Shown: positions 1 to 61,035, numbered from the stretch's first letter. The stretch: 61,035 nucleotides of DNA from Nanobdellota archaeon (GCA_021846665.1 JAJZWM010000003.1:1-61035); one strand, 5' to 3'. Notes: generated by a model from the letters alone, not told the origin. A program made the numbers and translations.

Positions 1-941
1 CCTTTTTTAACGGTCTTTATTTCTTCTGCCGATAATACAGACCTACCAAGTGCAATAAGTTCTCCTTTAAGTGTCATTATACCTATAACTTCGTCTTTAT
101 TGAAATCTGTAAATTTAACTATGCCTGGAACAGCAAGAGGAGAACCATGACAGATAGGATCAACAGCTGTATCGGAAATAAAAACCTTTGGCAAAAAGTC
201 TATTGCTGACTCTATACTTCCAAGACATTTATTTAACAGCCTTTCGTCATTTTCTTTCTCATAAAAATAAACCGCATCTTCTAAATCCTGTAATGTGACT
301 AGGTTATCTTTCTCTGACAGCGTTGAAACCTTTGTCCTTCTTAGCTCTACCATGTGTGCGCCGATTTTTAACTCCTCTCCCATGTCATGTATAAGCTTTC
401 TTATATATGTTCCAGATTCTACGCCAACTTTAAAAAGAACATCTTTTCCGTCTATTTCCAATATCTCAGAATAGTATATCTCTCTTTGTCTATACTGCCG
501 TTTAACATGAGATCTAACTGGTGGTAATTGCATTATTTTCCCTATGAATTTGTTAAACGTATCTCTAAGTAATTGCTCATCGACTTCACTATGCAGATGC
601 ATCAGAGCTATGTATTCCTTCCCCCCAAAAAGAAGCACTGGGAGAACCTTCGTAGCATTATTTATAGCCAGAGGCAAAAGGCCTGTTACATTAGGATTTC
701 TTCAATCTTCTAAAGTCCCTGAGTAACCTACCTTCTTTGCACCCAGTCCTGCTATAATATTCTTTGCTATGTAGGCTGCGGTCTTAGACCTTATACCTGC
801 TGGTTTATCCAGAAGTATAAAACCGTAGTTTATCCTTTCCTTTATGCTTCTATCCTTTGGAGCTTTACCGTATCTGCTATCGGTTTCTTCCTCTCTCAAG
901 GAAAAGACTTCGTGTTTGAAATCCTCCAAAGGCAGTTTCAT
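1..941 (-). CDS. cbf5: Pseudouridine synthase Cbf5 (H/ACA RNP catalytic subunit). The C-terminus runs off the window start. The frame is interrupted by an in-frame TGA (702-704) inside the catalytic motif.
   Basis: N-terminal ORF 702-941 ends ...LLDKPAGIRSKTAAY...KKVGYSGTLED*. Continuing in the same frame gives RNPNVTGLLPLAINNATKVLP...GKEYIALMHLH...LPPVRS...GTYIRKLIHDMG...HMVELRRTK, followed by a PUA-like tail (DTAVDPICHGSPLAVPGI...). This is collinear with archaeal Cbf5 (GHGGTLDPKVTGVLPVA...KEY..MHLH). Confidence 0.85.
698..709 (-). other. Candidate 12-nt bulge-helix-loop (relaxed BHB) mini-intron in cbf5 mRNA. An equivalent register is 697-708.
   Basis: mRNA reads 5'-GUUAC UCA GGGA CUUU AG^AAGAUU GAAG AA^A UCCU AAU GUAAC-3'. 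Outer helices are GUUAC/GUAAC (5 bp) and GGGA/UCCU (4 bp). The central 4-bp helix is CUUU/GAAG, with a 3-nt AAA bulge on the 3' strand and an 8-nt loop on the other side. Cutting at the canonical positions removes AAGAUUGAAGAA, which contains the UGA, and joins ACU UUA G|AU CCU to give T-L-D-P. Confidence 0.55.
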
Positions 942-1050
942 TTTATTTAATCGTAAATCTAAAGATTAAAACTTTGCTTTTTATCTAATAGCTGGTTTAT
1001 TTTCAAATAAACTAAATTTAATACTATATAATTAAAATAAGAATTATATT

Positions 1051-1602
1051 TTATATTTTCTGCTTTATTATATAATCAGAACAAAGTTGTACAACACTTT
1101 CTAAGTCTATATTTGATGAATCAATGACAAGATTAAAGGGAGTAAAGTCTTTGTCTATTTCTATCCCATATATTTTTTTGTAGATATTTTTTGTAAGCAA
1201 GTCCTTCTGTTTCATAAATTTCATTGCATCGCTAAAACTTATTTTATCTCTAATACTTACTCTTTTTGCCCTAACGCTTTCATCTGCCTTTATATATATT
1301 TTTATTGTTTCTTTGTCATTTATCTTCCACGGAGCTACCCAACTATCAAGAACTACATCCTTTTTTTTCTTAAAAAATGAAAGAATAAATGAATCAAGTC
1401 TTTTATCATATTGAGGATTCTTTAACCTGAATTTTACTGCTTCTATCCCCTTTTTTGACTCCCAAACCATAAAATCCTTCTTTGGAAGTAGACTTTTTAA
1501 TTTAGAACTAGCTGAGAAGTATTCAATCCCGAAGTTGAGAGCCAGAGTAGTAGCAACGCTCGACTTGCCTGAAGCAGTTAGTCCTGAAACTATTACTCTC
1601 AT
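1051..1602 (-). CDS. cmk: P-loop nucleoside monophosphate kinase, archaeal cytidylate kinase-like
   Basis: N-terminal Walker A motif (VSGLTASGKSS). Size is about 180 aa. It sits next to cbf5, as cmk does in many archaea. ATGA overlap with aglB. Confidence 0.55.
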   Translation of the reverse strand: MRVIVSGLTASGKSSVATTLALNFGIEYFSASSKLKSLLPKKDFMVWESKKGIEAVKFRLKNPQYDKRLDSFILSFFKKKKDVVLDSWVAPWKINDKETIKIYIKADESVRAKRVSIRDKISFSDAMKFMKQKDLLTKNIYKKIYGIEIDKDFTPFNLVIDSSNIDLESVVQLCSDYIIKQKI

Positions 1603-4600
1603 GATTGATTAATTGGCGTATTATTTATAAGTTTACTGTATTTTGAGAATACTGCTGGTAGATAACTTAGATTATCACAATAATTCTGAGCTGAAGGTGA
1701 AACTGAACATTCCCCAGTAAGCATATATTTGCTTAGCACAGAATAATTTATCTGATAAACATTTACATCTGTAAGTACTTGGTTCTCTATACTTAGTAAA
1801 GAGTTTACTGGCATGTTATCGGTATAAAGTAGCTTGAACCCAGGTATGCTTTCATTGAGAAGGTAAAGCTTATCAAACAATGTATTCATAGTATCATTAG
1901 GCATGTATAACAAACCGGGGCTATTTCCAAACTGTGACATATTTATTGGCAGTACCTCATATCCTCCAGGTGCTTGAGGTATACCGCCTATATGAAGATC
2001 AACTGAGTTAGTAGCATTCAAAAGCATCATTCCGCCAGGTATACCATTATCTGTGACTTCTTTACAGCCTACACTATAAACACAGTTATAATCTAATGGT
2101 AATGGACTAGAAAATTGCGCAGTAAGCTCATCATATACTATCCCGTATGGATTCCCCATGCTTGTTATTATACCATTACTACTTGCATTCAAAGGTATGA
2201 GAACCTCTACTAAAAGATCATTATTTGCATTACCTGGTAAACCTGGTATTGTTGCATTTGAATACATAGAAGCTATCTGTCCATTTGTATCTCCAAAGTC
2301 AAGTAAATATTTGTAACTTTTATTTCCGATATTCTGACTGTTTATAGTGACATTAGTTTCTGCCATAGGAGTAAATGAAGTAGGCTCTAACGCAATTGTA
2401 GAGATAGCAGAGAATTTTTCTACCTCACTGCCACTTATCACAGCATAAGTTGGCTGATGTATGTAATGAAGGTAAGTTGAATAAGTATACGGAGAAGTTG
2501 CTTCAAAGAAGTACTTTGCTATCATTGACTGATAACCATAAGCATTACTTCCGTCAGCTACAGTTGTTCTGTTAGCTATTGCTTCTTCCCAGTAACCATA
2601 ATCCCACCATGATATTATCGAAGTATTAACGGGTGTATTCTGGCTTACCCACTGTAATGTAGGACCCCAAAGTAAAAGTCCACTTCCACTTGACTTTGCA
2701 GTTTGATATGACAAAGAAAGACTAGAATGTAGATCTGCAGCAATGAAAGCGATCGCTATTATTATTATAACGACAGAAACAAGCATCATATTCTTACTAG
2801 AATTTTTAAAGAACTTACTTGTAATGTTTATAGATCCCCTGAAGAAATAAACTATTGCAAATGGTATTATTATTGCTGCTGCCAGTTCTGTTGGCTCTAA
2901 TAATCTACTTTCGACATTTGAAAGTATAACCGTAGCTACAAAGAAAAAGAAGGGTATTATAGCTAATAGAGAAAGCATGTTAACATCCTGTTGTTTATCA
3001 AAGGCAAACTCTAATATAAGTATGACAACAAGAGCTACGGCACCATACTTGTAGTTATGTACAGTTGAATTCATGTTCCATAGAACAACAAGCATTATCA
3101 ATGAGATTAATGTAAGAAATAATACAAGACTTAGAATCCTCTTAGATTCCATTTCATTTTTATGCAGTAATAAATAACCCAAAGGTATAAAGTCAAGAGC
3201 TATAAATATAAACAGAAATGAATATGAAGTAGCATCAGGGCTAAATGTTCCCCCATTAAGCATCAGTATAAATGGAACGCTTAACAAGAATGGAATATAC
3301 CAGTGTTTAAATCTTTTTAGTATAATATAAAGAAGGAATACTGCTCCTGCACAAAATAAAAGGAAATTTATACCTAATGATCCGACGAGAAAATTGAAGT
3401 CCTGCACTCTTTGCGTTAAATTTAAAGGAGCATACTCCGCAATGGTCTGTGTTACTGGATTCACTATACCTACTCCTAGAGGATGTATAAATTCGGATAC
3501 GACTCTTGAAAAAGCATGCTTTAGAGTATTAAAGCCTGTAAGCGCTACTAAAACTAAGGAAAGGATTATACTGTATATAGCGATTGAAAATCCATTATTT
3601 ATTAGGGGTATTTTCATTTTGTGCTTGTATCTGTCGTATACTATCAGTTTAAAGAGTACTAAGACATAAGAAAACAACATTGGATAGTAAAGAGCGCTGT
3701 GTATAACATCTGAGAAAGTAAATGTAACAAAACTTACTTTTATAGGGATCCATATTGCAAACAGTAAATAAGCGAGCATGTCTCCCTTTTTAGCGTATCC
3801 AAGCAAAACAATTATTATGTAGATTACAGGTATTATAAGTATAAGATACTCGCTGTATCCACTTGCTGCTGTCGCAAGCCCCGTAGCTATTCCTGTAGCT
3901 AAGCCATAAATCATCTTACTTCTTGTTCTTTTTGATTTTAGAGATTTAGACAAAAAGAAAATTGTCAGCAGAATAAACATAAATCCGAGAGAAGTTTTCT
4001 GCGAAAAACCAGCAGTAGAACGACTAAGGAATGTAAGAAAAGCGGGTAAGATAAACGCACTTATACTGGCTATCCAGTAATCTCCAAACAATTCCAATGC
4101 TATTAAGAAAAGAAGAAGGGCCGAAAAGATAGCAAAGAACGCAGGCAAAAACATAAAAGAAGTCATTGGGACTGCACCCTTTACTATTGGATCAATAAGC
4201 CTTGCAGAATAAGCACCGAAGAAAGATACCATAAGCTCGTCTGTCCTAGAAGGCAAACCTATTGGTAAGTACTCTAAATGATTTATTGCTGGAACATTAC
4301 CTGTTTTAAGGATATTCTGCATTTGTATGTAGAATATATATGGGTCAAGACCGGAAAGAGAGCCGCCCATTCCAAGATAATTATTTCCTATTAATGAAGA
4401 ATTTGACTGCAATGGGTTCAATAAAGCAGGAATGCTTGCAGTATGAATAGCCCAGCCCCCTGGTATAAAACTACCGAAACCTACTGTCACTGCAAGTATA
4501 AGAAGTATATAAAACAAGACTCTTTTCTTTATTAATAAATCGTAAGCTTTTTTACCGAAACTCTTGAAGGCTGATAAATTCAATTCTATCTCTACTTCAC

Positions 4601-4805
4601 TAACTTTTTTCTTAGAAACCTCTTCTTTTACCTGCTCTAATTTTTCTGATTCTTTTTTAAGTAAGTCTATCTTTTCTTCTTCTTTTTTTAACCCTGTTTC
4701 TTCTTTCTTTACCTGCACTTCCTCTTTTTTAATCTCTTGCTCTATCTTTTTTTCTTCTTTGGAAGCTTCCTGCTCGATTCTTCTAAGTTCTTTATCTTCG
4801 GCCAT
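1599..4805 (-). CDS. aglB: Dolichyl-phosphooligosaccharide-protein glycotransferase AglB (STT3 family oligosaccharyltransferase) with an N-terminal Glu/Lys-rich extension
   Basis: Multi-TM N-terminal half, WWDYGYW (WWDYG) motif and a large C-terminal soluble domain. The first ~75 aa are a charged EK-rich segment. Confidence 0.9.
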   Translation of the reverse strand: MAEDKELRRIEQEASKEEKKIEQEIKKEEVQVKKEETGLKKEEEKIDLLKKESEKLEQVKEEVSKKKVSEVEIELNLSAFKSFGKKAYDLLIKKRVLFYILLILAVTVGFGSFIPGGWAIHTASIPALLNPLQSNSSLIGNNYLGMGGSLSGLDPYIFYIQMQNILKTGNVPAINHLEYLPIGLPSRTDELMVSFFGAYSARLIDPIVKGAVPMTSFMFLPAFFAIFSALLLFLIALELFGDYWIASISAFILPAFLTFLSRSTAGFSQKTSLGFMFILLTIFFLSKSLKSKRTRSKMIYGLATGIATGLATAASGYSEYLILIIPVIYIIIVLLGYAKKGDMLAYLLFAIWIPIKVSFVTFTFSDVIHSALYYPMLFSYVLVLFKLIVYDRYKHKMKIPLINNGFSIAIYSIILSLVLVALTGFNTLKHAFSRVVSEFIHPLGVGIVNPVTQTIAEYAPLNLTQRVQDFNFLVGSLGINFLLFCAGAVFLLYIILKRFKHWYIPFLLSVPFILMLNGGTFSPDATSYSFLFIFIALDFIPLGYLLLHKNEMESKRILSLVLFLTLISLIMLVVLWNMNSTVHNYKYGAVALVVILILEFAFDKQQDVNMLSLLAIIPFFFFVATVILSNVESRLLEPTELAAAIIIPFAIVYFFRGSINITSKFFKNSSKNMMLVSVVIIIIAIAFIAADLHSSLSLSYQTAKSSGSGLLLWGPTLQWVSQNTPVNTSIISWWDYGYWEEAIANRTTVADGSNAYGYQSMIAKYFFEATSPYTYSTYLHYIHQPTYAVISGSEVEKFSAISTIALEPTSFTPMAETNVTINSQNIGNKSYKYLLDFGDTNGQIASMYSNATIPGLPGNANNDLLVEVLIPLNASSNGIITSMGNPYGIVYDELTAQFSSPLPLDYNCVYSVGCKEVTDNGIPGGMMLLNATNSVDLHIGGIPQAPGGYEVLPINMSQFGNSPGLLYMPNDTMNTLFDKLYLLNESIPGFKLLYTDNMPVNSLLSIENQVLTDVNVYQINYSVLSKYMLTGECSVSPSAQNYCDNLSYLPAVFSKYSKLINNTPINQS

Positions 4806-4852
4806 AATTCAAATATATAGAGAAATTACTACTGATTATTAAACCTTTCGAA

Positions 4853-5632
4853 TTAAAAATCTTGCGTTTCTATATCCCATGAATCATGCTTCCAGAGCAA
4901 AAATTCAGGTTTATTTAAGAAAATAAAATGTTCGGGGTGTGCTATGTACTCGTCGTATATGCTCTTTGAATAATCAAGAAAAGGCAGTTTCTCTGCTTCC
5001 TTATGTTTAAGTGTCGTTTCTTTGTAATTTTTATTTAAGACTATGTTCCCGTTCCTTAAAAGAAAAAGAGCGCCACCGCCCATTGCTTGTACCGACTTAT
5101 AATCAGAATCAAAAGTAGAATTCACTAGATTTGCCTCGATCAAAAGACCTTTTCCGACGTTTATCGAAAAATGACCGTAATTAGGCGGCATTATCACTTT
5201 ATCACCTGCTTTTGCATGTACAAGTTCTAAATCAAAACTACCATCATCGTTTCTTTTCTGTAAAAGGTAGATAGCTTCGCCACTTATTATTTCATATAAC
5301 TCTGGATAAGCCAGCCCTTTTTCAACAAGAGGATGATAATGTCCAAGAGTCTTTGTAAACTCGCCACCTAAATCATAATTTTCAATAACAGTAACGTCAT
5401 ATCTTATATTGTGTGCTGAGAAAACCGTTGCATTCTTAGAAACTCCTGCTGCTCTATACATTCTATATATTATATCATTCATGTTTTTGCTATTTATGAA
5501 TTCTTTATTGAATAGTACGTCCTTCATTTCACCAACTTTACGAACTGAAAAAGCTACTTCCTTACCATCGGCAAACAGCTTTCTTTCTTTTTCATCAAAT
5601 TCGATATCAACTGCCTTCACATTAAGTTTCAT
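4853..5632 (-). CDS. pgiA: Cupin-type glucose-6-phosphate isomerase
   Basis: TLGHYHP and PPNYGHFSIN motifs match the cupin phosphoglucose isomerase signatures (TxGHYH ... PPxxxHxxxN). Confidence 0.65.
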   Translation of the reverse strand: MKLNVKAVDIEFDEKERKLFADGKEVAFSVRKVGEMKDVLFNKEFINSKNMNDIIYRMYRAAGVSKNATVFSAHNIRYDVTVIENYDLGGEFTKTLGHYHPLVEKGLAYPELYEIISGEAIYLLQKRNDDGSFDLELVHAKAGDKVIMPPNYGHFSINVGKGLLIEANLVNSTFDSDYKSVQAMGGGALFLLRNGNIVLNKNYKETTLKHKEAEKLPFLDYSKSIYDEYIAHPEHFIFLNKPEFLLWKHDSWDIETQDF

Positions 5633-5655
5633 AACACTATAAACATTTACTAAGT

Positions 5656-7200
5656 TTAATACTTTTTATAGAAAGTCCTAACAAACTTATCTGCTTTAAG
5701 CAGCTTGATTATAAACCTAAGCTCTTTATTACTTACAGTTTTCGTAACATACAGCATTAAAACGTAGAAAACTAGAGCAGCGATCAAAAGCAGTGGTAGA
5801 TACGCTAGCCTTGTAACAACCTTTAAGAGAAAATAAAGGAAAATACCCATTAATAAAACAGATAAGATTGCTTTTAATAGCTCCTTATATGGTAATTTTA
5901 TTTTTATGTACCTTGAAACTAAAATAAGATTTACTACTAAAGTAGACAATGTAACAGCAAAGTATGCAATTGCTGCACCTACTGAATATAGAATAGGGAC
6001 TAATATAATGGTAAGAGTTATCCCCACTACTGCTCCGGTTATTACTGAATACATTGCATATTTCTGCTTACCTGTTGCACTTAAAACCTGTGTAATAGGT
6101 CCAAATATACTAGAAATAAGAACCGGTATAAGAAGAATTATAAATGGAATTTCAGCGCCTAGGAAGGTAGATTTATAAAGGTATGAAATAAGTTTCGGTG
6201 CAGATATTATAGAAGCTGTAACAAGGGGAAAAGTAAGCAAGAAAGAGTATTTTATAAGCCTATGTTGAAGTCTGTAAAACCCTTCAAATTGTTTTCTTTC
6301 AAAAAACTTTGTTATTGATGCAAAGAAAGCAGAACCTATTGCAGCGGCCGGTAGTCCAAGCATACCTGCCATTATTAGCCCTACTCTGTAAAAGCTTACT
6401 GACGAAATGTTAGAGGAAACTGCCCCAAGAAATAAAGCTATAACTGGACCATAAGAAAGTGAAATTACTGTCATAATATATGAGAAATTTCTATAGCTAT
6501 AGAAATGTGTCAAGTCCTCCTTTTCTGGCCTTGCTGACTTTGGAAAGCCCTTAACGGAGCGATATAAAAGGAAAATTCCTACAGTTGCAGTTATAAGGTA
6601 AACTACATCGTAAAATTTAATTGCGCCTATCAAACCAAAACCCAAATATACTACTATTAACTGCATTACCCGAAGAAAATCGTATAATACTCCAGTAATA
6701 AAGCTATTCTTCATCTTTTGGAAACCTATAAATGAAGGTTCCGTAAAATTACCAGAAAGAGAGTAAAAAACAAGCCCGAAAGCAAGTACCTTTATAAGAT
6801 ATCCGACCTCTGCCGAATGATATATAGAAGCAATTACACCAGAAAGAGAAAATAATATTATAGAAGCAATAAGAGATGAAACTACTACAAGTATAAAATA
6901 ATGCCTAATTACCCACATCAATCTAGAAGCTGAATTCTGTGCACGGTATTTTGATATTGCATACTGCACTGCTGAATTTATACCTAAGCCGGCAATAGTC
7001 GAAGCGAAGCCCCAATATAGAACGACTACAGTATAATAACCATAGTTTATTGGTCCAAGAAACCTTACCAAAAGAACACTTATAAGAAAAGAAACAAAGA
7101 ACTTTGATCCTGAACGAAGAAAACCATATACACTATTCGAAGCCACTAAGCCCTGCTCTTCTTCTATGTTTATTTCATCATTATTGACAGGCTGTTCCAT
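5656..7200 (-). CDS. MOP/Wzx-family polysaccharide or oligosaccharide flippase (AglR-like)
   Basis: 514 aa, about 14 predicted TM segments, with the typical polysaccharide-biosynthesis-protein layout. Lies in the aglB neighbourhood. Confidence 0.6.
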   Translation of the reverse strand: MEQPVNNDEINIEEEQGLVASNSVYGFLRSGSKFFVSFLISVLLVRFLGPINYGYYTVVVLYWGFASTIAGLGINSAVQYAISKYRAQNSASRLMWVIRHYFILVVVSSLIASIILFSLSGVIASIYHSAEVGYLIKVLAFGLVFYSLSGNFTEPSFIGFQKMKNSFITGVLYDFLRVMQLIVVYLGFGLIGAIKFYDVVYLITATVGIFLLYRSVKGFPKSARPEKEDLTHFYSYRNFSYIMTVISLSYGPVIALFLGAVSSNISSVSFYRVGLIMAGMLGLPAAAIGSAFFASITKFFERKQFEGFYRLQHRLIKYSFLLTFPLVTASIISAPKLISYLYKSTFLGAEIPFIILLIPVLISSIFGPITQVLSATGKQKYAMYSVITGAVVGITLTIILVPILYSVGAAIAYFAVTLSTLVVNLILVSRYIKIKLPYKELLKAILSVLLMGIFLYFLLKVVTRLAYLPLLLIAALVFYVLMLYVTKTVSNKELRFIIKLLKADKFVRTFYKKY

Positions 7201-7282
7201 CGAAATACACGCTATTTTATACTTGTATTATAATGCACTAAATTTATGTATTTAAATAATAATCAAACAATAGTAATTAAAT

Positions 7283-7636
7283 ATGGTTTTACTACTGCAA
7301 GAAATAGGATTAAATGTTATAATATCGGCTGCAATAGTTATTGGCTATCTTATAGGCATATCGACACAGGAAGAAATAGAAGGCATAGCCAAAAAAATGA
7401 AAGCAGAAAAAATATTTTCTTATCCCCTCATAATAGCCGAGATTATAATTGTATCTTTAACATTGTATAGATACAGCAATTATTATATTATAGTTTCATC
7501 GGTGATAATGCTTTTAAACCTTTGCTTCTCTGCGCTTTACAACGCTGAAAAATCCGATCTACAAAGAACATTAAATTATATAATCTCTTTCTTAGTTCCT
7601 TCTTTAATAATTGGAACTATAATAATTATACTATGA
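7283..7636 (+). CDS. Small integral membrane protein, unknown function
   Basis: 117 aa with 3-4 hydrophobic segments. ATGA-type overlap with the downstream GTPase gene. Confidence 0.4.
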   Translation: MVLLLQEIGLNVIISAAIVIGYLIGISTQEEIEGIAKKMKAEKIFSYPLIIAEIIIVSLTLYRYSNYYIIVSSVIMLLNLCFSALYNAEKSDLQRTLNYIISFLVPSLIIGTIIIIL

Positions 7637-8772
7637 AGATAGGAATAATAGGAAGGACGAACGTGGGAAAAAGCACTCTTTTTAAGGCTTTAACCCTTGA
7701 AGAAGTTGAAATAGAAGATAGGCCATTTACGACTATAGAACCAAATAAAGGAGTTGGATATGTTACTGTAGAATGCCCTGAGAAGTACTTCAATGTAAAA
7801 TGCAACCCACACAATGCACCCTGTATTGATGGCATAAGATTTGTACCAATTAACATAATAGACGTTGCCGGTTTAGTAGAAGGAGCAAGTGAAGGAAAAG
7901 GCCTTGGAAATAAGTTTCTAAGTGATATAATGGAAGCAGATGCAATAATAGAAGTAATAGATATATCTGGAAATACTGACAGCAATGGCAATAAAACTAA
8001 AGATTTTGATCCGGCAATAGATATAGAAATGGTTGACAATGAGATAAAGAAATGGATTGCTTCGATAATATTAAGATCGAGATATGTAGGAAAAGATGAT
8101 ATTGCAGATATAATATTCAAAAATGTGTCTGGGATAAACATAAAGTACTCAACAGTAAAAGAAGTAGTAAAGGAACTCAATATAAAGGAAATAAATGAGG
8201 ATACTGCTTTTAATATGGCTTCTTTAATGATGGAAAAAGACAAACCTATACTTATCCTGTGCAATAAAATGGATTCTGTTGAAGATTTAGAAGAAAGAAT
8301 AAAAAAACTCAAAGAAAGATTTCATTATGACTTTATGGCATGCTCAGCTGCTGCAGAGCTTACAATAAAAGAAGCAGAGAAGAGTGGATTTATACGTTTT
8401 AAAGACAACAAAATTGAGAGATTAAAAGAATTAAGCAATGATCAGGAAAAAGCTATAAACATAATAGAGAAGATAATTAAAAAATACGGCGGAACTGGAG
8501 TAAGAGAAGCTTTAAACCATCTTGTATTCGAATTGAAGGGTTATAAAGTGGTTTTCCCAGTAGAAGATGAAAAGAAGCTTACTGACAGCATTGGGAGGAT
8601 TCTTCCTGATGCATATCTTGTGGAAAAAGATGCAACTCCTAAAGATGTAGCTGCAATGATACATAGTGATATAGCTAAAAACTATAAAGGTGCTATAGAC
8701 TGCAAAACCAACTTAAAAGTAAAGAATGATGCGCCTGTCAAAAATGGCCAAGTTCTAAAGATACTTATATGA
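7633..8772 (+). CDS. Obg-superfamily GTPase, YchF/OLA1-like, with a C-terminal TGS-like domain
   Basis: G1 motif GRTNVGKSTLF, PFTTIEPN (G2) and DVAGLV (G3). Length is about 380 aa. Confidence 0.75.
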   Translation: MKIGIIGRTNVGKSTLFKALTLEEVEIEDRPFTTIEPNKGVGYVTVECPEKYFNVKCNPHNAPCIDGIRFVPINIIDVAGLVEGASEGKGLGNKFLSDIMEADAIIEVIDISGNTDSNGNKTKDFDPAIDIEMVDNEIKKWIASIILRSRYVGKDDIADIIFKNVSGINIKYSTVKEVVKELNIKEINEDTAFNMASLMMEKDKPILILCNKMDSVEDLEERIKKLKERFHYDFMACSAAAELTIKEAEKSGFIRFKDNKIERLKELSNDQEKAINIIEKIIKKYGGTGVREALNHLVFELKGYKVVFPVEDEKKLTDSIGRILPDAYLVEKDATPKDVAAMIHSDIAKNYKGAIDCKTNLKVKNDAPVKNGQVLKILI

Positions 8773-9563
8773 ACAATACAAAAGTTTTCCTTAAAGACGA
8801 AAAAACGTTTGAAAAGATAATAAAAGCGTCAGATCTTAAAAAGGATGATGTAGTTATAGAGATAGGAAGTGGTGATGGGAGATTAACAAAACGGATATCA
8901 CCATATGTAAAAAAAGTATATGCCATAGAAATAGATACAAATCTTTTTGATTCCGCAAGAACAATGCTGGAAGATCTTAAAAATGTAGAATTCATAAACA
9001 AGGATGCATTAGAAATGGAATTCCCAAATGACGCAAACAAAATAATATCAAACTTACCGTATGCAATATCATCACCTATAACAGAAAAAATAATATATTT
9101 TCTTAATGGAAAAAAGGATTCTTTGGCAGTATTGATGTACCAGCTAGAATTTGGTGAAAGAATGCTCGCATTTCCAGGGATAAGAGATTATTCAATGATA
9201 TCTATTTTCACACAGTATACCTGTAATATAGAACTTGTTTCTAGAGTTAGTAAAAATGCATTTAGACCTAAGCCAGCTGTTGAATCTATAATATTAAGAA
9301 TAAAACCGAAAAACATAAAGATAAATGAGGATTTTCTTGCTTTTTCAAGGCTTCTTTTTCAACACAAGAAGAAAAATTTGTACTCTGCTATAATGGACAG
9401 CAGAGGAAAGCTTAACTTAAAATCAAAGGAGGAAATAAGAAATAAGCTAAAAGAATTTAAGCAAAAGGATAAATTAAAGCAGAAAGTCTTTTACTTAGAA
9501 ATACATGAGCTAGAAGATATATACGATGAGATGCTAAGGATAGGAATATGCAAAAAGAAGTAA
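8769..9563 (+). CDS. rsmA: 16S rRNA (adenine1518/1519-N6)-dimethyltransferase KsgA/Dim1
   Basis: SAM motif VIEIGSGDGRLT and catalytic NLPYAISSP. Confidence 0.85.
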   Translation: MNNTKVFLKDEKTFEKIIKASDLKKDDVVIEIGSGDGRLTKRISPYVKKVYAIEIDTNLFDSARTMLEDLKNVEFINKDALEMEFPNDANKIISNLPYAISSPITEKIIYFLNGKKDSLAVLMYQLEFGERMLAFPGIRDYSMISIFTQYTCNIELVSRVSKNAFRPKPAVESIILRIKPKNIKINEDFLAFSRLLFQHKKKNLYSAIMDSRGKLNLKSKEEIRNKLKEFKQKDKLKQKVFYLEIHELEDIYDEMLRIGICKKK

Positions 9564-10372
9564 AGGTAATCAAGAGAGGAAACCCGTCTGTTAGGATATA
9601 TAGAAAGAAAAAAGCTTGGGAGTTCATACCTTTTAAATCAAATATCGCTTATAACAAGAACAGACAAAAACGGTTCAAAAACTTCGCATCAAGATTCTCT
9701 TTGAAAGAAATAGAAGACATACTTTTAGCCTGGATAGCATTGAGTTTCGCATTTGCAGTTGTTCTTTATCCACTAAACGGTTCTGGCTTTTTGTTGTATT
9801 TTCTGGCTTCTTTCATAGTACTTGGAGCTGCATTTATAATGCATGAATTAATGCATAAATTTGTTGCTCAAAGCTATGGCTATGAAGCACAGTTTAGGAT
9901 GTTTCCATTTTTTCTAATATTAGCAGTTGTAATGGCCCTACTTATAGGATTCGTATTTGCATTGCCAGGTGCAACGATATTTGAACCAGACCCTAGAGAA
10001 CCATATACAGACCCTAAAGGGTTTACTGAGAGATATGGAAAGATATCACTTGCTGGTCCTTTAATTGATATAGTCTTTGGATTTATATTCCTGGCTTTGT
10101 TTTTGCTTATCTATGTAGTTGTAGGACCACATGTAACCAACTTGCTAACGGCTTTTGGTTACATAGTAACTGGTTTAGGGACTTTTATAAGCTTCTATCT
10201 TGCTGCATTTAATATGCTGCCTCTTGGCTCAGTTTCATTTATAGGATTGGACGGTTATAAGGTGTGGAGGTGGAACAAGATTTACTGGGCGATTTTCTTT
10301 GTAATACCAGTAGCAATGACTGCACTTATATATCTAGGTTACATACCAGTTCTTTCTGTTATAGGATTATAA
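9548..10372 (+). CDS. M50-family (site-2 protease-like) membrane metalloprotease
   Basis: HExxH within a TM segment (MHELMHKF). Polytopic membrane protein. Confidence 0.65.
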   Translation: MQKEVKVIKRGNPSVRIYRKKKAWEFIPFKSNIAYNKNRQKRFKNFASRFSLKEIEDILLAWIALSFAFAVVLYPLNGSGFLLYFLASFIVLGAAFIMHELMHKFVAQSYGYEAQFRMFPFFLILAVVMALLIGFVFALPGATIFEPDPREPYTDPKGFTERYGKISLAGPLIDIVFGFIFLALFLLIYVVVGPHVTNLLTAFGYIVTGLGTFISFYLAAFNMLPLGSVSFIGLDGYKVWRWNKIYWAIFFVIPVAMTALIYLGYIPVLSVIGL

Positions 10373-10418
10373 TAGCTATTTGCAGTTATTTAAATAAGTA
10401 GATTTAATAATAGTTATA

Positions 10419-11090
10419 ATGGAAAAAATGAAAATAGTAACTGCTTTTCAAACTGCGGGTTATATATCAATACTAGCTGCAAGATACCTTGAAGAGAAAG
10501 GAATTGTAAAGGATATTGGTGGAATAGATATTGATGAGCTTGCACAATTTGCTATAATCAAAGATGGAGAACTTCTCTCTCCAATAAGGATATTAGAAGG
10601 AAAAGATTTTATAATTATTACATCACAGATACCTCTGCCATTAAAAGCGATAAACGAGCTAACGGATAAAATAATACAGATTTATAAAGAGAAGAAGGCT
10701 GATAAAATAATAGCTTTGGACGGGCTTGCTATCGATGAAGCAAAGGACAGAAGCGAAGTTTATTTTGCGAGTACTTACAATGAAAAAGAGATAAAAAACT
10801 GTAAGAAATTGTCTGAAGGAGCGATTATGGGCTTTAACCCATATTTTGCACATAAAGCAAGAAAGATGAAAATACCACTTATGGTATTAATGGCTGAAAC
10901 ACATGCAGAGATACCTGATGGAATAGCAGCAGCAGCCCTTATTTCAGTACTAGAGAGTATTCTTGATATACATGTAGATACTTCTGAACTTATATCAGAA
11001 TATAAGAAAACGCTTGGACAGATAAACAACTTATTAAAAAGAGTAAGCCAAGCACCAAAAAATCAAGAAGAACAGAACATGTACGTTTAA
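10419..11090 (+). CDS. PAC2-family proteasome assembly chaperone-like protein (PbaA/PbaB-like)
   Basis: Length and sequence pattern fit the PAC2/COG1938 family. The C-terminus ends -M-Y-V, a hydrophobic-Tyr-X (HbYX) type tail. Confidence 0.5.
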   Translation: MEKMKIVTAFQTAGYISILAARYLEEKGIVKDIGGIDIDELAQFAIIKDGELLSPIRILEGKDFIIITSQIPLPLKAINELTDKIIQIYKEKKADKIIALDGLAIDEAKDRSEVYFASTYNEKEIKNCKKLSEGAIMGFNPYFAHKARKMKIPLMVLMAETHAEIPDGIAAAALISVLESILDIHVDTSELISEYKKTLGQINNLLKRVSQAPKNQEEQNMYV

Positions 11091-11491
11091 TTCTGGTTAT
11101 ATTCTTTTACTTTTTCTTCTAGAAACCTTGAAACGTTACTGTCCATAAATGAGGTCGAATAAGTAGTTATATCTGCCATTGATACCCATTTGTAACTTTG
11201 AAAGAAAGATAGAACTTCTGGCTCTCCATTTACGTGTTCCATAACATAAAGAAAATACAGCAATTTTGGATTTTCACTAGGATAATACTGAAATACTTTT
11301 CCGGTAAGATTAACAGTTATTTTGAATTTTTCCATAAGAGAAAGAATTTCTCTTCTCGGACTTTTATCTTCATCCAAATTAAGAAATGGGAATACCCATG
11401 TTGCTCTTGGCATGTACCTATCTTGCTCCTTTAATTTTACCATCAATACTTTGTTTCCCCTTATTACTAATGCAGATACTCTCTTTACCAT
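11087..11491 (-). CDS. Nudix-fold protein with a degenerate Nudix box
   Basis: VSALVIRGNKVLMV...WVFPF...RREILSLMEKFKI resembles the Nudix fold, but the GX5EX7REUXEEXGU box is incomplete. Confidence 0.35.
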   Translation of the reverse strand: MVKRVSALVIRGNKVLMVKLKEQDRYMPRATWVFPFLNLDEDKSPRREILSLMEKFKITVNLTGKVFQYYPSENPKLLYFLYVMEHVNGEPEVLSFFQSYKWVSMADITTYSTSFMDSNVSRFLEEKVKEYNQN

Positions 11492-11561
11492 ATAATTATT
11501 AACATTTTTTACATTTTAAACACTTTTTATATAAAGTTAGATATAATATTATTAAAAAGAT

Positions 11562-11852
11562 ATGGATAAAGGATATTACGCGGTGTTAATAGTTATTTTG
11601 GTATTAATAATAGGTGCGGCTATATTTTATACTAACCCTTATGAAAACCATAAACAGATTGCAATAGGTATATGTGAATTGGAATGCCACCATATAATAA
11701 CAAATTCTACAATAACTAGCAATACCTGTATAAAGGAGAATGCAAGTTTCGGATATTCCTGTGCGGCAGTAAATTCTACTTCCTCTACAGTCTGCTCAAA
11801 TACAAATGAGATAAATCTGAATTATAACTGTGCTCTGGAAAACGTGAAATAG
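11562..11852 (+). CDS. Small membrane-anchored Cys-rich extracellular protein
   Basis: N-terminal TM segment followed by a domain with 8 Cys and several N-x-S/T sequons. Confidence 0.4.
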   Translation: MDKGYYAVLIVILVLIIGAAIFYTNPYENHKQIAIGICELECHHIITNSTITSNTCIKENASFGYSCAAVNSTSSTVCSNTNEINLNYNCALENVK

Positions 11853-12509
11853 TTACTTAACAATCTGATCTAATGCATGAAGTTTCTTGTTGAGAAAATC
11901 TATTCTACTCTGTTTATCTTCTAGTACTTTACTAGATTCTACATGTGTAAGTACCCCGCCATCATTCCTGCATCTGAAGTCATTTTGAAGAGCTTCATTT
12001 ACATCGTATCTTCTGTTACAGATATCACAAACATAAAAGTCTTCAGCCTTGTTTAATTCCATTGATTTCTTAGTCTGCTTTATTTCATCCTCATACATAT
12101 CTTTTATTATGAACACTAACTTCCCAGGATTAGCACTCCAAAAATAGGTATACCATGCTTTATTGTTCTTTCTTACCTTTCTATAAGAAACTAGATTTTT
12201 ATTGTAAAGCCTATACAGGAATTTTCTTATTGCATTTGCTTTTTCAAACTTAAGCTTTTTTGCAAGAAGATTTTCTTCCATCTCTCCTTTAGAAATAAGA
12301 AACTCAAAAACTTCCAAGCCCTTTTCTCCAGCAACATCAATAACGTATTTTCTCGCTTCTTCCAGCTTCAAAAGTTTATTAGTATCAATTACTATCTTTT
12401 TTTCACGTTTTACGACTTTCTTTTTTACCTTTTTTAAGGTTTTTACCTTTTTTACCTTTGCTTTGGCCTTAACTTTTTTTACTTTATTACTTGCTTTTTT
12501 TGTAGCCAT
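11853..12509 (-). CDS. tfe: Transcription factor E (TFE alpha, TFIIE-alpha homologue) with an N-terminal Lys-rich tail
   Basis: Winged-helix region (LLAKKLKFEKANAIRKFLYRLYNKNLVSYRK...WYTYFW) followed by a Zn-ribbon-like CDICNRRY...FRC segment. The first ~40 aa are KKVKAKAKVKKVK-like. Confidence 0.75.
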   Translation of the reverse strand: MATKKASNKVKKVKAKAKVKKVKTLKKVKKKVVKREKKIVIDTNKLLKLEEARKYVIDVAGEKGLEVFEFLISKGEMEENLLAKKLKFEKANAIRKFLYRLYNKNLVSYRKVRKNNKAWYTYFWSANPGKLVFIIKDMYEDEIKQTKKSMELNKAEDFYVCDICNRRYDVNEALQNDFRCRNDGGVLTHVESSKVLEDKQSRIDFLNKKLHALDQIVK

Positions 12510-12602
12510 TTTTATATATAGTAAATCAAAGATTTAACCTTTTCTATTTAAGAAGTATACCTCTTAAGTTATCATATGGTTCTCTATACTAATAATACAA
12601 AT

Positions 12603-13508
12603 TTAACTGCCTAGAGTTGCATTTAGAGGCAAATTAGTTATTGCCGCTTGGCTAGTTGGTGCTGGATTAATTGCAGATAAACTACTTTTTATAGCAATAG
12701 AGTTATTTATTTCAAAAGTTATAGAAAGAGGGAGACCATTTTTAGCCGATACACAATCAAAGAAAGATAGACCTGAAGCTGGATTAACCTTAGGTGTAAG
12801 CCCTTCCAAATAGCAATTTTCACCAAGATAGGTCTTGACGCCTAAGAACTTTATAGTTGAATTAGCAAAACTTTTTACGAAGCTACTGTAATTAGAATTG
12901 GGTGACAATACGCTAAAAGGGGCTACAGCAAAGCTAGCCGCTACATCAAATGGTGTTGCTCCATTTAAGTAGGAAGTATTACATACTGTTGGTCTCGAAT
13001 TTACCGATGCTAATGAAGCAGCCATTGTACTGTTTAAAGGCGTATCATTCACGAAAATTTGCTTATTGCACACAATGATCTCACTGCCGTTGTAGATTAG
13101 TGACGCAGTTACTTTAGTAAATATAGAGGGTAGGCGGGTTTCATACTCAAAGGAACCTCTAAAAAGATTATTGTATTTTGCTATCCAAAACGTACCATTA
13201 ATCCTAGATAAATTGGAAACACCGGTTGGCGATGGCGAAAAGTAAAAATTGTAAGATTGATTAAATGAAGTAGCGGCATTATATAAATTAGAAGAAGCGG
13301 CAAACATTGATGTACCGCTGGTTAAATTAGAGAAAGAAGACGGCACACTAACACTAGCAGGTTTTAAAACATGCATTGTAAATACGACCACAACAAGTAT
13401 AGCCACAATAGCTATCACTGCAGTAATTACAAGCATGATGGATTTCTCCATTAATAAGTATATAGTGGAAGGTATTAATAACTTTTTATTTGGTTTGAAC
13501 TGTTGCAT
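12603..13508 (-). CDS. Membrane-anchored Ser/Asn/Thr-rich surface protein with many N-glycosylation sequons
   Basis: N-terminal TM segment, then about 260 aa containing more than 10 N-x-S/T sequons. No recognised catalytic motif. Confidence 0.5.
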   Translation of the reverse strand: MQQFKPNKKLLIPSTIYLLMEKSIMLVITAVIAIVAILVVVVFTMHVLKPASVSVPSSFSNLTSGTSMFAASSNLYNAATSFNQSYNFYFSPSPTGVSNLSRINGTFWIAKYNNLFRGSFEYETRLPSIFTKVTASLIYNGSEIIVCNKQIFVNDTPLNSTMAASLASVNSRPTVCNTSYLNGATPFDVAASFAVAPFSVLSPNSNYSSFVKSFANSTIKFLGVKTYLGENCYLEGLTPKVNPASGLSFFDCVSAKNGLPLSITFEINNSIAIKSSLSAINPAPTSQAAITNLPLNATLGS

Positions 13509-13738
13509 AACTGCTTTCAGACAACCTATGCTAAAGCAATAAATCTGTATTTGGAGGGATGCTTCCTACAAAATGTGGATAGGCTAAGAAGAAATAAGCA
13601 TTAAATGTCTGAGATACAACAAGCTGCTTAAGCCCACTTAAACCTTAAAATTAGCAAAGGCAAAAGAAAGTTGAGAGTTACTTAGATTTTTATTTTTAGA
13701 TTATGTATTTATACAACATGTATTAGTAAGTAAAAACT

Positions 13739-14992
13739 CTATTTTAAAGATGCAAATATTATTGAACCTATTGGGCTCAAAAGAACCAAAAGCAGGATAA
13801 ATAAGAAAGCTACAACATTAAGAATTTTTAAGGCTTTCTTTTCGTTTTTAACAACGTAACCTAAAGCATCGAAGAATATCTTACCGCCATCTACAAGATA
13901 AGATAATGGAAGTATATTGACTATTGCAAGGCTGAAAGAGATAACCCATAACCATAGGAAAAGCCCGTCTATCCAGTAAAGAGACTGCGAAGGGAAAGAA
14001 TTATTTGGAAATGCCGTTACAGAGATTGGTTCTATTATAAACGCAGGTGGCTTTGCAAGCGAGAAAAACCCGCCCACTCCGATATAACTATGATAAGTAT
14101 TATTTATTGATGAATTGTAAGTCGTTTTCATAGAATAAACTTTACCATTAGTCAAAGTAAAATTAACATACTGCCCTGGCTTGACATTTAAATCAGACAA
14201 TGCTTGCTGTTCTGAATAAAACTTATGCCCATTTATTTCTGAAATAGTAGAATTCACAGGCAAAGAAACCATACTTGCAGGACTGTTATTTACAACCGTT
14301 GAAACATCAAGATAATACGGAGAGTATGAAACTAAATTTGCAGAAACCATAAGATGCGAAAGCAAGAGATATGCCCCTAAGAATATAAAACCTAAAACAA
14401 CATTTGTAAAAGCGCCTGCAGCAAATATCCTTAAACGGTCAATTCTCTTTGCTTTTATTACCTTCTTTTCGTCTGGCTCTACAAAAGCTAGAGGAAGAAC
14501 TCCAAATAGAAAGCCGAAACCTGTGGATTTTATTTTTATGTTCTTTGAAAGAGCAACTACGCCATGAGAAGCCTCATGTAAAGCAGCTAACACAATTATT
14601 GCTATAAGTATGTAAAGTACTGGTACGCCTATTAAGACAGGAATACCTCCAACTGAAATTGAAACAGGAAATAAAGGTGCTACAGCAGGAAAAGTGGTCT
14701 TTGGACTTGTTATCATGAGATAAAGATAAGGTAAGAAAAGGTAAAGTACAAAGCCGATACCTGCAATAGCAACAAAAACTCCTATTGTTGAATATATATT
14801 TACTAATCGTTTAAACTTTGCTAACCTCTTCATTATTTTAAGTCCTATCTTTGTTTTGTAAAGAAATACTATTTTTCCCTCTACGTCAAACCTTTTTCTA
14901 TTTATAATTACGAATAATCCAAATATTACAAGTATTACGATTGTTAAAAGCAAATTATCTCCATTCGCCAAGAGTACACTTAAAACTGACAT
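13739..14992 (-). CDS. Site-2 protease family (M50) metalloprotease with an internal PDZ-like insert
   Basis: HEASHG (HExxH) within a TM segment. Polytopic, with a soluble insert between the TM blocks. Confidence 0.7.
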   Translation of the reverse strand: MSVLSVLLANGDNLLLTIVILVIFGLFVIINRKRFDVEGKIVFLYKTKIGLKIMKRLAKFKRLVNIYSTIGVFVAIAGIGFVLYLFLPYLYLMITSPKTTFPAVAPLFPVSISVGGIPVLIGVPVLYILIAIIVLAALHEASHGVVALSKNIKIKSTGFGFLFGVLPLAFVEPDEKKVIKAKRIDRLRIFAAGAFTNVVLGFIFLGAYLLLSHLMVSANLVSYSPYYLDVSTVVNNSPASMVSLPVNSTISEINGHKFYSEQQALSDLNVKPGQYVNFTLTNGKVYSMKTTYNSSINNTYHSYIGVGGFFSLAKPPAFIIEPISVTAFPNNSFPSQSLYWIDGLFLWLWVISFSLAIVNILPLSYLVDGGKIFFDALGYVVKNEKKALKILNVVAFLFILLLVLLSPIGSIIFASLK

Positions 14993-15000
14993 TATAATAC

Positions 15001-15189
15001 TTACACCTTCAACTTTCTTAACTCTTTATGCTTGGGCCGTAATACCGAAGAACCGCAGTTCCTGCACCTTACTTCGTTTCTTCTAAGAACTTTCTGGCTA
15101 GAAACACGTATCTTAGTATTGCAATTTCTGCATACATATACGTTATAGAAAAGCCTGCTATCAGCAACCGGATTAGATCTCTCTGCCAT
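15001..15189 (-). CDS. rpl40e: 50S ribosomal protein L40e
   Basis: 62 aa. CRNC...CRNC Zn-ribbon with a basic tail, the typical L40e pattern. Confidence 0.8.
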   Translation of the reverse strand: MAERSNPVADSRLFYNVYVCRNCNTKIRVSSQKVLRRNEVRCRNCGSSVLRPKHKELRKLKV

Positions 15190-15252
15190 AATCTTATAAG
15201 TTTCTACTTACTTATATATAAAGTTTTATTTAGCACATAATTAATATAACTA

Positions 15253-15756
15253 ATGAAAATTGATGTTATAAGAACAGATTCGAAAGAGATTGTAGAAAAA
15301 TTAAAGAATCTTGGATTTGACAGGATATTTCTGCTAAAAGAGCATAGCATAAAGGATATTACAAAAAATGAAAATAACGAATTCGATGCGTATTCTGGGA
15401 AAGACTATAATTTCATTATCAGAAAAGGGAAAGCAAGATTTATTTATGATTTAGAAATCAACAATTTTCTTCTTAATAAAGGACTCTGTAGTAAGCTAAA
15501 GGAAAATAAAATTACTGTTATATTTAGTTTTTCTGCACTTGAAAAAAGCGAAAATATGTTTAAAGTTTACAAAAACATGCTTATAAATGGGAAACTTTGC
15601 AATGATTATGGTGTGAACTGTTTATACTCTTCAGGATCTGAAAACACTAGCGATGTAAAATCCTTTTTCCAGCTTTGTGCCTTTGCTGAAGAATTCGGTT
15701 ATAACTACAAGAATATGTTAAATAGTATAAAAAAAGTAACAGAATTGGTTAATTAA
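15253..15756 (+). CDS. Possible short RNase P protein component 3 (Rpp30-like)
   Basis: The C-terminal pattern (...ITVIFSFSALEKSEN...LCNDYGVNCLYSSGSENTSDVKS...) resembles the Rpp30 TIM-barrel C-terminal half. At 167 aa it is shorter than usual. Confidence 0.4.
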   Translation: MKIDVIRTDSKEIVEKLKNLGFDRIFLLKEHSIKDITKNENNEFDAYSGKDYNFIIRKGKARFIYDLEINNFLLNKGLCSKLKENKITVIFSFSALEKSENMFKVYKNMLINGKLCNDYGVNCLYSSGSENTSDVKSFFQLCAFAEEFGYNYKNMLNSIKKVTELVN

Positions 15757-15812
15757 ACATACTGAAAAAGAAATGTTCCTAGAAGAATAATTATTAAAAC
15801 ATTAAAAATAGA

Positions 15813-15885
15813 TGGGCCCGAAGGGATTTGAACCCTTGATCTTCTGCACGTCAAGCAGACGTCATAACCGCTGGACCACGAGCCC
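15813..15885 (-). tRNA. tRNA-Val (anticodon GAC)
   Basis: Cloverleaf GGGCTCG/CGGGCCC acceptor, anticodon loop TTGACGT, T-arm GGGTTCAAATCCC. No encoded CCA. Confidence 0.9.
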
Positions 15886-15971
15886 ATAATTACTAAAAAT
15901 TCAGATAAAATATAAAAGCTTATTTAAAATGAAATAAAAAAGCTTTTATTGATAAATTATAATATTTCCAT

Positions 15972-17264
15972 ATGAATTACGATTTAAATTATGTAAATGA
16001 GCATAGAGATGAACTTTTGTCTTCTATAAAAAAGAGATTTTTAACGCCACCGATAGAGAATCCTGTAGATAGATTAATTGAATTAAACCAGCTTATAAAA
16101 AAGACTAGAAGCGAAGTAGACGAACTAAGACACAAAAGGAACATAATAAGTAGAGAATTCGCTGAAAATAACGGTAACACAGAAGAGAAAGAACAGGATA
16201 GGAAAAATGTAAGGGATATAATGCAGCAAATAAAAAAAGAAGAAGATGAAATATCAAAATATGAAGAAGAGGCAAAAAATCTATTTTTATGGTTGCCTAA
16301 TGTAGTAAGTCCTGACGCACCTGAAGGAAAAGATGATAATGACAATGTTGAAATAAGAAAAGTTGGAGAAATCAAGAAAAGAGACTTTGTCACTAAGAGT
16401 CATATTGATATAGGCCAAGAAAGAAGACTTTTAGATACCGAAAAAGCAGCAAAGATTGCAGGAAGCAGATTTGTATTTATAAGAGGAAAATTAGTACAAT
16501 TAGAACTCGCATTAGAGATGTACTCAATCCAAAAGATAGCTTCAAAGGAGTATACTCCGATTATACCTCCTTTTATGATAAGAAGAGATATCTATAGTGG
16601 TATAGCACATATGGCAACGTTCGAAGATGCGCTTTACAAAGTTACTGGTGTAGAGGAGGAAGGAGAGGAAGAACGTTTTCTTATTTCTACAACCGAGCAC
16701 CCCCTGATAGCTCAATATTCAAATGAAGTAATACCAGAGGAGGAACTGCCTATAAAAATGGTAGGAGTAAGCCCTGCTTTCAGAAAAGAAGCTGGAGCAC
16801 ATGGGAGAGACACAAAAGGGATATTCAGACTACACCAATTTGATCAGACTGAACAGATAGTGCTATGCAAGCCTGAAGATTCGAAACGCTTCCATGAAGA
16901 AATGCTTGGAAATATAGAGGAGATATGGAAAGAACTAGATATACCTTATAGGGTAGTAAGTTGCTCCACAGGGGATATGGGTGTTAGGGATGTAAAACAG
17001 TATGATATAGAAGCTTACCTTTACTCTCAGGATAAGTACAGAGAAGTAGGCTCGTTTGATAACACCACCGATTGGATATCTAGAAGACTGAATATAAAAT
17101 ATATGGATAAAAAAGGAAATAAAGATTATGTCTACACTTTAGATGGAACTGGACTACCAATACAAAGAACAATGATAGCTATAATTGATACTTATCAAGA
17201 GAAAGACGGAACTATAATTATCCCTGAAGTACTTAGAAAATATACTGGCTTCAACGAAATTTAG
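15972..17264 (+). CDS. serS: Seryl-tRNA synthetase
   Basis: N-terminal coiled-coil arm plus class II core motifs (FRKEAG..GRDTKGIFRLHQF, GTGLPIQRT). Confidence 0.9.
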   Translation: MNYDLNYVNEHRDELLSSIKKRFLTPPIENPVDRLIELNQLIKKTRSEVDELRHKRNIISREFAENNGNTEEKEQDRKNVRDIMQQIKKEEDEISKYEEEAKNLFLWLPNVVSPDAPEGKDDNDNVEIRKVGEIKKRDFVTKSHIDIGQERRLLDTEKAAKIAGSRFVFIRGKLVQLELALEMYSIQKIASKEYTPIIPPFMIRRDIYSGIAHMATFEDALYKVTGVEEEGEEERFLISTTEHPLIAQYSNEVIPEEELPIKMVGVSPAFRKEAGAHGRDTKGIFRLHQFDQTEQIVLCKPEDSKRFHEEMLGNIEEIWKELDIPYRVVSCSTGDMGVRDVKQYDIEAYLYSQDKYREVGSFDNTTDWISRRLNIKYMDKKGNKDYVYTLDGTGLPIQRTMIAIIDTYQEKDGTIIIPEVLRKYTGFNEI

Positions 17265-17336
17265 TAATACTATAATAATACTCACCTTTAATTTATAAAA
17301 GGAAAAATTCATCTATATTATTAGGAGGGGTAAATT

Positions 17337-19514
17337 ATGAGGGATAAAACACTTGAGGAAGTAATAAAACCAAATAGTGCTTCTGATTCGAAATTAAGAC
17401 TTCTTGTTATGTCCGAATTGGAGCTTGCAACTAAATTAAGTAATAAAGATGTATTAAATAATCTTGGCCAGATAATAAAAAATTATGAAGGAAAAATTGA
17501 CGGTATCGTAATAAATGGTGGTTTAGCGTATATACCAGATAAATACAGTAGATTAAGAGGAGAAAGACTGGATTTAGTTGAAGACAGATTAAAGGAAAAA
17601 TACGGAGAAGAAGTGTATAATGAGGTAAAACGTGGTAAAGATGACTCAGATTCTGTTGATGACTTAACAGAAGCTGCAAGGCTAGCAAAGATACAAATGA
17701 AAAGCATAGCATATGAAGCAAAAAAAAGAGATATACCTATATACTACATTTACGGCGTTACTGATTACAAAAATGTAAAGATGATAATAGAGGCACTGGA
17801 AAGGCTAAGCAGACGAAACAACAAAGAAGAAAAGATGAAAGTAAACAAGAAAAATAAAAAACAGAATAAGCTTGAAAATAAAATGCCTGATGAGATAGAA
17901 AGAATAATGTCAATAATACCTGAAAGCTATAAATTTAAGGCTTCTCAGTGGAAGACCTCTGATAAAAAAGGCATAAAAGACGAAGCGAATGACATTTATC
18001 TGCACTTAATTAACATGGTATTAAACGATGGCAGAAACAAGGACAATATAAAGGTTTACAAAAGATTTGAAAATTTCTTGGGTGAAAAGGAAGATAATAA
18101 CCCAGACGCGGAAATACTGATAAATGGCTTCAAAGTGAAGGTTTTCCATGCAATAAATGCACTTACCGCTGGGATAAATGAAGGAAAACCAAGCGATAGA
18201 AATATAAATATGATAGTAGATTATGCTAACCTTGATGCACAGTACGGCAGACTTGCAGATATTTATATAACTGGTAGAGGATCTTCTACTGAATTTACTG
18301 CTTTAGATTACCAAAGCAGAAAAGATCCGGTATTGATATTAAATCAAGGCCCTCTTATGGACATAGACAAGCAATTTAAACTAAGAGCTAGCCTTAATAA
18401 AACTGATGTATCAAAAAGGCTTTCGCAGCTTGAAGATAGTGGAATATCTTTATTATCAGTTTATGGTGACAAAAGTATCGAAATAGAACATATAGATATA
18501 GGTGGAATTAAAAATGGTATAAATCCCTATAAAATAAACAAAGAGAAAACGAAAGGATCACTTTATGAAATGGTACAAATATCAGACTGGCACGCCGGAA
18601 ATTCTGCATCAGATTATGAAGCAATGGAAGAAGTACCTGAAATAATAAAGAAAAGTGAAGTACCAAAAGACAAAAGAACACTTTTTGTTGGCGGAGACAT
18701 GGTTGATGGCGGAAATGACAAGGCACAGAGAACAAAGATGTCTTTGCCAAGAGCTCCAAGCCCTGAAGAGTTTTTAGGAAAGCTCGAAGATATACTGAAT
18801 GACGATGACAATGAAAGAGCAAAGAACAATTTCGTGTCGGAATTGCATAACGTAGTTTATGGCAATTCAGATATAGACTTGGGCCGACAAGAAAAGAGAC
18901 TTGATACATATCTCAAGCCATTAGGATCTTTGTTTAAAAAAGCTTATGTTGTCGGTGGAAACCATTTTGAAAGAGCTACAGGAAATGGTAGTGAAAGCGG
19001 AATAATAGGGCCGAAGCTTGAAAGTAATGGTACTAAGGAAGTTGTTTACGTAGATGATTATCTTTTGAGAGGAGAAACACCTTATCTGGATAAATATGGA
19101 CTACTACTGATGCATAGCGCAGGTTATAGAGGTGGGGCGGATGCAAGAACATCTCTTATGAACACAGTTAAGAACACTGGAAAAGATTTAGTCGATATAG
19201 CTATAGCAGGAGACTGCCATGAACCTGGAATAAAATTTGCGTTGAAAAAGAAGGATGAGGAATGGAAAACTATGACAGCAATAACAGTACCTGCACTTGA
19301 AAATGAAACTTACTTCGAAAGTTATATACTACATAAACCAAATTATACAAAAGGGATAAGTGAACTGTATATACCAACTGATACAAGTATAGGAACCTCT
19401 TACTTAAAGTACAAACTTATACCTCTACAGGGGATAAGAACGGCTATGCAGGCAGACGGAGGGTCTAGATATACTCGTTTGCTAGATAATTTACTTAAAA
19501 AATTCACTAGCTGA
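17337..19514 (+). CDS. Large calcineurin-like metallophosphoesterase (MPE). The C-terminal domain has a complete motif set. The N-terminal half looks like a degenerate second MPE domain.
   Basis: C-terminal half carries ISDWHAG, GGDMVDGGND, VVGGNHFE, LLMHSAG and AGDCHEPG. The N-terminal half has collinear degenerate counterparts: VMSELELA, IVINGGLAYIPD, IYGVTDY, VFHAINA and ITGRGSS. GGAGGGG ribosome-binding site upstream. Confidence 0.6.
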   Translation: MRDKTLEEVIKPNSASDSKLRLLVMSELELATKLSNKDVLNNLGQIIKNYEGKIDGIVINGGLAYIPDKYSRLRGERLDLVEDRLKEKYGEEVYNEVKRGKDDSDSVDDLTEAARLAKIQMKSIAYEAKKRDIPIYYIYGVTDYKNVKMIIEALERLSRRNNKEEKMKVNKKNKKQNKLENKMPDEIERIMSIIPESYKFKASQWKTSDKKGIKDEANDIYLHLINMVLNDGRNKDNIKVYKRFENFLGEKEDNNPDAEILINGFKVKVFHAINALTAGINEGKPSDRNINMIVDYANLDAQYGRLADIYITGRGSSTEFTALDYQSRKDPVLILNQGPLMDIDKQFKLRASLNKTDVSKRLSQLEDSGISLLSVYGDKSIEIEHIDIGGIKNGINPYKINKEKTKGSLYEMVQISDWHAGNSASDYEAMEEVPEIIKKSEVPKDKRTLFVGGDMVDGGNDKAQRTKMSLPRAPSPEEFLGKLEDILNDDDNERAKNNFVSELHNVVYGNSDIDLGRQEKRLDTYLKPLGSLFKKAYVVGGNHFERATGNGSESGIIGPKLESNGTKEVVYVDDYLLRGETPYLDKYGLLLMHSAGYRGGADARTSLMNTVKNTGKDLVDIAIAGDCHEPGIKFALKKKDEEWKTMTAITVPALENETYFESYILHKPNYTKGISELYIPTDTSIGTSYLKYKLIPLQGIRTAMQADGGSRYTRLLDNLLKKFTS

Positions 19515-19549
19515 AAATATAAAGATTAGTAAAAATATAAAGATTAGTA
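19514..19549. repeat. Perfect tandem duplication, 2 x 18 bp (aaaatataaagattagta)
   Basis: Read directly: 19514-19531 is identical to 19532-19549. It begins in the stop codon of the 725-aa gene and lies 22 nt upstream of the DHH gene ATG. Confidence 0.9.
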
Positions 19550-19570
19550 ATATGATATGCAGATATACTT

Positions 19571-20629
19571 ATGGACGAAATTAAGAAGAAAGATAGTATC
19601 GAGGGTGTAAGAGATTTTATATCGAAAAACAATGATTTCACTGTTTTTTACCACCTTGATACAGATGGAATAATAAGTGCCGCTTTGCTTACTGCTGCTC
19701 TCAAAAAAATGAACAAAGGAGTTTACTATTATAGGCCTACAAACTATGAAGATTACAAAAATATAGACATGCAGGAATACAGCAAAAACATAATAGTCTG
19801 TGATATGCAGATAAGAGAAGACCAGCTACAACTGTTCAAGAATAAAAATCTTTGTATAATAGACCATCACCAGATAATAAATGTAGATTTACCAGCATAT
19901 GCAAATCCAAAAATCTGGGAAGATTTCACATATACGCCATGTTCGCTGCTAGTTTACAGAATATTCGAACAGGAGGTAAAAGAGCTTGATTGGGCTTCTG
20001 CAATAGGTCTAATAGGAGATTCTGGTGGAAAGGAAAATTCTGATTTTGTTAAAAAAACCGCAGAAGAATACGGGATAAAAATAGGAAAAGATGATTTTAT
20101 GTATGACAATGACTTTGGAAAAGCTGCTGGAATGATAGGATCAATGACTACTCTATATAATAGAGAAGGTGCGGATGAAGCATTAGGGATTGTAATAAAT
20201 AGTAATTCTATTGCTGATATTCTTAATAACCAAAAACTTGTTTTTGCAGACAAGAAAGTAAGAGAAGAACTTGAAAAACTAAAAAAGGATTTTAAGGAGA
20301 ATGCTCAGAAATTAGGTAAAGTATACTTTTATGAATTAGATCAAAAGAAGAAGAGATATTCCTCTACACTAGTTACTGAACTAAGTTTTAACAAGGAATA
20401 TTATGGTAATGTACTTGTATTCATGACAAAGATAAACGGAAGGACTATGCGTCTTAACTTAAGAGCAAACGGAGTAGAAATAAAACTACCCATAATTCTT
20501 AACAACATATTCAAAAAGATGAAAGGAGAAGGTGGAGGGCATGATAAAGCATCAGGCGGGTCTATAGATTACAAGGATAAGGAAAAATTCAAGAAGCTAT
20601 TTTTGGAAGAAACTACTAATCTAAAATAA
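19571..20629 (+). CDS. DHH-family phosphoesterase (NrnA/RecJ-like)
   Basis: DTDGIISAA, IIDHHQI (DHH) and GGGHDKASG (DHHA1 GGGH) motifs. Confidence 0.7.
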   Translation: MDEIKKKDSIEGVRDFISKNNDFTVFYHLDTDGIISAALLTAALKKMNKGVYYYRPTNYEDYKNIDMQEYSKNIIVCDMQIREDQLQLFKNKNLCIIDHHQIINVDLPAYANPKIWEDFTYTPCSLLVYRIFEQEVKELDWASAIGLIGDSGGKENSDFVKKTAEEYGIKIGKDDFMYDNDFGKAAGMIGSMTTLYNREGADEALGIVINSNSIADILNNQKLVFADKKVREELEKLKKDFKENAQKLGKVYFYELDQKKKRYSSTLVTELSFNKEYYGNVLVFMTKINGRTMRLNLRANGVEIKLPIILNNIFKKMKGEGGGHDKASGGSIDYKDKEKFKKLFLEETTNLK

Positions 20630-20899
20630 TCAGAAATCTGGTGCCCTGCTTACTTCGGATATACTTAAACTTGCATCTGTAAATGATGTAAATGCTTCTT
20701 CAAGCTTTGAAGTTCCCATCTCTTCATCTGTTACAAGTGTTATCATTATAACTGTTAAGCCAAAAGCTAAAGGTTGAACTTCCACTTTATATATTGAGCC
20801 GTATTTTGAAAGGAACGCCTTTATTTTTTCAGAGGTATCATCTACATTAGAAGAAGTATCCTTCGGTAGAGCCTTTATTTTTATTATTACCTTTCCCAT
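20630..20899 (-). CDS. Translation elongation factor aEF-1 beta
   Basis: 89 aa with ...PLAFGL... and a typical aEF-1beta layout. The ATG at 20899 lies 3 nt after the upstream stop. The longer track ORF starts at a TTG. Confidence 0.8.
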   Translation of the reverse strand: MGKVIIKIKALPKDTSSNVDDTSEKIKAFLSKYGSIYKVEVQPLAFGLTVIMITLVTDEEMGTSKLEEAFTSFTDASLSISEVSRAPDF

Positions 20900-20900
20900 A

Positions 20901-21086
20901 TTAAGGCCCCACAAAACCGCACACCTTGCAGGTGTAATTTACTCCTCTGCCTCTACATTTTCCGCATCTTGAAATTTTATTACCACAATTAGGACAATTA
21001 AACACTACAGAATCATCTATTATTGATATATCTCTTTCACAGGATACACAAAAATTCTTTTCAGTTTCAACTAACTCTTCTACCAT
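20901..21086 (-). CDS. Zn-ribbon protein (COG2888-like), the conserved upstream partner of aEF-1 beta
   Basis: 61 aa with four CxxC pairs (CVSC, CPNC, CGKC, CKVC). Gene order matches the common archaeal Zn-ribbon/EF-1beta pair. Confidence 0.65.
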   Translation of the reverse strand: MVEELVETEKNFCVSCERDISIIDDSVVFNCPNCGNKISRCGKCRGRGVNYTCKVCGFVGP

Positions 21087-21167
21087 TTGTTAGTTTATTA
21101 TCAGATTGATATTTATATGTTTCTGTTATAGATAATATATGAAAAAAGAGATAAAACAGGTGGTTAT

Positions 21168-21563
21168 ATGATTATAAGAGGTATGAAGACTGGAAAAACA
21201 ACTAAAGAAAAAGAGATAAAACAGATGATAATACTAAGAAAGGACCTAGGTATGGGAACAGGAAAGCTCGTTGCACAGGGATCTCATGCAAGCCTTATGA
21301 GCTTTCTTAATACTGAAAAAAAATATCCAGATATAACAAAAAGATGGTTAGAAGAAGGAGAAACAAAAATAGTGTTAAAGGTAAATAAACAGGAGGAATT
21401 TGAAGAACTTAAAAACAAACTAAAAAGAAGCGGTATGCCTTTTCAAGTCGTAAAAGATGCTGGTCAGACGCAGGTTCCCCCTGGAAGTGAAACCGCAATA
21501 GGGATAGGTCCCTATTATACAGATGAAATAAATAAGATAACTGGAAAGCTAAAACTTTTATGA
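21168..21563 (+). CDS. pth2: Peptidyl-tRNA hydrolase, archaeal type (Pth2). The likely true start is the ATG at 21225.
   Basis: MIILRKDLGMGTGKLVAQGSHAS...KIVLKV...DAGQTQVPPGSETAIGIGP matches Pth2. Homologues start 2-3 aa before the VVVR-like segment. Confidence 0.85.
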   Translation: MIIRGMKTGKTTKEKEIKQMIILRKDLGMGTGKLVAQGSHASLMSFLNTEKKYPDITKRWLEEGETKIVLKVNKQEEFEELKNKLKRSGMPFQVVKDAGQTQVPPGSETAIGIGPYYTDEINKITGKLKLL

Positions 21564-21880
21564 CAGATATACTGTACGTAATGATAAATTCTATGATACA
21601 GGTAAATCCTTATATAGCATATCTTTTCTTTGTGATGATAATAGCAGGAGTTGGAGTAACCTACTTCTATAAAAAAGAGGTAGGATTTATTGTAACTATA
21701 ATAGTCTCAGCTATATTGGGTTATATGGGTATAATTTATCCATTTATGTATATAATAACTGCTGTTTCTGCTGTTCTTCTTTTGCTTTCTATATTTGGAG
21801 AAGGCTCAATAACAAGATCTGTAAAAAACCTTGAAAGCTGGATATACATAAAAATCATGCTAAAAAAACAAAAAAGGTAA
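21560..21880 (+). CDS. Small integral membrane protein
   Basis: 106 aa with three hydrophobic helices. ATGA overlap with pth2. Confidence 0.45.
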   Translation: MTDILYVMINSMIQVNPYIAYLFFVMIIAGVGVTYFYKKEVGFIVTIIVSAILGYMGIIYPFMYIITAVSAVLLLLSIFGEGSITRSVKNLESWIYIKIMLKKQKR

Positions 21881-21881
21881 A

Positions 21882-21952
21882 TGCATCGGCCGGGATTCGA
21901 ACCCGGGTCTCCACCGTGGCAGGGTAGTGTCTTACCACTGGACTACCGATGC
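21882..21952 (-). tRNA. tRNA-Gly (anticodon GCC)
   Basis: GCATCGG/CCGATGC acceptor, anticodon loop CTGCCAC, T-arm CCGGGTTCGAATCCCGG. Confidence 0.9.
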
Positions 21953-21990
21953 TTAATACAATTTATTAATATGCCTCTTTTATATATCTT

Positions 21991-22428
21991 ATGTATTTTG
22001 GAACGGAATTTAAGAAAGACAGTAATCAATGGAAAAAGTTTGAAAATGATACCGCAGATGTATTTGAAAAATTTGATTATGCAGTAAACAGAGACATAAG
22101 ATTTAAGACAGATAGATGGTTTCAGATTGATTTTATAGCGCAGGATAAAAAAAGAAGATTTTTTGTGGACTGCAAAAACCATTCATATATACCTCCAGAG
22201 AAAGAGAAGGAATTTGTAAGAAAACAACTAATAAGAGCCAACAACTTTATTGAGAAAGAAAGAAAAGAAGAAAAAAAGAACATAATACTGTTAGTTACAA
22301 GAAATAAAACAAATTCACTGCTAATGCATAAAGAAGGCGGTGAGAGAATACTAGCAGTAGACTTCTATTCATTATCGGCTCTTCTTAAAGATATAGACTT
22401 ATATGAAGACGAACTTTATGTTTTCTAA
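21991..22428 (+). CDS. PD-(D/E)xK-fold nuclease, Hjc/restriction-endonuclease-like
   Basis: FENDTADVFEKF...QIDFIAQDKKRRFFVDCKNH fits the E...D...(D/E)xK pattern of Hjc-like resolvases. Length is 145 aa. Confidence 0.45.
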   Translation: MYFGTEFKKDSNQWKKFENDTADVFEKFDYAVNRDIRFKTDRWFQIDFIAQDKKRRFFVDCKNHSYIPPEKEKEFVRKQLIRANNFIEKERKEEKKNIILLVTRNKTNSLLMHKEGGERILAVDFYSLSALLKDIDLYEDELYVF

Positions 22429-23169
22429 TTACTCGAGCCTATTTGCAAGAATAAACGACATTACTGCATCTGAATTTATCTCATAATCCATCTTAAGAGG
22501 ATAATTATTTGAAAACGAAATTTTTACCGGCTTCTCTGGATCAACAGCATACATGAACTTTGAGAGGTAATCTATTGAGTATTTGGACCTTGTCATCGAT
22601 TCAGACTTTAAATCAAATATTTCTTTGTTTTCATTTATTGATAATTCCTGTGAAAACTCCTTTTCTTCGCTTTTTGAACTTATCATAAATCTAGGCCTGT
22701 CAACTATAAAGTATATTGAATCATCAACTAAGGAAGCTGCTTTTACTGAATCCTTTATAAGCGAACTTAAAACAGTAACTTCTGCAGTAAACTTAAGCTG
22801 AGGTATCTTCTGTGCAGTATAATTCTCATCAATTAAAGGGATACCAAAATGCTGCTTGTTCTTGCCATTTATATCTATTATTAGCCTGTTCTTAGAATCT
22901 GAGATCTTTAGCTTATCCTCCTTCTTCGCTAATTTAAGTATGCCATTTAGATCATCCAATGAAACAGATATCTTTATAGGCTTTTCTATGTTGAAACTCG
23001 AAAATATTGATTTTTTAGCTTCAAAAAGGACCATCGCTATATTTGCAGGATCCATAGCCTTTATTGCAAAGCCTTCTTCATTAAAGTCTATGGAAACATC
23101 AGACATTAAACTACCTATTGTGTCCATCATCTTTTTAAAAACTTCCGCATCTTTAAATTCAGCTTCCAT
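22429..23169 (-). CDS. pcn: DNA polymerase sliding clamp PCNA
   Basis: 246 aa. The N-terminal ...FKKMMDTIGSLMSDVSIDFNEEGFAIKAMDPANIAMV... is typical of archaeal PCNA. Confidence 0.9.
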   Translation of the reverse strand: MEAEFKDAEVFKKMMDTIGSLMSDVSIDFNEEGFAIKAMDPANIAMVLFEAKKSIFSSFNIEKPIKISVSLDDLNGILKLAKKEDKLKISDSKNRLIIDINGKNKQHFGIPLIDENYTAQKIPQLKFTAEVTVLSSLIKDSVKAASLVDDSIYFIVDRPRFMISSKSEEKEFSQELSINENKEIFDLKSESMTRSKYSIDYLSKFMYAVDPEKPVKISFSNNYPLKMDYEINSDAVMSFILANRLE

Positions 23170-23494
23170 TGCTACTTAATAGATCATTTCTTATTATTAA
23201 ATACTTTTTGTAATTATTATAATCATTTATATTTATCTTTTCCGTCTTGTCTGCCCTTACTTCAAAAGAGGAATCAGCAGCAATACTCCTGCCTGTAACA
23301 ATAACTAAATCTTCCGGTTCTAACTTTATATTTTCCTGATAATTAGGAAGACAAGTTATTCTTTGATTATCATCTTCTACTTCAAACACACCTGTTTTAT
23401 CATCAAATGAAATTACCTTTCCAATAAACCTAATTCTTGCATTATCCTCTTTTATCTCCTTAATTTCAGTATCCTTTATTACCTGATTTTCCAT
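23159..23494 (-). CDS. OB-fold nucleic-acid-binding protein (RPA/SSB-like small subunit?)
   Basis: IRFIGKVISFDDKTGVFEVEDDNQRITC...LVIVTGR resembles the tRNA_anti/OB fold. 11-nt overlap with the pcn start. Confidence 0.35.
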   Translation of the reverse strand: MENQVIKDTEIKEIKEDNARIRFIGKVISFDDKTGVFEVEDDNQRITCLPNYQENIKLEPEDLVIVTGRSIAADSSFEVRADKTEKININDYNNYKKYLIIRNDLLSSNGS

Positions 23495-23961
23495 TAACTA
23501 GTAGAGTTTACCACTGTTATGTTTATAGGGATTATCTTATAATTTACACAGTTGAGATAGCTTGCTGATATGTTTGCGGTAACTGGGTAATTTCCTATTT
23601 TTGAAGGGGAATAAACTCCAAAACTTGTGTATCCTCTTGTACTAACATTAAGCTTTGTGGAATTTGCAACTTGAATAGAAAATGGTACGCTTTCAGAGGG
23701 TTTTACAGTCAGAGCAATATTTTCAGTTACATTACCAGTGTTATTTACCCTAATAGTAAAAAATGTGTTGGTATTCTCTGGTGCTTTTACATTCGTATTT
23801 GTGGTATAACTAAATCCAAGATTGACAGAGTTGCAGTTTATGGTCTGAACCACTGGTGCTTTATAAGCCGGAGAAGTTTTTCCAGCTGCTATAAACCCAA
23901 TTAAAAGCACTATCAATAAAGCAAGTAATAAATAGTTTCTGAATCCTTTCATAGTTATCAT
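23494..23961 (-). CDS. Secreted or anchored beta-sandwich (CARDB-like) protein
   Basis: N-terminal signal/TM segment, then a VNNTGNVTENIALTV-type pattern with several sequons. Confidence 0.45.
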   Translation of the reverse strand: MITMKGFRNYLLLALLIVLLIGFIAAGKTSPAYKAPVVQTINCNSVNLGFSYTTNTNVKAPENTNTFFTIRVNNTGNVTENIALTVKPSESVPFSIQVANSTKLNVSTRGYTSFGVYSPSKIGNYPVTANISASYLNCVNYKIIPINITVVNSTS

Positions 23962-23996
23962 TTAATTTAGAATTAATTGTTAATAAGTGTTTCGAT

Positions 23997-24587
23997 ATGG
24001 TATACATAAAGGAATTCAAAGATGTTTACCCCCCTGCTGAGGATAGTTTTCTTCTCTTAAACGCAGTAAAATACGCACATGGTGAAGTACTTGACATGTT
24101 TGCAGGTAGCGGTATAATAGGATTAAACGCTGCAAACAAGGCTAAGAAAGTTACATTTGCAGATATAAATCCAAATGCAATAAAAGCCATAAAATACAAC
24201 GCAAATAGAAACGGAATTAAAAACATTGAATGTGTTCTTTCGGACTTATTCTCCTCTTTAGGTAATAGAAAATTTGATGTTATATACGCAAATCCTCCTT
24301 ATCTTCCAAAAAAGAAGGAAAGAAAGTGGGTAAATCAGGCTTTAAGCGGAGGGATAGAGGGTAATGAGCTAACTATAGACTTAATACGTTCGTTAAAAGA
24401 ACATCTTAAAGGCAATGGAGATGCGTTTATTATTTTATCAACAGTTTATGACACAGATAAAGTATATAAGGAGATAAAGCGTTTAAAGCTTAGCTTTAAG
24501 AAGTTATATTCAGTTAATTTTTTCTTCGAGGAGCTTATCCTTATAAAAATATATGACACGAGCAGGAATATCGGTAAATCAAGGTAG
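23997..24587 (+). CDS. SAM-dependent N5-glutamine methyltransferase, HemK/PrmC/Mtq2 family
   Basis: DMFAGSGIIG SAM motif and NPPYLP catalytic motif. Confidence 0.7.
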   Translation: MVYIKEFKDVYPPAEDSFLLLNAVKYAHGEVLDMFAGSGIIGLNAANKAKKVTFADINPNAIKAIKYNANRNGIKNIECVLSDLFSSLGNRKFDVIYANPPYLPKKKERKWVNQALSGGIEGNELTIDLIRSLKEHLKGNGDAFIILSTVYDTDKVYKEIKRLKLSFKKLYSVNFFFEELILIKIYDTSRNIGKSR

Positions 24588-24879
24588 GATTATAGTAGCA
24601 GTAATTATAGATAATTCCGTTCAGGTACACAGAGTAAAGAGCTTAAGTGACGTTAAAGATATACTTAATACTGCAAAACCTAGTGTAGTAGGAATTGATA
24701 AAAGTGCTGCAGAATTTTTTGAGGATCTTTCATTTTCATTTAATACGGTAAAAATTGACGGAGAAAAGGAAGATGCTAATCCTGTTAAATCGCTTACCAT
24801 GCTAAGTATAACTAAAGATTCTGATATCGGAGCAATAAACTCTGCTTATTACTCAAAAGAAGCAGAAAATCCTAAGTAA
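24553..24879 (+). CDS. Hypothetical protein
   Basis: ORF only. 35-nt overlap with the upstream methyltransferase gene. No motif recognised. Confidence 0.3.
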   Translation: MTRAGISVNQGRIIVAVIIDNSVQVHRVKSLSDVKDILNTAKPSVVGIDKSAAEFFEDLSFSFNTVKIDGEKEDANPVKSLTMLSITKDSDIGAINSAYYSKEAENPK

Positions 24880-24880
24880 A

Positions 24881-25285
24881 TTAAATCTTATTGTCTTGGT
24901 TGCTTAATACTTCTCCTTTTTCAACCTTTACAAAATCAGGCACTACTAAAAGATAATCTTCATCCACACCGATTATCTGTGCTTCTGCGGCATCGGCACT
25001 TTTCTTTAATTTAGAAATAGTCCTCTTTAATTCATCTACACCATCTTTTTCCCTTATCTCCTTAATCTTTATGAATGATAATGTATATCCAGAGCGTATA
25101 TCGTTTAGTATGGCACTAGCATCCTCAAACTTATTGATATTGTAGTATTTTACATATATTTTAGCCATCGGCTTGTCTCCTTGCTCAACCTCTAATTCAA
25201 CGTAGTCATTTCCCTGATTAGAGGAATCTACATTTACATTCTTCTTGAATATATTCAAGAAATTATCAAATGGAAGATTTACCAT
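24881..25285 (-). CDS. sepF: Cell division protein SepF-like (DUF552)
   Basis: The C-terminal domain pattern (IYVKYYNINKFEDASAILNDIRSGYTLSFIKI...AQIIGVDEDYLLVVPDFVKVEK) matches SepF. ATG at 25285 is preceded by GAGGTG. The track start at 25291 is a GTG. Confidence 0.6.
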   Translation of the reverse strand: MVNLPFDNFLNIFKKNVNVDSSNQGNDYVELEVEQGDKPMAKIYVKYYNINKFEDASAILNDIRSGYTLSFIKIKEIREKDGVDELKRTISKLKKSADAAEAQIIGVDEDYLLVVPDFVKVEKGEVLSNQDNKI

Positions 25286-25375
25286 GTTCACACCTCACAA
25301 CTCAATATTAATACTAAAGAAGATAAGAAAATTTTAGTATTTAAGTTTATCATTATCCTTTCTGTATAAAATAAA

Positions 25376-25458
25376 TGCAGAGGGAGGGATTTGAACCCTC
25401 GAAGGCCTAAGCCATAAGGTCCTAAGCCTTACACGTTTGACCGCTTCGTTACCTCTGC
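25376..25458 (-). tRNA. tRNA-Leu (anticodon UAG), long variable arm
   Basis: GCAGAGG/CCTCTGC acceptor, anticodon loop CTTAGGA, variable arm TGGCTTAGGCCTTC. Confidence 0.9.
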
Positions 25459-25463
25459 TAAAT

Positions 25464-25904
25464 TCATTTTTTACTTTTCTTTATATAAACGACATCTCCA
25501 AATGACAAATTATCTGTATCTCTTTTTGAAGCTGAGTCGGAAACTAGCTCAACTTCATATAACGATATATTTAATAGTTTTTCAAGCTTTGTAGTTATAT
25601 TTTTATCTGGCAATATTTCACCATTTACTATTTTTTTCATGTCTTTTGGAGAACATTTTATTCTTTCTGCTACTTCTTCGATTGAAAGCCCCTTCTCTTT
25701 CAACGCATTCTTTATCTCATTTAGATAATCGTACTTCAGTTCGCTTTCACTTTCCGCTTTTCTCTGTACTTTGTTATTTACCTGAACTGAACTACCTATA
25801 ACTTTCCCATATTTTGAACAGTTTTTGCAGAGATTCATTACTGCCCCTTCTATGTCAGTCTTAAAAAGAGTCTCTTCAAACGCACCACATATTTCGCAAT
25901 TCAT
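25464..25904 (-). CDS. mbf1: Multiprotein bridging factor 1 (aMBF1): Zn-ribbon plus HTH
   Basis: N-terminal CEIC...CKNC Zn-ribbon and a C-terminal XRE-type HTH (SIEEVAERIKCSPKDMKKIVNGE). Confidence 0.8.
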   Translation of the reverse strand: MNCEICGAFEETLFKTDIEGAVMNLCKNCSKYGKVIGSSVQVNNKVQRKAESESELKYDYLNEIKNALKEKGLSIEEVAERIKCSPKDMKKIVNGEILPDKNITTKLEKLLNISLYEVELVSDSASKRDTDNLSFGDVVYIKKSKK

Positions 25905-27544
25905 TTTTCAAACCCATCAATATATATTTCTGCCAACGAAATGGGTAATTCTATTCCAAAAGAATTCAAAACCCTAGGGTGAAGCTCACCTGCAAAGCCA
26001 ATATTTTTTCCATCTACAATTATATTATAAGCCCTTCCAGTTATGAAAGTTTTGATATATTTATTATCAATGTAATTTGTTGATATTGATTTAATTTCGA
26101 ATACATCTGAAAGTGCTTTTTTTATTATTGCTAAAGTATCTGTTACATTTGCATCCCTCTCACATGATACAAATGAAAGTTTTAGCCTATTTTTGAACGT
26201 TACATCAGAATTTCCTTCTTGTACTATTTCCGATACTGAGAAAATTTTTTGAGGGAACTTCTTATGCAAATTATTTGAAATAAGCCTCAATAACTCAGGA
26301 AAAACATACCTGCTAACCATAGTAACGTCGCCACTCTTAAGTTGCAGAAGGCTTACGTAATCATCTCCTTCAATGAAAGTATTTGTAAATTGATATCTTT
26401 CATTAGTAAGCGCATTTATATCTATCTCTTGATAGCCAAAACCAACTAATACCTCCTTTATGTTCTGTATTAAGTAATGATTAGAAAGAAAATTACCCTC
26501 TGTATAGGAATGTGGAACTTTTTCATTTATATTATCAACTCCAAAAGATCTCATTATATCATCGATTATATCAACTTGATGCATTATATCCTGTCTATAA
26601 AAAGGTGGCTTAACAACAATATCCTTCCCAATAGTTTTAATACTATAATCCATATCTGAGAGTATTTTTATCACCTGCTCTTTTGTTATTCTTTTACCGA
26701 GTACAGATTCTATGGAATCCTCATTTAAATAAAACTCATGCGTTTCCAATGAAAAACCAGTAGATATCGCATTACTTCTGTATTTTGTTTGTATAACTGA
26801 AACATTACCAAGAAACTGAAAGTTATATATAAGTATCTTAGTCACTGCATTTACAGTTTCCTTATCAGTCCCAGTTACATCTATAAACAGCTCCTTTGTG
26901 TTTTCACTTATAGAATAATTATCTGCGTTTATTATGGGCGGCATAGCAATTATGTTATTCTTATTATCTACCCATACTATCGGCTTCTTAGGAATTAAAT
27001 TTCTGTATTCGATTGCCTGTTTTACTTCTTTCACTATATTATCATAGTTCTTTGAAGAAGAGCTGCCAAGTGGTATGAAATTTATATCCTCTTTTTTAAC
27101 CTCACGGTATCTTATTGGAAATAATATCTTTTCATAGTCAAAAAAACCTATAGCAGATTTTTTCCTGTTCCTCCCAACGTTTTTATCTAATCTTTCCTGA
27201 ATAGAAATAATCTCATTTAAATTATCTCCTACTTTTTCATTAAGAATAACATGGAGGGTATTAACGAATTTCCTTTCAGTATTCTCAACCAAAACTTCTT
27301 CTTTTCCTTTTCCAATTGAAAGATTTCTTTTCATTTTTATTCCAAGCTGACTAGCAAATACATGTGCAAGTGAATATTTCGAAACTATATCTGTCCTGTC
27401 AGACGTAAGCTCAAAATTAAGCATATCCTCTCCTTCCTCTAAATCTAATCCGAATTTAAGCGCTATCTTTTCATAATCTGCAAGCTTAAGCTTTTTCCCA
27501 ATCGCTTTATTTATTTCCTCAATTCCGTAATTAAGCATTACCAT
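25901..27544 (-). CDS. pheT: Phenylalanyl-tRNA synthetase beta subunit (archaeal type)
   Basis: 547 aa, immediately downstream of pheS. B3/4 and B5 domain layout with a class II-like C-terminal domain. Confidence 0.85.
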   Translation of the reverse strand: MVMLNYGIEEINKAIGKKLKLADYEKIALKFGLDLEEGEDMLNFELTSDRTDIVSKYSLAHVFASQLGIKMKRNLSIGKGKEEVLVENTERKFVNTLHVILNEKVGDNLNEIISIQERLDKNVGRNRKKSAIGFFDYEKILFPIRYREVKKEDINFIPLGSSSSKNYDNIVKEVKQAIEYRNLIPKKPIVWVDNKNNIIAMPPIINADNYSISENTKELFIDVTGTDKETVNAVTKILIYNFQFLGNVSVIQTKYRSNAISTGFSLETHEFYLNEDSIESVLGKRITKEQVIKILSDMDYSIKTIGKDIVVKPPFYRQDIMHQVDIIDDIMRSFGVDNINEKVPHSYTEGNFLSNHYLIQNIKEVLVGFGYQEIDINALTNERYQFTNTFIEGDDYVSLLQLKSGDVTMVSRYVFPELLRLISNNLHKKFPQKIFSVSEIVQEGNSDVTFKNRLKLSFVSCERDANVTDTLAIIKKALSDVFEIKSISTNYIDNKYIKTFITGRAYNIIVDGKNIGFAGELHPRVLNSFGIELPISLAEIYIDGFEK

Positions 27545-29074
27545 TCAAAATTCACCAAACACCTTAGCAGATTCAATCCCTCTTAGAAGATCTAGGTCAG
27601 TATAAGCACCATAAAGATCTCTTATATCCGACATACCAAGTTTAAGATTCAACATCCTTTCCATTCCAAAACCCCATGCAATTATGTTTTTATTTATTCC
27701 AAAAGGCTTAAGAGTTTCTGGCCTAAAAACACCTGAATTTCCGACTTCAAGCCATTTTTTAAGCTTAGGACTGAACGCCTGTATTTCTAAGCTGGGTTCA
27801 GTATAAGGATTATAAGTTGGTTTAAGTCTTATATTCTCTATTCCAATCTTTCTATAAAATTGTTTTATGTAACCTATAAGATCTGAGACAGTAAGATTAT
27901 CACCATATACTACACCTTCTATCTGATAAAGCTCAAGCAAATGAGTATTATCCATAGTTTCATTTCTAAAGCCCTTGTCAACGGAAAAGAACTTTGCTGG
28001 TTTATCCTTATTCTTTGATATAAATTCATAAATATATCTAAAGGTTGTTGCGGTTGTGTGCCCGCGCATTATAAGAGAATCGCTTTTAGATTTATCAAAC
28101 GGCCTTCTATACCCTATAGATTCATTATACTTGGAAGAATAAAATCCATGTTCATAAACATCTTTTACTTCTTTAATAAGCTTAGCCGGTATGCTGGCCT
28201 TTCCTCCACTTAAGTAAACGGTATCCTGTATATCCCTGTCTGGGTGATCCTGTCTAAACATCATAACATCAAAGTTCCAAAACGTTGATTCGACGTAATT
28301 ACTATGCATTTCAGAAAATCCCATTGAAACCATAGCATCTTTTATAAATGAGATAAATTTTGTCTTAACGTTAGAGTTACCTGATAGAGAGTCAAGTATC
28401 TCAGGTTTTTCGCTGTATTCTCTGAATTTCAGCCCTTCCCAGTTTTTAATATTGTTTGGAGAAAGCTTATCTATATACTCTACTGTGAATTCACTATTCT
28501 TTAGTATTTTTATTCCAGACTGTGTTATAGAAAATTTTTCTCTTATTTCACTTACTTGTTCGATTATTCCGCGTCTTATGAGATCTGTTATACCTTCATA
28601 ATTCACATTCTGTTCCTTTTCTATTGCCTTTAAAACTTCATTTTGCTCTTCTACCTTTTTCAAGCCTTCTGGATTTACAGTTATTTTCCCCACTTCTACA
28701 TTTATTGCTAACATTTTTTTTAATACCCCTATGGCTGCATTTAACTCATTTTTCTCCATAGGGATACTTAAAAAAAGCTGTTTGTATTCTACCTCTTTAT
28801 TACCTACCAAAAACTCAAATACCCTATATTCAGGTAAGCCTTCTTTCAGATACTTCTGGCCGATAGAGGTTAGTCTTAGCTTATTTTCAGTTATATTATC
28901 AATCTTTATCAATCCAAGTGAAAAAAGTTTCCTTGCTGAGTTTATTACTGCAGCCCTCTCCAATGCGTATTTTAACTCTATTTCGCTTGAAAACATATCT
29001 TCACTTTTAATAGCAGAAAGTAAAACCTTATCCGTCTTATTAAGCATCCTTATAATTTTTTCCTCTTCCATCAT
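27545..29074 (-). CDS. pheS: Phenylalanyl-tRNA synthetase alpha subunit
   Basis: Class II motifs (FRQDHPDRD, LMRGHTTATT, FRNE, GFGMERM) preceded by N-terminal winged-helix repeats. Confidence 0.9.
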   Translation of the reverse strand: MMEEEKIIRMLNKTDKVLLSAIKSEDMFSSEIELKYALERAAVINSARKLFSLGLIKIDNITENKLRLTSIGQKYLKEGLPEYRVFEFLVGNKEVEYKQLFLSIPMEKNELNAAIGVLKKMLAINVEVGKITVNPEGLKKVEEQNEVLKAIEKEQNVNYEGITDLIRRGIIEQVSEIREKFSITQSGIKILKNSEFTVEYIDKLSPNNIKNWEGLKFREYSEKPEILDSLSGNSNVKTKFISFIKDAMVSMGFSEMHSNYVESTFWNFDVMMFRQDHPDRDIQDTVYLSGGKASIPAKLIKEVKDVYEHGFYSSKYNESIGYRRPFDKSKSDSLIMRGHTTATTFRYIYEFISKNKDKPAKFFSVDKGFRNETMDNTHLLELYQIEGVVYGDNLTVSDLIGYIKQFYRKIGIENIRLKPTYNPYTEPSLEIQAFSPKLKKWLEVGNSGVFRPETLKPFGINKNIIAWGFGMERMLNLKLGMSDIRDLYGAYTDLDLLRGIESAKVFGEF

Positions 29075-29393
29075 ACGATAAAAATAAATCTTGTATAAAT
29101 TAAAAGGTTTTAATTACCCTCTTTTATCATCTTTTTAGTAATACGTGGCCCAAAAACAAAAAGGATCACAAAGAGATATGCAATGAAAATTAGAAATAAC
29201 CTTTTTTCCAATAAAGATTAAAAGCTAAGCAGCCACCGGCAGATTCTTCTTCACTACCTTTTAAAATTATAACTATTAACTAAATTACAGATATAAGCTT
29301 ATTAAAATGAATGTTAACTTTGATCTAATTTTTATAGAGTCTATTTTACCTTGTGATAAGACACTATAAATATATTAAAAATTTTTATAGCCT

Positions 29394-29903
29394 ATGATAA
29401 TAGCAATATCCGGTACACCTGGGACAGGTAAACATACTCTAGCAAAAGAACTTGCAAGAAAAACTAACTATGAAATATTAGATTTAAACAGAATTCTTAA
29501 AAAAGGAGGAAAAGAGAGGGAAGTAACACTTAAAGAGGTAAATGAAGTCTTTCAAAAGAACAAAAAAGACAACATAATTGTAGTTTCCCACTTGTCCCAC
29601 TTTATAAGATCAAAAAGCATAAATTTTGTTATAGTTCTTAGAACAGACCCGTTAATACTTATAAAAAGACTTGAAAAAAGAGGATACAAAAAGGAAAAGA
29701 TCTATGATAATGTTATCTTTGAAGCAATGAATGGAACATATGAAGAAGCGTTGAATATGAAAAGGAAGATTTTTCAGATAAATAATACAAAAAATATAAA
29801 AAGTACTGTAAAAAAAGCTATGTTAATACTTGCAGGGGAAGAAAAAGAGGAAAACATTGATTTTTCCGATAAGATACTTAAGGTAGAAAAAATGTTTAAA
29901 TAA
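29394..29903 (+). CDS. Adenylate kinase isoenzyme 6 / Fap7-like P-loop kinase
   Basis: MIIAISGTPGTGKHT Walker A motif. Size is 169 aa. Confidence 0.7.
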   Translation: MIIAISGTPGTGKHTLAKELARKTNYEILDLNRILKKGGKEREVTLKEVNEVFQKNKKDNIIVVSHLSHFIRSKSINFVIVLRTDPLILIKRLEKRGYKKEKIYDNVIFEAMNGTYEEALNMKRKIFQINNTKNIKSTVKKAMLILAGEEKEENIDFSDKILKVEKMFK

Positions 29904-29923
29904 AATGAATTTATACAATAAAA

Positions 29924-31090
29924 ATGGAAATAAAAGAGATAAAAGCGCTTAAAATACTGAATGCAAATTCCAACTTCACTATAGAAGTACTACTAACTAC
30001 TGAAAAGGGTAAATTTAGGGGTTCATCTCCTGCAGGAGAAAGCAACAGTAAATATGAAGTTAATCAGTTCAGTAAAGGTATAGATGATGAAATAAAAGCT
30101 TTTAATGAATATTTGAAAAAATTGGTTGGAAAGAAGATAAATTCTTTAGATGACATATTTTTAATAGAAAAGGAAATACCAGAAGAGTTCATAGGTGGTC
30201 CATCGCTTTCTCTATCTTATGCGTTAATTTATAGTTTAAGTGCAGATATTAACAAAGAGCCTTACGAGCTTTTTGGTAGCAAAAGTAAGGTTATGCCCGT
30301 GTGCAAAATGATCGGCGGAGGAATGCATGCCTCAGGATTAGGAATGGATATACAAGAAATACTTGTAACAACAATGGCAGACAGTAATTTTGAAAGTATA
30401 AATACTACTTTAAAAGTATATAAAAAAGTGAAAAAACTTCTTGAAGACAATACAGACAGTTTTATAGGAGGAGTCGACCCAGAAGGCGGATTTATAAGCG
30501 GATTGGATAACTATGAATCAATAAAGATAGTAAGAGAAGCAGTTGAAAGTACAATAAAAGAAAGTAGTATGGATATAAGATTAGGATTAGACTTTGCCGC
30601 ATCTACATTTTATAAAGATGGAAAATACAAATACAAAAGGCCGATATATGGAAAGAAAGAAGTTGATAGAGGCGAACAGATAGATATTACAAAAAAACTG
30701 GCAGATGAATTTGACATCTTTTATATAGAAGATCCAGTTGATGAGACTCTTCCAGAGGACTATGGAGAAGTACTAAAATTACTTAGCGGCTCAATTATAG
30801 TAGGAGATGATTTAACCGCTACTACTCCTGAAAGGCTTGAAAAGGTGCATGAATATATAAATTCGACACTAATAAAACCAAATCAAGTGGGGCTCATGTA
30901 CAAGGTAAAAGAATATTCAGAACTTGCAGATAAATTCAAAATAGACAAGGTAGTATCACATAGATCAGAGGAAACATCTATACCTATAATAGCGGACCTG
31001 GCAACTGGGCTAAACGCAAAGTATTTAAAAGTTGGAATCAATAGAGGAGAAAGAATAGAGAAAATAAATAGGCTAATTGAATTAAATTAA
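29924..31090 (+). CDS. eno: Enolase (short, divergent, catalytic residues retained)
   Basis: IQEILV, DPEGGF, LDFAAS, YIEDP, VGDDL, IKPNQVG, SHRSEET and YLKVG are collinear with the enolase catalytic and metal-binding motifs. Sits directly upstream of rps2, as in many archaea. Confidence 0.8.
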   Translation: MEIKEIKALKILNANSNFTIEVLLTTEKGKFRGSSPAGESNSKYEVNQFSKGIDDEIKAFNEYLKKLVGKKINSLDDIFLIEKEIPEEFIGGPSLSLSYALIYSLSADINKEPYELFGSKSKVMPVCKMIGGGMHASGLGMDIQEILVTTMADSNFESINTTLKVYKKVKKLLEDNTDSFIGGVDPEGGFISGLDNYESIKIVREAVESTIKESSMDIRLGLDFAASTFYKDGKYKYKRPIYGKKEVDRGEQIDITKKLADEFDIFYIEDPVDETLPEDYGEVLKLLSGSIIVGDDLTATTPERLEKVHEYINSTLIKPNQVGLMYKVKEYSELADKFKIDKVVSHRSEETSIPIIADLATGLNAKYLKVGINRGERIEKINRLIELN

Positions 31091-31092
31091 AC

Positions 31093-31692
31093 ATGGTATT
31101 TAAAAAAATAGACAAGTTAGAAGCGTATAAGACTTACGGAACGAGGATAGGAGCAAACGCAAATAACAAAGAATTTGAAAGGTTTGTCTTCAAGAAAATT
31201 CCAAACAAATTTACTATACTTAATATAAAACTTATTGATGAAAGAATAAAACTTGCTGCTAAATTCTTAAATGGCTACAAAAGAAAAAACATCCTGCTAG
31301 TATCAACACTTGATAGTGCTTACTACTCAGTTTATAACTTTTCAAAGCTCATGGGAATAAGCGTAAATTTCGGAAGATACCTTGCAGGATCGCTTACAAA
31401 TATAAGCTATAAGAATTTCTTTGAACCTAAAGTTCTATTAATAACAGATCCTAAATCAAACAGGAGAGCAATAAACGATGCAAAGAAGATAAACATACCT
31501 ATTGTTGGAATAACAAATACTGACAATAGTACAGCATTTATCGACTTAATAATACCTGGAAACAACAAAAGTGGGAATAGTATAGGATTAATATTGTTCC
31601 TACTTGCAATGAACATGGCCAAGAAAGAGGAAAAAGAAAAACTTGAAAAAGTAAGTCTTGAAGATTTTGTCTCAAAAGAGCTTGAATTTTAA
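31093..31692 (+). CDS. rps2: 30S ribosomal protein S2 (uS2)
   Basis: ...LLITDPKSNRRAINDAKKINIPIVGITNTDN... is a typical uS2 core. Confidence 0.9.
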   Translation: MVFKKIDKLEAYKTYGTRIGANANNKEFERFVFKKIPNKFTILNIKLIDERIKLAAKFLNGYKRKNILLVSTLDSAYYSVYNFSKLMGISVNFGRYLAGSLTNISYKNFFEPKVLLITDPKSNRRAINDAKKINIPIVGITNTDNSTAFIDLIIPGNNKSGNSIGLILFLLAMNMAKKEEKEKLEKVSLEDFVSKELEF

Positions 31693-31722
31693 ATATACTA
31701 CGTATAGAGTGGAGAAAAAACA

Positions 31723-32067
31723 ATGAAAGAAAAATGTGACTTCTATAAAAAAGGAAAACTTATAGCAAAAGATGTTAAATACTGTAAAACACTTTCAAGT
31801 AAGATTTTAGGTTTAATGTTTGTTTCAAGTCCAAAAGCAGGTGCTTTCTTACCAGATGTAAAGGATATACACATGAACTTTGTAAGATTTGAATTAAGAG
31901 TAATATGGCTTGATAAAAACCTAAAAGTAGTGCATCAGACTATTGCTAGAAAATGGCGGCTTTACAACGGGCCTGAAGAAGCACAGCATGTTTTGGAACT
32001 TCCTGTAGACAGAAAATATGACATAAAAGTAGGGGACAAACTACAGATTAAAATATATGAAAAATAG
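31723..32067 (+). CDS. DUF192-family protein
   Basis: GLMF...FL...IHMNFVRFELRVIWLDKNLKVV pattern resembles DUF192/COG1430. Confidence 0.5.
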   Translation: MKEKCDFYKKGKLIAKDVKYCKTLSSKILGLMFVSSPKAGAFLPDVKDIHMNFVRFELRVIWLDKNLKVVHQTIARKWRLYNGPEEAQHVLELPVDRKYDIKVGDKLQIKIYEK

Positions 32068-32971
32068 AAATGATACATTACTAATTGACAAGATAAATTC
32101 AACCTCAAAAAATGAAGAGATATTTGATTTTAGATATATCTTTCCAGGTGGAGCCTCAGTAACTCTTTCCAATAATGTTATAAAAGTAAAACTAGTAAAA
32201 AATGAAAATACGGAGCAGAATGACATACTAAAGGCACTAAGACACAGTATTCTGCAATTTAAACCTGATTCTGTCCTGGTTTCTGGAGGGATAGATTCCT
32301 CTGTTTTGGCTGCTATTGCAATTAAAGAATTTGGAGATGTAAAACTTATATCAGCAGGTACTAAAGACAGTGAAGATATTTATTACGCTGGTGTTTTAAG
32401 CAGTGAATTAAACAGCACTTTGTATAATGTAACAATAACAGAAGAAAACTTAATTCATGCTATTAAAGAACTAAAAGAATTGAAACTTGACACTTATAAT
32501 ATAATAATGGGAATAACTGAATTTTTATCAATTGAGAAGGCAAATAAGATGGGACTAAAAAGGATAGTGAGTGGAATTGGTAGCGATGAATTATTTTTTG
32601 GATTTCAAAGACACAAAACAATAAAAAAAGAGGAACTTAGTGAATTTAGAGAATATAGACTTTTTTACATGCCTGCATTAGATCTGTGGAGATTAAATTC
32701 GATTGCAAATAAATTAGATATGTCAATTGCATTTCCATACCTTAATGATAAAGTAATAGAGGCAGCTCTTTCAAAAAGCATAGAAGAGCTTGTAGAAAAT
32801 TATGATAAATTTCCAGTGCGTTCAATCGGTAAATCCCTTGGACTAAGTGGAAAAATAACGGAAAGAAGAAAAAAAGCTATGCAGTATGGCAGTGGAACTG
32901 TCAAACTTCTTAGAAATCTTTCCAAAAAAAAGAAATATGAAAACGTAGGTGAGTTTATAAAAGAAATATGA
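32057..32971 (+). CDS. Asparagine-synthetase-like PP-loop ATP pyrophosphatase lacking a glutaminase domain
   Basis: VSGGIDSS PP-loop, SGIGSDELFFGF and ...SIAFPYLNDKVIE are collinear with the AsnB C-terminal synthetase domain. Confidence 0.55.
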   Translation: MKNRNDTLLIDKINSTSKNEEIFDFRYIFPGGASVTLSNNVIKVKLVKNENTEQNDILKALRHSILQFKPDSVLVSGGIDSSVLAAIAIKEFGDVKLISAGTKDSEDIYYAGVLSSELNSTLYNVTITEENLIHAIKELKELKLDTYNIIMGITEFLSIEKANKMGLKRIVSGIGSDELFFGFQRHKTIKKEELSEFREYRLFYMPALDLWRLNSIANKLDMSIAFPYLNDKVIEAALSKSIEELVENYDKFPVRSIGKSLGLSGKITERRKKAMQYGSGTVKLLRNLSKKKKYENVGEFIKEI

Positions 32972-34299
32972 TAAAGGTAAAAGCATTTGGAGGATATAGT
33001 AAAATAGGAAAAAGCATGACTGCAATAGAGGTTGACGATGAAATCGTGTTAACCGACATGGGTGCAGACATAGAAAAGCTAGTTAATTTTGAAGAGGATA
33101 AAAATGACATAACTATAAACGACCTAACGGCGCTTATAGACAACGGGGTTATACCTGATGACAGAAACTTCTTCTTAGAAGAAGGCAAAAAAGTAAAGGC
33201 AATTGTGCTTACTCATGGCCATCTTGACCATATCTGGGCGGTTCCTTTTTTAAGTCAAAAATATAAATGCCCGATTATTGCCACACCTTTTACGATAAAG
33301 GTAATAGAGAATCTAATGAAAAACTTTAAGGTTAGATCACTTAATCTTGTACAACTAAATACAGGCACAACATACAAGATATCAGAGAACATAAAATTGG
33401 AACTTGTGAATATAACTCATTCTATACCAAACAGTTCAATGATAGCACTACACACTAAATATGGGGTAATAATATATGCAAATGACTGGAAATTTGATAA
33501 TACTCCAACACTTGGAAAGAAACCTGATTATGAAAGATTAGAAGAACTTAGAAAAGAAGGTATATTCATTTTAATATCCGATTCCACAAATGCAGAAGTG
33601 GATGGATACACATTTTCAGAAAGCGTTGTAAAGACAATGCTTGAAGATGTAATTAAAAAGAGCCTAGACAATAAAACAATATTCATATCTACATTTTCTT
33701 CGCACATAGCACGAATAAAAAACATTGTTGAAATAAGCAAAAAAATGAACAGAAATGTTATGATATTTGGAAGAAGTATGGATATGTACATAAAAGCTGC
33801 AATAAATACCGGCATAATAAATAAAGGAACTTTACCAGAGGTTATTGTAAGAAAAGAACAGATAAACAACGCACTTAAATTTGTAGCAGGAAGGCCTGGA
33901 AAATATGTGATTATCTGCACAGGCCACCAAGGAGAAAAAGGGGCATTTTTAGATAAGCTAGTAACCGGACAATATCAATACCGTCTTTCAAATGAAGATG
34001 CAGTGATATTCTCTTCAAGAACAATACCAACGCCAGTAAATGAAGCAAATAAAGGTATGCTAAAAAGTGCGCTTGAAAGCCTTAATGTGAATGTTGCAGA
34101 TAATGTGCATGTATCGGGGCATGCATCAAAGAATGATCATAAAATTCTTATAAAGATGCTGATGCCTAAACATTTGATACCATCACACGGCGGAATAGAA
34201 AAACTAAGTGCAAATATAGAACTAGCAAGGGAATTTGGATATGAACTCAATAAAAATTCACATATTCTACTTGATGGTCAGGAAATAACTTTCGAGTAA
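32968..34299 (+). CDS. rnj: Ribonuclease J (beta-CASP metallo-beta-lactamase)
   Basis: LTHGHLDHIWA (HxHxDH). Archaeal RNase J size (443 aa). C-terminal HVSGHAS motif. Confidence 0.8.
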   Translation: MIKVKAFGGYSKIGKSMTAIEVDDEIVLTDMGADIEKLVNFEEDKNDITINDLTALIDNGVIPDDRNFFLEEGKKVKAIVLTHGHLDHIWAVPFLSQKYKCPIIATPFTIKVIENLMKNFKVRSLNLVQLNTGTTYKISENIKLELVNITHSIPNSSMIALHTKYGVIIYANDWKFDNTPTLGKKPDYERLEELRKEGIFILISDSTNAEVDGYTFSESVVKTMLEDVIKKSLDNKTIFISTFSSHIARIKNIVEISKKMNRNVMIFGRSMDMYIKAAINTGIINKGTLPEVIVRKEQINNALKFVAGRPGKYVIICTGHQGEKGAFLDKLVTGQYQYRLSNEDAVIFSSRTIPTPVNEANKGMLKSALESLNVNVADNVHVSGHASKNDHKILIKMLMPKHLIPSHGGIEKLSANIELAREFGYELNKNSHILLDGQEITFE

Positions 34300-34330
34300 A
34301 GAATAAAAACGAAAACAATATTGTATTAGA

Positions 34331-36679
34331 ATGACCGAAGACAGCAAAATATTCGAAGAAAACAAGAATTGGGATAGAAAACTAGAGAAAAAAGTAGAGA
34401 AAGAGGTAAATTCACTTAAATGGACTTTTTCTCCATCTTCCGAAAAGGAGATATTCTCTATTGATACCCCCCCACCTTACACATCTGGAAGGCCATGGCA
34501 TTTAGGCGCAGCTGCCCAGTATTCAAAAATAGACGTAATTGCAAGATCGCAGAGAATGCTTGGTAAGGAAGTTCTATTTCCAGTTGGTATGGATAGAAAC
34601 GGAATACCAGTAGAAAGATACGCTGAAAAGAAATATGATATAAAAATGAGGGATACTCCAAGAGACAAATTCATAGATTTATGCAGAGACTCTCTTGATG
34701 AATTAGAAAAAGAAATGTTTGAAATTTTAAGATCCTTTGCATATTCAGCTGATTTTGATCATGTTTACAGAACTGATTCTGCAGAATACCGTACACTTAC
34801 ACAAAGCACTTTCATAGAGATGTGGAAAAAAGGAAAGATAATAAGGGGTACGCGCCCAAGCAATTACTGCATAGACTGTGGTACGACAATAGCAGATGCA
34901 GAGATAGAATACAAAGAGATGAATACCGATTTAGTATACTTTTATTTTAAGATAAAAGATTCTGATAAAAAAATATTAGTAGCGAGTACACGCCCTGAGC
35001 TTTTAGGCGCATGTTCTGCAATACTTGTAAATCCTGAAGATGATAGGTTCAAGGATTTTATTAATAAAACTGCTATTAGCCCAATATACAACAAAGAAGT
35101 TAAAATAATCGCACACAGCTATGCAAAGGCTGAATTTGGAAGTGGTGCGGTTATGATATGCAGCTATGGTGATTACAATGATGTAATGATAATAAAAGAA
35201 CTCAAGCTTCCTGAAAACATAATAATAGACACGAATGGAAGGATGAATGAGAATGCAGGAGAAAGGCTTAAAGGTCTTAAAGTAAAAGAAGCAAGGAAAG
35301 AAATAATCTCAATGCTCCAAGAAGCAGGTTATGTAGAAAAAATAGAAAACATACAACATAGAACACCAATGTGCGAAAGAAGTAAAACACCTATAGAGAT
35401 AATACCCCTTGATGAATACTACTTAAAGGTCGTGGATATAAAGGATAAATTGGAAGAGTTGGCAAATCAGCTTGACATGATCCCTGAACAGCACAAACAG
35501 ATACTTATAAACTGGCTTAAAGTATCTACTGACTGGCCTATCTCCAGAAGAAGATATTATGGAACCGAGATACCTTTATGGTACTGCACGAAATGTAATG
35601 AGCCTTATGTACCAGAAGAAGGCAAATATTATCAGCCATGGAAGGAGAAGCCACCAGAAAATGCAGTATGCACGAAATGTGGTGGAAGAGAATTCATTGG
35701 AGATGATAGAACATTTGACACTTGGATGGATTCAAGTGTTTCAGCTTTGTATGTTACAAAATACTTATCAGATAAAAATTTCTATGAAAAAACGTATCCG
35801 CTTAGTTTAAGGACACAGGGTATAGACATAATAAGGACATGGCTTAATTACAGCATACTGCGCTGCTATCTACTAACAGATAAACTACCATGGAAAAAGG
35901 CCTGGATAGATGGTATGGGTTTAGATGAGCATGGGGAGAAAATGTCAAAATCAAAAGGCAATGGAATAGACCCTACAATTGTAATAGAGAAATATGGCGC
36001 GGACGCATTCAGATTCTGGGCTGCTTCAGAAGCAATGCCTGGGAGTAATTTCCTTTTCTCTGAGAGTAGGATGCAAGGAAGCGCTAAATTCCTGACAAAA
36101 CTGTGGAATGTTGCAAGACTTATAAACCAATTCGGAAAACCAGAAGATGTAAATGAAGCAGAACTTAATGAAAGTGATAAGTGGATAATTGCTTATACGG
36201 AAAAATTAACTGAGGAATGTATAAAAGGCTATAAGGATCTGAACCCTTTCATTCCTGCAAATAAAATAAGAGAATTTGTATGGAATGTATTTGCCCCGCA
36301 TTACATAGAACTTGTAAAGGCAAGAGCATACGGTGATAATTTTTCTGAAACTGAGAAAAAATCTGCAATTTATACACTTAATTACGTGCTTAAAAGGATA
36401 CTCTTATTGATAGCACCCGTAACACCTTTCATAACACAAACACTTTGGAAAGTTCTTTATAGTGATGAGTCTATACACTATCAAATAATACCAGAAGCAA
36501 AGAATACTAATGATGTACTTTTACTTCTAGGAGATAAATTAATGGAATTCGATAGCAAAATCTGGAATTCAAAAAAAGATAAAAAACTTTCATTAAGAGA
36601 TGCAATAAATATTGAAATACCACAGGAACTTAAACCTTTTGGAAAGGACTTAAAAAGCATGCACAATATAGTCAATTAA
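34331..36679 (+). CDS. valS: Valyl-tRNA synthetase
   Basis: IDTPPPYTSG..HLGA (HIGH region), STRPELLGACSAILVNPEDDRF, GSGAVMICSYGDYND, DWPISRRRYYGTEIP and KMSKSKGN. Confidence 0.8.
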   Translation: MTEDSKIFEENKNWDRKLEKKVEKEVNSLKWTFSPSSEKEIFSIDTPPPYTSGRPWHLGAAAQYSKIDVIARSQRMLGKEVLFPVGMDRNGIPVERYAEKKYDIKMRDTPRDKFIDLCRDSLDELEKEMFEILRSFAYSADFDHVYRTDSAEYRTLTQSTFIEMWKKGKIIRGTRPSNYCIDCGTTIADAEIEYKEMNTDLVYFYFKIKDSDKKILVASTRPELLGACSAILVNPEDDRFKDFINKTAISPIYNKEVKIIAHSYAKAEFGSGAVMICSYGDYNDVMIIKELKLPENIIIDTNGRMNENAGERLKGLKVKEARKEIISMLQEAGYVEKIENIQHRTPMCERSKTPIEIIPLDEYYLKVVDIKDKLEELANQLDMIPEQHKQILINWLKVSTDWPISRRRYYGTEIPLWYCTKCNEPYVPEEGKYYQPWKEKPPENAVCTKCGGREFIGDDRTFDTWMDSSVSALYVTKYLSDKNFYEKTYPLSLRTQGIDIIRTWLNYSILRCYLLTDKLPWKKAWIDGMGLDEHGEKMSKSKGNGIDPTIVIEKYGADAFRFWAASEAMPGSNFLFSESRMQGSAKFLTKLWNVARLINQFGKPEDVNEAELNESDKWIIAYTEKLTEECIKGYKDLNPFIPANKIREFVWNVFAPHYIELVKARAYGDNFSETEKKSAIYTLNYVLKRILLLIAPVTPFITQTLWKVLYSDESIHYQIIPEAKNTNDVLLLLGDKLMEFDSKIWNSKKDKKLSLRDAINIEIPQELKPFGKDLKSMHNIVN

Positions 36680-36883
36680 ATGGAAATAAAACTCAATAAC
36701 ATAAATTTTGGAGAAAAAACTGTGAAGGTAGATAGTAACTCTATAACAGAGCTACTTGAAAAACTATCACTTAATGATGATTCAGTAATACTTGTGGGCA
36801 AAGATGGGAAAATATATACAAAAGATCAAAAGATAAGAGAAGGGGATGAAATAAACGTAATAGAGGTTTTTTCAGGAGGATAA
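36680..36883 (+). CDS. ThiS/MoaD-fold ubiquitin-like sulfur carrier (SAMP/TtuB-like) ending in Gly-Gly
   Basis: 67 aa with C-terminus ...VFSGG*. TAAATG junction with valS and TAATG overlap with the downstream PP-loop gene. Confidence 0.7.
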   Translation: MEIKLNNINFGEKTVKVDSNSITELLEKLSLNDDSVILVGKDGKIYTKDQKIREGDEINVIEVFSGG

Positions 36884-37794
36884 TGGAATGCGAGATATGT
36901 AGTTCTGATGCAGTTATATCGACGAATAATGGTACATTTTGCGCAGAACATTTCAAGCAAAGATTTGAGGAGATAACCTTATCTACAATTGAAAAATTCA
37001 AGCTCATTAAAAAAGGAGAAAGAATAGCAGTTGCCAATTCTGGCGGAAAAGATTCATTGTCACTATTATATATACTCTCAAAATACTTCAAAAAATCAAA
37101 TGAAATTATTTCAATAACAATAGATGAAGGGATAAGAGGATACAGAGACAAAACTATAGAGATAATGAAGGATTACTGCAATAAATACGAAGTAGAATAC
37201 AAAATTTACTCATATAAGGACTTTGCAGGCCGTACGATGGATTCAATAACAAAAACTAGGAGTGGAATACCATGCTCTGCATGCGGTGTATTACGAAGAT
37301 ATCTTATAAACTATGCAGCTTCAGAAGTTCATGCAGATAAAGTTGCAACGGCCCACAACATGGATGATGAAGCAGAGAATGTAATAATGAATCTAGTACA
37401 GAATGATGTGGATAAGATGGTAAGACTTGGCGCTTATTCCGGAGTAATTAAAGAAGAGGGGTTTGTTCCCCGGATAAAGCCATTCCTTTTCTTAAATGAG
37501 AAAGAAACAATGCTTTTTTCAATGCTAAATGGGATAAATGCGATACATACTCCATGCCCATATGCAGGAATGGGCTTTAGAGGCTTAATATCCAGAAAAA
37601 TAAAACAAATGGAAACAGAGTTTATGGGATCAAAAAGAAACGTAATAAATGCAATGCTTGAGATAAAAAAAGGGTATAGCATAAATACAGGTATAAAAAT
37701 GAATAAATGTAAGTACTGTGGTTTTCCCTCTGCAAACGATGTTTGCGAAGCATGTAAACTAAAAGAAGAGCTTGTAAAAAGTCCTGTAATTTAA
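36883..37794 (+). CDS. ncsA: tRNA 2-thiolation PP-loop ATPase (NcsA/Ncs6/TtuA family)
   Basis: N-terminal CEIC...C..H Zn finger, SGGKDS PP-loop, central CSACG, C-terminal CKYCG...CEAC Zn finger. Confidence 0.8.
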   Translation: MECEICSSDAVISTNNGTFCAEHFKQRFEEITLSTIEKFKLIKKGERIAVANSGGKDSLSLLYILSKYFKKSNEIISITIDEGIRGYRDKTIEIMKDYCNKYEVEYKIYSYKDFAGRTMDSITKTRSGIPCSACGVLRRYLINYAASEVHADKVATAHNMDDEAENVIMNLVQNDVDKMVRLGAYSGVIKEEGFVPRIKPFLFLNEKETMLFSMLNGINAIHTPCPYAGMGFRGLISRKIKQMETEFMGSKRNVINAMLEIKKGYSINTGIKMNKCKYCGFPSANDVCEACKLKEELVKSPVI

Positions 37795-37828
37795 AAGTTT
37801 AAATATAAAAAAGAGCAGTATCCTTTAT

Positions 37829-39118
37829 ATGGAAAGTGATAATGGCCAAAATGTAGGAAAAGATTATGAGTCATATCTTACAGGTATTGATAAATTTAAT
37901 AGTTCTATAAGTACATTAATTTCTGATTTATACAAAAAAATAGACACATTGAACCAGCAGGATGCAGCGCTAAATAACAGACTAAATCAGCTAAATGGTT
38001 CGACAGAGCTTGAAAGTAAAATTGAAAAGATAAATTCTGATGTAGCTATACTATCAAATTCTGTAAATAATGCAATATCCGCATTTAATTCCTCAATAGA
38101 AAAAATGAATGATGCTTACAATGATTCAGCAGTGAAAATAAACAAATTAAATGATTCCTTTAATTTTATTCATTCTAACATGGAGGAACTTTCTGACAAT
38201 GTTAATAAAGCTATAGAAAACTTTAATGGGGTGGCAAAAGCTATAAACCTAAAAGACAGAGATTATACTGATAATATTAAAAGAATAGAAGACAGCTTAT
38301 CTGCGCTTTCAAGTCAATATGAAATGACAATAACAAATATAAAAGAAACTGCCTCAAATTTATCAGCTGTTGACAATGAACTACAACAAAAGCTTGACAA
38401 GTTAAATGAAACTGTTTCTTCATCATTACCAAGCATTAATTCTTTTTCTGATGATATAAATGATCTTAAAAAATACAAGGTTGAATCAGAAAGTAAATTT
38501 GACAAAGTGATCAATACTGTGAATTCATTAACTGTAGAGATAAATGGTTTGAATCTAAAAATGGAAACGGTAAGCAGTGAATTTGAAAATATACAAAAAG
38601 GAATAAATGATACGCAAAATCATATTAATGATTTTATGAATAATGCAAGAGCAACTCTATCAACAGTTACATCCTATAACCCTGCAGAACTAGTCATAGA
38701 ACTTAGAAAAACTCAGGATAAAACAGAACTTATGTCCAATGAAATCGAAAAGATAGTAGATACAAACAACAATTTATCAAAATCACTTAATGAGCTTTCA
38801 AATAGAGTAAATTCTCTATCTGTTGTAAAGAACGCTGCAAAGTTATTTGAAAACGTAGAAAATGTTTCCAAAAATATAGAAGACAGTGAAAACAGAATAA
38901 ATTCACAGACTTCTAAAATAGAGGTAATGTTCAACCAAGTAAATTCAAATATGAACAAATTTATAGACTTAAACACAAAAATAAATGATTTAAACAAGAG
39001 ATTAACAGAAATGGAGAGCACAGTCAATAAAATAAATAGTAGTCTTTCACTCTTTGCAACAAAAGATGATGTAGTAGAAATGCAGAATAAGTTATACTCA
39101 CAAGATACAAAGAAATAG
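37829..39118 (+). CDS. Asn/Ser-rich long coiled-coil protein, unknown function
   Basis: 429 aa. Almost entirely amphipathic helical repeats. No TM segment or signal peptide. Confidence 0.6.
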   Translation: MESDNGQNVGKDYESYLTGIDKFNSSISTLISDLYKKIDTLNQQDAALNNRLNQLNGSTELESKIEKINSDVAILSNSVNNAISAFNSSIEKMNDAYNDSAVKINKLNDSFNFIHSNMEELSDNVNKAIENFNGVAKAINLKDRDYTDNIKRIEDSLSALSSQYEMTITNIKETASNLSAVDNELQQKLDKLNETVSSSLPSINSFSDDINDLKKYKVESESKFDKVINTVNSLTVEINGLNLKMETVSSEFENIQKGINDTQNHINDFMNNARATLSTVTSYNPAELVIELRKTQDKTELMSNEIEKIVDTNNNLSKSLNELSNRVNSLSVVKNAAKLFENVENVSKNIEDSENRINSQTSKIEVMFNQVNSNMNKFIDLNTKINDLNKRLTEMESTVNKINSSLSLFATKDDVVEMQNKLYSQDTKK

Positions 39119-39124
39119 AGATTC

Positions 39125-39592
39125 ATGGATAATAAAGAAAATAAAAAATTAAGAGAGAGGCTATTCAGAGACCGACCGCTAAGTGGTATATCATTAAATG
39201 AATTTGAAAGGCCTACAAATGATTATAATACAAATCTAAGAAGATTTTGCATTTCTCTAGGGCTTATAAGTCCGGGAGAAAGTAGAATAGCGATAGTTTA
39301 CTTGCTTGATATACTGCTTAAGGCAAGAAAAAAGAGACCTGAGGGATTAGACAGCTATGAGATAATAAAGGAGCTATATAAAAGGAAAGTAAAGATAGTA
39401 TATGCAAATATTCTTAGAGATTTGAGGAAACTGATAGCTGTTGGATTAGTTGAAAAAAGAAATAATTTTTACAGAATAAAGGAAAATATGAAACTTAATG
39501 AGATAATATCAAGTTTTATAAAACCTTACATAATAGATAGGATGCTTAGCAAAATAGAAGAATACGCCAAATCTATAGACAAAACAAATTAA
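39125..39592 (+). CDS. Putative winged-helix DNA-binding protein
   Basis: Central ...IAIVYLLDILLKARKK...SYEIIKEL...LRDLRKLIAVGLVEKRNNFYRI resembles a wHTH. Starts 6 nt downstream of the coiled-coil gene. Confidence 0.4.
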   Translation: MDNKENKKLRERLFRDRPLSGISLNEFERPTNDYNTNLRRFCISLGLISPGESRIAIVYLLDILLKARKKRPEGLDSYEIIKELYKRKVKIVYANILRDLRKLIAVGLVEKRNNFYRIKENMKLNEIISSFIKPYIIDRMLSKIEEYAKSIDKTN

Positions 39593-39865
39593 TTATTCTA
39601 TTTCAGACAAAAGCTTAAACAATTTTTTTCCTTTTTGTGTAAGATTTATTATTTTTTTGTGATTGCTTCCATCAAAGTACACAAGATCCATCTTGTTCAT
39701 TACTTTTATTAGTCTTACTATGTAAGCGTAGCTGCAGTCTATTTTCTTAGAAATCATAGTAGCATAAACCGGCTGTCTGCTTTCATTTATAGCTTTTAGC
39801 AAAAGAAAAGGCTTGTCATGCAGAAATAATTTAGTTATACTATTTTTCGAATCATCTGAACCCAT
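39593..39865 (-). CDS. Small winged-helix (ArsR/MarR-like) DNA-binding protein
   Basis: 90 aa. ...PVYATMISKKIDCSYAYIVRLIKVMNKMDLVYF... is a typical HTH plus wing. Its stop directly abuts the stop of the convergent gene. Confidence 0.5.
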   Translation of the reverse strand: MGSDDSKNSITKLFLHDKPFLLLKAINESRQPVYATMISKKIDCSYAYIVRLIKVMNKMDLVYFDGSNHKKIINLTQKGKKLFKLLSEIE

Positions 39866-39889
39866 AATTACAAAATGATTGACAAGTAT

Positions 39890-40468
39890 TTATAATTTTT
39901 TATAGGGTATAATATCTAATTTTCTTGCATTAACACTATCCTCTAAATTATCTACAAATTCAGTTGAACGCTCTATTTCATTTATCTCTTTAAGAATTTT
40001 CTTTATATTTTTATTTTTGTTATTCTCTTTATAAACCGGCTTGTTATAATTTACATTTAAAAATAGGTTATCAGGATTATCCATTTCTATTTTATATATA
40101 TTAGTTATATCATATATGACATCATCCAAAATATCCTGAAGATACTGTCCGAGGTAAGGTTTTACAAGATATTCCCTCAATCCATTTTGCAATCTATTAC
40201 CAAATGAAAGCTTATCACATTCAAAGGCATACTGCTTTAAGGTCTCTGCTATACCGCATAGAGAATTCTCAAGACTGTATTTTCTGCTGTTTAGCTTTGC
40301 TCTTTCCAGATCTTTGTAATTAAAATCTGGGCCGTCTACAATTGCACGTATATAAGCAAGACCCTCCTTTCTGCTTTCGATAATAAGCTTATGAAGTTCT
40401 GATGCTTCCCTTCTTATTTCTATTTTATCATTAAGATTTTCCATACCTAAATATTCAAGATTAAACAT
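39890..40468 (-). CDS. Hypothetical protein
   Basis: 192-aa ORF upstream of the wHTH gene on the same strand. No motif recognised. Confidence 0.45.
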   Translation of the reverse strand: MFNLEYLGMENLNDKIEIRREASELHKLIIESRKEGLAYIRAIVDGPDFNYKDLERAKLNSRKYSLENSLCGIAETLKQYAFECDKLSFGNRLQNGLREYLVKPYLGQYLQDILDDVIYDITNIYKIEMDNPDNLFLNVNYNKPVYKENNKNKNIKKILKEINEIERSTEFVDNLEDSVNARKLDIIPYKKL

Positions 40469-40550
40469 AATATAAAAGCATTAAATTTGTTATGGTAGTA
40501 AAATAGGGACAATGCAAATTACAAGTTATATATATACCCAAAGAAATATT

Positions 40551-40643
40551 AGGGCCCAAGGGGATTTGAACCCCTGTCAGATGGTTACTTCCAACTGAAG
40601 GCATTCGAAGCCATCAGTCCTATCCGGACTAGACTATGGGCCC
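40551..40643 (-). tRNA. tRNA-Arg (anticodon UCG) with a 19-nt intron at 37/38
   Basis: GGGCCCA/TGGGCCC acceptor. Anticodon stem GATGG/CCATC. CUUC (32-35) pairs with intron GAAG, flanked by 3-nt bulges (GA^A and UA^A). Confidence 0.85.
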
Positions 40644-40989
40644 ATGATATCTTAAGAATTGCACAATATTTATCTTTTGATGAAATAGAAGATTATATTG
40701 GAGCTTTTATAGTTACACATAAAAACTAAGTAGGGCCAGCAATAAAACAAGCAGAACTAATACAGACATATAGTTACACAGGCCAATTGTTAATACTGCT
40801 TGATAAAGATAATAACCAAACTAGCTAAAATAATCAAATAAACAATCATAAAGCAAACTGTATTTCTAATCTCAAAAAAAAGAAACAAGTCAACGTATAT
40901 TACAATAGATATGAATATTATTAGAATTATAAATAAACTGTATTTATAATTATATTGTTTTTATTACAGTATAATAGATTAGATATCTA

Positions 40990-41601
40990 TTATATCTCTA
41001 TTATTTTTCCCTTTGGCCCTGCATTTATTATATTTGTTTTACCAAGTTTGTCTTCTAATCCAAAAGTCTCATGTATATGCCCGCATATACAGGTATCTGG
41101 CTTTGTTTTTTCTATCATGCTTCTTACAGCAGTGCTACCTACCTTCATGTTATTACCTATATCATCAAGTTTCGTATTATAAGGTGGAACATGTACTACC
41201 ATTATCTTCTTCTTTGAGTTTTTTATATAATTATAGGATGCCTGTATCCTATTATAGAGCTCCTCTTCTGAAAGCTCATTTGGACCTATGTTTGCTAAAC
41301 CGCATCCAAAAAACCCAACATCTCCGATTTTAAATGAGTAATTATGTAAATCATATATTGTATCTGGATAACGTTTCTTAAGAAGGAAAATATCAGCTTC
41401 GCTGTCATGATTACCTGGAATCAACGCAACCTTCTTGTCCGCGTCCTTAAATGGCTTAAGCAAACCTTCAAGCCCGTTTCCAAATATCGAAAGGTCACCG
41501 GCCAGTATTATCAAATCTGCTTTTTCTCTCTTTGCCTTCTTTGCAAGAGCTTCTGCAGCCTGCAAATCCCCATGTATATCCGATGCAGCAAGTATTTTCA
41601 T
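40990..41601 (-). CDS. Small metallophosphoesterase (YfcE/MJ0936-like)
   Basis: ASDIHGD, LAGDL, PGNHD, VHVPP and CGHIHE motifs. Confidence 0.85.
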   Translation of the reverse strand: MKILAASDIHGDLQAAEALAKKAKREKADLIILAGDLSIFGNGLEGLLKPFKDADKKVALIPGNHDSEADIFLLKKRYPDTIYDLHNYSFKIGDVGFFGCGLANIGPNELSEEELYNRIQASYNYIKNSKKKIMVVHVPPYNTKLDDIGNNMKVGSTAVRSMIEKTKPDTCICGHIHETFGLEDKLGKTNIINAGPKGKIIEI

Positions 41602-41620
41602 ATTTTATTCATAACAGGTG

Positions 41621-43756
41621 TTAAACAAATACCTTTCTGTTAAGCAAAGTGTTTTCATTTTTATGCAGATATGCGTAAACCTTCTGTGCAATTCCCCTAC
41701 CTAGTAGTGAACTTAAGCGTTCTATTCCAACTTCCTTTAATGCCTTTAAAGAAGTTATACCTGCAGAATAAAGTTTCCTTGCCCTGACTCTTCCTATATC
41801 CGGAATAGATATTAATGGTATAAGCTCTTCTTTTATTCCGTTCTTGATTCTTATGCCCATCTCATTTATTTCTCTTCTTCTTAACTGCATTACTTTACCG
41901 ATCTCGCTTAATGAATAAACAAGCCATTTTGTATTCTCAAGTATATTGTAGAACTCCCCAGGTAGAAGACCGTACTCCTCTTCCATGTATTTTTCGGTCT
42001 TTTCGGAAATCCAGTCCTGCATAACATGTGCCATCTTTATTGCAGATATAAAACGATCGTAATCTACGATATTCTCATCTGCTGAAAGATCAAGCTCATA
42101 ACTTTCTTCTTCATATTTCTGAAATTCCTTTTGATTTACTCGGATATTCCTGAATTCTTCGCTGCAGAATATTACATGCAACAAATCAAGCTCTTCAATT
42201 CTTTCCTTTTTCTTTATTCTATCAATAAATTTTATAAACAATGAACCTGTTAACGGATCTATATAAAGTGAGTTTATAAGCTTGCCCATTCTAGTAACTT
42301 CTATCTTTCCATTATTTTCTTCTATGAAATCATTTTCTTCCAAAAATGAAACCGCATCATCTATCTTATCATACACATCTATTTCACCGAAGTGCATAAA
42401 TGTTTCATCAAAGAAGTTAGAGATACTGTCTTCTTTATCATATATCCCTAGACAGAAAAGATTTAAGGTATACTTCCTTATAGCTATTTCACTGTTGAAT
42501 TTGGAAGTTATTGGTTCTAGCTCTCCACTGAAATACTTTTCTTCTATTATATCTAGATCATTATCATTCCTAGCAACTACTATCGCATTTCCTTCCTTAT
42601 CATATTTTGGTCTTCCTGCTCTACCCATCATTTGCTCTACTTCTATCGCAGGGAGAAGTTCCATCCCGTAATCCCCATATCTCCTTATCGAGTTTATAAC
42701 AACTGTGTTTGCAGGCAAATTGACCCCCATTGCCAATGTCGGTGTAGATACTATAAATTTTATAAGCCCCTTTTTGAAGTTGTCTTCAATCAGCTTTCGC
42801 TGTTTGTTTACTAAACCAGCATGATGAAATGCAACTCCACTCTTTATAATGTCACTAAGCATTTCGCACTGTGTAGTAGGCCTTTCAAGAACGTTTAACA
42901 CTTCTTTTGAAATGGAAAGAAGGCTTTTTCTATCATCTTCTGAAAGCTTGTTTCCTATCAATGATGCAATAGTCTTAGCATTTGCAACAACTGTCCTTTT
43001 GTTCTGAGAAAACACCAAAGCCTGTTTATTATTCTTAAAAAGCCACGAAGTTATGTTCGAAAGTGGGTCTTCATAACCACTGTTTATTTTTTCGACGTTC
43101 CCATTTATAAGCTCACCTTCAAAGTACTTTTTCTTCGAAAGCTTAATCGGCCTGAAATCGCTTTTAATTAGTTCGGCCTTAAGCCATTCTGCCATTTCAT
43201 CTGCATTTCCTATAGTAGCGCTTAATCCGATTATCTGAGCGTTTGGGAATAAAAGCTTGTCTAACGTTATAAGAAATTCTAAAGTTGGACCTCTCCCAAT
43301 ATCAGATAATAAATGCACTTCATCGTATATTACACAGCCTATATTACCTATTTTATGCAGTGAATTCCTTATTATACTGTCAAACTTCTCTGTCGAAGCA
43401 AAGATTACGTCGTACTTATCTATATCATAATCTTTTTCATTGTAATCTCCTATTGATAACGTAGCTTTTATATCTTTGTTCTCCTTAACAAAATCTTCGT
43501 ATTTTTCTGAGATCAATGCTCTTAAAGGTGCAAGATAAATTGATTTTTTACCGGAAAAAAAGGAGTTTAGTATCGCCATCTCTCCTATTAAGGTTTTACC
43601 CGAAGCAGTTGGTGCTGATACTATTATATTCTTTCCAGTAAAAAGCCCTTTTTTTACCGCATCTGCTTGAGGCGGCATAAAATATTCTATTTTTTCTTTC
43701 AGTCTTTCATATATCTTCTCTGGAATATAACCCTTAAAATCACTTAATTTTTCCAC
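41621..43756 (-). CDS. hel308: Ski2-like DNA helicase Hel308/Hjm (GTG start in the track)
   Basis: APTASGKT, DEVH, SATIGN and MGRAGRP motifs, with a C-terminal helix-hairpin-helix domain (IPDIGRVRARKLYSAGI). Confidence 0.85.
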   Translation of the reverse strand: MEKLSDFKGYIPEKIYERLKEKIEYFMPPQADAVKKGLFTGKNIIVSAPTASGKTLIGEMAILNSFFSGKKSIYLAPLRALISEKYEDFVKENKDIKATLSIGDYNEKDYDIDKYDVIFASTEKFDSIIRNSLHKIGNIGCVIYDEVHLLSDIGRGPTLEFLITLDKLLFPNAQIIGLSATIGNADEMAEWLKAELIKSDFRPIKLSKKKYFEGELINGNVEKINSGYEDPLSNITSWLFKNNKQALVFSQNKRTVVANAKTIASLIGNKLSEDDRKSLLSISKEVLNVLERPTTQCEMLSDIIKSGVAFHHAGLVNKQRKLIEDNFKKGLIKFIVSTPTLAMGVNLPANTVVINSIRRYGDYGMELLPAIEVEQMMGRAGRPKYDKEGNAIVVARNDNDLDIIEEKYFSGELEPITSKFNSEIAIRKYTLNLFCLGIYDKEDSISNFFDETFMHFGEIDVYDKIDDAVSFLEENDFIEENNGKIEVTRMGKLINSLYIDPLTGSLFIKFIDRIKKKERIEELDLLHVIFCSEEFRNIRVNQKEFQKYEEESYELDLSADENIVDYDRFISAIKMAHVMQDWISEKTEKYMEEEYGLLPGEFYNILENTKWLVYSLSEIGKVMQLRRREINEMGIRIKNGIKEELIPLISIPDIGRVRARKLYSAGITSLKALKEVGIERLSSLLGRGIAQKVYAYLHKNENTLLNRKVFV

Positions 43757-43827
43757 TAATTTAATTGTATTTAAATAATAAAAAACATATCATCTTATAA
43801 TAGCACACAAAATTGTAGAAAAATAAT

Positions 43828-44964
43828 ATGAAAGTTCTTTTCTTAGGATGGGAGTTTCCTCCGCACTCAGTAGGGGGGTTAGGTACTCATTCGTACAATA
43901 TTGTAAAAGCACTTTCTGAGAGAGGAGTAATAGTAAATGTAATACTTCCATTTAAGGAACATACTAAAATAGATGGTGTAAATTTCCTTACATTCGAAAG
44001 TGGGTTTTTTGATGGTATGTACAATATAAGCACTAAAAAAGAAGCAGATAGTAATGAAAAAAACCTTTACAGGGATGTTTTTAATGAAGTTGAAGAGTAT
44101 AAAAATAAGGCAGTAGAGCTTTCATCTACAGTAGAGTTTGACGTTATACATGCAAATGACTGGGTAACTGGCAGAGCTGCAATAGAGATAAAAAAAAGAA
44201 CGGGTAAAAAATTAGTAGCAACAATACACAGCACTGAATATGATAGAACTGCAGGTAAACCATGGGAAAGGATAGAAAAGGAGGAAAAAGCGCTTATAGA
44301 CAATGCCGATCTCGTTGTGACTGTAAGCAGAAGACTTAAAGAAGAGCTTATTTCTTTATACAATACTAATGAAAAAAGGATAAGTGTTATATATAATGCT
44401 ATAAATAGAGAAAGATTCAATGGCATAAAAAGGGACAGCAATAGAAAAGTTGTACTTTATGTTGGTAGACTATCTGTACAAAAAGGTATAGACAACCTAA
44501 TAAAAGCATTTAGGATAGTATCTGAAAAAAATGATAATGCTTTACTCTATATAATAGGGGAGGGGCCAGAACTTTCAAATCTAATAAACCTGTCAATAAA
44601 CCTTGATCTTTCTGATAAAGTAATATTTCTAGGAAAAGTTCCAGATTCAGAGATGGAAACATTGTATTCAATTGCAAATGTATTTGTAATGCCTTCTGTA
44701 TCAGAACCTTTCGGAATAGTAGCACTAGAAGCTATAGCTTCCAATGTACCAACAATAGTATCCTCTCAATCTGGAGTTTCTGAAGTTATAAAAAACACGC
44801 TTAAAGTAGATTTCTGGGACACAGAACAGATGGCAGACTTAATACTTGGATTACTAAATTACAACGAAGCAAACAATGAAATTACAAAAAATGCATACAA
44901 GGAACTAGATAGTATTACCTGGGATAAGGCAGCTGAAAAGTTTATAGAGATATATAATAAGTGA
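43828..44964 (+). CDS. GT-B glycosyltransferase (GT4/GT5-like, glycogen-synthase-like N-terminus)
   Basis: MKVLFLGWEFPPHSVGGLGTH N-terminus and the PSVSEPFGIVALEA motif. Confidence 0.7.
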   Translation: MKVLFLGWEFPPHSVGGLGTHSYNIVKALSERGVIVNVILPFKEHTKIDGVNFLTFESGFFDGMYNISTKKEADSNEKNLYRDVFNEVEEYKNKAVELSSTVEFDVIHANDWVTGRAAIEIKKRTGKKLVATIHSTEYDRTAGKPWERIEKEEKALIDNADLVVTVSRRLKEELISLYNTNEKRISVIYNAINRERFNGIKRDSNRKVVLYVGRLSVQKGIDNLIKAFRIVSEKNDNALLYIIGEGPELSNLINLSINLDLSDKVIFLGKVPDSEMETLYSIANVFVMPSVSEPFGIVALEAIASNVPTIVSSQSGVSEVIKNTLKVDFWDTEQMADLILGLLNYNEANNEITKNAYKELDSITWDKAAEKFIEIYNK

Positions 44965-45008
44965 AGCATTTAAACAAACTTTATTAATACTTATTTCTTA
45001 GAATAATA

Positions 45009-46265
45009 ATGAACATAAATTTAATGTTTGAATATGTAGTCCTTTCTATAGCGTTAGGAGCAATATTTGGACTTGAAAATGAGTATAGAATGCAAAAAGG
45101 CGTAAAGATATTCATGGGGTTCAGGACATCAATATTTATAGCTATATTAGGTGATATCTTTGCCATCTTCTATGAAATCTTTAAATACCCGCCTATAATA
45201 ATAACAGGATTTGCAGTTATGATTGCTTTTTCAAGTGCAATCTACTTTGAAAAGAACGCAAAAACAAGAAATCCTGGCGCAACGACGTATATTAGCTCAA
45301 TGATACTTTTCTTATCTGGAATGCTTGTAGGGATAGGTTACTATGAATATGCGATTGTTATAGTAATACTTATAACCGCAATAAGCTTCTATAAAAGAGA
45401 ATTTCTTTATTTTATAACTTCAATAAAGAAAAGCGAAATGATTGCAGCAATAAACCTGCTTATAATATCCTTTGTTATTCTTCCCCTACTTCCAAATACA
45501 TACATTGGCCCTTATGGCTTCTTTAATCCTTTCCAATTTTGGCTACTTGTGGCATTGGTAGGAACTGTATTCTTCATGCAATACGCCATACTTAGAGTAT
45601 CAAAATCCGGCCTGCTTGTTTCAACTATAATAGGTAGTTTAATAACTGGCACAACCATTACATTCGCTCTTGTAAACTTAGGAAACCGGTTTAAAAAACT
45701 TGAGAAAGCAATTGTTTACAATGTTGTAGTTGCAGCAAACATGCCTATGGTTCTTATACAAGCTCTTCTTATAATATATATAGTAACATTATCCTCAAAA
45801 ATCATTTATTACATGATACCAGTAACTGCAGTTTCGATAATAAGTCTTTTAATGATATATCTAATGGGCAGAGATGAGATAAACAAAAAAGCGGAAAGAC
45901 CAAATAACCCTTTTCCGCTTGTAAAAACACTTGAATTTGCTGCAGTCTTTTTTGTAGTTCTTTCGGTTTCAAGGATAGTTGCAGTCGTAGCACCAAATCT
46001 GCTTATAGTTGATATGTTCCTGTCTGCTCTTGCAAATATAGTTGGCGCTGCATTTGCATTAGGCACTCTCTTCTTAGGACACCAGATAAGTGCAAGCTAC
46101 ACTGCAATGCTTTTAGGTATATCAGTATTTGCCGCTATAATAGAAAAAGGATTTATAGGATTAGTATCAAAGAACAAAGGTACAAGGAAAGGGATATTCG
46201 GCTATTCAATGATAGTAGGTCTGGCCCTTTTGATAACCTTATTTATACAGTACCATGGAATTTAA
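45009..46265 (+). CDS. MgtC/SapB-family membrane protein with a DUF4010-like extension
   Basis: GAIFGLENEYR...GFRTS resembles the MgtC N-terminal motif. About 12 TM segments. Confidence 0.55.
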   Translation: MNINLMFEYVVLSIALGAIFGLENEYRMQKGVKIFMGFRTSIFIAILGDIFAIFYEIFKYPPIIITGFAVMIAFSSAIYFEKNAKTRNPGATTYISSMILFLSGMLVGIGYYEYAIVIVILITAISFYKREFLYFITSIKKSEMIAAINLLIISFVILPLLPNTYIGPYGFFNPFQFWLLVALVGTVFFMQYAILRVSKSGLLVSTIIGSLITGTTITFALVNLGNRFKKLEKAIVYNVVVAANMPMVLIQALLIIYIVTLSSKIIYYMIPVTAVSIISLLMIYLMGRDEINKKAERPNNPFPLVKTLEFAAVFFVVLSVSRIVAVVAPNLLIVDMFLSALANIVGAAFALGTLFLGHQISASYTAMLLGISVFAAIIEKGFIGLVSKNKGTRKGIFGYSMIVGLALLITLFIQYHGI

Positions 46266-47688
46266 ATTTGACAAAGAAAGATTAGAAAAACTTGAAAAGC
46301 TGAAAAGAGAAGGTATAGAACCTTATGGTGGTAGATTCGATGTAGAGCTACATTCCATTGATATAAAGGAAAATTTTGAAAATCTTGAAGGGAAGGAAAC
46401 TACTGTAGCCGGCAGAATACTTGCAAAGAGAGACCATGGGAAGATAAAGTTCATAGATATTCAAGATGAAGAGGGCAGTATACAAATATACTTCTCAGAA
46501 AAACATGTTGATGAAGAATCAATAAAAATAGCAGAGGAACTTGATACTGGAGATATAATAGGGATAAAAGGTACAATAATAAAAACTAAAACCGATGAAA
46601 TATCAGTCGATGCAAAGAAAATAATAATGCTCAGCAAATCACTATTGCCAATGCCATCTAGATGGTACGGCCTTGAGGATACTGAAAAAAGATACAGAAA
46701 AAGATACTTAGATTTTATAATAAACAAAGAATCTCTGGAAAAGATAAAAAAAGGCAGTATGATGCTTTCTAAGATAAGAGAGATAATGGAGAGTAAAAAA
46801 TACACGGAAGTTACAGTACCAATATTACAACCTATACCGGGCGGCGCAAATGCAAAACCGTTTATAACCCATTACAATTCACTTGACAGAGATTTTTACT
46901 TGAAAATAGCATCAGAACTTTACCTTAAACGTCTTCTTGTGGGAGGATTTGAAAAAGTCTTTGATATAAGCAAAAACTTCAGAAATGAAGGCATTGATAC
47001 AAGGCACAATCCTGAATTTATAATGATGGAAGCTTACCAAGCATATGGTGATTTAAGTACAATGCTTGAACTTACTGAAGAAATAGTAAAGGAATCTATT
47101 TACGCAGCTAACAAAACTTACAATGTTAAATTTGGGGAGAAGATGATAGATCTATCAAAATTCCAGATAAAAACAATGGAAGAAATGGTAAAAGAGAATA
47201 CTGGAATAAATAATGAGGAAGAGATTATAAAAAGAGGAAAGCAACTCGACAGTAAAGTAAATTCATACGGAGAAGCTATAAATGCCATATTTGAGGCAAA
47301 GATATCTGACAATATAATCGATCCAATATTTGTTACTAAATTTCCAATAGAAGTATCCCCATTAGCAAAAAAAACAACTGATGATCCAAGATTTGTATAC
47401 AGATTTGAACTTTATATAGCAGGTATGGAGATAGCAAACGCATTTTCGGAATTAAATGACCCAGTAGACCAGATAAGCAGATTTGAGGAAGAAGCTAAAA
47501 GAAAGAATAGGGGGATAGATGAAACGCAGGAATTTGATATGGATTTCATAGAAGCAATGAGTTATGGAATGCCTCCGGCAGGTGGTGTTGGAATAGGAAT
47601 TGATAGGTTACAGATGATAGGCACTAACTCAAAAAGCATAAAAGAAGTTATACCCTTCCCGCAGCTTAGAACATTTGAAGATCAATAA
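46255..47688 (+). CDS. lysS: Lysyl-tRNA synthetase, class II
   Basis: N-terminal OB domain (VAGRILAKRDHGKIKFIDIQD), motif 2 FRNEGID..HNPEF, motif 3 GGVGIGIDRL. Confidence 0.9.
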   Translation: MEFKFDKERLEKLEKLKREGIEPYGGRFDVELHSIDIKENFENLEGKETTVAGRILAKRDHGKIKFIDIQDEEGSIQIYFSEKHVDEESIKIAEELDTGDIIGIKGTIIKTKTDEISVDAKKIIMLSKSLLPMPSRWYGLEDTEKRYRKRYLDFIINKESLEKIKKGSMMLSKIREIMESKKYTEVTVPILQPIPGGANAKPFITHYNSLDRDFYLKIASELYLKRLLVGGFEKVFDISKNFRNEGIDTRHNPEFIMMEAYQAYGDLSTMLELTEEIVKESIYAANKTYNVKFGEKMIDLSKFQIKTMEEMVKENTGINNEEEIIKRGKQLDSKVNSYGEAINAIFEAKISDNIIDPIFVTKFPIEVSPLAKKTTDDPRFVYRFELYIAGMEIANAFSELNDPVDQISRFEEEAKRKNRGIDETQEFDMDFIEAMSYGMPPAGGVGIGIDRLQMIGTNSKSIKEVIPFPQLRTFEDQ

Positions 47689-47737
47689 ATAAAAAAATAA
47701 AAAAAATTAATTTTTGCTATTTAACTAAAAATAGGAA

Positions 47738-47875
47738 TTACTGTGTTCCTTTTCTCTTGTTATAGCAGTCTCTGCAGTAAACTGGTCTGCCCTCTTGTGG
47801 CTGGAAAGGAACTTCCGTCTCTTTCCCACAATCGGAACATACAGCTTTATACATTCTTCTTTCGAATTTTGCCAT
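47738..47875 (-). CDS. Small CxxC-x17-CxxC zinc-ribbon protein (45 aa), not in the supplied ORF track
   Basis: Hand translation gives MAKFERRMYKAVCSDCGKETEVPFQPQEGRPVYCRDCYNKRKGTQ*. AAGGAGGAAT precedes the ATG. Exactly 17 residues separate the two CxxC pairs. Confidence 0.65.
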   Translation of the reverse strand: MAKFERRMYKAVCSDCGKETEVPFQPQEGRPVYCRDCYNKRKGTQ

Positions 47876-48026
47876 ATTCCTCCTTAAGAACGAAGTTTAG
47901 AAATCCAATAAGAGAACGTTTGAACAAACAATAAACTCTTAATAGAACCCCCTAACATCATTCCTCTACCATAGGTATAAGAACTAGTCTATTTATAAAC
48001 TTATCTATTGTAATTATTTATAGTTA

Positions 48027-48056
48027 ATTAAGTGAAAAAGAGACTTTTCACTTAAT
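48027..48056. terminator. Perfect 12-bp inverted repeat hairpin (6-nt loop) just 3' of the 91-aa gene
   Basis: attaagtgaaaa-agagac-ttttcacttaat read directly. It ends 5 nt from the stop codon at 48062-48064. Function as a terminator or a binding site is untested. Confidence 0.35.
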
Positions 48057-48061
48057 CTGTT

Positions 48062-48337
48062 TTATTTATTCTTGTAGGAATCACGTATAGTTTCTATTTC
48101 ATGATATAAACTTACATAGTTCACTATTTTTGTATTACCACTAATTGTTCTAAGATTATTTAATGTAAATATTGCCTCTGCTTTTTCTTCAAGCAGATTT
48201 CTAACAAAATCCAGGGCAGCTTTATCACCTGATTTATAATAAGTACTATAAAGCTTCTTTTCGATATCTGGAGAATAATTTACTCCATCTAATAATTTTA
48301 TTTCATTTATTATTTTTTCTAAATAATTTTTTTCCAT
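48062..48337 (-). CDS. Hypothetical small helical protein
   Basis: 91-aa ORF with an AAGGAGGT ribosome-binding site 5 nt upstream of the ATG. Confidence 0.5.
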   Translation of the reverse strand: MEKNYLEKIINEIKLLDGVNYSPDIEKKLYSTYYKSGDKAALDFVRNLLEEKAEAIFTLNNLRTISGNTKIVNYVSLYHEIETIRDSYKNK

Positions 48338-48401
48338 GTTACCTCCTTATTTTACAGCTAAAGAGAAGAACAGTAATATTATTTAAGCTTTGTGATAATA
48401 T

Positions 48402-48500
48402 TGGCCTGGCCGAGATTTGGACTCGGGACCCCTGCTTTTCCTAAAATGTTGGAGCATACTCATATAAGAGCAGTGCTCTACCGGGCTAAGCTACCAGGCC
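48402..48500 (-). tRNA. tRNA-Ile (anticodon UAU) with a 25-nt intron at 37/38
   Basis: GGCCTGG/CCAGGCC acceptor. Anticodon stem CTGCT/AGCAG. Loop C-U-UAU-A, then the intron. CUUA (32-35) pairs with intron UAGG, flanked by bulges UA^U and AA^A. T-arm CCGAGTCCAAATCTCGG. Confidence 0.8.
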
Positions 48501-48549
48501 ATAATGATTACTTTAATATATACTCTAAATATTTATAATTACCTAATAC

Positions 48550-49035
48550 TTAAATGTATTCTGTAATTAAACTAGCATTAATAGATTTTATTGACAAACT
48601 TTTAATAGAAAATTCTAGGGCTTTTTCAAGGATAGGAACCTCATAAAAACCAGCATCAGTACCGATTAAGCTATAGGTTTCCTCAAGTTCATTTTTTATT
48701 TTCTTAACTTTGTCTGCTTGATAATTGTAGTTTAATAATATCTCAATGTTTTCATTTCTAGTCCTACTGTAATCCTTGAAAGCGCTTTTCACAATTAAAT
48801 AAACTGCTCTTTTAAGCTTACTTTCGTTTTCAAGGTACTTTGGATTCAAGCAGTATTCTATAGAATTAGCGGTATAAAGTTTGGCATATTTCCTATTTAT
48901 GCTTATTGAAGAATTACTGTTTCTAGAAGCATTTACTGTTAGCTCGTAAATAGACTTCTTGTTAAGAAGCTTATCTAACTCTTCTGCTGAGCATTTATTT
49001 CCCTTTATCAATATATCACGTAGCTGCTGTTCCAT
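48550..49035 (-). CDS. Hypothetical protein, third gene of the RHH/CysD-like operon
   Basis: ATG at 49035 lies 1 nt after the upstream stop. The track's longer start (49050) is a TTG. No motif recognised. Confidence 0.5.
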   Translation of the reverse strand: MEQQLRDILIKGNKCSAEELDKLLNKKSIYELTVNASRNSNSSISINRKYAKLYTANSIEYCLNPKYLENESKLKRAVYLIVKSAFKDYSRTRNENIEILLNYNYQADKVKKIKNELEETYSLIGTDAGFYEVPILEKALEFSIKSLSIKSINASLITEYI

Positions 49036-49036
49036 T

Positions 49037-49867
49037 TCACATGTAACCAAAAAGCCTAAGCTTTTCCATTACTCCTTCCTTATCTTGTGACCTGCCTGCT
49101 CTTTCCTTAGTATGTTCAAGATCCTGCTCCCACGCTGGTAAATCGCTTGTCTTCTTTGAATCAAGTTTACCATCTATTGACCTGTATCCAAGTTTATACA
49201 ATGGATGTATTGGTAAGTTGTACTTGAATATATACTCCCAAACGTTTCTTTCAGCAAATGGCAATATTGGCTGTACTCTCACATGATCTGGATGAGTTCT
49301 TGGACTTATAAAAACCTCTATGGATCTTGCTTCATTTTCGTCCCACCTAACGCCAGTAAATAGCGCATCAAACCTGTATTTTTCTATTGCCATGTTCATT
49401 GCAACTGTTTTCAATAAGTGGTTTCCAACTTCTGTTTCTAGACTATAATCAAACTCATCTCCATTGAAGCCTATCCTTCTAGCTTCATCTTGATTTATTT
49501 TATTAAGAGCACTTATCTTTATTTTGTTATCCTTCCCTACGTTTTTGATAACATCCTCGTTCTTCGCGTATACCATCTTAAATCCCCATTCCTTGCTTAT
49601 GTCATCAAGCATCTTCATGGTTTCATCGTAATGCTGACCATGATCTATGAATAATGCAGGAGGCAATTGCATCCCCAAATCTTTACATGCTCTCCTTACT
49701 AGATCCAAAACCACAGTACTATCTTTCCCAGCACTCCAAACAACTGTTGGTCTATTATATCTTTTTAATGCATCCTTTATTACTATAAGTGCAATTTCTT
49801 CCTTTGCTTCTAAGCTTAATCCTCCTTCTACCCTTTGTTTTTTTACCGAATACTGTTCATTTTCCAT
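49037..49867 (-). CDS. PAPS-reductase/CysD-like PP-loop ATP pyrophosphatase
   Basis: VVWSAGKDSTVV PP-loop and GVRWDENEAR. The C-terminus ERAGRSQDKEGVMEKLRLFGYM is collinear with the CysD C-terminus (...GSMELKKRQGYF in E. coli, from memory). Confidence 0.75.
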   Translation of the reverse strand: MENEQYSVKKQRVEGGLSLEAKEEIALIVIKDALKRYNRPTVVWSAGKDSTVVLDLVRRACKDLGMQLPPALFIDHGQHYDETMKMLDDISKEWGFKMVYAKNEDVIKNVGKDNKIKISALNKINQDEARRIGFNGDEFDYSLETEVGNHLLKTVAMNMAIEKYRFDALFTGVRWDENEARSIEVFISPRTHPDHVRVQPILPFAERNVWEYIFKYNLPIHPLYKLGYRSIDGKLDSKKTSDLPAWEQDLEHTKERAGRSQDKEGVMEKLRLFGYM

Positions 49868-49876
49868 ATTAACCTC

Positions 49877-50098
49877 CTACATATAACCTAGTTTCCTAAG
49901 TTTATCCTCAAGATCGAGCACACGCTCATCTTTTTCTTCGTTTTTCTTTTTGTCTTCACTGCTTTCAGAGACTATCTCTCTAAGCAGATATTCTACAAAG
50001 CTTGAAAGCGATGTAAAACCTGTTTTCTCTATTAGCTTCTTAGCTTTATCTGCTAATGGCTTTGGTATTGAAACGGTTGTAAATTTTTGTTCTTCCAT
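49877..50098 (-). CDS. Ribbon-helix-helix (CopG-like) protein with an acidic linker and a CysD-like C-terminal tail
   Basis: TVSIPKPLADKAKKLIEKTGFTSLSSFVEYLLREI is a classic RHH. The tail is ...LEDKLRKLGYM*. Confidence 0.7.
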   Translation of the reverse strand: MEEQKFTTVSIPKPLADKAKKLIEKTGFTSLSSFVEYLLREIVSESSEDKKKNEEKDERVLDLEDKLRKLGYM

Positions 50099-50170
50099 AA
50101 TTACTAATAATTAAATATAATTACAAATATAAATACTTTTCCTTTTTAAAAATTTAAAGAAAAGAAGAGA

Positions 50171-50500
50171 TTACATTGAAAACAAAATAAAACCTAAAAC
50201 AATTAACGGCAACGCAATTGCATCACCATAAAAACCTGATATATATGTTCCCTGCAAAAATGAAGAAGTAACTAATGTCGGGTTTAAAACGTATTGAATC
50301 AAGGTTATAATATAACTTATAGATATAGCAAGCATGCTTGCTAGAATAATAATTAAACCGCTTACCTTCTTTCTTGGATTTGCAAAGAAAAGAACTAAGA
50401 ACCTTTCCATCTTATGCATATTAACATAAAACATAAAAAATGCTATAACCCATGCAGCTGCAATTAAAAGCGCAATAGGTAAAGGAATACTAAAACTCAT
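50171..50500 (-). CDS. Small integral membrane protein
   Basis: 109 aa with 3 TM segments. GGAGGT ribosome-binding site. ATGA-type overlap with the upstream gene. Confidence 0.5.
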   Translation of the reverse strand: MSFSIPLPIALLIAAAWVIAFFMFYVNMHKMERFLVLFFANPRKKVSGLIIILASMLAISISYIITLIQYVLNPTLVTSSFLQGTYISGFYGDAIALPLIVLGFILFSM

Positions 50501-50985
50501 AAGAACCTCCTAAAATAATTAAAGTAAAGACCATATGAAAAGTAAGCTATTAGAAGCGATAAAACAGCAAGAAGCCAAAAAGCTACAACTAAACCATAGG
50601 CAAGAAATAATCTTGTAACTACGTTTATAGCGAAAACCATTGTAGCTAGAAAACCAAATAAAAGCAGAATCTCTATTCTCTTAATAAAAACTTTTGACCT
50701 TTCTTTATTCAGAAAAAATCCAGTCCAAGGGGCTTTATCCTTTACATGTTTGGTATTGACAAACAGTATCAATGCTAAAAAAACAACTGTTATTAATGCC
50801 CCTATTAACGTTACTATCCTTGCTGTTATAAGCGCAATTTCAACAAAATTTGTAAAGCTTACAATACTTATTGGTTTGAATACCACTGAAAAAGAAGCAG
50901 CGATATCTCCACCTACTGCTATAACTGCTATTATACTTATTGTTATAAGTACAATTAGATTTAACCTCGTTTGATTAAACTTCAT
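50497..50985 (-). CDS. Integral membrane protein
   Basis: 162 aa with 4 TM segments. Confidence 0.5.
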   Translation of the reverse strand: MKFNQTRLNLIVLITISIIAVIAVGGDIAASFSVVFKPISIVSFTNFVEIALITARIVTLIGALITVVFLALILFVNTKHVKDKAPWTGFFLNKERSKVFIKRIEILLLFGFLATMVFAINVVTRLFLAYGLVVAFWLLAVLSLLIAYFSYGLYFNYFRRFL

Positions 50986-51023
50986 ATTATAAACTAGTTT
51001 TTAAAGAATATAAAAATATACAC

Positions 51024-52172
51024 TTAATTATAAAGTTTTATTTTATCTGGATTAAACATATACTCTTCAATTCTGTCCTTCATCTTTTCCTTTTTAGTCC
51101 TCAATGACTCTAGGAAATCTGAGATTTTTTCGGCTGCTATCTCCTTCATCTCACCACTTAGTATCTTACCAGATTTATATTCCTGATATACCTTATCTAC
51201 CTTTCCCTGATCTTCTTCTAAAAAGCTGTACTCAAGAAAGGCAAAGTCTATATCCGGATTTGCACCATACTTTCTCTGCTCTTCGAGTGTATCTCTGCCC
51301 CCAGAAAATGCATATTTCATCAATTTTTTCCTAACCTGTTCTTTACTATCCTCTAAGAATATTGCACTCTCTTCCTTTGATGAAGACATTTTTGCTGAAT
51401 TACCTTGAAGAGACGGTAGAAACTTTGAGATTATTGCAGAAGGCTTATAATACCCTAATTTCGGAAGCACGTCTCTTGCAACTCTGAAATAAGGATCTTG
51501 ATCTATTGCATATGGTATAAGACACCTCATCTTCTTACCTTTTAAAGCTGAAAGAAGAAATGCAGGAGTTATCTGCATTGACGGAAAGAAAAGCTTACCT
51601 ATGTTATCGCTATCATTGACCCCAAAAACGGCCTTTATGGTTGATACAGTAATGTGCTTTGCAACGTCTGTTGCATAATAATACATAGTTTTAGCGCTTC
51701 TGTAATCTGCTATTATATGAGTCTTTTTCGGATCAAAACCTAGACTTATTATATCAAGTATATTGTCATTTGTAAATTTTTCTATCTCGTTTTTATTCTT
51801 ACTGCCTACTAAGAACTTTTCGTCATCCGTTAATTGTATAAGCAAATCTACATTGAAAGTTTTCTGTAGCCAAAGAGTAAATGTAAACGGTAGTAAGTGG
51901 CCTATATGCATCTTCCCTGAAGGACCTCTGCCCGTATAAAGATAAAATGGTTTGCCGTTTTCATAGTCATCTAAAACAAGGTTAAGCTCTCTATGCGCAA
52001 AGAAAACGTTTCTGCTAAGTAATGGGTGAAGCTTTCCATTTGCAATCTTTTTTATTCTATTTAGGAGGTTATCACTTATTGTATCAACGCCGAATCTTTC
52101 TACTAACTTAGAATAAGTATTATCATTTAGCTCACCACTGACTTCCCAGGGTGTTACATTAAAACTTTCCAT
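51024..52172 (-). CDS. trpS: Tryptophanyl-tRNA synthetase
   Basis: YTGRGPSGKMHIGHLLPF (HIGH), QLTDDEKF and KMSSS. Confidence 0.9.
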   Translation of the reverse strand: MESFNVTPWEVSGELNDNTYSKLVERFGVDTISDNLLNRIKKIANGKLHPLLSRNVFFAHRELNLVLDDYENGKPFYLYTGRGPSGKMHIGHLLPFTFTLWLQKTFNVDLLIQLTDDEKFLVGSKNKNEIEKFTNDNILDIISLGFDPKKTHIIADYRSAKTMYYYATDVAKHITVSTIKAVFGVNDSDNIGKLFFPSMQITPAFLLSALKGKKMRCLIPYAIDQDPYFRVARDVLPKLGYYKPSAIISKFLPSLQGNSAKMSSSKEESAIFLEDSKEQVRKKLMKYAFSGGRDTLEEQRKYGANPDIDFAFLEYSFLEEDQGKVDKVYQEYKSGKILSGEMKEIAAEKISDFLESLRTKKEKMKDRIEEYMFNPDKIKLYN

Positions 52173-52205
52173 TTAATCTTAAAGCTATTTAAATATTAAT
52201 AAACA

Positions 52206-52922
52206 TTAATCCACAATTTCTAAAATCTGTTTAAGTTCGTGTATTACTGCATCAGGCTTATGGATTCCTTTATTTGGAGGTAAGTACTTATCTATAAGTA
52301 CTGCTTTCATACCAGCTTCTTTTGCATTGTCTATATCTGCGTCCATCCTGTCTCCTACTACAAGTATGTTTTTAGGTTCTACATTTAACAGGCGAGCAAT
52401 TTCAATAAAAGGTATGGAACTATTCTTTCTCTGAGGGATATCCTCTCCTGCGATTAAAACTACGTCAAACAGCTTTGTAAAGTTTAGATTATTAAGCCTT
52501 CTTTTCTTTAAACCTGGCCTTGCATCTGTATCTGTCAAAAGACCTAGTTTTTTACCCCTTGATTTCAAAGTCTTCAGAATTTCTTCTGTATCCTCTGGAT
52601 AGTCTATTTTTTCCGATATAAAATCATAGAATTTTTGAGAAAGTTCCTCTATCTGCTTTTCATCCAGGTTTAGTGACAGGTTTTCATTAACTTTCTTTAT
52701 GACTTCTTTCCTATCATACTGCCGTGAAACTAATGGAATATCGTCGATTACTTCCTTCTGTGCCTTTAAAAGCTGCTGCATTAGATAGTTACTATCTATT
52801 CCAGAATTTAAAGAAATCAATTCAACAATTTTTGAGTATGCATTACTTATGGCAGAATGCGTATCTACTAAGGTATTATCAAAATCAAATATCAATGCCT
52901 TAGCTTTAATCTTCTCTGACAT
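52206..52922 (-). CDS. HAD-superfamily hydrolase
   Basis: LIFDFDNTLVDT (DxDxT) and VGDRMDADI motifs. Confidence 0.75.
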   Translation of the reverse strand: MSEKIKAKALIFDFDNTLVDTHSAISNAYSKIVELISLNSGIDSNYLMQQLLKAQKEVIDDIPLVSRQYDRKEVIKKVNENLSLNLDEKQIEELSQKFYDFISEKIDYPEDTEEILKTLKSRGKKLGLLTDTDARPGLKKRRLNNLNFTKLFDVVLIAGEDIPQRKNSSIPFIEIARLLNVEPKNILVVGDRMDADIDNAKEAGMKAVLIDKYLPPNKGIHKPDAVIHELKQILEIVD

Positions 52923-52926
52923 TTAA

Positions 52927-53109
52927 TTAATCTTTTCTTTTACCATTCACGGTTTTATTATTCCAGGCATAAGCTTTTAATTTTGAACTTTTGCCATAAC
53001 CACAATGCGAACAGTAATGTTTTCTCTTTAAGTAAGATTCCTTTCCGCACCTTCTACACGTTACATGCGGCTGTTTTCTATTATGCAAACCCATTGATGC
53101 TGTGCTCAT
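52927..53109 (-). CDS. rpl37e: 50S ribosomal protein L37e
   Basis: HVTCRRCGKESY...CSHCGYG Zn-ribbon. 60 aa. Confidence 0.9.
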   Translation of the reverse strand: MSTASMGLHNRKQPHVTCRRCGKESYLKRKHYCSHCGYGKSSKLKAYAWNNKTVNGKRKD

Positions 53110-53342
53110 ATAGTTGGAGAGATAAGAATTATCGTATCACCTCTTACAAATACATTTCCTAGTTTTCTAAGAGTATCTGCGTCTTTCTTTTCTTCTGCGT
53201 TTTCCAAAGTAACGTTTATGTGAACGTCAAAAGCTACCAATTTACCAGTTATAGCATGACCATTCTTAAGTTCTACTAATACCATTTTTCCTTTTGCTGA
53301 ATTCAAAAGATCTAATGGTCTGCTCAAAACATTTTCTGACAT
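53106..53342 (-). CDS. Sm-like archaeal protein (LSm/SmAP)
   Basis: RPLDLLN...VLVELKNGHAITGKLVAFDVHINVTL...VFVRGDTIILI (Sm1/Sm2 motifs). Conserved LSm-L37e pairing. Confidence 0.9.
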   Translation of the reverse strand: MSENVLSRPLDLLNSAKGKMVLVELKNGHAITGKLVAFDVHINVTLENAEEKKDADTLRKLGNVFVRGDTIILISPTI

Positions 53343-53344
53343 AA

Positions 53345-54985
53345 TTAATCTCCATAACCTCCCATTCCACCAGGTGGCATCTGCGGCTGCTGATTTGCGG
53401 ACTTACCTGCTGCTATTATATCGTCTATTCTAAGGATCATAACGGCAACTTCGCTTGCGCTTTTTATCGCCTGTTTTTTAGTCCTTAAAGGTTCGACAAC
53501 TCCTTCCTTATACATATCAGACACTTGAGGTTTATATACATCCAAAAGATTTACACCTGCCCAAGTTTTTCCTTTTTGGTGCTCTGCTCTTAATTCAACA
53601 AGTATGTCTATTGGATCCAAACCTGCATTTTCTGCAAGTGTCTTTGGGACTACTTCTAATGCATCTGCAAAGGAATTCACTGCAAGCTGTTCTCTACCTT
53701 CAAGGTCAGCCGCGAAGTCTCTAAGGTTCTTTGATACCTCAAGTTCTGCTGCTCCTCCTCCTGCTACTATGGAACCACCATCTTCTATAACTGATTTAAG
53801 ATCTCCGAGACTGTCATCTATCGCTCTTTGAATTTCATCTACAACATGTTCCGTTCCGCCTCTTACAAGTATCGTAACTGCTTTTGGATTCTTGCATTCT
53901 TCTATCAATGCTAGTGTCTCTCCTGCAAGTTTCTCAACATGAACAATTCCTGCTTCTCCAAGACTATCTTTACTTAATTCATCAAGAGTTGCTACAACTT
54001 TTGCACCAGTTGCCTTTCCAATCTTTTTCATGTCACTTTCAGATACCCTACGAAATGCTAATATCCCTGCTTTTGAAAGGAAGTGCTGCGCTGCATCATC
54101 TATTCCCTTCTGTACTATAACTACATTTGCTCCGGATGCCTTTATCTTATCAACCATCTCTCTTAGCATGTTTTCCTCTTCATCAAGGAATGCCTGCAAT
54201 TGTTCAGGTTTCTCTATTCTTATCTGTGCATCTATGTTTGTCTTTTCTATCTCAAGTGCAAGATTTAATAATGCAACTTTTGCATTTTTAATTTCATCCG
54301 GCATGTCGGGATGTACTTTTTCCTTGTCTATTATTACTCCTTTTATTAGTCTTGAATCTAGTAAACCGCCACCTACTTTCTTCTCAACTTTTATGTCATC
54401 TAAATCCAAGGTATCATTCTTTCCAGACATAGACTTTACATGCTGAACTGCATCCACTATTAAAGAAACTATATGTTCATCTGCCCCAGTGCTTTTACCT
54501 ACGATTGCCGTTTTAACTATTCTACTAAGATCCTCTTTATTAGCTATATCGAGGTGCAATTTTATCTTGTCCAGTATCTCCTGTGCTTTATTTGCTGCAA
54601 GCCTGTAACCTCTAGCAACTAATGTGGGATGTATGCTCTGGTCTAAAAGCGTTTCTGCGTTCTTAAGAAGTTCTCCTGCTATTATAACTGCCGTGGTTGT
54701 TCCATCCCCAACCTCTTCTTCCTGTGTCTTTGCAACTTCTACTATCATCTTTGCTGCAGGATTTTCTATCTCCATACTCTTTAAAACAGTTACACCATCA
54801 TTCGTTATTGTTATATCTCCTATGTTATCAACTAGCATCTTGTCCATTCCTCTTGGTCCTAAAGTAGATTTTACTGCATTTGCTACTGCTTTAGCTGCAG
54901 CAATGTTATTTCTCTGTGCATCTTTTCCACTCGTTCTATTATATCCTTCTGGTAAGATGAAAATTGGTTGAATTCCTTCTGCCAT
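53345..54985 (-). CDS. ths: Thermosome subunit (group II chaperonin)
   Basis: [22 protein letters not shown] and VAGGGA motifs with a GGMGG tail. ATG at 54985 is preceded by GGAGGT, and the longer track start is less likely. Confidence 0.95.
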
Positions 54986-55193
54986 AATATTACCTCCTTC
55001 TAATAACTTAGATCTATTCAATGCATACTTGCATTGATATCTCTAATAGAGTTTAGTGTTATATTTAAAGTTTTCCACTGTTTTGATGCTTTTTTACAAA
55101 CTATACTATTTAATAATTGAGGATTTCTCTTAAAAGAATTTGATTTAAATAGATCGATTAAAACTTTAAATTAAAAAATTTCTTTAATAAAGA

Positions 55194-56165
55194 ATGGACA
55201 GCCAATACAGTGAGATAAGGAAAGATTATAGAACAGGATATTATTCAGTTATAGTTCCTGGAAGAGAACAAAGACCAAAAGAACTAGAAACAGAAGATGA
55301 AGGCGCAAAGAACCTTAAAGATTGCCCATTTGAACCTGATACAATAGACAGAATCAATCTAGAAATAATGCATGTAAATGAACCTTGGACAACTATGGTA
55401 ATAAGAAACAAATTTCCAGAATTAGATGGTCACACCCCTTTAGAGTACGAAGATGGATTTTTTCCATCAATAGCAGGATACGGATACAATGAAGTTTTAA
55501 TAGAAAGTCCAAAGCATTTCGATAAATTTGAAAATATGGATCTTAAAAAATCACTTGAATGGCTAAATACACTTATAGAAAGAGAAGAAGACCTGTATTC
55601 AAGGAATTATATAAAACATGTAATGGTATTCAAGAATTATGGGGCTTCCGGCGGGGCAAGTATAGGTCACCCACATACACAGATAATAGCTTGGCCAGAG
55701 ATTCTTGGCACGCCTGCGATAGAGATAGAGATAGCGAAGAAATATCTAAAAGAGAACCATTCTTGCATCTATGAAGACGCAATAAAGAAAGAGGAAGGAA
55801 GAGTATTATTTGAAACTGAAAATATAACGGCTATTGCACCATATGGATCAAGATTTTCGGGAGAATCAATGATACTGCCAAAAAGACATGTTAATTATAT
55901 AATGGATTTAAGCCAAGAAGAGAAAGAAGATCTTGTTGAAGGATTGAAAAAAATAATACAGACAAATAAAAAACTTTTTGGAGAACAAGCATACAACTTT
56001 GTAATACATGAAAATAAGAAAGAAAACGATTATCACATGCATATAGAAGTTTATCCGAGGCTTTCAAGCTTAGCAGGTATAGAACTTGGTCAGAACGTAT
56101 TTGTTAACACTATGGTACCTGAAGATTATACTAAAAAATTCAAAGAAGTTATAAAATTAGTCTAA
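55194..56165 (+). CDS. galT: Galactose-1-phosphate uridylyltransferase-like (GalT/HIT-family nucleotidyltransferase)
   Basis: GHPHTQII (HxHxQ) active-site motif. Two half-barrel repeats. N-terminal CPF... Confidence 0.7.
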   Translation: MDSQYSEIRKDYRTGYYSVIVPGREQRPKELETEDEGAKNLKDCPFEPDTIDRINLEIMHVNEPWTTMVIRNKFPELDGHTPLEYEDGFFPSIAGYGYNEVLIESPKHFDKFENMDLKKSLEWLNTLIEREEDLYSRNYIKHVMVFKNYGASGGASIGHPHTQIIAWPEILGTPAIEIEIAKKYLKENHSCIYEDAIKKEEGRVLFETENITAIAPYGSRFSGESMILPKRHVNYIMDLSQEEKEDLVEGLKKIIQTNKKLFGEQAYNFVIHENKKENDYHMHIEVYPRLSSLAGIELGQNVFVNTMVPEDYTKKFKEVIKLV

Positions 56166-57077
56166 GCCTTTTTCTTCTAAGAATTTTCTTGCATCTATTG
56201 CACACATACTTCCCCAGCCTGCTGCAATAACAGCCTGCTTGTAGTGTTTATCTTGAACATCGCCAGCTGCGAAAATACCTTCCTTGCTAGTCTTTGTAAA
56301 TTCTCTTGTCTTTATATACCCACTTTCATCCAAATCAAGGTAGCCCTTGAAAATCTCGGTATTTGGAGTATGGCCTATTGCCAGAAAAAGCCCGTCAGTC
56401 TTTAATTCGCTTTCTTCATTAGTCTTCAGATTTTTTATCTTAACGCCTTCTACGTGTTCTTTTCCTAACACATCTGTTACTTCACTGTCCCAGATTATTT
56501 TTATTTTCTTATTCGAAAGAACCCTATCTTGCATTATTTTGCTTGCTCTAAATTCATGTCTTCTATGGATCAAAGTTACTGAATTTGTAAGCGTAGAAAG
56601 ATAACTTGCATCTTCCATTGCACTATCCCCGCCTCCTACTACTACAACGTTTTTGTTTTTGAAGAAAGCCCCATCACAGACTGCACAACCGGAAACTCCT
56701 TTTCCTATCAGTCTTTTCTCGTTATCTAATCCGAGCCACCTCGCCGATGCACCAGTTGATATTATTATGGAATATGTTTCATATTCTTTATCACCAACAA
56801 AAACTTTGTAGGGATAAACGTTTAAATCAACCTTGGAAACATTATCATTTATTACCCTGCAGTTCAATGCCTTAACCTGCTCAGCCATTTTATCCATAAG
56901 ATCTGGCCCTAAGATTGATTTGAAACCTGGAAAGTTTTCTACTGCTGAGGTAAGCATAAGCTGCCCTCCTACTTCAAAGCCTCCTATTAACAATGGATTT
57001 AAATCGTCTCTTGTAGCGTATATTGCAGCAGTATATCCTGCTGGACCAGAACCTATTATTATTAATTTTTCTACCAT
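56157..57077 (-). CDS. trxB: Thioredoxin reductase
   Basis: IIGSGPAGYTAA, redox CAVCDG, VVGGGDSAMEDA and GDVQD. Confidence 0.9.
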   Translation of the reverse strand: MVEKLIIIGSGPAGYTAAIYATRDDLNPLLIGGFEVGGQLMLTSAVENFPGFKSILGPDLMDKMAEQVKALNCRVINDNVSKVDLNVYPYKVFVGDKEYETYSIIISTGASARWLGLDNEKRLIGKGVSGCAVCDGAFFKNKNVVVVGGGDSAMEDASYLSTLTNSVTLIHRRHEFRASKIMQDRVLSNKKIKIIWDSEVTDVLGKEHVEGVKIKNLKTNEESELKTDGLFLAIGHTPNTEIFKGYLDLDESGYIKTREFTKTSKEGIFAAGDVQDKHYKQAVIAAGWGSMCAIDARKFLEEKGLD

Positions 57078-57154
57078 TATTTTTATATGTCATACGATAT
57101 AAATAAAGCTTTCTACTAAGATAACTTTTTATTCAACAAAAACTTAATAGAGTA

Positions 57155-58924
57155 ATGGATAAATTTCTCATAGAAGTCTCATTTGAAGCTGGCAATAAAG
57201 TAGGTGGTATTTGGACAGTCTTAACGTCTAAATCCGCATATATGAAAAAACAATTTGGGGATAATTATTTAGCGATAGGCTTTTATAATCCGGATCAGGC
57301 AGCCGTTGAATTTATAGAAAGCACTCCCCCTCAATACATAAAAGATGCAATGGGAGATATAAAGCTTGATGGAGTAAAAGTATACTTCGGAAAATGGTCT
57401 TCTGCTCATGATGTAAATCTAATATTAATAGATGCCAAAGAATTTGAAAACAAGCACATAAATGAGGTAAAAAAGGATTTTTGGGATAACTTCAAGATAG
57501 ACTCTTTGAATTCTCCTGGAGATTACAATGAACCACTTGCATGGTCATATGCTGCAGGAGCCGTAATAGAAGCACTGAGCAAAACAATTAAGCAGTCAAT
57601 TGTTGTGCAGGTACATGAATGGCTTTCTGCAGGAGCAATACTTTACTTAAAATACAAAAACGTGAAAGTACCAACAGTATTTACAGTCCATGCTACTGTT
57701 CTTGGTAGAGCCATATCATATTCCGGCGGAAATACCAATGCATACGTTATTGCAAACACTGGAATAACTCCGGACATGCCTTATAAATATGGAGTAGCTG
57801 CAAAGCACTTTACTGAGAAAGCTGGTGCATTCAATGCAACTATATTCACAGCCGTAAGCAGTGTAGTGGCAAAAGAGGCAAATATAATCCTTGGTAAAAA
57901 GCCTGATTTTGTGACAATAAATGGAATAGATACTGATAACCTCCCATTAACAGATGAACTCACTACTATGAGAGTAAATGCAAAGAAGAAACTCGATAAT
58001 TTCTTGAATGGATACTTCTTACCATATTATGATCTTAACCCAAGTAATGTAAGGGTATTCATAACAAGTGGTAGATACGAATTTTATGATAAAGGCTATG
58101 ATGTTTTCATAGATGCCCTTGGTAAACTTGATAAAATGCTTACAGACGACAGCTATGTTATAGCGCTTATAGCAGTTCCATCTGGTACTGTGGGAGTAAG
58201 AAACGATGTAGTGGCAAACTATCTTACTTACATGAGCATAAAATCGGCTTTGGATGAGGACCTTAAGAACTTTGATTCCGTTATAGCTTCTTCAATAGAA
58301 ATGGAAGGAGATAATGTAGACAAAGCTTACAGTAAAATAATAAATGACTCAAAAAGACTTATTAAGCAACTTAGAAGACCCAAACCAACAAATCCTCCGC
58401 TTACTCCTTTCATACTTTCATATCCTGAAAATAATGATGCGATAATAAACAAACTCAAAGAAAACAACCTTAATAATTCTGCAGAAAACCATGTTAAAGT
58501 TGTATTCTATCCAAAATACCTCGCAGTGGGAGATGAATTGCTTAATCTTACTTACTATGAGATGCTTGCACTTTCGACTGCAGGATTTTTCCTTTCAAAG
58601 TATGAGCCTTTCGGTTATACTCCTTTAGAAGCTGCGGCATATATGTCAATTTCATTCACATCGGATTATAGCGGCTTTGGGCAGTATCTTTTAAATGATT
58701 ATAAGGATGGATATAAAGGAGTTTTTGTTGAAAGAATGCTTGGAAGAAAAAGAGATGATTGCATAACACAGACAGCCAAAGATATGCTTAAGATAGTACT
58801 TATGGATGATGACGATCTTTTGAAATTAAAGATAGCTGCAAATGAACTTGCTAATCAATTTGGTTGGGATAAGTTCCTTCCTGTTTATCTTGAGGCTTAT
58901 GATGCTGCTTTAAAAAGACTTTGA
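57155..58924 (+). CDS. GT3-type (animal/fungal-like) glycogen synthase homologue
   Basis: The N-terminus EVSFEAGNKVGGIWTVLTSKS matches the GT3 signature E.SWEVANKVGGIYTV. C-terminal ...YEPFGYTPLEA. Confidence 0.7.
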   Translation: MDKFLIEVSFEAGNKVGGIWTVLTSKSAYMKKQFGDNYLAIGFYNPDQAAVEFIESTPPQYIKDAMGDIKLDGVKVYFGKWSSAHDVNLILIDAKEFENKHINEVKKDFWDNFKIDSLNSPGDYNEPLAWSYAAGAVIEALSKTIKQSIVVQVHEWLSAGAILYLKYKNVKVPTVFTVHATVLGRAISYSGGNTNAYVIANTGITPDMPYKYGVAAKHFTEKAGAFNATIFTAVSSVVAKEANIILGKKPDFVTINGIDTDNLPLTDELTTMRVNAKKKLDNFLNGYFLPYYDLNPSNVRVFITSGRYEFYDKGYDVFIDALGKLDKMLTDDSYVIALIAVPSGTVGVRNDVVANYLTYMSIKSALDEDLKNFDSVIASSIEMEGDNVDKAYSKIINDSKRLIKQLRRPKPTNPPLTPFILSYPENNDAIINKLKENNLNNSAENHVKVVFYPKYLAVGDELLNLTYYEMLALSTAGFFLSKYEPFGYTPLEAAAYMSISFTSDYSGFGQYLLNDYKDGYKGVFVERMLGRKRDDCITQTAKDMLKIVLMDDDDLLKLKIAANELANQFGWDKFLPVYLEAYDAALKRL

Positions 58925-60071
58925 CCATAGAATCAAGCTGTGAAATTATATTCATATAATTCAGATAGGCTATATATGGAGAGGAATAAGCATTGAAATA
59001 TTTATGTATATCTCCATCAGAAAACCATTTTGTGCACATATAATAAAAATTATCAGAGGTCTGGAGTATTCTCCATCTTCTTATTAATTCTTCATTTCCT
59101 GAGAGAAGAACTTCTCTTTCCATTTCTTTTAGTTTATTGAATGCTGCATCCTGCATCTGATCTCCAAGCCATGCAGACAGATCCCTGTCCATGTCTGCCC
59201 ATGAAAGATAATATGGAACATCTACAATGCCAGCTTCTTTTTGTTTTATTGCTTCTGAAACCTTATTAAATCCAACCCCTTTGCTTATAAGCTTGCCTGG
59301 TAAATCCTTCATAAAATCAAATATTCCAGTTTCTTTCCATTGGTGCTCTCCAAAAGTTTCATAGTCCATAAAAAGATTTACTGTGCTACCCTCGTTGTTT
59401 GCTACCCAGTTTGAATACTTATCGGCTGTCAATGGAAATTCGTTCCACGTTGGAGTTGAAAACCTGAAAGCTATATCATCGCTTAACTTATAATTTCTTA
59501 AAAGCACTTTTATATTCTCTCCAGGATCCTTGTAAATATAGTTAGGAGAACGCCACCCCAATATCCTTTCCCAGCCCTCTGCTATTATACCGTTATAACC
59601 CATTTTACTTACAGTTTCTGCAATATCATTTGAGTACAACGCTTCGGTGTTTCTAAATATTTTTGGATGAAATTTAAAATAATGATACATCAATGACTTA
59701 TGCTGCTTTACTTGCTCTATGAACTCCTGCTTGTCTATTAGATATGAAAGAGAATGATAATACGTTTCATCAAGCAGCTCCATATTTCCGGTGTCAAATA
59801 GCTCTTGGAAAAGTTGGATAACCTCTGGCCTGAACATCTCTGCTTGTTCCATAAAAACGCCTGTCAAAGAAAAATTTACCTTAAATTCTGGATATTCTTT
59901 TACAAGGCCTATTAACAGCTTTGTCATGGGTATATAACATTTATCTGCGACCTTATTAAATATCTCTCTATTTTTATCTAAGTCTATAAAATCTTTATTC
60001 TCTATAAAAGAATATACTCTCTTAAGTCTATAAGGTTGATGTACTTCAAAATAAAATGTTACATTTGGCAT
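58851..60071 (-). CDS. GH57-family glycoside hydrolase (alpha-amylase/amylopullulanase-like)
   Basis: The N-terminus FYFEVHQPYRL, ...DYETFGEH... and WADMDRD are typical GH57 regions. Confidence 0.8.
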   Translation of the reverse strand: MPNVTFYFEVHQPYRLKRVYSFIENKDFIDLDKNREIFNKVADKCYIPMTKLLIGLVKEYPEFKVNFSLTGVFMEQAEMFRPEVIQLFQELFDTGNMELLDETYYHSLSYLIDKQEFIEQVKQHKSLMYHYFKFHPKIFRNTEALYSNDIAETVSKMGYNGIIAEGWERILGWRSPNYIYKDPGENIKVLLRNYKLSDDIAFRFSTPTWNEFPLTADKYSNWVANNEGSTVNLFMDYETFGEHQWKETGIFDFMKDLPGKLISKGVGFNKVSEAIKQKEAGIVDVPYYLSWADMDRDLSAWLGDQMQDAAFNKLKEMEREVLLSGNEELIRRWRILQTSDNFYYMCTKWFSDGDIHKYFNAYSSPYIAYLNYMNIISQLDSMVKVFLKQHHKPQDKQEGTYPNQID

Positions 60072-60091
60072 ACCTATTTATACGCCTCAAT

Positions 60092-60108
60092 GTTTAAATG
60101 TTTAAATA
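60092..60108 (+). promoter_or_regulatory. Candidate TATA/BRE region for tRNA-Glu (tandem gtttaaat x2)
   Basis: tttaaata is centred about 22-25 nt upstream of the tRNA 5' end at 60126. Confidence 0.35.
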
Positions 60109-60125
60109 GTTTTTAGATAAACTAT

Positions 60126-60198
60126 GCCCCGATAGTCTAGAGGCCAAGGACATCGCCCTTTCGAGGCGGAAACCCGGGTTCAAATCCCGGTCGGGGCA
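60126..60198 (+). tRNA. tRNA-Glu (anticodon UUC)
   Basis: GCCCCGA/TCGGGGC acceptor, anticodon loop CTTTCGA, T-arm CCGGGTTCAAATCCCGG. Confidence 0.9.
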
Positions 60199-60363
60199 GG
60201 CTTTAATTAGTTAATCTTTTTATAGTCTTTAAATAAAGTTAAATTAAGTATAATCAAGATCCTTTTATCCAATTTTAAAGATATAACAAAGATTTATTTT
60301 GTTATTCTATTTCAAAAAAAAAGAATGTATTATAATATTCTAATAGACTAATTATGATATTTC

Positions 60364-61035
60364 TTAAACTACACTTCCAAAGCTCACGGAAGGCATTACT
60401 CCGCTTGGAGGATAATTCCTAACATCTAACCAAGTTACATTTACTTCAGTTCCACTAACTGGTCCACAACCAGCACCATTTCTAAAGAGTACTGTTCGTA
60501 ATGGATAATTTTCAGGATTGTTATTTAACTGAGAAGTGTAATTAAGTAAGTAGCCCATGTTTGTACCCTTATTAATAAGAGAGAACACTTCTTGATTCCC
60601 TATTAATTCAGTACTATTATAAAAATTCATAGCTGCCTGACTGACATTTCCATACTGATAATATATCCAAGAGGTTGGGGGGTTTTGTAGCTGCGCCCAT
60701 CCTGCAGAATCGTGTTCGGAAGAATTGTACCATCCTAGAATAGTCCAACCACAGTAACGGGAAGGATTAGAGATATAATCACCTTGCCAGTCTAATGCTA
60801 CGGGCAAGGAAAAGTTTTCTTTGTTATAATAAAATTCCACTCCAACTGGAGAAAAATCTATAGTAAACCCATTATGCACTTGAACATATTGGGTAGTACT
60901 TGAATCACCTGTAGTCCACCCTGCTGGATAAACTGTTCCTTTAAAATTCTGATAATAATTAAACACATTGACACCATTATCGTATTCTGCATAATTTGAA
61001 CAGCTTGAAGTTGGAGTTGAACCGCATGGTATCTG
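60364..61035 (-). CDS. Extracellular beta-rich protein, C-terminal part only. The frame stays open to the window edge.
   Basis: The frame upstream of the track's GTG start (60966) has no stop through 61035. Rich in Trp/Tyr/Asn with several sequons. Ends ...WLDVRNYPPSGVMPSVSFGSVV. Confidence 0.5.
   Translation of the reverse strand, partial: QIPCGSTPTSSCSNYAEYDNGVNVFNYYQNFKGTVYPAGWTTGDSSTTQYVQVHNGFTIDFSPVGVEFYYNKENFSLPVALDWQGDYISNPSRYCGWTILGWYNSSEHDSAGWAQLQNPPTSWIYYQYGNVSQAAMNFYNSTELIGNQEVFSLINKGTNMGYLLNYTSQLNNNPENYPLRTVLFRNGAGCGPVSGTEVNVTWLDVRNYPPSGVMPSVSFGSVV

Follow-up and report, generated by a model that had tools for sequence, protein, structure and literature searches.

The pseudouridine synthase gene cbf5 of an acid-mine nano-archaeon, Parvarchaeum (DPANN), is interrupted by 12 bases that split the codon of the catalytic aspartate. 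We interpret these bases, at positions 709–698 of the minus strand, as a probable archaeal bulge-helix-bulge (BHB)-type intron of the cbf5 pre-mRNA, and put the probability of this reading at roughly 0.88. Coordinates refer to the window, the whole stretch of DNA that was analysed (61,035 nt). As predicted from the sequence, this would be the first cbf5 intron in DPANN and, at 12 nt, the smallest in a protein gene.

The cbf5 gene lies on the minus strand with an ATG at 941. Translation from this codon reads ...KKVGYSGTLED, a stop, and then RNPNVTGLLPLAI...; the in-frame UGA is at 704–702 (minus strand) and the frame is then open up to the left edge of the window. The translation bears out an earlier note on this DNA, made from the sequence alone, which had described the interruption after GTLED with both halves of the gene in one frame. 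Across the interruption, the full read is GTLED-stop-RNPNVTG, which becomes GTLDPNVTG without the bases at 698–709. Deletion of 709–698 (AAGAUUGAAGAA) yields ACU UUA GAU CCU, or T-L-D-P, exactly as the cut proposed in that note would have it, and leaves a 309-codon open frame within the window.

According to translation, exon 1 (710–941, minus strand; 232 nt) comprises 77 codons and the G of the catalytic Asp codon. It holds the DKCLD domain and the GYSGTL portion of motif II, and orthologous ORFs of 78–79 aa match PF08068 (DKCLD) in Pfam. The mini-intron AAGAUUGAAGAA (698–709, minus strand) contains the UGA (702–704, minus strand), which is made up of a loop U followed by the GA that opens the GAAG helix strand described below. 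Exon 2 (1–697, minus strand) starts with the AU of the Asp codon, holds the TruB catalytic domain and the PUA domain, and runs past the left edge of the window. The 3′ end of cbf5 is thereby cut, and about 23 C-terminal codons are absent; because this is due only to the window edge, it has no biological meaning. The predicted spliced RNA reads ...GGGACUUUAG^AUCCUAAUG..., where the caret marks the junction, and the predicted junction peptide is VGYSGTLDPNVTGLLPLAINNATK. Public gene calls begin 3–32 codons or more 3′ of the junction and give a truncated 'Cbf5' of 223–260 aa.

The 43 nt at 727–685 (minus strand, as are all strands of the fold) read GUUAC UCA GGGA CUUU AGAAGAUU GAAG AAA UCCU AAU GUAAC. 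In the minimum-free-energy fold, GUUAC (723–727) pairs with GUAAC (685–689) to form a distal helix, which is followed across a 3x3 internal loop by an outer helix, h, between GGGA (716–719) and UCCU (693–696). The 3-nt bulge AAA (697–699) separates helix h from a central 4-bp helix, H, in which the exon strand CUUU (712–715) pairs with the intron strand GAAG (700–703). Helix H closes the 8-nt loop AGAAGAUU, within which the minimum-free-energy fold places a single extra A-U pair, CUUU(A)/(U)GAAG. The calculation thus reproduces the succession of 5 bp, 3x3 loop, 4 bp, AAA bulge, 4-bp helix and 8-nt loop that the earlier note had given.

In this fold, the predicted 3′ splice site is the AAA bulge, with a cut at 698/697 (AA^A), and the predicted 5′ splice-site 'bulge' is AGA (709–711), with which the 8-nt loop begins, with a cut at 710/709 (AG^A). 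The two cuts would remove 709–698 and give UUA GAU CCU. The geometry is that of the relaxed motif (hBH/BHL), which the minimum-free-energy fold shows in the window, in ARMAN-4 and in a Woesearchaeota-like contig, L038. This agrees with the relaxed BHB, or bulge-helix-loop, geometry proposed previously. The strict hBHBh′ motif is absent from the window, where the 5′ site lies in the 8-nt loop and h′ amounts to at most one A-U pair. The AAA 3′ bulge is retained in all DPANN variants. The fold energy is unconvincing alone (z = −1.7 to −2.1; 8–12 of 200 shuffles fold equally well). Because it is not decisive by itself, the case for an intron rests on comparative data.

A scan covering one genome per GTDB species recovered 13 loci with 78–94% protein identity. 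These were labelled Parvarchaeota, Nanoarchaeota or, in one case, Woesearchaeota MAGs. All 13 carry a 12-nt insert with an in-frame TGA at this site of cbf5, including the locus (L009) on scaffold GG730049 from ARMAN-4 (Candidatus Parvarchaeum acidiphilum). Further metagenome contigs with the 12-nt insert had identities down to 66%. Overall, alignment with related cbf5 genes, a comparison that the earlier note had suggested, found the 12 nt in all 21 other distinct Parvarchaeum-clade loci fetched (66–94% protein identity). Synteny is kept, with a large STT3-like membrane protein and cytidylate kinase followed by cbf5. A metagenome scan with protein alignment yielded only 6 loci; it gave intronless sisters and added little intron diversity.

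Once the 12 nt are removed, each of the 21 complete orthologues encodes an intact Cbf5 of 332–340 aa. Both exons are under strong purifying selection: among 20 distinct sequences, the median dN/dS of exon 1 was 0.12 and that of exon 2 was 0.056, at a dS of ~1, which is near saturation.

Within the insert, positions 1, 2 and 6–12 are invariant in the Parvarchaeum clade. The loop bases at positions 3–5 vary, position 3 being G, A, C or U, position 4 A, C or U, and position 5 U or C. The middle 'codon' of the insert consequently reads D, N, H, Y, A or V across species, and no Asp is conserved in the unspliced frame. The UGA is present in every 12-nt Parvarchaeum variant. Together, these sequences indicate that the 12-nt insert is non-coding. 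We also considered whether the 12 nt had arisen by tandem duplication, and rejected this, as the insert does not repeat its flanks.

The exon bases around the junction show the opposite of the freedom seen elsewhere in cbf5, where 134 of the 146 degenerate codons with an invariant amino acid vary synonymously. Five of the 12 non-varying codons are consecutive (codons 74–78, UCA GGG ACU UUA GAU), and the sole invariant run of at least 9 nt in the spliced CDS, nt 220–236, straddles the junction at nt 232. The invariant exon bases coincide exactly with the pairing partners of the intron and of UCCY. In sister Parvarchaeota without the intron (59–69% identity), the corresponding codons are GGY ACN YUN GAY CCN, with third positions free. 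This pattern indicates that the exon around the junction is constrained at the RNA level.

Five more distant genes contain different inserts at the same site. One of them (L016; 64% identity to the window Cbf5) has a 16-nt insert, GGGACUUUAG^UGUGAUUCACAAAGAA^AUCCC. Two Woesearchaeota-like contigs have a 14-nt insert (L033; 57% identity in exon 2; CUCUAG^AGUAAUUCAGAGAA^AUCCU) and a 12-nt insert of different sequence with an in-frame UAA (L038; CUCUAG^AGUAAAAGAGAA^AUCCU), respectively. The remaining two carry 17 nt (L035; 49% in exon 2; CUCUAG^AGGAAUAAGCCGGAGAA^ACCCA) and 23 nt (L036; 44% in exon 2; CUCUAG^AGGCCUGAGAAAUGGCCGGAGCG^AUCCG). Four of these five inserts (14, 16, 17 and 23 nt) are frame-shifting, and each gene encodes a full-length Cbf5 with G-T-L-D-P only after the insert is removed at the canonical bulge positions. 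All of the junctions are as predicted, with a 4-bp helix CUYU/RRAG, a 3-nt 3′ bulge cut after its second base and a 5′ AG^N. The placement of the junction within the Asp codon is unambiguous in the 16-nt variant.

In L016, L035 and L036, the bases at the AGN position make up a genuine bulge of 3 nt, which an inner helix closes. For L036, the hBHBh′ motif is the minimum-free-energy fold, with GGCC/GGCC as the inner helix and a single additional A left unpaired between h and H. For L016, the complete hBHBh′, with the inner helix GUG/CAC, is obtained only with the register enforced; the unconstrained fold is 4 kcal/mol lower and in another register.

Covariation was evaluated in an alignment of the conserved-length parts of 11 distinct sequences. 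Helix H is paired in 100% of the cells, and all helices together in 93%. Pair 3 of helix H changes from U-A to C-G in four sequences, the change on the exon side being the synonymous UUA to CUA, and another pair changes from U-G to U-A. Outer helix h has G-U replaced by G-C in relatives. One pair of the distal helix changes from U-A to C-G in three sequences; this helix is weak evidence because the coding sequence itself accounts for part of its complementarity. None of 500 shuffles matched the observed covariation score or percentage paired, and slid registers were 37–54% paired, versus 93%. These data point to a conserved structure with support from covariation. The covariation comprises few independent events in related sequences. 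No double changes were found within the Parvarchaeum clade alone, the U-A to C-G change being seen only with the more distant variants.

We weighed four other explanations against an intron. The least improbable of them, though still very improbable, is a split gene, in which a 79-aa N-terminal fragment and a C-terminal fragment translated from a downstream start assemble into Cbf5. Split genes occur in DPANN genomes, some Nanoarchaeum proteins are made as two polypeptides, and gene callers do find a downstream start in cbf5. However, the called starts differ among species (MTG, MPLA, MAIN, MNNA and MHLH), and the catalytic Asp would be lost. Moreover, the P-N-V-T-G-L-L that follows the stop varies only synonymously (CCY AAY GUR ACN GGY CUN YUN). 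Because the changes are purely synonymous, ribosomes must read this segment in that frame, although there is no start codon ahead of it.

Recoding, whereby the UGA would be read through or decoded as Sec, Trp or Gly to yield a Cbf5 with four additional residues, is less probable again. It would suit the Parvarchaeum clade, whose 12-nt insert is in frame, but the 14-, 16-, 17- and 23-nt inserts of the relatives are impossible to read through. TGA closes 12 of the 51 long ORFs of the window and is for this reason taken to be an ordinary stop in a genome that uses the standard code. The unspliced read also breaks GTLDP, with any of six residues at the Asp position, and the frozen synonymous sites point to RNA structure rather than to a peptide.

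A pseudogene, or an error of sequencing or assembly that broke cbf5 with a 12-nt stop-bearing insertion, is scarcely credible. The TGA does fall in an essential catalytic motif, and public pipelines call only a truncated protein. Against this, the insert is shared by 13 independent species assemblies and by contigs of different studies, and selection is strong on both halves of the gene even at saturated dS. No intact paralogue was found in the scan of one genome per GTDB species, which gave one cbf5 locus per assembly. Pseudogene and assembly error are excluded because the insert is conserved, the spliced coding sequences are intact and dN/dS is low.

Ribosomal bypass of the insert, or frameshifting across it, after the manner of T4 gene 60, has as little to recommend it. 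A stop codon and a hairpin at the gap are superficially like a bypass signal, but hopping is rejected because the Asp codon takes its G from upstream of the gap and its AU from downstream, a joining of which a hopping ribosome is incapable. Matching take-off and landing codons are absent, and five different gap lengths all follow the endonuclease cut rule. Read-through, a split Cbf5 and bypass all fail because they leave unexplained the frame-shifting variants, the synonymous-only variation of P-N-V-T-G-L-L and the cross-gap Asp codon.

The intron reading also agrees with what is known of archaeal protein-coding introns. According to reviews to 2023, essentially the sole example of such introns is that in cbf5 of two crenarchaeal orders, and reviews of 2020 and 2023 describe the cbf5 intron as restricted to a small group of related archaea. 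The crenarchaeal intron separates the first letter of the catalytic Asp codon from the other two (Yokobori et al. 2009, PMC2738675) and is cut between bulge residues 2 and 3 (PMC2738675). Most of the motifs are unconventional BHBs and are substrates of a hetero-oligomeric endonuclease, and splicing was confirmed from cDNA in several species (PMC2738675). In the window, the junction G710^A697 U696 likewise divides the Asp codon after its first letter. Because the published position and phase match this junction, the two sites are identical in position, a point on which the earlier note had been undecided. Its mini-intron interpretation is thus supported by the conservation, the frame-shifting length variants, the frozen exon bases and the compensatory change in the central helix, and also because the junction phase and cut rule match those of experimentally confirmed crenarchaeal cbf5 introns (PMC2738675).

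The Parvarchaeum insert and the crenarchaeal cbf5 introns of Desulfurococcales and Sulfolobales (Watanabe 2002, Yoshinari 2006, Yokobori 2009) have gene, junction and cut rule in common. Both are often relaxed BHBs built partly of exon bases, and both are patchily distributed, with intronless close relatives. They differ in host, which is DPANN (the Parvarchaeum/ARMAN-4 clade) rather than TACK, and in length, 12 nt versus 16–44 nt. Crenarchaeal splicing has been confirmed experimentally, whereas the DPANN intron is predicted from sequence. Crenarchaeal cbf5 introns are 16–44 bp, with patchy loss within Desulfurococcales (PMC2738675 table), and tRNA introns can be as short as 11 nt (PMC2738675). 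The description of a 12-nt intron as at or below the smallest known accordingly holds for protein genes but not for tRNA genes. A full-text literature search found no report of a DPANN cbf5 intron; this is absence of evidence only.

Three further systems bear comparison. The pre-tRNA-Cys intron of ARMAN-2, at position 59/60, has a relaxed hBH/BHL motif and is cut by an epsilon2 EndA (PMC3239211, PMC5829648). The cbf5 insert resembles such relaxed archaeal tRNA introns in its order of helix, 3-nt bulge, 4-bp helix and loop, and in its near-minimal length. It differs from the ARMAN-2 case in that the substrate would be coding mRNA, and in that the ARMAN-2 enzyme has broad specificity, an enzyme of this kind being reportedly absent from ARMAN-4/-5. 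Haloferax volcanii HVO_1309 (Schwarz 2020) likewise provides an endonuclease substrate in a non-crenarchaeal mRNA in a host with a narrow-specificity enzyme. That intron is in the 5′ UTR, has a strict BHB and is experimentally verified, whereas the cbf5 intron is relaxed and inside a codon. The insertions of rudivirus SIRV1 (Peng 2004, via PMC2738675) are also 12 bp, in frame and in archaeal protein-coding sequence; they are viral, passage-variable and without demonstrated BHB or splicing, and the likeness is one of length only.

We infer the following course of cleavage and ligation, and the enzymes that would act. The transcript would fold such that exon GGGA-CUUU pairs with exon UCCU and intron GAAG. 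This fold would expose the AAA bulge as the 3′ splice site; the AGA at the start of the 8-nt loop, four base pairs away on the opposite strand, would be the 5′ splice site. The tRNA splicing endonuclease would cut both sites 3′ of their second base (AG^A and AA^A), and an RtcB-type tRNA ligase would join ...CUUUAG to AUCCU.... Ligation would rebuild the GAU codon of the catalytic Asp, giving an uninterrupted Cbf5 of 332 aa. On unspliced mRNA, translation would end at the in-frame UGA.

The splicing machinery must exist in this organism, because the window holds an intron-bearing tRNA-Ile(UAU). The intron of this tRNA is 25 nt (48438–48462), is at position 37/38 and, by inspection, has a BHB of CUUA/UAGG with an AA^A 3′ bulge. 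A window-wide scan for a second intron, combining BHB searching and ORF merging, recovered the cbf5 intron and none other that was convincing, the 67 matches in this AT-rich sequence being at chance level. Pfam gave no match to EndA among 20 window ORFs, which included all of the 145–230-aa ORFs except the syntenic cytidylate kinase.

The type of endonuclease is where expectation and literature part. It is endonucleases of the (alpha-beta)2 or epsilon2 type that are linked with relaxed motifs, and the earlier note had expected an enzyme of either type. This expectation is contradicted by the literature on the closest characterised relatives, ARMAN-4/-5, which are reported to have a single 177-aa EndA of the alpha4 type (PMC3239211, PMC5829648). 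The ARMAN-4 EndA (EEZ93328) is without the L3 loop found in other DPANN alpha4 enzymes, and alpha4 EndA without specificity loops is described as cleaving strict BHBs only (PMC3239211, PMC5829648). The reported alpha4 enzyme also sets the host apart from the crenarchaeal hosts, whose endonuclease is (alpha-beta)2. A tension remains between the reportedly strict alpha4 enzyme and the relaxed helix-bulge-helix-loop motif of the 12-nt insert. One of three things must hold: the alpha4 enzyme is broader than described, the conserved A2-U6 pair closing a triloop is sufficient, or a partner subunit has been missed.

In a neighbour-joining tree, the Parvarchaeum clade with the 12-nt insert had a bootstrap value of 94 and an intronless clade one of 89. 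The 16-nt lineage grouped with two intronless sequences (bootstrap 74), and the two Woesearchaeota-like intron carriers fell among intronless relatives. This patchy distribution, which resembles that in Desulfurococcales, is compatible with either early gain and repeated loss or repeated gain. One seemingly truncated gene (L037, P0346) proved to be intronless with a miscalled start.

Outside DPANN, 111 of the 119 P0124 relatives have a length below 300 aa, and 96 begin with (M/V)TG(V/I)LP, a start that corresponds to a GTG three codons past the Asp. The nearest named relative is Candidatus Bathyarchaeia. DNA-level confirmation of an intron within the group comes from L035 and L036 only; the systematic truncation suggests that a large Bathyarchaeia-like clade apparently carries a cbf5 intron. 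The elements CUYUAG^ and RRAG-AA^A are common to the DPANN and Bathyarchaeia-like variants, all of them dictated by exon pairing.

A wider reading, which we offer tentatively and consider rather doubtful as a whole, joins several of these points. The intron in the Asp codon of cbf5 might be ancient, predating the DPANN/TACK split with many subsequent losses, or the site might be a hot-spot of recurrent insertion; the Parvarchaeum form might be a pared-down version processed by an alpha4 enzyme, with the stop as a fail-safe. A hot-spot is suggested because the conserved coding sequence for G-T-L-D-P encodes half a BHB; GGGA and UCCY pair with each other in the spliced cbf5 mRNA. If this reading is true, a near-minimal form of 12 nt would be processed by a loop-less alpha4 enzyme, against the rule that alpha4 enzymes require a strict BHB, and the conserved in-frame stop would guard against translation of the unspliced message.

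Present pipelines annotate these Cbf5 proteins as fragments of 223–260 aa without the catalytic Asp, and completeness and metabolic inferences for these genomes are therefore distorted. The intron described here would widen the known kind of cbf5 intron to Parvarchaeum, a pair of Woesearchaeota-like contigs and what is apparently a large Bathyarchaeia-like clade. Whether the cbf5 intron is ancient or was repeatedly gained would become testable, and the Parvarchaeum transcript would be a naturally occurring substrate at odds with the accepted view that alpha4 architecture goes with strict BHB specificity.

In the public gene calls compared for Parvarchaeum cbf5 (P0001, P0004, P0012, P0018, P0020–P0035 and P0105), those of NCBI, JGI and ENA gave the label 'Cbf5' to C-terminal fragments of 223–260 aa. 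The DKCLD domain was missing from all of these fragments, as was the catalytic Asp, and their invented starts varied (MTG.., MPLA.., MAIN.., MNNA.. and MHLH..). The exon-1 ORF, of 78–85 aa, was called as a separate gene.

A Bathyarchaeia-like clade, for which the closest named relative is Candidatus Bathyarchaeia, was represented by 119 Cbf5 homologues related to P0124 (P0383–P0501). Of these, 111 were called as fragments of ∼254 aa, and 96 of the 111 started with (M/V)TG(V/I)LP, three codons past the catalytic Asp. In the only two clade loci read as DNA, bulge-helix-bulge (BHB) introns of 17 nt (L035) and 23 nt (L036) were predicted at the same cbf5 site. The cbf5 intron may be widespread among Bathyarchaeia-like archaea and systematically mis-annotated. 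Exon 2 of the L036 gene (2501–3232; P0186) lacked ∼16 residues (GEIFQKPPVRAAVKRE) as compared to its close homologue P0253, a gap that may reflect a deletion, faulty assembly or another interruption of the gene.

Five Cbf5 homologues, P0127, P0130, P0134, P0139 and P0198, were 727–837 aa in length, and the query matched each as two separate stretches (for example, query 1–105 with P0127 80–184, and query 93–223 with P0130 677–807). The match positions listed suggest an insertion of ∼490 aa, which resembles an intein or other large insertion within the Cbf5 of some lineages. With respect to gene neighbourhood, a 228-aa LAGLIDADG_3 ORF, homing-endonuclease-like, lay directly downstream of the intron-bearing cbf5 on one Parvarchaeota contig (L034, 2269–2955). 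Upstream of the cytidylate kinase–cbf5 pair in one relative, an IS605 OrfB/TnpB (Cas12f-like) gene (L031, 1–558) stood where an STT3-like gene is usually found.

The window itself contains a 99-nt, intron-containing tRNA-Ile(UAU) on the minus strand (48402–48500), detected by Rfam (53 bits) and not called by ARAGORN. Its 25-nt intron (48438–48462, minus strand) is at position 37/38; in the BHB, as assigned by eye, CUUA pairs with UAGG and the bulges are UA|U and AA|A. The organism therefore requires a functional splicing endonuclease and ligase. Other window genes encode SepF (24881–25291), PCNA, TFIIE-alpha, PTH2, ribosomal protein S2 and a PAC2-family protein, a set consistent with a DPANN archaeon. 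Seven ORFs of 155–200 aa (15253–15756, 23494–23961, 39125–39592, 39890–40468, 48550–49050, 50497–50985 and 60364–60966) had no Pfam match at E ≤ 0.001.

Finally, we folded the predicted spliced cbf5 mRNA (727–710 joined to 697–685; −7.8 kcal/mol in total). The GGGA/UCCU pairing persisted as a small hairpin, GGGA-CUUUAGA-UCCU. Half a BHB therefore comes from the conserved G-T-L-D-P coding sequence alone, which might predispose the site to intron gain.
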